A stretch of DNA of 16,932 nt from Candidatus Heimdallarchaeota archaeon (GCA_019057375.1 DXJF01000147.1:1-16932), one strand, 5' to 3'. Counted from the first letter of the stretch, positions 1 to 16,932 are shown. A program made the numbers and translations. The notes: generated by a model not told the origin, from the sequence alone.

Positions 1-2
1 AA

Positions 3-878
3 GAAAAACTCTTTCTTATTGGAGCTAGTGGAAGCGGTAAAACAACGCTGGTGAATATAGTTGCTGGAATTACTAAACCCACTTCTGGTAAAGTTTTTTG
101 GAAAGATCTTTCTAAAGATATTACTAGATCAAGCTTGGAAGAGATAATTAAAGCCAGAAGGGCTTTTGCGGGAGTAGTTTTTCAAGATAGTCGATTACTT
201 CCTCATTTAACTGTAAAGGAAAATATTGAACTTGCAGGCTTTTATGCTAAGGTTTCCCCTAGAATCATGAAAAAGCGAGCAGAATTTCTATTGCAATTTC
301 TTGGTATTTGGGACAAAAGGAACAAAAGAGAAAATACCTTGTCTGGAGGAGAGAAGAAGAGAGCTGCTATTGCAACTACTCTAATAACAAATCCAAGGAT
401 ATTAATTGGAGATGAACCAACGGGTGATTTAGACGTTGTTACTGCTGAAAGTATTCTCGATTTATTTGATCGTATAAATGAAGAATTAGGAATTGCTCTT
501 TGTATTGTAACTCACTCCCAACAAGTTGCTGCTCGAGCAGATAGAATATTAGAGATAAAAGATGGGATAATTATAGGCCGCCATGGAAGAGAAGTAATAC
601 TAAGAAAGCTTGATGAAAGTCGTTTACTCGAAATAGATAGACAAGAGAGATTGGTTCTCCCCAGAGAAATTCTTCAGAGTATAAACAACCCCACTCATTT
701 CACTGCATCTACAAAAGAAGGAAAAATAATCCTAAATCCTGTCTTTGACCCAAATCTTTACAAAAACAATATACAAGATGTTATTACATGCTCAGTGTGT
801 GGAAAGCTAGTCGGAAATAGCGAACGCTTCTGTAATTCTTGTGGTTCTACAATTACTAGTAAAAAGGGAACGAAATGA
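3..878 (+). CDS. ABC transporter ATP-binding protein (LolD/FtsE/MacB-like), 5'-truncated, with C-terminal AbrB-like domain and zinc ribbon
   Basis: Frame is open from base 3 (EKLFLIGASGSGKTTLVNI, Walker A), so the start lies before the window and the GTG at 51 is internal. Q-loop VFQD, signature LSGGEKKR, Walker B/D-loop ILIGDEPTGDLD, H-switch IVTHS. Tail has EIDRQERLVLPREIL and CSVCG-x8-FCNSCG. Confidence 0.9.
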   Translation, partial: EKLFLIGASGSGKTTLVNIVAGITKPTSGKVFWKDLSKDITRSSLEEIIKARRAFAGVVFQDSRLLPHLTVKENIELAGFYAKVSPRIMKKRAEFLLQFLGIWDKRNKRENTLSGGEKKRAAIATTLITNPRILIGDEPTGDLDVVTAESILDLFDRINEELGIALCIVTHSQQVAARADRILEIKDGIIIGRHGREVILRKLDESRLLEIDRQERLVLPREILQSINNPTHFTASTKEGKIILNPVFDPNLYKNNIQDVITCSVCGKLVGNSERFCNSCGSTITSKKGTK

Positions 879-1345
879 GTAAGGAAAAAAAATCTTGGAA
901 GGCAAAAGAAGTAGATGATATACAATCAGAATATCAAGCACAAGAAAAAGATAAATCACCTCAAAAAATCAAGATAAATTGGCCAAAAATAGCTCTATTA
1001 GGATTTTTTTCTTCAGTTGTCTTTATTGTTATTGATGTAATTATAATACTGATCTTTTATTTTGGGTTTGGTACTGAAATAGTGTTTATCTTATTTTTCA
1101 TGCAGTATGTCATATTAGGAGAGGCAGGGTTGGTCATCTTTATTGGAGCCTGTTTTGGGAATTTTGGACAATCAACACTATTTTCTAACCTCAAAGAAAG
1201 ACTTATTGGTTCGGACCCTATTTCTAAAGATAGTTTCAGAGAAGCTACATTTAACTCCTTTACATACTATTTTGGAGGAGGATTTCTCATATTATATGGC
1301 CTCGTTTTATGGCAAGTTCTTAGGTTAGCGGTTCTTTTAAACTAA
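875..1345 (+). CDS. Hypothetical membrane protein (~3 TM helices, charged N-terminus)
   Basis: 156-aa ORF whose ATG overlaps the upstream TGA stop (ATGA coupling). Three long hydrophobic segments. No family recognised. Confidence 0.75.
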   Translation: MSKEKKSWKAKEVDDIQSEYQAQEKDKSPQKIKINWPKIALLGFFSSVVFIVIDVIIILIFYFGFGTEIVFILFFMQYVILGEAGLVIFIGACFGNFGQSTLFSNLKERLIGSDPISKDSFREATFNSFTYYFGGGFLILYGLVLWQVLRLAVLLN

Positions 1346-1547
1346 TCAGAACTCATTATGATAATTAAATCCAATAATTAAAATCAAAAAGACAACTTGT
1401 GAAATAAAACCAGTTTAATTATTAGAATGAAAACTTTGAAATCAAAATGAATAATTAAAATGGAAACCCAAAACACTTATTAACGAGTTAACCAACTCTT
1501 TTCTTGCTTCCACTAACACTTTTTATGTATAAAGTGGAATTTTGAAA

Positions 1548-1553
1548 AGGTGA
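1548..1553 (+). promoter_or_regulatory. Shine-Dalgarno motif AGGTGA of the solute-binding protein gene
   Basis: AGGTGA lies 8 nt before ATG 1562. The GTG called as start in the ORF track is part of this motif. The same motif precedes the ferredoxin and TrmB-like genes. Confidence 0.65.
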
Positions 1554-1561
1554 AAAAAACA

Positions 1562-3355
1562 ATGAATAAAAAAGTAATTTTGGGTTTAAGCCTTGTTGTC
1601 TTATTTGGATTATCCATGGCACTAGGTCAAACACAAGCTCAGGAAACTGAGTTGCAAGAAGTTTTTTCGATTAACTTGTTGTCACCCAATACAAGCGCCG
1701 CTAGAAATCAATGGTCATTATTGATGGAAAATCAATTACCAAAAATTGGTATTGGTATAGATTTCCATGAATCCACTGGATGGGGTAACATTGCCCCCCG
1801 TTCATGGGCATATCCATTACTTGACTTTGATTACATTCCAACCTATGCAGAAGGTGGTTATGATATCCTCTTCGTTGGTTGGTCTTGGGGTCTTGATTGG
1901 GATCCAACAGGTCTATTTGACTCTCCAAGTTTACCACCATATGGTGATAACCATTACCAGTACGTGAACACAGCATACGATGATAAATTGATGCAATACT
2001 TAACAGAGTTAGATCAACCAACTCAAATTGGTTATGCAAAAGAAATACAAGCTATGCTCTATGAAGACTTACCAGCTATCGTTCTTATCTATCCAAAATC
2101 CCTCTTTGGTTTCAAGGAAGGACTTACTGGAATTGATGCACTGCTATTAGGAGCAGGTTCACCAAGATATGAATTCTGGGATGACCCAGCAGACAATGTA
2201 ATTAAATACGCTATACCTGCAGATCTAAAAGAATACAACATGTTCGTTTTATCATCATTCTATGATTCTCAATGGATGCAAGGAGTTTATGGAAGTCTCT
2301 ATCAAAGAGCACAAACCACCAATCTCTGGGAACCACAAATCGCAGCAGGTTTTCCAACTTACAGTTCTGATAATAAGAACATAACAGTTGATATAGATCC
2401 TGACGCTAAATTTAGCAGTGGTGAAGCTGTTCTTGCTGAAGATTTCGTATATACTATGCAACTTCACTTGACTCCAGCAGTTAGTTCAGTAGACTATAGT
2501 TATTACAAAACTTGGTATGAAACAAATGCTTCAATATATGCAGAAGGTGACCATATAGTTCATTTCAACATGACTGACGTGAACGCGTTTGCTTTAGGAA
2601 CAATCTCCTTTGGTATTATTGACAAAAGCGTTGTTGAACCATTGGTAGGCACATTGGGATATGTCATCTTCACAGATCCACCATTAACTGGTGGTGCCGG
2701 AGATGCTCTAGTTATGTCTTGTGGTCCATTTGTTCTAGATGCATATGATACAGTCACTAGCACTGTAAAACTTGTTCCAAACACATACTATGCAGATCTA
2801 GCAGATTATGATGCTCCTCTGTTATCAGAATGGTATATGACCTACATCGCTGGTAAAGATACAGCAGTAGCATCATTAATCGATGGAACTGTAGATATCA
2901 TAGACGCACAATACTTCCCAGTTGTTGCAGATTTCATACCAGCTGGTGTTGAAGGTATTCTCGTAAGTGATCCATCTCATCAAGAAATGTCTATCAACAT
3001 GAAACATCCTGTCTTTGGAACTGGTGAGTTAACCCCTGTAGGAACTCCTGCAGCAGCTAAAGCAGTCCGTAAAGCAATCAGTCATTCTGTACCACGTCAG
3101 GTTATTGTAGATCAAATTCTAGAAGGTCTTGGTTCACCTGGTGTAACCCCATGTCCTATTGTATCAGTAGCATATGATCCCTCACTAGAAGCATATGCAT
3201 ATGATCTTGATCTCGCAATCGAATACATGGAAGATGCTGGTTTTGAGGTATATAAAACAATACCACCAGTAACTACAACTGGAATTGCTGGATTAGTATT
3301 CCTATCCTTCTTAGGATTGGCATCAATTTTAGCTTTCAGAAGATACAGAAAATAA
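1562..3355 (+). CDS. Family-5 (OppA/DppA-type) ABC solute-binding protein, membrane anchored, apparently circularly permuted
   Basis: Signal peptide MNKKVILGLSLVVLFGLSMALGQTQA. Family-5 motifs PQIAAGFPTYSSDNKNITV..AKFSSGEAVLAEDFVYT, CGPFVL, VRKAISHSVPRQVIV, AYAYDLDLAIEYMEDAG, NQLPKIGI, YDILFVGW. C-terminal Thr/Pro linker, TM helix and RRYRK tail. Confidence 0.88.
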   Translation: MNKKVILGLSLVVLFGLSMALGQTQAQETELQEVFSINLLSPNTSAARNQWSLLMENQLPKIGIGIDFHESTGWGNIAPRSWAYPLLDFDYIPTYAEGGYDILFVGWSWGLDWDPTGLFDSPSLPPYGDNHYQYVNTAYDDKLMQYLTELDQPTQIGYAKEIQAMLYEDLPAIVLIYPKSLFGFKEGLTGIDALLLGAGSPRYEFWDDPADNVIKYAIPADLKEYNMFVLSSFYDSQWMQGVYGSLYQRAQTTNLWEPQIAAGFPTYSSDNKNITVDIDPDAKFSSGEAVLAEDFVYTMQLHLTPAVSSVDYSYYKTWYETNASIYAEGDHIVHFNMTDVNAFALGTISFGIIDKSVVEPLVGTLGYVIFTDPPLTGGAGDALVMSCGPFVLDAYDTVTSTVKLVPNTYYADLADYDAPLLSEWYMTYIAGKDTAVASLIDGTVDIIDAQYFPVVADFIPAGVEGILVSDPSHQEMSINMKHPVFGTGELTPVGTPAAAKAVRKAISHSVPRQVIVDQILEGLGSPGVTPCPIVSVAYDPSLEAYAYDLDLAIEYMEDAGFEVYKTIPPVTTTGIAGLVFLSFLGLASILAFRRYRK

Positions 3356-3365
3356 AGTTCTAAAC

Positions 3366-3397
3366 TTTTTTCTTTTTCTTTTTTTTATTTTAATTTT
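3366..3397 (+). terminator. Oligo-T archaeal terminator after the solute-binding protein gene
   Basis: Several T runs (tttttt c ttttt c tttttttt a tttt) directly after the stop at 3355, in the gap before the convergent gene. Confidence 0.6.
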
Positions 3398-3426
3398 AAA
3401 AAACAGATGAGTTTCTAATTAAGATT

Positions 3427-6396
3427 CTAGTTATAAATCCTTAAAGTAGTTTTGCAGTATGGGCATCTCTCGTTTTCTTTTATCCAATCAACGAGATGTT
3501 TTATGTGAAACAGATGTTCACAAAATGGACATTCGATAGCATTTTCATAAACAGGTTGAAAGCACACCATACATTTTTGCTCTCTTAACTCAGCTAGTTG
3601 TTTTCCTTTTATTACTACTTTCTTGAAGAATTTAGCTATTTTAGATAGATTCTCTGCTACAATTATTGTTTCTTCTGTAATTTTTACTTTTTCCATTTTT
3701 CTTGGAGTGACATCACTTACCGTCGCATTTTTTGTTAAATAATCAATATAATTTCCGAGTATTGCTTTATCAATAAAAGGATCACCAACAACAATCAGTT
3801 TTTTCTTTGCCCTTGTAGCAGCAACATTTAACCGTCTTGCATCTGCAAAACCTCTCTTACTCTTTGTAGTAGATTCGGTTAAAGAAAGAACAATTAATTC
3901 ACAATCACTCCCTTGAAAACGATCAACAGTATCAACAGTTATCGTAGGAGAGAGATTTCTTCTAATTTCTGCAACCTGTCCTCGGTAAGGACAAATTATT
4001 CCTATTTGATCTGTTGTTAAACCAAAATCTAAAAAATTAGTAATTAATTCACTTACTACTTCAGCTTCTTCAACATTATACTTTTTCTCGGGATCAAAAA
4101 TACCATGAACTGGTATGAAGATTAAGGGATGTTTTGGGTCATATATTTCTGGACATTTAAATTTTGAATAATCCCCTCTGTAATTGGCTAATTCTAAAAG
4201 ATTCTGAAATTTAACTAGATCATCGAAGGATTTGAGTTTATTATCATAAAATCTGTCATTAGAAAATTCTATAAGTTTTTCATTCATCCTAAACTGATGA
4301 GTTAACAGATGTGTAGAGGTAGGATTACTCTCAGCTAACCGCTCAAACAATGAAATGCCCATATTTTCCTTTTGTGCTTTAAGACTTTGAACCACGGGAG
4401 GTAGTTGCTTATGATCACCTACCAAAATGAACCTGTTTCCTTCAAGTAAAGAAGATAAAATTGTTGGTTCAGTCATCTGACTCGCTTCATCAATGATAAT
4501 AGTTTGAATTCCTAATTTCTCATAAACTGGATTAGAAATAGTAGTGGTTGTAGCTACAATAATTGGATACTCTCCTAAAATTTCTCTAATGGATTTCTCA
4601 GGATTTTGTTTTTTGTAAAAGTCTAAAGTGTAATCTCGAATATCTTTTTGAATCGAATGAGAAGAACCGATTCTAATAAAATTATGAAATTCATTTTCTA
4701 GTAGATATTTACACACATTATCTACAGCTCTATTAGTAAATGCTGTAATTAGAATTGTTTGTCCCTGTTTAGCTAGCTCAATAGCCGATTTAGCTATCAC
4801 ATAAGTTTTTCCTGTGCCTGCAGGACCTTGAATAAGAGAGTAGTTTTTTGTTCCAAGAATCTTTTCAACAGCTTCATTTTGTGTAGGATTACTAGGAATA
4901 TATTTTCCTTTTACAGGTTCGGTTTCAGATTTACTAGCTTGAATAACTAATTCACGGAAAGGATTTCTTTTGAAAAGAAGATTAAACAAACCTCTTTGTT
5001 GTCTTCTAAAACCAACGTCTATTGAGTACATATCAATAGTTGAAACTGATTCTTGAGTTGATCTGGTTTCGATTTCTATTGATGTATTTGAAATGCCTGA
5101 AATCACCCCAGTACTTACAAAACCTTGCTTGATTCGCCCTTTACTTAAAACGACAATATCACCCTCACGAAGCTCACTGTTATTTTTACAAGAATATAAC
5201 AATCTAGTTGTACTACCTTCTTTTATCTCATTTTCCAAAGATAAATCAGCTATTGCTTTTCCTTTGTCAATTCTTTGATCAACTGAAAGTTTCCACAAAT
5301 CAGAAAGATTTCTTGCAGACTCGCTTTTATCAAATCTAATTAGTTTTGAAAATTTGTTAAAATACTCGATGTGAGTATCAGGTAGAAATTTCTTTGTACA
5401 GAGTTGTTCATGAGGACATATAGAGCAACTACGTTCTTGATTCAGGCCTGCACAAACTAAAGCACAATAGTGTTTTACAAAACAATTTCTGCATCTGTTT
5501 TGCTGAGATTCAGGAAGAATTGGAGGAACATAACCAAGATGGGAAATTCTGTAAGCGATGTTTCTATGCACCATACCATATCTCAAGAGTCCCCAATTAG
5601 GATTAGCAATTTTTTGAACAAGTTTATTTGTTCCAACATAGATAACACTTCCATCTCCAGGAGGGGATTCGTCTATATCAGTTTGAAGACCATATCGATA
5701 AAGAGATACTTGAAGAAGATCAGAAAAGCGAATATCCTTCTCTTCTGAAACTTTCCCAGTTTTTAACTCGTAGATTTTGTTGTCACTAAAGAGATCGATT
5801 CTACCTCTGATTCCGAAGAATGGAGAGAGGAATAAGATTTCAGGCAAAGCATTTGGAGGGAGATTTTCAACAAAAGAATCTAAACTTTCTGTCATTTTTC
5901 TAACATCTTGAAACACAGTCTCTTTCTTGTACCCAAAAATCTCATATTGAAGAGAAAAACTATCAAGAACCTTAGATAATTCCTCAGAGGGTTTAGAATT
6001 GTTGGATACAGCTAAACTAAGAGCATCATGAACAATGGAACCCCTAACAGCTATGTAAGGAGATGGAGTATCACCAACGATTTCATTGATATAATAACTT
6101 CGAGGGCAAAAGGATACGCTGTTAGCCGCTGTGGCATACATTAGAATATCAGGATCAACTACGACAATAGATTTAGAACCAGCTGAAAAATAGTAAGATT
6201 CATCATCTGCTATTTTATCAACATTAAAAATCTTCAAGGGGGTATATGGTTGGAGGTAATCTCCAATTTCGTGCCAGGGAGACCAAAGGTTAAGTATGAA
6301 GTGTTCTTTATCTACATCAATAAGTATAGTAGAAAGAGGATTGTTGCCTTCTTTTTGAGAGAGAGTTTTCAAGAACACACAGTCTAGATTAAGCAT
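3427..6396 (-). CDS. dna2: Dna2-like Fe-S nuclease / SF1B (Upf1-like) helicase with C-terminal RING-finger domain
   Basis: Probable start ATG 6396 (989 aa); the ORF-track extension to 6642 is intergenic-like and overlaps the longin gene. Dna2-type PDILMYATAANSVSFCPR, RecB/PD-(D/E)xK motifs EILF..GRID..ELKTG and QVSLY, Fe-S Cys set CPR...CRNC-x5-C. Helicase motifs GPAGTGKT, IIDEASQ, VGDHKQLPPV, QFRM, TVDRFQG, RRLNVAATRAK. RING-like CMVC-x10-CPFCEHLFHIKHL..W-x6-CPYC. Confidence 0.88.
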   Translation of the reverse strand: MLNLDCVFLKTLSQKEGNNPLSTILIDVDKEHFILNLWSPWHEIGDYLQPYTPLKIFNVDKIADDESYYFSAGSKSIVVVDPDILMYATAANSVSFCPRSYYINEIVGDTPSPYIAVRGSIVHDALSLAVSNNSKPSEELSKVLDSFSLQYEIFGYKKETVFQDVRKMTESLDSFVENLPPNALPEILFLSPFFGIRGRIDLFSDNKIYELKTGKVSEEKDIRFSDLLQVSLYRYGLQTDIDESPPGDGSVIYVGTNKLVQKIANPNWGLLRYGMVHRNIAYRISHLGYVPPILPESQQNRCRNCFVKHYCALVCAGLNQERSCSICPHEQLCTKKFLPDTHIEYFNKFSKLIRFDKSESARNLSDLWKLSVDQRIDKGKAIADLSLENEIKEGSTTRLLYSCKNNSELREGDIVVLSKGRIKQGFVSTGVISGISNTSIEIETRSTQESVSTIDMYSIDVGFRRQQRGLFNLLFKRNPFRELVIQASKSETEPVKGKYIPSNPTQNEAVEKILGTKNYSLIQGPAGTGKTYVIAKSAIELAKQGQTILITAFTNRAVDNVCKYLLENEFHNFIRIGSSHSIQKDIRDYTLDFYKKQNPEKSIREILGEYPIIVATTTTISNPVYEKLGIQTIIIDEASQMTEPTILSSLLEGNRFILVGDHKQLPPVVQSLKAQKENMGISLFERLAESNPTSTHLLTHQFRMNEKLIEFSNDRFYDNKLKSFDDLVKFQNLLELANYRGDYSKFKCPEIYDPKHPLIFIPVHGIFDPEKKYNVEEAEVVSELITNFLDFGLTTDQIGIICPYRGQVAEIRRNLSPTITVDTVDRFQGSDCELIVLSLTESTTKSKRGFADARRLNVAATRAKKKLIVVGDPFIDKAILGNYIDYLTKNATVSDVTPRKMEKVKITEETIIVAENLSKIAKFFKKVVIKGKQLAELREQKCMVCFQPVYENAIECPFCEHLFHIKHLVDWIKENERCPYCKTTLRIYN

Positions 6397-6430
6397 TGTT
6401 GATACTAAATCTAGAAAATAATAAATAAAC

Positions 6431-6440
6431 ATGTGGGTAA
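6431..6440 (-). promoter_or_regulatory. TTACCCACAT motif immediately upstream of a TATA-like element of the Dna2-RING gene
   Basis: Minus strand reads TTACCCACAT-G-TTTATTTA, with the TATA-like box about 26-33 nt before ATG 6396. An identical 10-mer lies at 12424-12433 upstream of rfcL. Confidence 0.4.
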
Positions 6441-6549
6441 AAATGAGGGAAAGGAAAATGTATCTAGGATTTTTGTTGAAACCAAATTTTAAAATGTATC
6501 CACAAACAACGTTTAGTTTGAAGAACAAAATGTAATAAAGTGAATAAAA

Positions 6550-7026
6550 ATGGCAGACGATGTTTTTATTATTGATAGTAGTGGGGTTCCTTATTATAGT
6601 AGATGTTTTGGAGGAGAAACCTGTAAAATGAGACCAGATCATACACTACAAACAGGATTTTTAGCAGCGCTATATGCGTTTTCAAAAGAATCATATGGAC
6701 AACAGGAAATAAAAACAGTTGTCTTTTCAGACTTAAAATTGCATTTCAGAGTAGATAACGAAAGAGATGTGATAGTAGTATTTACTACACCAATGAGTGA
6801 AACAGATGAAGAAGTGAAAAATCAAATGGATATGACATACGGAGCATTTCTTGAATTGTATGAGAATCAAATAGGAAGAGGTTATGCAGAACCTGCAGTT
6901 TTCGATGGATTTGATGAAGTCTTATACAATTTGAAAGTTGTCAAATCTAAATCAATGGGTATGATAAATTTAGGAGAAAAAGTGCGAGGATGGAAAAGAC
7001 TGTTTAAAAAATATAAGCATAAATAG
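6550..7026 (+). CDS. Longin-domain protein (Asgard eukaryotic-signature type)
   Basis: Pattern VFIIDSSGVPYYSRCF / LQTGFLAALYAFSKE / IKTVVF..LHFRV..IVVF / FLELYE..VFDGFDEVL matches the beta-hairpin, helix, three-strand, two-helix layout of longin domains as I recall them from Asgard proteins. Confidence 0.72.
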   Translation: MADDVFIIDSSGVPYYSRCFGGETCKMRPDHTLQTGFLAALYAFSKESYGQQEIKTVVFSDLKLHFRVDNERDVIVVFTTPMSETDEEVKNQMDMTYGAFLELYENQIGRGYAEPAVFDGFDEVLYNLKVVKSKSMGMINLGEKVRGWKRLFKKYKHK

Positions 7027-7051
7027 AAAAAAAGTGAGAAGAATTACCGAT

Positions 7052-7225
7052 TTACTCGTAATCAATACATTCGTTTGGACATTCATCTATGCATAGTCCG
7101 CAATCTGTACATTCTTCTTTTCTTGTTGTCACTGCTACATCTTTTAAATCATATACATTCTCTGGACAGATGTCCACACAAGCACCGCATGCTATACAAC
7201 ATTCTGCATCTACTACTGTTGGCAT
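7052..7225 (-). CDS. fdx: 2x[4Fe-4S] dicluster ferredoxin, 57 aa (not in the ORF track)
   Basis: Manual translation: MPTVVDAECCIACGACVDICPENVYDLKDVAVTTRKEECTDCGLCIDECPNECIDYE*. Two CxxCxxCxxxCP motifs; AGGTGA RBS at 7234-7239. Confidence 0.95.
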   Translation of the reverse strand: MPTVVDAECCIACGACVDICPENVYDLKDVAVTTRKEECTDCGLCIDECPNECIDYE

Positions 7226-7322
7226 TTTTTATTTCACCTAGTGTTTGAAATCCTTTTTTTACTCCTCTTTTTAAACTCTTCTCTCAAGCCATGTCTCCCC
7301 GCATTCTTCTGCATTTCAAGTT

Positions 7323-7342
7323 ATTCATTCATTCATTCATTC
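7323..7342. repeat. Tetranucleotide microsatellite (ATTC)x5
   Basis: Five perfect ATTC units in the intergenic region upstream of the ferredoxin. Confidence 0.85.
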
Positions 7343-7450
7343 CAATGTCAATTTGTTCACACCAAATCAACTTTTTCTATCCTCTCTTCGTATAAAGAAC
7401 AGTTAGCATCTGTTTACAATAAATCTAACTATGTTTTATAATACTCGTGC

Positions 7451-7470
7451 AAATAAAAAATAAAAAATAA
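7451..7470 (-). terminator. T-rich terminator after the TrmB-like gene
   Basis: Minus strand TTATTTTTTATTTTTTATTT begins 12 nt past the stop at 7482. Confidence 0.5.
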
Positions 7471-7481
7471 TCTGAACTAGA

Positions 7482-9725
7482 TTATTTTATTTGGGTTGAT
7501 CTTCCTCTAGCAAAATCAGCGATAACAATGTAGGAAACTATTTTTGCAAATTCTGTAGAGCTACTTAAGATTCCAACAACTTCATTTGTTGCTTCATCTA
7601 CAGCTCCAATCAGAACTTCCTCGTTTTCTCTTTCAACTCCTATGAACTTTGGCAATTCTACTCCTGTACCCACATCTCTGAACTTTCTTACCTCAACATT
7701 TGCTTCTGCTGTATATGCTGAATCGATCCATTCTCTGTTTATCGTTTCATCTAGTTTTGTTACTATAGTAACTCTTACTGTTGAAGGTAAGGTTTTCACT
7801 GCATCTAGTGGTATATAGTCTGGATTTGGGGACATTATTGTTACACTTCTTTTTGCAGCTCTGACTATTCTATCCATATGATCTTTTGTAGCTTCTAATC
7901 CTGTTATTGATGTTGTTTCGACTCTAGGTATGGGTGATTCTCTAGTTGTTGCTTCTAGTGTTCTGAAATCGTTCTTCAATTTCATAGCTACTGTTAAAAG
8001 ATGATTTGCTGTATCTGTGAACTTTCCTTCAGTCTCAGCAAGAAATCTTGCAGCAGCATCTACTTCTTCAGTTAGATTTCCGGCAAGTTGATTTTTACTA
8101 TCAGTTATTTGAGCCTTTGAAGTTGTTACTATATCGTTTGTTATGTTACGGGTAGATTCTAAGGATTGATCCAAATAAGTTGATAATTCAGAGGAAATAG
8201 CAGAAGTTGAAGAATTGATCAAATTAACAGCTTCTTGATACTTTGAATTTATTGCTACTTCATTCTCTTGAGCAATTGTTTGCATTTGACTTGCTAAATC
8301 AGACCATTTTTCCTTTAGGTTGTTTGTCTCGTTTCCTAGCGTTTGGTTAATATTCTCATTTAGTTTTGTAGCAAGATTCCTAAAAGATTGAACATGATTG
8401 TTTAAATTGTCAACAATGCTGGTCACAATATCACTAAATTGAGTTGAAAAGTTCTCCTCAAAATTACTTAGTCTTGTTCTTGCAGTTTCCTGAATTTCTT
8501 GAATCTTATTGTTATAGCTCTGTAATGTTTCACTATATTGTGCATCAAGTTTTTGAGCAAACATGTCTCTTTCACTTGTTAAGTTGTTACGGTGTATTTG
8601 CTCACTGTTTTGAAGATTAGTATATTTAAGATTTATATCTTCTTTTATTTGTGACACAGTATTTGATAAGGCAAGGTTTTTCTGTTGAATGAGTTCATCA
8701 GATAAGGATTGTTTGATCTCTGAAACCTTATCATTTAGAGCAGATACAGCTTCTTGAACCTGAAGTGACAATTCTTCTACTTTTCTGTTTAAAAGCATCT
8801 CAAGTGAATTGTTTAACTCATTTAGTGAACCGGACACTGTTTCTGAAATTTCATCAACAGTTTCTCCAGTTGTTCTTACAGTTTCAGTTGAAAAGCTGAG
8901 ATTTTTGTCTGCTTGACTTTTAGTAAACGCTCTAACATCGATTTTTGTTAAATCAATACTTTCTTCCAAAAGTTGTGGAATTTCCCCCATATGAGCTGAA
9001 TAATTCTCCCCTAATAATTCCAACTTTGGTTTTAGGGGTTGAGATATTTCCTCAATTGATGTCAACGTTTGATTAACATTTTGATCTACTTGACTACTTG
9101 ATATGGAAGCACTTTCAGTATTATTTTGAGATATTTTTGCTTCTGCTGAATCTATTGATGATTTAGCGTTTGAAATACTATCTGTATTATTCTGTAATGT
9201 TTCTTGGACAAAATTCGTTAAACGCTGTTTTTGTTCATCTTGAATGGTAGAAATTTCGCGTTTAATTTCATTTGATTTTGATACTAGAAATTCCTTTTTC
9301 TGATTATGCATATTCTCTAATTCTGAAGATGAACTAGCTAATTTTTGATCTAACTCAGCTTCTTTTCTTGAAACAGATTCATTTAGCTGTGTTACAAGAT
9401 TGGTTCTTAGCTCATTAAACTCAGTTTTTTTGCTCTCCATGAAAGTTGAAGTGTTTGTCAAGTTATTCTTAACACTTGCACCAATTTGATCGCTACTTTC
9501 AGCAAGATATTCTAAAGGTATTCTAACGAAATATTTCTCGAAATACCCTTCAGATACACCTACAGCACCTTTTTTCTGCAATGCATCAAGAGCAACTTGA
9601 ACTTTCGAAAAATGGAGATTTCCAAATTGAGCTATTTCAAAAGCTGTTAATTGACCTGATCCTAACAAAATAGAATAAACTTGTTTTTCTTCTGGTGTTA
9701 ACTCTAATCTTTCAATAAATGACAT
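7482..9725 (-). CDS. TrmB-like wHTH protein with a very long central coiled-coil/helical region and C-terminal TrmB effector (PLD-like) domain
   Basis: N-term LELTPEEKQVYSILLGSGQLTAFEIAQ..SKVQVALDALQKKGAV fits the TrmB wHTH. About 500 aa of Pro-poor Q/E/N/S/T/L helical sequence follow. C-term ITGLEATKDHMDRIVRAAKRSVTIMSP..VRVTIVT..KFIGVERENEEVLIG fits the TrmB/PLD-like fold. AGGTGA RBS at 9732-9737. Confidence 0.75.
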   Translation of the reverse strand: MSFIERLELTPEEKQVYSILLGSGQLTAFEIAQFGNLHFSKVQVALDALQKKGAVGVSEGYFEKYFVRIPLEYLAESSDQIGASVKNNLTNTSTFMESKKTEFNELRTNLVTQLNESVSRKEAELDQKLASSSSELENMHNQKKEFLVSKSNEIKREISTIQDEQKQRLTNFVQETLQNNTDSISNAKSSIDSAEAKISQNNTESASISSSQVDQNVNQTLTSIEEISQPLKPKLELLGENYSAHMGEIPQLLEESIDLTKIDVRAFTKSQADKNLSFSTETVRTTGETVDEISETVSGSLNELNNSLEMLLNRKVEELSLQVQEAVSALNDKVSEIKQSLSDELIQQKNLALSNTVSQIKEDINLKYTNLQNSEQIHRNNLTSERDMFAQKLDAQYSETLQSYNNKIQEIQETARTRLSNFEENFSTQFSDIVTSIVDNLNNHVQSFRNLATKLNENINQTLGNETNNLKEKWSDLASQMQTIAQENEVAINSKYQEAVNLINSSTSAISSELSTYLDQSLESTRNITNDIVTTSKAQITDSKNQLAGNLTEEVDAAARFLAETEGKFTDTANHLLTVAMKLKNDFRTLEATTRESPIPRVETTSITGLEATKDHMDRIVRAAKRSVTIMSPNPDYIPLDAVKTLPSTVRVTIVTKLDETINREWIDSAYTAEANVEVRKFRDVGTGVELPKFIGVERENEEVLIGAVDEATNEVVGILSSSTEFAKIVSYIVIADFARGRSTQIK

Positions 9726-9858
9726 TTTTACTCACCTATTAATTTCAAAGCTTTATCTCTCAAGTTAAATTAATAAGGTTTCTTAAAAGGCACATGTCAC
9801 TAGCATCTTTGAGAATCTTTTTTAACAAGGCAATATTATTTGCTGGTGTGGTAAACTA

Positions 9859-10467
9859 ATGGCTGAATATGAAATAGTCTCTTGGGATCAAAGTTACCAG
9901 ATGACTTTTTACTTATTTGAAAAAATGACAGAAGATAATTTTTACCCTGAAATCATAGTTGGTATTGCTAGAGGCGGATGGATCCCAGCCAGATTGTTAG
10001 CAGATTTTTATGGTAACCGAAGGACAGCTAATATAAAGATAGAATTCTACAATAATACCTCGAGAGCCACAGATAATCCTATCATAACCCAAGAAATTTC
10101 TGAGAAAGTTGAAGATAAAATAGTTTTAATTGTTGATGATGTTGCAGATTCAGGAAAAAGTCTAATGGCAGCTATTGAACATATAAAAGTAATGGGGGCT
10201 AGGGAGATAAGGACCGCCACACTTTATTACAAAAAGCACAGCATTATAAAGCCTGAGTATTATATCAAGGAAACCAAATCTTGGATAGTTTATCCCTGGG
10301 AATATGGAGAGTTTGCAGCTTTTCAATATGACCAGTTAAACGAGAAGATGTCTATTAAAGAAATTAGAAGAAAATTAAAAGACATTGGGATTCCGCCACC
10401 ATTAGTGAATGCTTTTTTTTCTCTAATTCTAGATAAGATAAATGAAAAGAGGAAAAATAATGAGTGA
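9859..10467 (+). CDS. Type I phosphoribosyltransferase (hypoxanthine/xanthine-guanine PRT-like)
   Basis: IVGIARGGWIPARLLAD, PRPP-binding VLIVDDVADSGKSL, terminal WIVYPWE. GGTG RBS-like motif upstream. Confidence 0.88.
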   Translation: MAEYEIVSWDQSYQMTFYLFEKMTEDNFYPEIIVGIARGGWIPARLLADFYGNRRTANIKIEFYNNTSRATDNPIITQEISEKVEDKIVLIVDDVADSGKSLMAAIEHIKVMGAREIRTATLYYKKHSIIKPEYYIKETKSWIVYPWEYGEFAAFQYDQLNEKMSIKEIRRKLKDIGIPPPLVNAFFSLILDKINEKRKNNE

Positions 10468-10774
10468 AGAAAATTCCGAAGACAACGTAGAATTACCTAG
10501 TGATGTTATTGATAGAGTTAATGTTGGTGTTGTTGCAGTCTCTTTAAGCTTATATGAAGAAGGAATGAGTTTAGGAGAATTGATTGAAGTAACTGGGATA
10601 AGAAAGAAAGATGTAATGAAAAATCTGGAATTCTTAATTCATCATAGAATGGTTCGACAAAGACTGAACACAGATATCTACTATGTTTCAAATTTCAAGA
10701 AAATGCTTCAATTCTTACTGTCTTCAGGCTTAATGTTCCCAATTGGTGATCAAGTTTCCAAAACTAAGGAGTAG
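10460..10774 (+). CDS. Small winged-helix DNA-binding protein
   Basis: Probable start at the second ATG (10460), overlapping the PRT stop by 8 nt and preceded by GAGGA. GMSLGELIEVTGIRKKDVMKNLEFLIHHRMVRQ..YYV fits HTH plus wing. Confidence 0.65.
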   Translation: MSEENSEDNVELPSDVIDRVNVGVVAVSLSLYEEGMSLGELIEVTGIRKKDVMKNLEFLIHHRMVRQRLNTDIYYVSNFKKMLQFLLSSGLMFPIGDQVSKTKE

Positions 10775-10788
10775 AAAATAGCGAACCT

Positions 10789-12393
10789 TTATTTTCCAAG
10801 AAATGTTTCTAATGAGGTTTGAGAACCTTCTTTGCTTTTATTATCTGTTGATTTTTTCTCTTCCTTTTCTTCTGTTTCAGAATCATCTACTTTCTTCTTT
10901 TTTGATTTATCTTGTGATTTATTGCTTTTCTCACCTTTATTATCAGTTTTTGTAGATCTTTCTTTAACAGCTGTCCCAGTTGTTTTTGTTTTAGTTGTTT
11001 TTTTTGATTTTTGTGATGATTTTTGAACAGGTTTTGTTGTTTTTTGTGTATAAAAAATCAAAGTTTGATTCATTTCTTTAGCTTTACTGATCCAATTTTC
11101 TGCCATTTGCAGATATGCTTCTTCTGAGTATTCTAGAATTCTTTTAGTAAGTTTGTTGGATTTATCAGTTAGGAAGAGGATATCTGATTCTTCATACTGA
11201 AACCAAGCTACTAAACCAGCAGCCATTCTCGGATTAGTATTGAAGATTACACGAATAAAGGGATAATAATCAACTTGAAAAGCTTTTTTTGAACAATGAA
11301 GTTGTTTTATACTTTTGTTTGCGATGCCTGTTATGCTAGCATTTTTACCTCTTAACCTTCCCATCAATGACCAATAGCTTGGGAAACCATATTTAGTATA
11401 TTTGAAGGATGATGTTTTTACTAAACCCACAGAGGAAATAAAAGTGAAGAAGTACTTGAGAAATTTCCAATCTTGCTTGATATAACAATGTTGTAAATAC
11501 ATATCCGCTTCTGCAATTAACTGATAAATACTAAATAACTCTTCAGATGAATCTGCTTGTTTATAGGCATGTTCGTAAACATAAGTAAGTAATTCTCTAT
11601 AGTCAACATCCACTCCGTCTAAGGCTCTTTTAGCAGAAGCAAAATCCTTAGCTCCAAAGATATTATTAAGAGCTGAATCCAAACTGTGTTTTTGATTTCT
11701 CGAGTCAAAAATAATTTTAATGTCCTTTGTAACAAAGGACGCCCCTTCTAAATCATTGATAGCAGACCTCGCATCACCACCGCTATTTTTAGTTATAGCA
11801 ATTAGTGTTTCCTCATTAGTATCCAATTTTTCCTCTTTAACAATCTTCTTGAGAAGAGCGAGAATTTCCTCCTCTTTTAAACTGTGGAACTCAATTACTA
11901 ACATATTTTTTTTAGCAGATTTCAACGAGGAAGCTGAAGGATCATTTGCGGTACATATTATCGGGGTTCTTGTCGCAGTTACAGCTCTCGCTAAAGCGCT
12001 TCCTCCACCTCTATCTTCATTTCCAAAAAGTCCGTCCGCTTCATCAACTAGAATCAATTTTCTGACCCTTGCTCCTTGGAGCACAGTTCCTTCAGTTGAT
12101 GCTCTTCCAACAAGTAGGTCAACGGCTTTTTTATTTCTTTTATCGCTAGCATTTACTTCAACAAATTCATAATTATATTTCTTTATTAGATAATATACTA
12201 CACTAGTTTTACCTACTCCAGCTGGTCCGGCCAATAGAGCAACTTTCTTCCTTTGTTGGTTCCAGTTTTTCAGCCAGTTTTCTAACTTCTGAACTGCCTC
12301 CTTGTTTCCAACAAAATCTTCTAATCGCTCAGGACGATATTTTTCAACCCAAGGCACAACTTGATTATCTTTATTACTAGCCATAAATGTCAT
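10789..12393 (-). CDS. rfcL: Replication factor C large subunit (start may be ATG 12384)
   Basis: PWVEKYRP, Walker A GPAGVGKT, EVNASD, Walker B LVDEADG, PIICTAND, GDARSAINDL. K/E/S/T-rich disordered tail ends in PIP box QTSLETFL (10798-10821). Confidence 0.93.
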   Translation of the reverse strand: MTFMASNKDNQVVPWVEKYRPERLEDFVGNKEAVQKLENWLKNWNQQRKKVALLAGPAGVGKTSVVYYLIKKYNYEFVEVNASDKRNKKAVDLLVGRASTEGTVLQGARVRKLILVDEADGLFGNEDRGGGSALARAVTATRTPIICTANDPSASSLKSAKKNMLVIEFHSLKEEEILALLKKIVKEEKLDTNEETLIAITKNSGGDARSAINDLEGASFVTKDIKIIFDSRNQKHSLDSALNNIFGAKDFASAKRALDGVDVDYRELLTYVYEHAYKQADSSEELFSIYQLIAEADMYLQHCYIKQDWKFLKYFFTFISSVGLVKTSSFKYTKYGFPSYWSLMGRLRGKNASITGIANKSIKQLHCSKKAFQVDYYPFIRVIFNTNPRMAAGLVAWFQYEESDILFLTDKSNKLTKRILEYSEEAYLQMAENWISKAKEMNQTLIFYTQKTTKPVQKSSQKSKKTTKTKTTGTAVKERSTKTDNKGEKSNKSQDKSKKKKVDDSETEEKEEKKSTDNKSKEGSQTSLETFLGK

Positions 12394-12423
12394 TTAGACC
12401 ATAAATGTTTCAATATAAAAAAT

Positions 12424-12433
12424 ATGTGGGTAA
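12424..12433 (-). promoter_or_regulatory. TTACCCACAT motif immediately upstream of a TATA-like element of rfcL
   Basis: Minus strand reads TTACCCACAT-ATT-TTTTATA, with the TATA-like box about 21-27 nt before ATG 12393. Identical to 6431-6440. Confidence 0.4.
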
Positions 12434-12452
12434 TGTGAGAATGTTATTTACA

Positions 12453-13049
12453 TTACTCTTCTGAATCTTTCTTTTTATCCTTAGTTCTAGTTATGAGCAT
12501 TTTCCCTAAAATACCACCTATTATTCCACCTACAAGTCCTATTAATGGTACAAAAATGAATGAACCTAAAATCAAAGTTGCAAAGAAAGTACTAAAAAAT
12601 AGACTTCCAGAGCCAAAAAATGAAGAAGTCATTGTAGCAAAAATGAAGTCTAGAAATAGGAAAGATAACATTGCAGACCAAGCACCAGATCTTAACCCCC
12701 CTCTGGAAACTAAACCTCCAACAAAAGAACCAATTAGCCAAATAACTAATATCAAAACATATACTCCTCCATTACCCAAGGTATTATCAAGACCATAAGT
12801 TTCCAGAATTGGAATCGGAATGGGCAAATTCATTTTGATAAATATGTTGACTACTAAGAGAATCAGAAGCATTAACCAGAAATGACCACCAGAGCCATGA
12901 TCAGCAACTAACGCTGTATTTGCAATATCCAAAGCTTCGATACCAAGTGTTGGCCAGAGTACTAACATCAGAAGGACAACGACAATTGTACAGGTAATAA
13001 AACCAATTATAGATTTGTAGATACGCCTAAGGAAGAACATATCAATCAA
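12453..13049 (-). CDS. Gly-rich integral membrane protein (~5 TM), family uncertain
   Basis: Five hydrophobic segments, glycine-zipper-like GSFVGGLVSRGG and GLVGGIIGGILG, charged C-terminal tail. Resembles small archaeal DUF5518-like proteins from memory only. Confidence 0.7.
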   Translation of the reverse strand: MIDMFFLRRIYKSIIGFITCTIVVVLLMLVLWPTLGIEALDIANTALVADHGSGGHFWLMLLILLVVNIFIKMNLPIPIPILETYGLDNTLGNGGVYVLILVIWLIGSFVGGLVSRGGLRSGAWSAMLSFLFLDFIFATMTSSFFGSGSLFFSTFFATLILGSFIFVPLIGLVGGIIGGILGKMLITRTKDKKKDSEE

Positions 13050-13112
13050 ATTAAATTGGAGACTTTCTTATTTAGACGTTTGTATTCATTTAGAAGAATC
13101 GATTTTTAGAAA

Positions 13113-13868
13113 TTAGAATAAGATTGATAAACAGGTTAAAGATGCTTGACACTTCTCAAATTCACTCATATTCAATGTGATCACATAAAAACCAGCATTT
13201 TCTACTGCTTTTTGTGCGAATGAAAACTTATCAGACATAATAACTGTATCAGCTAAGGCTAAACAGTTTACAGAATAATATTCTTCTTTTGGAATTATAA
13301 CTAATTTAAGATTCTTCAGCAGAGGGTGTTTTTCATATTCGGTTGTTGTAATAGCAGTGTTCTTTCCAAGATATTTTATGTAGCTCTTTAAGTGAACAAT
13401 ATTAGGGTTAGTAATCGATGAAATCTCAACATCTAACCAAGATCTTAATTGATTCACACCGTGTTGGTTTGTTCTTTGAGTAATTCCACAAATTAACTTA
13501 TCTGGGAGATGAACAACGTCCCCACCTTCAATAATAGCAGGAGTAGTAGCTCTTTTTACAGAGAAATAGTTCAACAATGTTTTTTCTACATCTTCATCCT
13601 CCCCCCTTCGACTTTCTAATGCCATTCGTGTAACCAGAGCTTTTGTACCATGTACAACAGCATTGTCTTCTACAAAGCATGAATCTGGAAGGATATCCTT
13701 TGGTGGCAGTTTTATGAGGTCTAAACCTAGTTCTCTTAGAGTCTCACAATATCTGTTATGCTGCTCTTTTGCCAAAGGTAAATTTACTGTATGACCCATC
13801 GGATGAGAAGTTACACAATTAGTGTATCTCTTACCAGGTTCACGAACTATTGCTCTATTTGCATTCAT
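13113..13868 (-). CDS. ddah: Dimethylarginine dimethylaminohydrolase / amidinotransferase-superfamily protein
   Basis: PDSCFVEDNAV, IEGGDV, HLKS and C-terminal SLTCLS supply the conserved Asp/Glu, His and nucleophilic Cys positions. Confidence 0.88.
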   Translation of the reverse strand: MNANRAIVREPGKRYTNCVTSHPMGHTVNLPLAKEQHNRYCETLRELGLDLIKLPPKDILPDSCFVEDNAVVHGTKALVTRMALESRRGEDEDVEKTLLNYFSVKRATTPAIIEGGDVVHLPDKLICGITQRTNQHGVNQLRSWLDVEISSITNPNIVHLKSYIKYLGKNTAITTTEYEKHPLLKNLKLVIIPKEEYYSVNCLALADTVIMSDKFSFAQKAVENAGFYVITLNMSEFEKCQASLTCLSILF

Positions 13869-13898
13869 TCAGATTTCAAAGTATAATTTGAGGATGAG

Positions 13899-13906
13899 TT
13901 TAAATA
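13899..13906 (+). promoter_or_regulatory. TATA box TTTAAATA in the 60-bp divergent promoter between DDAH and the TIM-barrel gene
   Basis: Lies 23-30 nt before ATG 13929, typical spacing for a leaderless archaeal mRNA. The palindromic TTTAAA core is about 31 nt from the DDAH start on the other strand. Confidence 0.45.
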
Positions 13907-13928
13907 TTTCTCCATCGCATCAGCTAGT

Positions 13929-14756
13929 ATGGTACTAATAGGTCAGACTGTTCAACCGTATAAGGGGCTTGGTTGCGAATACATCATACGTTTAGCTAAA
14001 TCACTAGGAATCGAATCATGTGAAATAAACCCTCAAGGAGTAAATTTGGAAAACAAAGATAAAATAATCGAAGCAGTTGGAAAGATGAAAACCACATTCC
14101 ATTTACCTGTAGAAGGAATAGAAGGATTCGATTTTGCTTATCCCGAAAAGGAAAAAGAAATTCAAGATATTATTAAGTTGGTAAATGAATATGGTAAGGA
14201 TCTGAATATCATCTTAGGGGTCTTTCATCCAGTCGAAACTCATGGGAACCTAGAAACGTTATTGAAAAATATTAAACAACTAAAAATTCCTTTGGTCGTA
14301 GAGAATATTCAGTTAACTTCTGATGAGGAATTTATTGACTCATACAATCTATTCAAAAGAGAATTGGGGAATCAACTTAAAGGATGGTTATTTGATGTTG
14401 CACACTCCTATCTACGTAATGGTCCAGAAAAATATCTTGATTTATTGGATAAAATACCATTTGATGAATTAGAAGAAATTCATCTATCAGATTGCACTGA
14501 AGGCGAAGATTCTCATTATTCATTCGGAGCTGGAATTCTTCCAATAAAGCATATTCTTAATGAGATTAAAAAAAGAGGATTCAATAAGATAATTGTGAAT
14601 GAGATTGATGCCTACCCTAGCATCTGGAGTGCAATTGATTCATACCGAGAAGTTGCTAAATATTTTAAGAAGCGACTGTATTTCAAAGTTATAGCAAGAC
14701 AAGTTCTTGTTAAGTCTTTAGTTAAGAAGAAGCTAAAAAAAGCCAATATTATTTAA
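13929..14756 (+). CDS. Xylose isomerase-like / AP endonuclease family 2 TIM-barrel metalloenzyme
   Basis: Metal-ligand motifs FHLP, FHP, VENI, FDVAHSY, EIHLSD, DSHYSFGAG, VNEI appear in the canonical order. Confidence 0.82.
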   Translation: MVLIGQTVQPYKGLGCEYIIRLAKSLGIESCEINPQGVNLENKDKIIEAVGKMKTTFHLPVEGIEGFDFAYPEKEKEIQDIIKLVNEYGKDLNIILGVFHPVETHGNLETLLKNIKQLKIPLVVENIQLTSDEEFIDSYNLFKRELGNQLKGWLFDVAHSYLRNGPEKYLDLLDKIPFDELEEIHLSDCTEGEDSHYSFGAGILPIKHILNEIKKRGFNKIIVNEIDAYPSIWSAIDSYREVAKYFKKRLYFKVIARQVLVKSLVKKKLKKANII

Positions 14757-14764
14757 TTCTGTCT

Positions 14765-15046
14765 TTAAGATTTCTTCTTAATATATGTCATTAATTGAAA
14801 GGATAAATCAACCCATTTGAGATATGAATTAACTGTAGCTCTTGCTGAGACAGAATCCTTTGCATTAATTTTCAGAATCAATTTCGAGTCTTGTTTCTCA
14901 ATGGTAGCAGCAGATCGTTCATTTGGATCGAAATCAGTTTCTAGAAGTAAGTTGGAATATATTTGATTGCAAATTTCAATATCAGATAGTTTAATCTCAA
15001 AAAGAATATCTATGTTTGAAATGTTTTTTTCTTGAATGCTAATCAC
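14765..15046 (-). CDS. pcc1: KEOPS complex subunit Pcc1
   Basis: ERSAATI..LILKINAKDSVSARATVNSYLKWV matches the Pcc1 motif. Conserved position downstream of Brix; GTG start overlaps the Brix stop. Confidence 0.85.
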   Translation of the reverse strand: MISIQEKNISNIDILFEIKLSDIEICNQIYSNLLLETDFDPNERSAATIEKQDSKLILKINAKDSVSARATVNSYLKWVDLSFQLMTYIKKKS

Positions 15047-15617
15047 CAGCTATTTTTTTCGTATTATTGTCTTGAATCTTTCTTTCTATTATTCTCAATT
15101 TTATGCGAGGCCCAGTCTGTTTGTTGTTTTTATCTAGAAATTCTAAGAAGATAATACCATCATCTTTATCCAGATAATCTGCATAAACAGTAACATATTC
15201 CTTATCTTTGATTTTCTCGATTGATTCGTTGGTTATACCTAATAATTTCTTAAGAATTTCCTCTTCAACTGGATTCTCAAGAGTTGAAATTAATATTGAA
15301 ACAGCAGGTTTTCGTTTTCTAAATTTTTCTTGATAATCCCTAGATAACGTTAAACCTCTAATCTTTATGGCATAGGGTATTTCTTCTATTTTATCTGTTA
15401 AGTCAAATAACCTAACAAAATTCGGATTACCTTTTACCGAGTTGATTATAACAGCTGTTTCATAGCCTTGATTTTTCATAGAATTCAAACAAAAAACTTC
15501 GTTTGCTGATCCTCTTGGAATCCTCGAAGAACGAGGAACCACACTGACCATATCATGGATGAAGGTTCTAGTTTTGTTGGTTGGGGAGCGTGATGTAGTA
15601 TAACCAATTTTAGTCAT
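15039..15617 (-). CDS. Archaeal Brix/Imp4-domain ribosome-biogenesis protein
   Basis: IGYTTSRSPTNKTRTFIHDM, RG.AN and GNP motifs, plus conserved context after rpl37ae. Start taken as ATG 15617. Confidence 0.85.
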   Translation of the reverse strand: MTKIGYTTSRSPTNKTRTFIHDMVSVVPRSSRIPRGSANEVFCLNSMKNQGYETAVIINSVKGNPNFVRLFDLTDKIEEIPYAIKIRGLTLSRDYQEKFRKRKPAVSILISTLENPVEEEILKKLLGITNESIEKIKDKEYVTVYADYLDKDDGIIFLEFLDKNNKQTGPRIKLRIIERKIQDNNTKKIAGD

Positions 15618-15663
15618 TAAGTTCACGACGTTTTGGAGTTTTAAAATGTAAGTATGTTAAACT

Positions 15664-15684
15664 AAAAACAAATAAAATAAAAAA
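15664..15684 (-). terminator. T-rich terminator after rpl37ae
   Basis: Minus strand TTTTTTATTTTATTTGTTTTT begins about 14 nt after the stop at 15698. Confidence 0.45.
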
Positions 15685-15697
15685 TAGGAGGGATTGA

Positions 15698-15979
15698 TTA
15701 GAAATCTTCTTTTAATCCTTCAGATATACGAGTAACTCTTCTTGTTATACTTCGCCCTGCACTAGTGTTGGGTTCCCATGCTCCACCTGCGAGTTTTTCA
15801 CCACATTTAGAGCACTCCCATATACCAAGACCAGTTCTTTTCAAAGTCTTCATTTGACAAACAGGGCATTTGTAAACAGCCTTACTTTTGTTTTCTACCT
15901 CTCTTACTCGTTTTCTGATTGTACTACCATACCTAGCACCGTAACGTCCTGTTGAACCAACTTTCTTTGTTTTGGGCAT
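15698..15979 (-). CDS. rpl37ae: 50S ribosomal protein L37Ae (eL43)
   Basis: KKVGSTGRYGARYG, CPVC..KRTGLGIWECSKCG..AGGAWEP zinc ribbon. Confidence 0.97.
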   Translation of the reverse strand: MPKTKKVGSTGRYGARYGSTIRKRVREVENKSKAVYKCPVCQMKTLKRTGLGIWECSKCGEKLAGGAWEPNTSAGRSITRRVTRISEGLKEDF

Positions 15980-15991
15980 TTTTTACACCAC

Positions 15992-16807
15992 TTATTTCTT
16001 CGAGAGCGCTTTCATTAGCTCTTTCCTTAAAGTTTTCGATACAAGTAAGCTTTCTCGAAGTATTTTCTTTATTTCTTCAGGCGTATAAACTCCTTGTTTT
16101 CCCTTTTGCACTGATACAACATGATCTTCTTCATCAAAACCGAATGTTATTCTAGAGTTACTAACTCTTTCTTCTTTGAAGTTAGCATCAAAAATGTTGA
16201 ATTTATCTACTTTATACGATGTTACAGAAACAGGATAATGATCTATTTGTAGTGGCTCTTTTTCTTCTAAAACTTCAACCACCCCATCTTCTCCAATTTT
16301 GGTTTTAGGTATTTCGGCAGTTGCTAAAGCTGCTATTGCACCAAGTGTGGCAGCATCAAATAGATTTCCAGCATCATTTAAAACGTAAAAATCTATAAAC
16401 AATATCCAAACAGTTTTTTCAGGAATAATACATAATTTCGATAAATCTATACTATGAGATTCTCTTATTGCTCTATCAGTTACTCTTGCAAGTTCTATTG
16501 CATTGTTTGAGGGAGGACCACTTTCAAAATATGGTGAAGCTAAGGGAGAAAGTTCTGCACTTGTTGTAATAACACCTGTGTTTGGAGTATCTGGAAAAGG
16601 AGTTCCCAATATTGCTTTAACTCCAACAATTATTTTGGTATCTCCAAGTGTTACAACAGCTGAACCTTCAGCTTTTCCTACATAATTTGTTTCAATATTA
16701 ACCTCTCTAATCTGATTCAATTCTCGATTATCGGATCTCTTATTCTGTTCCAAAAGGAATAGAATGTGATCTTTCTCTATTTCACTAATAACATAATTAT
16801 CGCCCAT
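15992..16807 (-). CDS. rrp42: Exosome complex component Rrp42
   Basis: KRSDNRELNQIREV, KAEGSAVVTLGDTKIIVGVK, PFPDTPNTG, ELSPLASP.FESGPP, ELARVTDRAIRES, DAGNLFDAA. Directly upstream of rpl37ae. Confidence 0.96.
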   Translation of the reverse strand: MGDNYVISEIEKDHILFLLEQNKRSDNRELNQIREVNIETNYVGKAEGSAVVTLGDTKIIVGVKAILGTPFPDTPNTGVITTSAELSPLASPYFESGPPSNNAIELARVTDRAIRESHSIDLSKLCIIPEKTVWILFIDFYVLNDAGNLFDAATLGAIAALATAEIPKTKIGEDGVVEVLEEKEPLQIDHYPVSVTSYKVDKFNIFDANFKEERVSNSRITFGFDEEDHVVSVQKGKQGVYTPEEIKKILRESLLVSKTLRKELMKALSKK

Positions 16808-16808
16808 T

Positions 16809-16931
16809 TTACTCTACTCCTTCTTCTTTGACTTCAGCTTTAGGTTTTTCCTTGACTTCAGCTTTAGGTTTTTCCTTGACTTCAGCTTTAGGTTTTTCCT
16901 TGACTTCAGCTTTAGGTACTTCTTTGACTTC
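16809..16931 (-). CDS. C-terminal 40 aa of the upstream gene, probably exosome subunit Rrp41, consisting of EVKEKPKA repeats (truncated by window edge)
   Basis: Manual translation EVKEVPKA EVKEKPKA EVKEKPKA EVKEKPKA EVKEEGVE*; stop lies 1 nt before the rrp42 ATG. Identity as Rrp41 is inferred only from conserved rrp41-rrp42 order. Confidence 0.6.
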   Translation of the reverse strand, partial: EVKEVPKAEVKEKPKAEVKEKPKAEVKEKPKAEVKEEGVE

Positions 16932-16932
16932 A
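16830..16932. repeat. 24-bp coding tandem repeat GACTTCAGCTTTAGGTTTTTCCTT
   Basis: Three perfect copies (16830-16901), one variant (16902-16925) and a partial fifth at the window end. No spacers. Confidence 0.95.

What the first reader, a model, noticed from the sequence alone, without database searches (positions are those of the whole stretch)
3427..6396. Dna2-like nuclease-helicase fused to a RING finger: candidate ubiquitin-E3-coupled DNA-processing enzyme in an Asgard archaeon
Seen: one uninterrupted frame with intact RecB-family nuclease and SF1B helicase motifs, a ~50-aa helical linker, and at 3454-3573 C-x2-C-x10-CPFCEHLFH-x2-H-x3-W-x6-CPYC. Knowledge: this fits RING-H2 spacing including the E2-contacting Trp and terminal CPxC, with His at the sixth ligand. 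Canonical eukaryotic Dna2 has no RING; eukaryotes couple helicases and RINGs in Rad5/HLTF/SHPRH (SF2). Asgard archaea encode ubiquitin, E1, E2 and RING proteins. Inference: the enzyme could signal stalled forks, flaps or ends through ubiquitin-like conjugation, a prokaryotic analogue of eukaryotic replication-stress ubiquitylation. The RING might instead be only an interaction module.
Basis: partly seen in the sequence, partly recalled or inferred. Interest (0 to 1): 0.78.

Follow-up and report, generated by a model that had tools for sequence, protein, structure and literature searches.

The report
Heimdall archaeal Dna2 with RING tail
This Asgard (Heimdall-group) archaeon's single Dna2 enzyme, which cuts and unwinds DNA, ends in a conserved zinc finger of the kind eukaryotic ubiquitin ligases use, which suggests, without proving, that ubiquitin tagging was tied to DNA maintenance before eukaryotes arose.

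Summary
Window 3427-6396 (-) is one 989-aa frame with four parts:
- a Dna2-type PD-(D/E)XK nuclease with four Fe-S cysteines;
- an SF1B helicase;
- a poorly conserved tether of about 70 aa;
- a C-terminal RING at 3454-3573.

The RING's eight zinc ligands (C942, C945, C956, C959, H964, H967, C978, C981) are invariant in 74 homologous tails. A profile of those tails hits eukaryotic RING-H2 E3 ligases (Arkadia 8e-11). The predicted fold matches RNF38, Ark2C and HRD1.

The fusion is no accident or chimera:
- It occurs in four families of one Asgard class (f1 28/28 genomes).
- On a tree built without the RING, all RING-bearing proteins lie on one side of a single branch.
- Contigs from two independent runs bridge the junction.

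The genome encodes a pro-ubiquitin, E1s, two catalytic E2s (one UbcH5-like), a JAMM protease and 13 more RING proteins with the same His-x2-His signature. A co-fold of the RING with the UbcH5-like E2 gave only weak support (0.49 against 0.00).

E3 activity, substrates and DNA coupling remain inferred. This scan has already found the same fusion in at least 13 other genomes. I found it in no paper.

The parts
3427..6396 (-). Whole coding sequence of the Dna2-RING protein (989 aa, plus the stop codon at 3427-3429)
   Evidence: It is one open frame. Homologues of 977-1014 aa align end to end.
5464..6132 (-). PD-(D/E)XK nuclease domain with a 4Fe-4S site (residues 89-311). Catalytic D201, E210 and K212 lie at 5761-5796. 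The Fe-S cysteines are C97 (6106-6108), C302, C305 and C311 (5464-5493).
   Evidence: Pfam finds PDDEXK_1 at 89-311 and Dna2 at 52-178. All named residues are invariant in 28 full-length homologues.
4897..5379 (-). Middle region between nuclease and helicase (residues about 340-500). By alignment it corresponds to the barrel/stalk part of Dna2.
   Evidence: It lies inside the single stretch 190-903 that aligns to mouse DNA2. The domain label is an inference; I did not model it here.
3781..4890 (-). SF1B helicase core (residues 503-872). Walker A GPAGTGKT is at 4804-4827 and the DEAS box at residues 636-639.
   Evidence: AAA_11 scores 126 bits and AAA_12 scores 152.6 bits. The motif residues are invariant.
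3574..3780 (-). Tether between helicase and RING (residues 873-941), variable in sequence
   Evidence: pLDDT is 54-69 and the alignment has no conserved columns here.
3454..3573 (-). RING finger of C4H2C2 type (residues 942-981). Ligands are C942, C945, C956, C959, H964, H967, C978 and C981. E2-contact-type residues are V944, W971, P979 and K982.
   Evidence: The eight ligands are invariant in 74 tails. zf-RING_2 scores 29.4 bits. The tail profile hits Arkadia, gp78 and HRD1 RINGs at 1e-9 to 1e-11. The fold matches RNF38 and Ark2C.

Best explanation
The gene encodes the genome's only Dna2-family enzyme. An Fe-S-containing PD-(D/E)XK endonuclease and an SF1B (5'-3' type) helicase act on single-stranded DNA flaps or ends. 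A flexible tether of about 70 residues carries a cross-brace RING finger at the C-terminus.

The RING belongs to a lineage-specific branch of the RING-H2 E3-ligase family. It has Cys at ligand 4 and His at ligands 5 and 6.

Most likely the RING recruits a ubiquitin-charged E2, probably the UbcH5-like E2 encoded elsewhere in the genome. Ubiquitin would then be transferred to Dna2 itself or to proteins close to the DNA structure that Dna2 is working on.

**Shown:** the architecture, the intact catalytic motifs, the RING homology and predicted fold, deep conservation of the fusion, and the presence of Ub, E1, E2 and a deubiquitinase in the genome.

**Inferred:** E2 binding, ligase activity, the targets, and any dependence on DNA.
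For: **Architecture and motifs**
- Pfam finds Dna2, PDDEXK_1, AAA_11, AAA_12 and zf-RING_2 in one frame.
- Nuclease residues D201, E210, K212, Q229 and Y233 are invariant in 28 full-length homologues. So are Fe-S cysteines C97, C302, C305 and C311, and Walker A/B.
- The best solved match is mouse DNA2, at 9e-63 over residues 190-903.

**RING homology and fold**
- Eight ligands are invariant in 74 tails.
- The tail profile hits Arkadia at 8e-11, gp78 at 5e-10 and synoviolin at 1.5e-9. PHD fingers score only about 2e-3.
- The AF2 RING part has pLDDT 84-91.
- Foldseek's top hits are all RING-H2 E3s at probability 0.99-1.0.
- VIA gives RNF38 Z 7.4 (rmsd 3.0 over 67) and Ark2C Z 7.1.

**E2-contact positions under selection**
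- The residue two after C1 is I, V or L in 74/74 tails.
- Trp971 is kept in 70/74.
- Lys/Arg follows the last Cys in 45/45 tails of the window's clade and the distant clade.

**Partners in the genome**
- There are two catalytic E2s. One has the UbcH5-type YPFKPPKV, H-x-N, Cys84 and W-T-P-A features, and its nearest eukaryotic relatives are UBE2D/E.
- There is a pro-ubiquitin ending GG-L, E1s and a JAMM protease beside the second E2.
- Thirteen other RING proteins carry the same H-x2-H-[LI]-x2-W signature.

**Co-fold of the RING with the UbcH5-like E2**
- The score was 0.49 (runs 0.47-0.51) against a best control of 0.00, graded 'weak support'.
- That mark was reached by 58 of 80 solved complexes and 2 of 110 mismatched pairs. 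At 0.60 or under it was reached by only 7 of those 80 solved complexes and by both mismatches that passed.
- The runs agree in at least 97% of contacts, and partner pLDDT is at least 79.
- Similar RING-UbcH5 complexes are solved, so the pass may reflect likeness only.

**Conservation of the fusion**
- It is present in f1 28/28, f2 10/11, f3 1/1 and f5 11/21 genomes.
- RING-bearing proteins fall on one side of a single branch (SH-aLRT 94) on a tree built without the RING and linker.

**A natural contrast**
- In one 85%-complete genome I found only Cys-less UEV-like E2 homologues. Its Dna2 tail keeps the eight ligands but lacks the Trp.

**Precedent**
- Archaeal E1/E2/RING cascades work in vitro in Caldiarchaeum (PMC5654768) and Helarchaeia (bioRxiv 10.1101/2023.07.25.550441).
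Against: - Nothing here tests ligase activity.
- The co-fold is weak and may come from the model's memory of solved complexes.
- The Hod-like clade replaces the Pro of C-P-x-C with Val/Ala and the basic linchpin with Gln. Its RING may therefore be a poorer E2 activator or serve another role.
- No ubiquitin-system gene lies next to the gene in any family, and synteny is conserved only within family f1.
- The E2 is much more widespread than the fusion (145/301 genomes), so co-occurrence does not discriminate.
- The natural contrast rests on one incomplete genome.
- The ligand pattern (C4H2C2) is not the canonical C3H2C3.
- Fold Z scores under 8 are middling for so small a domain.
Confidence: 0.55

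Rival explanations
1. The RING is a zinc-stabilised protein-protein module with no ligase activity. It might serve dimerisation, autoinhibition of the nuclease-helicase, or docking to a replication or repair partner such as PCNA, RPA or RFC.
For: - Many RING and U-box folds serve as scaffolds. The fold search also returns the TFIIH p44 RING and Prp19 U-box dimers at Z about 6.
- The Hod-like clade lacks the Pro and the basic linchpin.
- One lineage keeps the eight ligands without the Trp. The zinc fold is therefore retained even where E2-contact features are lost.
- In a closed relative genome the gene abuts the RFC large subunit gene.
Against: - The E2-contact-type surface residues (I/V/L, Trp, Lys/Arg) are conserved in most clades.
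- Sequence similarity is highest to active RING-H2 ligases.
- The genome holds a UbcH5-like E2 with the RING-binding Phe and Pro-Ala features.
Confidence: 0.25
2. The protein is part of an accessory or defence-type nuclease-helicase system rather than a replication or repair Dna2. Its RING would then serve signalling or regulation in immunity.
For: - It is patchy in family f5: 11 of 21 genomes have it, and the genomes without it include a closed genome rated 96% complete.
- Dna2-like proteins with other fusions are common in bacteria, for example kinase-Dna2 in Ktedonobacteria.
- The helicase core resembles the Mokosh MkoA and ProA helicases.
Against: - No defence family is matched beyond the generic helicase core (ProA 59.5 bits against a cut-off of 1500).
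- The gene is single-copy and present in 28/28 genomes of its family.
- It sits in a conserved housekeeping neighbourhood with RFC large subunit, ribosomal protein L37Ae-type, Rrp42 and Brix genes.
Confidence: 0.1
3. The tail is a nucleic-acid- or ligand-binding zinc finger (a PHD-like or other treble-clef reader) that only resembles a RING.
For: - The C-x2-C-x4-H-x2-[H/C] spacing of ligands 3-6 equals that of PHD fingers (read from the sequence; PHD spacing is from general knowledge).
- PHD fingers appear among weak profile hits at 2e-3 to 4e-3.
Against: - RING-H2 ligases score eight orders of magnitude better than PHD fingers.
- Trp971 sits four residues after ligand 6, as in RING-H2. It is not two residues before ligand 7, as in PHD.
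- All top fold matches are RING or U-box.
Confidence: 0.07
4. The fusion is an assembly chimera or a single-genome accident.
For: The genome is a fragmented metagenome assembly of 159 contigs, 89% complete.
Against: - The same architecture occurs in more than 70 non-identical proteins from many assemblies, including single-contig genomes.
- Contigs of two independent runs bridge RING, tether and helicase without gaps.
Confidence: 0.01

Closest known systems
Eukaryotic Dna2 nuclease-helicase (mouse DNA2, PDB 5EAN/5EAW/5EAX)
   Same: - A PD-(D/E)XK nuclease with an Fe-S cluster is followed by an SF1B helicase in one chain.
- It is the best solved match, at 9e-63 over residues 190-903.
- The Pfam Dna2 domain scores above its cut-off.
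   Different: - Mouse DNA2 ends with the helicase and has no RING.
- By score the archaeal protein is nearer to haloarchaeal (about 400 bits) and bacterial (about 290-350 bits) Dna2-like proteins than to mouse DNA2 at 216 bits.
- Its relationship to eukaryotic Dna2 was not resolved here.
RING-H2 E3 ubiquitin ligases (Arkadia/RNF111, RNF38, RNF165/Ark2C, gp78/AMFR, HRD1/synoviolin)
   Same: - Cross-brace spacing of eight ligands.
- His at ligand 5.
- A hydrophobic residue after C1, Trp after ligand 6, and C-P-x-C followed by a basic linchpin.
- Best sequence and fold matches.
   Different: - Ligand 4 is Cys rather than His. It forms a C-x2-C pair with C956, upstream of the canonical position.
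- Ligand 6 is His rather than Cys.
- The RING is attached to a DNA enzyme.
- Activity is untested.
Rad5 / HLTF / SHPRH (helicase-like proteins with a RING)
   Same: One polypeptide combines a DNA-dependent ATPase motor with a RING. This is the eukaryotic precedent for coupling DNA-structure recognition to ubiquitylation.
   Different: - Those are SF2 SNF2-family translocases with the RING inserted inside the ATPase domain, and they have no nuclease.
- Here the motor is an SF1B helicase, a nuclease is present, and the RING is a tethered C-terminal tail.
- There is no homology beyond the RING.
Archaeal E1/E2/small-RING cascades (Caldiarchaeum subterraneum, PMC5654768; Helarchaeia, bioRxiv 10.1101/2023.07.25.550441)
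   Same: - These are archaeal RING proteins shown to work with archaeal E1, E2 and ubiquitin in vitro.
- The present genome has the same set of components.
   Different: Those RINGs are small stand-alone proteins encoded in ubiquitin operons. This one is fused to Dna2 and lies far from any ubiquitin gene.
Haloarchaeal and bacterial Dna2-like proteins (for example Natrinema; Ktedonobacteria kinase-Dna2)
   Same: They share the same nuclease-helicase body at 30-35% identity.
   Different: - They end right after helicase motif VI or carry other fusions. None has the RING.
- They lie on the other side of the tree branch.

Membership tests
Dna2 nuclease-helicase family | PD-(D/E)XK nuclease catalytic residues (D, E-x-K, Q-x3-Y) | tested here: met
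   D201, E210, K212, Q229 and Y233 are invariant in 28 homologues. PDDEXK_1 scores 44.8 bits against a cut-off of 22.
Dna2 nuclease-helicase family | Four cysteines for a 4Fe-4S cluster spanning the nuclease domain (C...C-x2-C-x5-C) | tested here: met
   C97, C302, C305 and C311 are invariant. That these are Fe-S ligands follows from knowledge of Dna2 and AddB, not from a test here.
Dna2 nuclease-helicase family | SF1B helicase C-terminal to the nuclease in the same chain | tested here: met
   AAA_11 scores 126.1 bits and AAA_12 152.6 bits. Walker A, the DEAS box and the arginine residues are invariant. Mouse DNA2 aligns over residues 190-903.
Dna2 nuclease-helicase family | Pfam Dna2 (PF08696) above its gathering score | tested here: met
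   43.3 bits against 22.4.
Dna2 nuclease-helicase family | Orthology with eukaryotic Dna2 on a tree | tested here: inconclusive
   No named eukaryotic sequence could be brought into the tree. A long homologue that I took for eukaryotic proved to be from Ktedonobacteria, and an atlas look-up was ambiguous.
Dna2 nuclease-helicase family | 5' flap/ssDNA endonuclease and 5'-3' helicase activity | not testable with these tools
   This needs biochemistry.
RING-type E3 ligase domain (zf-RING_2 / RING-H2) | Eight zinc ligands in cross-brace spacing | tested here: met
   C942, C945, C956, C959, H964, H967, C978 and C981 are invariant in 74 tails.
RING-type E3 ligase domain (zf-RING_2 / RING-H2) | Canonical RING-H2 ligand identities (C3H2C3: His at ligands 4 and 5, Cys at 6) | tested here: not met
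   H961 is not conserved, while C956 is invariant. Ligand 6 is His. The pattern is therefore C4H2C2, a variant shared with the other RINGs of this genome.
RING-type E3 ligase domain (zf-RING_2 / RING-H2) | Pfam zf-RING_2 above its gathering score | tested here: met
   The 70-aa tail scores 29.4 bits against 27.3, but the same domain scores only 22.9 bits when the whole protein is scanned. It scores 29.5 bits in the six-frame genome search.
RING-type E3 ligase domain (zf-RING_2 / RING-H2) | Cross-brace RING fold | tested here: met
   This rests on a predicted model only, with pLDDT 84-91. The top Foldseek and VIA matches are RNF165, RNF38, gp78, RNF12 and HRD1. Zinc geometry could not be inspected.
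RING-type E3 ligase domain (zf-RING_2 / RING-H2) | E2-contact residues (hydrophobic after C1, Trp after ligand 6, Pro in C-P-x-C, basic linchpin) | tested here: met
   This protein has V944, W971, P979 and K982, and they are conserved in its clade. The Hod-like clade has V/A and Q at the last two positions.
RING-type E3 ligase domain (zf-RING_2 / RING-H2) | Binds a cognate E2 | tested here: inconclusive
   The co-fold with the host's UbcH5-like E2 scored 0.49 against a best control of 0.00, graded 'weak support'. It may reflect likeness to solved complexes.
RING-type E3 ligase domain (zf-RING_2 / RING-H2) | Stimulates ubiquitin transfer from E2 | not testable with these tools
   This needs an in vitro ubiquitylation assay.
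Rad5/HLTF/SHPRH | SNF2 (SF2) ATPase with a RING inserted between its lobes | tested here: not met
   The motor is SF1B (AAA_11/AAA_12, with the nearest solved helicases IGHMBP2 and UPF1). The RING is C-terminal.
Prometheus ProA / Mokosh MkoA defence helicases | Full-length match to the family model | tested here: not met
   ProA scores 59.5 bits against a cut-off of 1500. The MkoA match covers only helicase residues 612-872.

The most novel reading that the evidence does not exclude
Dna2-RING is a DNA-structure-gated ubiquitin ligase. When the nuclease-helicase engages a flap, a resected end or a stalled fork, the tethered RING brings a UbcH5-like E2~Ub to mark nearby replisome or repair proteins, or Dna2 itself. 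On this reading, replication-stress ubiquitin signalling of the Rad5/Rad18 kind existed in Heimdall-group archaea before eukaryotes.
Probability: 0.2. Interest if true: 0.85.

Novelty: new variant of a known kind. Interest (0 to 1): 0.62.

Why it matters
Ubiquitin control of DNA replication and repair (PCNA, Rad5/HLTF, Rad18, Fanconi) is regarded as a eukaryotic feature. A RING of the E3-ligase type has been welded to Dna2 across a whole class of the archaea closest to eukaryotes. It is the first concrete and cheaply testable candidate for such a link in a prokaryote.

The protein, both E2s, the E1 and ubiquitin can be expressed and assayed with and without flap DNA. If the protein is active, it gives a minimal model of DNA-coupled ubiquitylation. 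If it is inactive, it shows a RING recruited for another use. Either result bears on how the eukaryotic ubiquitin network grew.

Tried and rejected
- **Eukaryotic sequences not obtained.** I assumed that long homologues with N-terminal extensions were eukaryotic Dna2. A search with P0144 showed they are Ktedonobacteria kinase-Dna2 fusions. Cluster look-ups gave almost no names, and an atlas look-up of P0148 was ambiguous between Chloroflexota and eukaryotes. The relationship to eukaryotic Dna2 therefore stays untested.
- **No RNA evidence.** No RNA holder is listed among the public runs. The one run labelled RNA-Seq is probably DNA, so nothing can be said about expression.
- **PHD finger considered and rejected.** Profile hits are 2e-3 against 8e-11 for RING-H2, and the Trp sits at the RING position.
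- **Defence systems considered and rejected.** Mokosh, Prometheus and PLuB match only through the generic helicase core.
- **Alternative start rejected.** The start at 6642 does not fit the homologue alignments and overlaps a conserved gene.
- **Zinc geometry not checked.** Model coordinates are not exposed, so I could not measure zinc-site geometry.
- **Literature.** Searches for Dna2 with RING, Asgard or Heimdallarchaeota found no description of the fusion. The library lacks most subscription journals.
- **Other RING proteins.** Pfam found no second domain in ten other RING proteins of the genome.
Full report
**Observation**

The minus strand of window 3427-6396 translates to one uninterrupted 989-residue protein. 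A longer frame from an ATG at 6642 exists. Its 82 extra residues are low-complexity and overlap the conserved divergent gene 6550-7026. Homologues from related genomes also align from residue 1 of the short form.

Pfam finds the following:

| Family | Residues | Score | Cut-off |
|---|---|---|---|
| Dna2 (PF08696) | 52-178 | 43.3 bits | 22.4 |
| PDDEXK_1 | 89-311 | 44.8 bits | 22 |
| AAA_11 / AAA_12 | 503-872 | 126 / 153 bits | 27 |
| zf-RING_2 | 941-982 | 29.4 bits (isolated tail) | 27.3 |

zf-RING_2 scores 22.9 bits when the whole protein is scanned. The quoted motif lies exactly at 3454-3573.

**The enzyme body**

In an alignment of 28 full-length homologues these residues are invariant:
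- nuclease residues D201, E210, K212, Q229 and Y233;
- cysteines C97, C302, C305 and C311, in the C...C-x2-C-x5-C layout known to hold the Fe-S cluster in Dna2 and AddB;
- Walker A (524-531), the DEAS box and the arginine fingers.

Among solved structures the best match is mouse DNA2, at 9e-63 in one stretch covering residues 190-903. IGHMBP2 and UPF1 follow, matching the helicase only. Mouse DNA2 ends where that stretch ends, so it has no RING.

No anti-phage family is matched beyond the generic helicase core. The gene is single-copy in the genome.

**The RING**

I aligned 74 non-identical C-terminal tails. C942, C945, C956, C959, H964, H967, C978 and C981 are invariant, and L968 and W971 are at least 90% conserved. 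The rest averages 30% identity.

The histidine that canonical RING-H2 spacing would make ligand 4 (H961) is Gln in 26 of 27 Hod-like tails, whereas C956 never varies. The second ligand pair is therefore C956/C959, and the pattern is C4H2C2 with His at ligands 5 and 6.

A profile of the tails hits eukaryotic RING-H2 ligases:
- Arkadia at 8e-11;
- gp78/AMFR at 5e-10;
- synoviolin/HRD1 at 1.5e-9;
- RLIM, RNF165 and RNF38 at lower scores;
- PHD fingers only at about 2e-3.

The AlphaFold model has pLDDT 84-91 over the RING and 54-69 over the preceding roughly 60 residues, which are not predicted helical. Foldseek's best matches are all RING-H2 domains, at probability 0.99-1.0 and rmsd 1.3-2.5 A over about 46 residues. 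The E-values are weak because the domain is small. VIA-align gives RNF38 Z 7.4 and Ark2C Z 7.1, followed by RNF12, RMR1, HRD1 and U-boxes. A Z under 8 is middling taken alone, but the list is uniform and agrees with the sequence result.

The surface positions that RING-H2 ligases use to hold an E2 are conserved:
- The residue two after C1 is I, V or L in 74/74 tails.
- Trp971 is present in 70/74.
- Pro979 and a Lys/Arg 'linchpin' after the last Cys are present in all 45 tails of the window's clade and the most distant clade.
- The Hod-like clade has Val/Ala and Gln at those two positions.

That these positions contact the E2 comes from knowledge of the solved RING-UbcH5 complexes.

**Is the fusion real and old?**

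The architecture recurs in more than 70 proteins from many assemblies. Some are labelled Heimdallarchaeaceae, Hodarchaeales or Heimdallarchaeum aukensis, and some lie on megabase contigs.

I searched a sample of 300 genomes of the phylum. Full-length matches reaching the RING occur in four families, all in the window's class:

| Family | Genomes with the fusion |
|---|---|
| f1 | 28/28 |
| f2 | 10/11 |
| f3 | 1/1 |
| f5 | 11/21 |

Other Asgard families gave only helicase-core hits with this query.

I built a quick maximum-likelihood tree from the protein body with the RING and linker removed. It places all 28 RING-bearing sequences on one side of a single branch (SH-aLRT 94) and all 25 RING-less haloarchaeal and bacterial sequences on the other. 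The RING side has three deep subclades. The tree is unrooted, uses a simple model, and was flagged for compositional heterogeneity.

Contigs from two independent sequencing runs bridge RING, tether and helicase without gaps. One is 1177 nt and covers 3449-4300. The other is 688 nt and covers 3405-3869. A chimera is excluded.

**The ubiquitin system of the host**

The genome (159 contigs, 89% complete) has four UQ_con matches:
- Two are catalytic E2s. One is a 155-aa UbcH5-like protein with YPFKPPKV, H-A-N, Cys84 and W-T-P-A. The other is a 176-aa E2 that sits beside a JAMM protease and a membrane RING protein.
- Two are Cys-less UEV-like proteins with coiled-coil tails.

This is the same 2+2 pattern that Hatano et al. 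reported for Heimdallarchaeota AB125 (PMC9192718).

A ubiquitin gene ending GG-L lies in an operon with an E1 and a UEV-like gene. The nearest eukaryotic relatives of the UbcH5-like E2 are UBE2D/E, at about 39% identity. Its orthologue is in 145 of 301 sampled Asgard genomes and in nearly every genome that has the fusion. It is far more widespread than the fusion, so co-occurrence is compatible but not informative.

Thirteen other proteins of this genome end in RINGs with the same H-x2-H-[LI]-x2-W...C-P-x-C signature. Some have the C-x2-C second pair, and most have membrane-like N-termini. Pfam sees no second domain in the ten I scanned. The Dna2 tail is therefore one member of a lineage-specific RING family, and the only one attached to a known enzyme.

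**Co-fold**

I folded the RING (tail residues 50-108 of alignment A1) with the UbcH5-like E2 (alignment A3). It scored 0.49 (runs 0.49, 0.47, 0.51) against 0.00 for the best of three controls, which the tool grades as weak support.

The mark was reached by 58 of 80 solved complexes and 2 of 110 mismatches. Scores of 0.60 or under were reached by only 7 of those 80 solved complexes and by both passing mismatches. The runs agree in at least 97% of contacts, and partner pLDDT is at least 79. RING-UbcH5 complexes are abundant in the PDB, so the pass may show likeness rather than binding.

**A natural contrast**

In the one family-f3 genome sampled (85% complete) I found only two UQ_con matches. 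Both are UEV-like without a catalytic Cys. The genome has only three RING matches.

Its Dna2 tail keeps all eight ligands, but the stretch between ligands 6 and 7 is shortened and lacks the Trp. This fits an E2-dependent role for the Trp elsewhere. It is one incomplete genome and counts only as a lead.

**Context**

Within family f1 the gene sits in a conserved housekeeping neighbourhood. The neighbours are a TrmB-coiled-coil protein, a phosphoribosyltransferase, the RFC large subunit, ribosomal protein L37Ae-type, a Brix protein and Rrp42. In one closed genome it abuts RFC-L. In f2 and f5 no neighbour is shared. No ubiquitin gene is adjacent anywhere I looked.

**Interpretation**

The most likely reading (about 0.55) is a working Dna2 whose tethered RING recruits a charged E2 and ubiquitylates Dna2 itself or proteins nearby on DNA.

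The main rival (about 0.25) is a RING used only as an interaction or regulatory module. It is favoured by the linchpin and Pro changes in the Hod-like clade and by the Trp-less lineage that still keeps its zinc ligands.

A defence-type role for the enzyme body (about 0.1) is suggested by its patchiness in f5, but its context and universality in f1 argue against it. A PHD-like reader (about 0.07) and an artefact (about 0.01) are unlikely.

**Known or new**

Working archaeal E1/E2/RING cascades are published (PMC5654768; bioRxiv 10.1101/2023.07.25.550441). So is the Asgard ubiquitin-ESCRT link (PMC9192718). None of the papers found mentions a Dna2-RING fusion.

This scan has already reported the same fusion in at least 13 other genomes with the same verdict, so the present window is another instance, not a first sighting.

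- the corrected ligand assignment;
- the shared His-x2-His RING family within the genome;
- the clade-specific linchpin differences;
- the one-branch tree;
- the bridging contigs;
- the weak co-fold;
- the Trp-less lineage in which no catalytic E2 was found.

I class it as a new variant of a known kind: known enzyme, known module, unreported and conserved combination.

Noticed in passing
G000 contigs C12, C124, C154, C116 (three genes), C118, C107, C57, C99, C3, C97, C117 (loci L011-L024, L068): Thirteen further proteins end in RING fingers with His at ligands 5 and 6 (H-x2-H-[LI]-x2-W...C-P-x-C). Most have several membrane-like segments, including a 905-aa protein. Pfam recognises nothing in them but the RING. 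This looks like a lineage-specific expansion of membrane RING-H2-like proteins.
   Followed up: partly
L002 (G000:C97:1255-4728): A compact cluster holds a catalytic E2 (176 aa, H-P-N and Cys), a JAMM/MPN protease and a multi-pass membrane protein ending in a RING.
   Followed up: partly
L004/L005 (G000:C132:24235-29018): One operon holds a ubiquitin ending GG-L, a 334-aa E1 and a 455-aa Cys-less UEV-like protein with a long coiled coil, probably a Vps23-type ESCRT-I protein.
   Followed up: partly
window 6550-7026 (+): A 158-aa gene is transcribed divergently from Dna2-RING and is conserved next to it in the same genus (81% identity). It has no Pfam or NCBIfam family. Atlas features place it in Asgard-only clusters, with a Roadblock/LAMTOR2/longin-like lead at 0.91.
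   Followed up: partly
window 7482-9725 (-): A 747-aa protein has an N-terminal TrmB winged helix followed by about 500 residues of coiled-coil-like, Apolipoprotein-type repeats. It is a conserved neighbour of Dna2-RING within the family.
   Followed up: no
window 10789-12393 (-): The RFC large subunit homologue carries a Lys/Glu/Ser-rich C-terminal tail of about 90 residues. In a closed relative genome this gene directly abuts Dna2-RING.
   Followed up: no
window 3-878 (+): The ABC-transporter ATPase carries a C-terminal extension that ends in a C-x2-C...C-x2-C zinc ribbon.
   Followed up: no
proteins P0144, P0352-P0366 (Ktedonobacteria): Bacterial Dna2-like nuclease-helicases are fused to an N-terminal protein kinase domain (PF00069/PF07714). 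The Dna2 body therefore recruits different signalling domains in different lineages.
   Followed up: no
The genome search families f2 and f5; tree: Dna2-RING of family f2 (same order as the window) is more divergent from the window's protein (about 31% identity) than that of f5 (a different order, about 36%). On the tree f2-like sequences are the deepest RING subclade. This points to unequal rates or an old transfer inside the class.
   Followed up: no
G092 (L069-L071): In this genome (85% complete) I found only Cys-less UEV-like E2 homologues and three RING matches. Its Dna2 tail keeps the eight zinc ligands but lacks the conserved Trp.
   Followed up: partly
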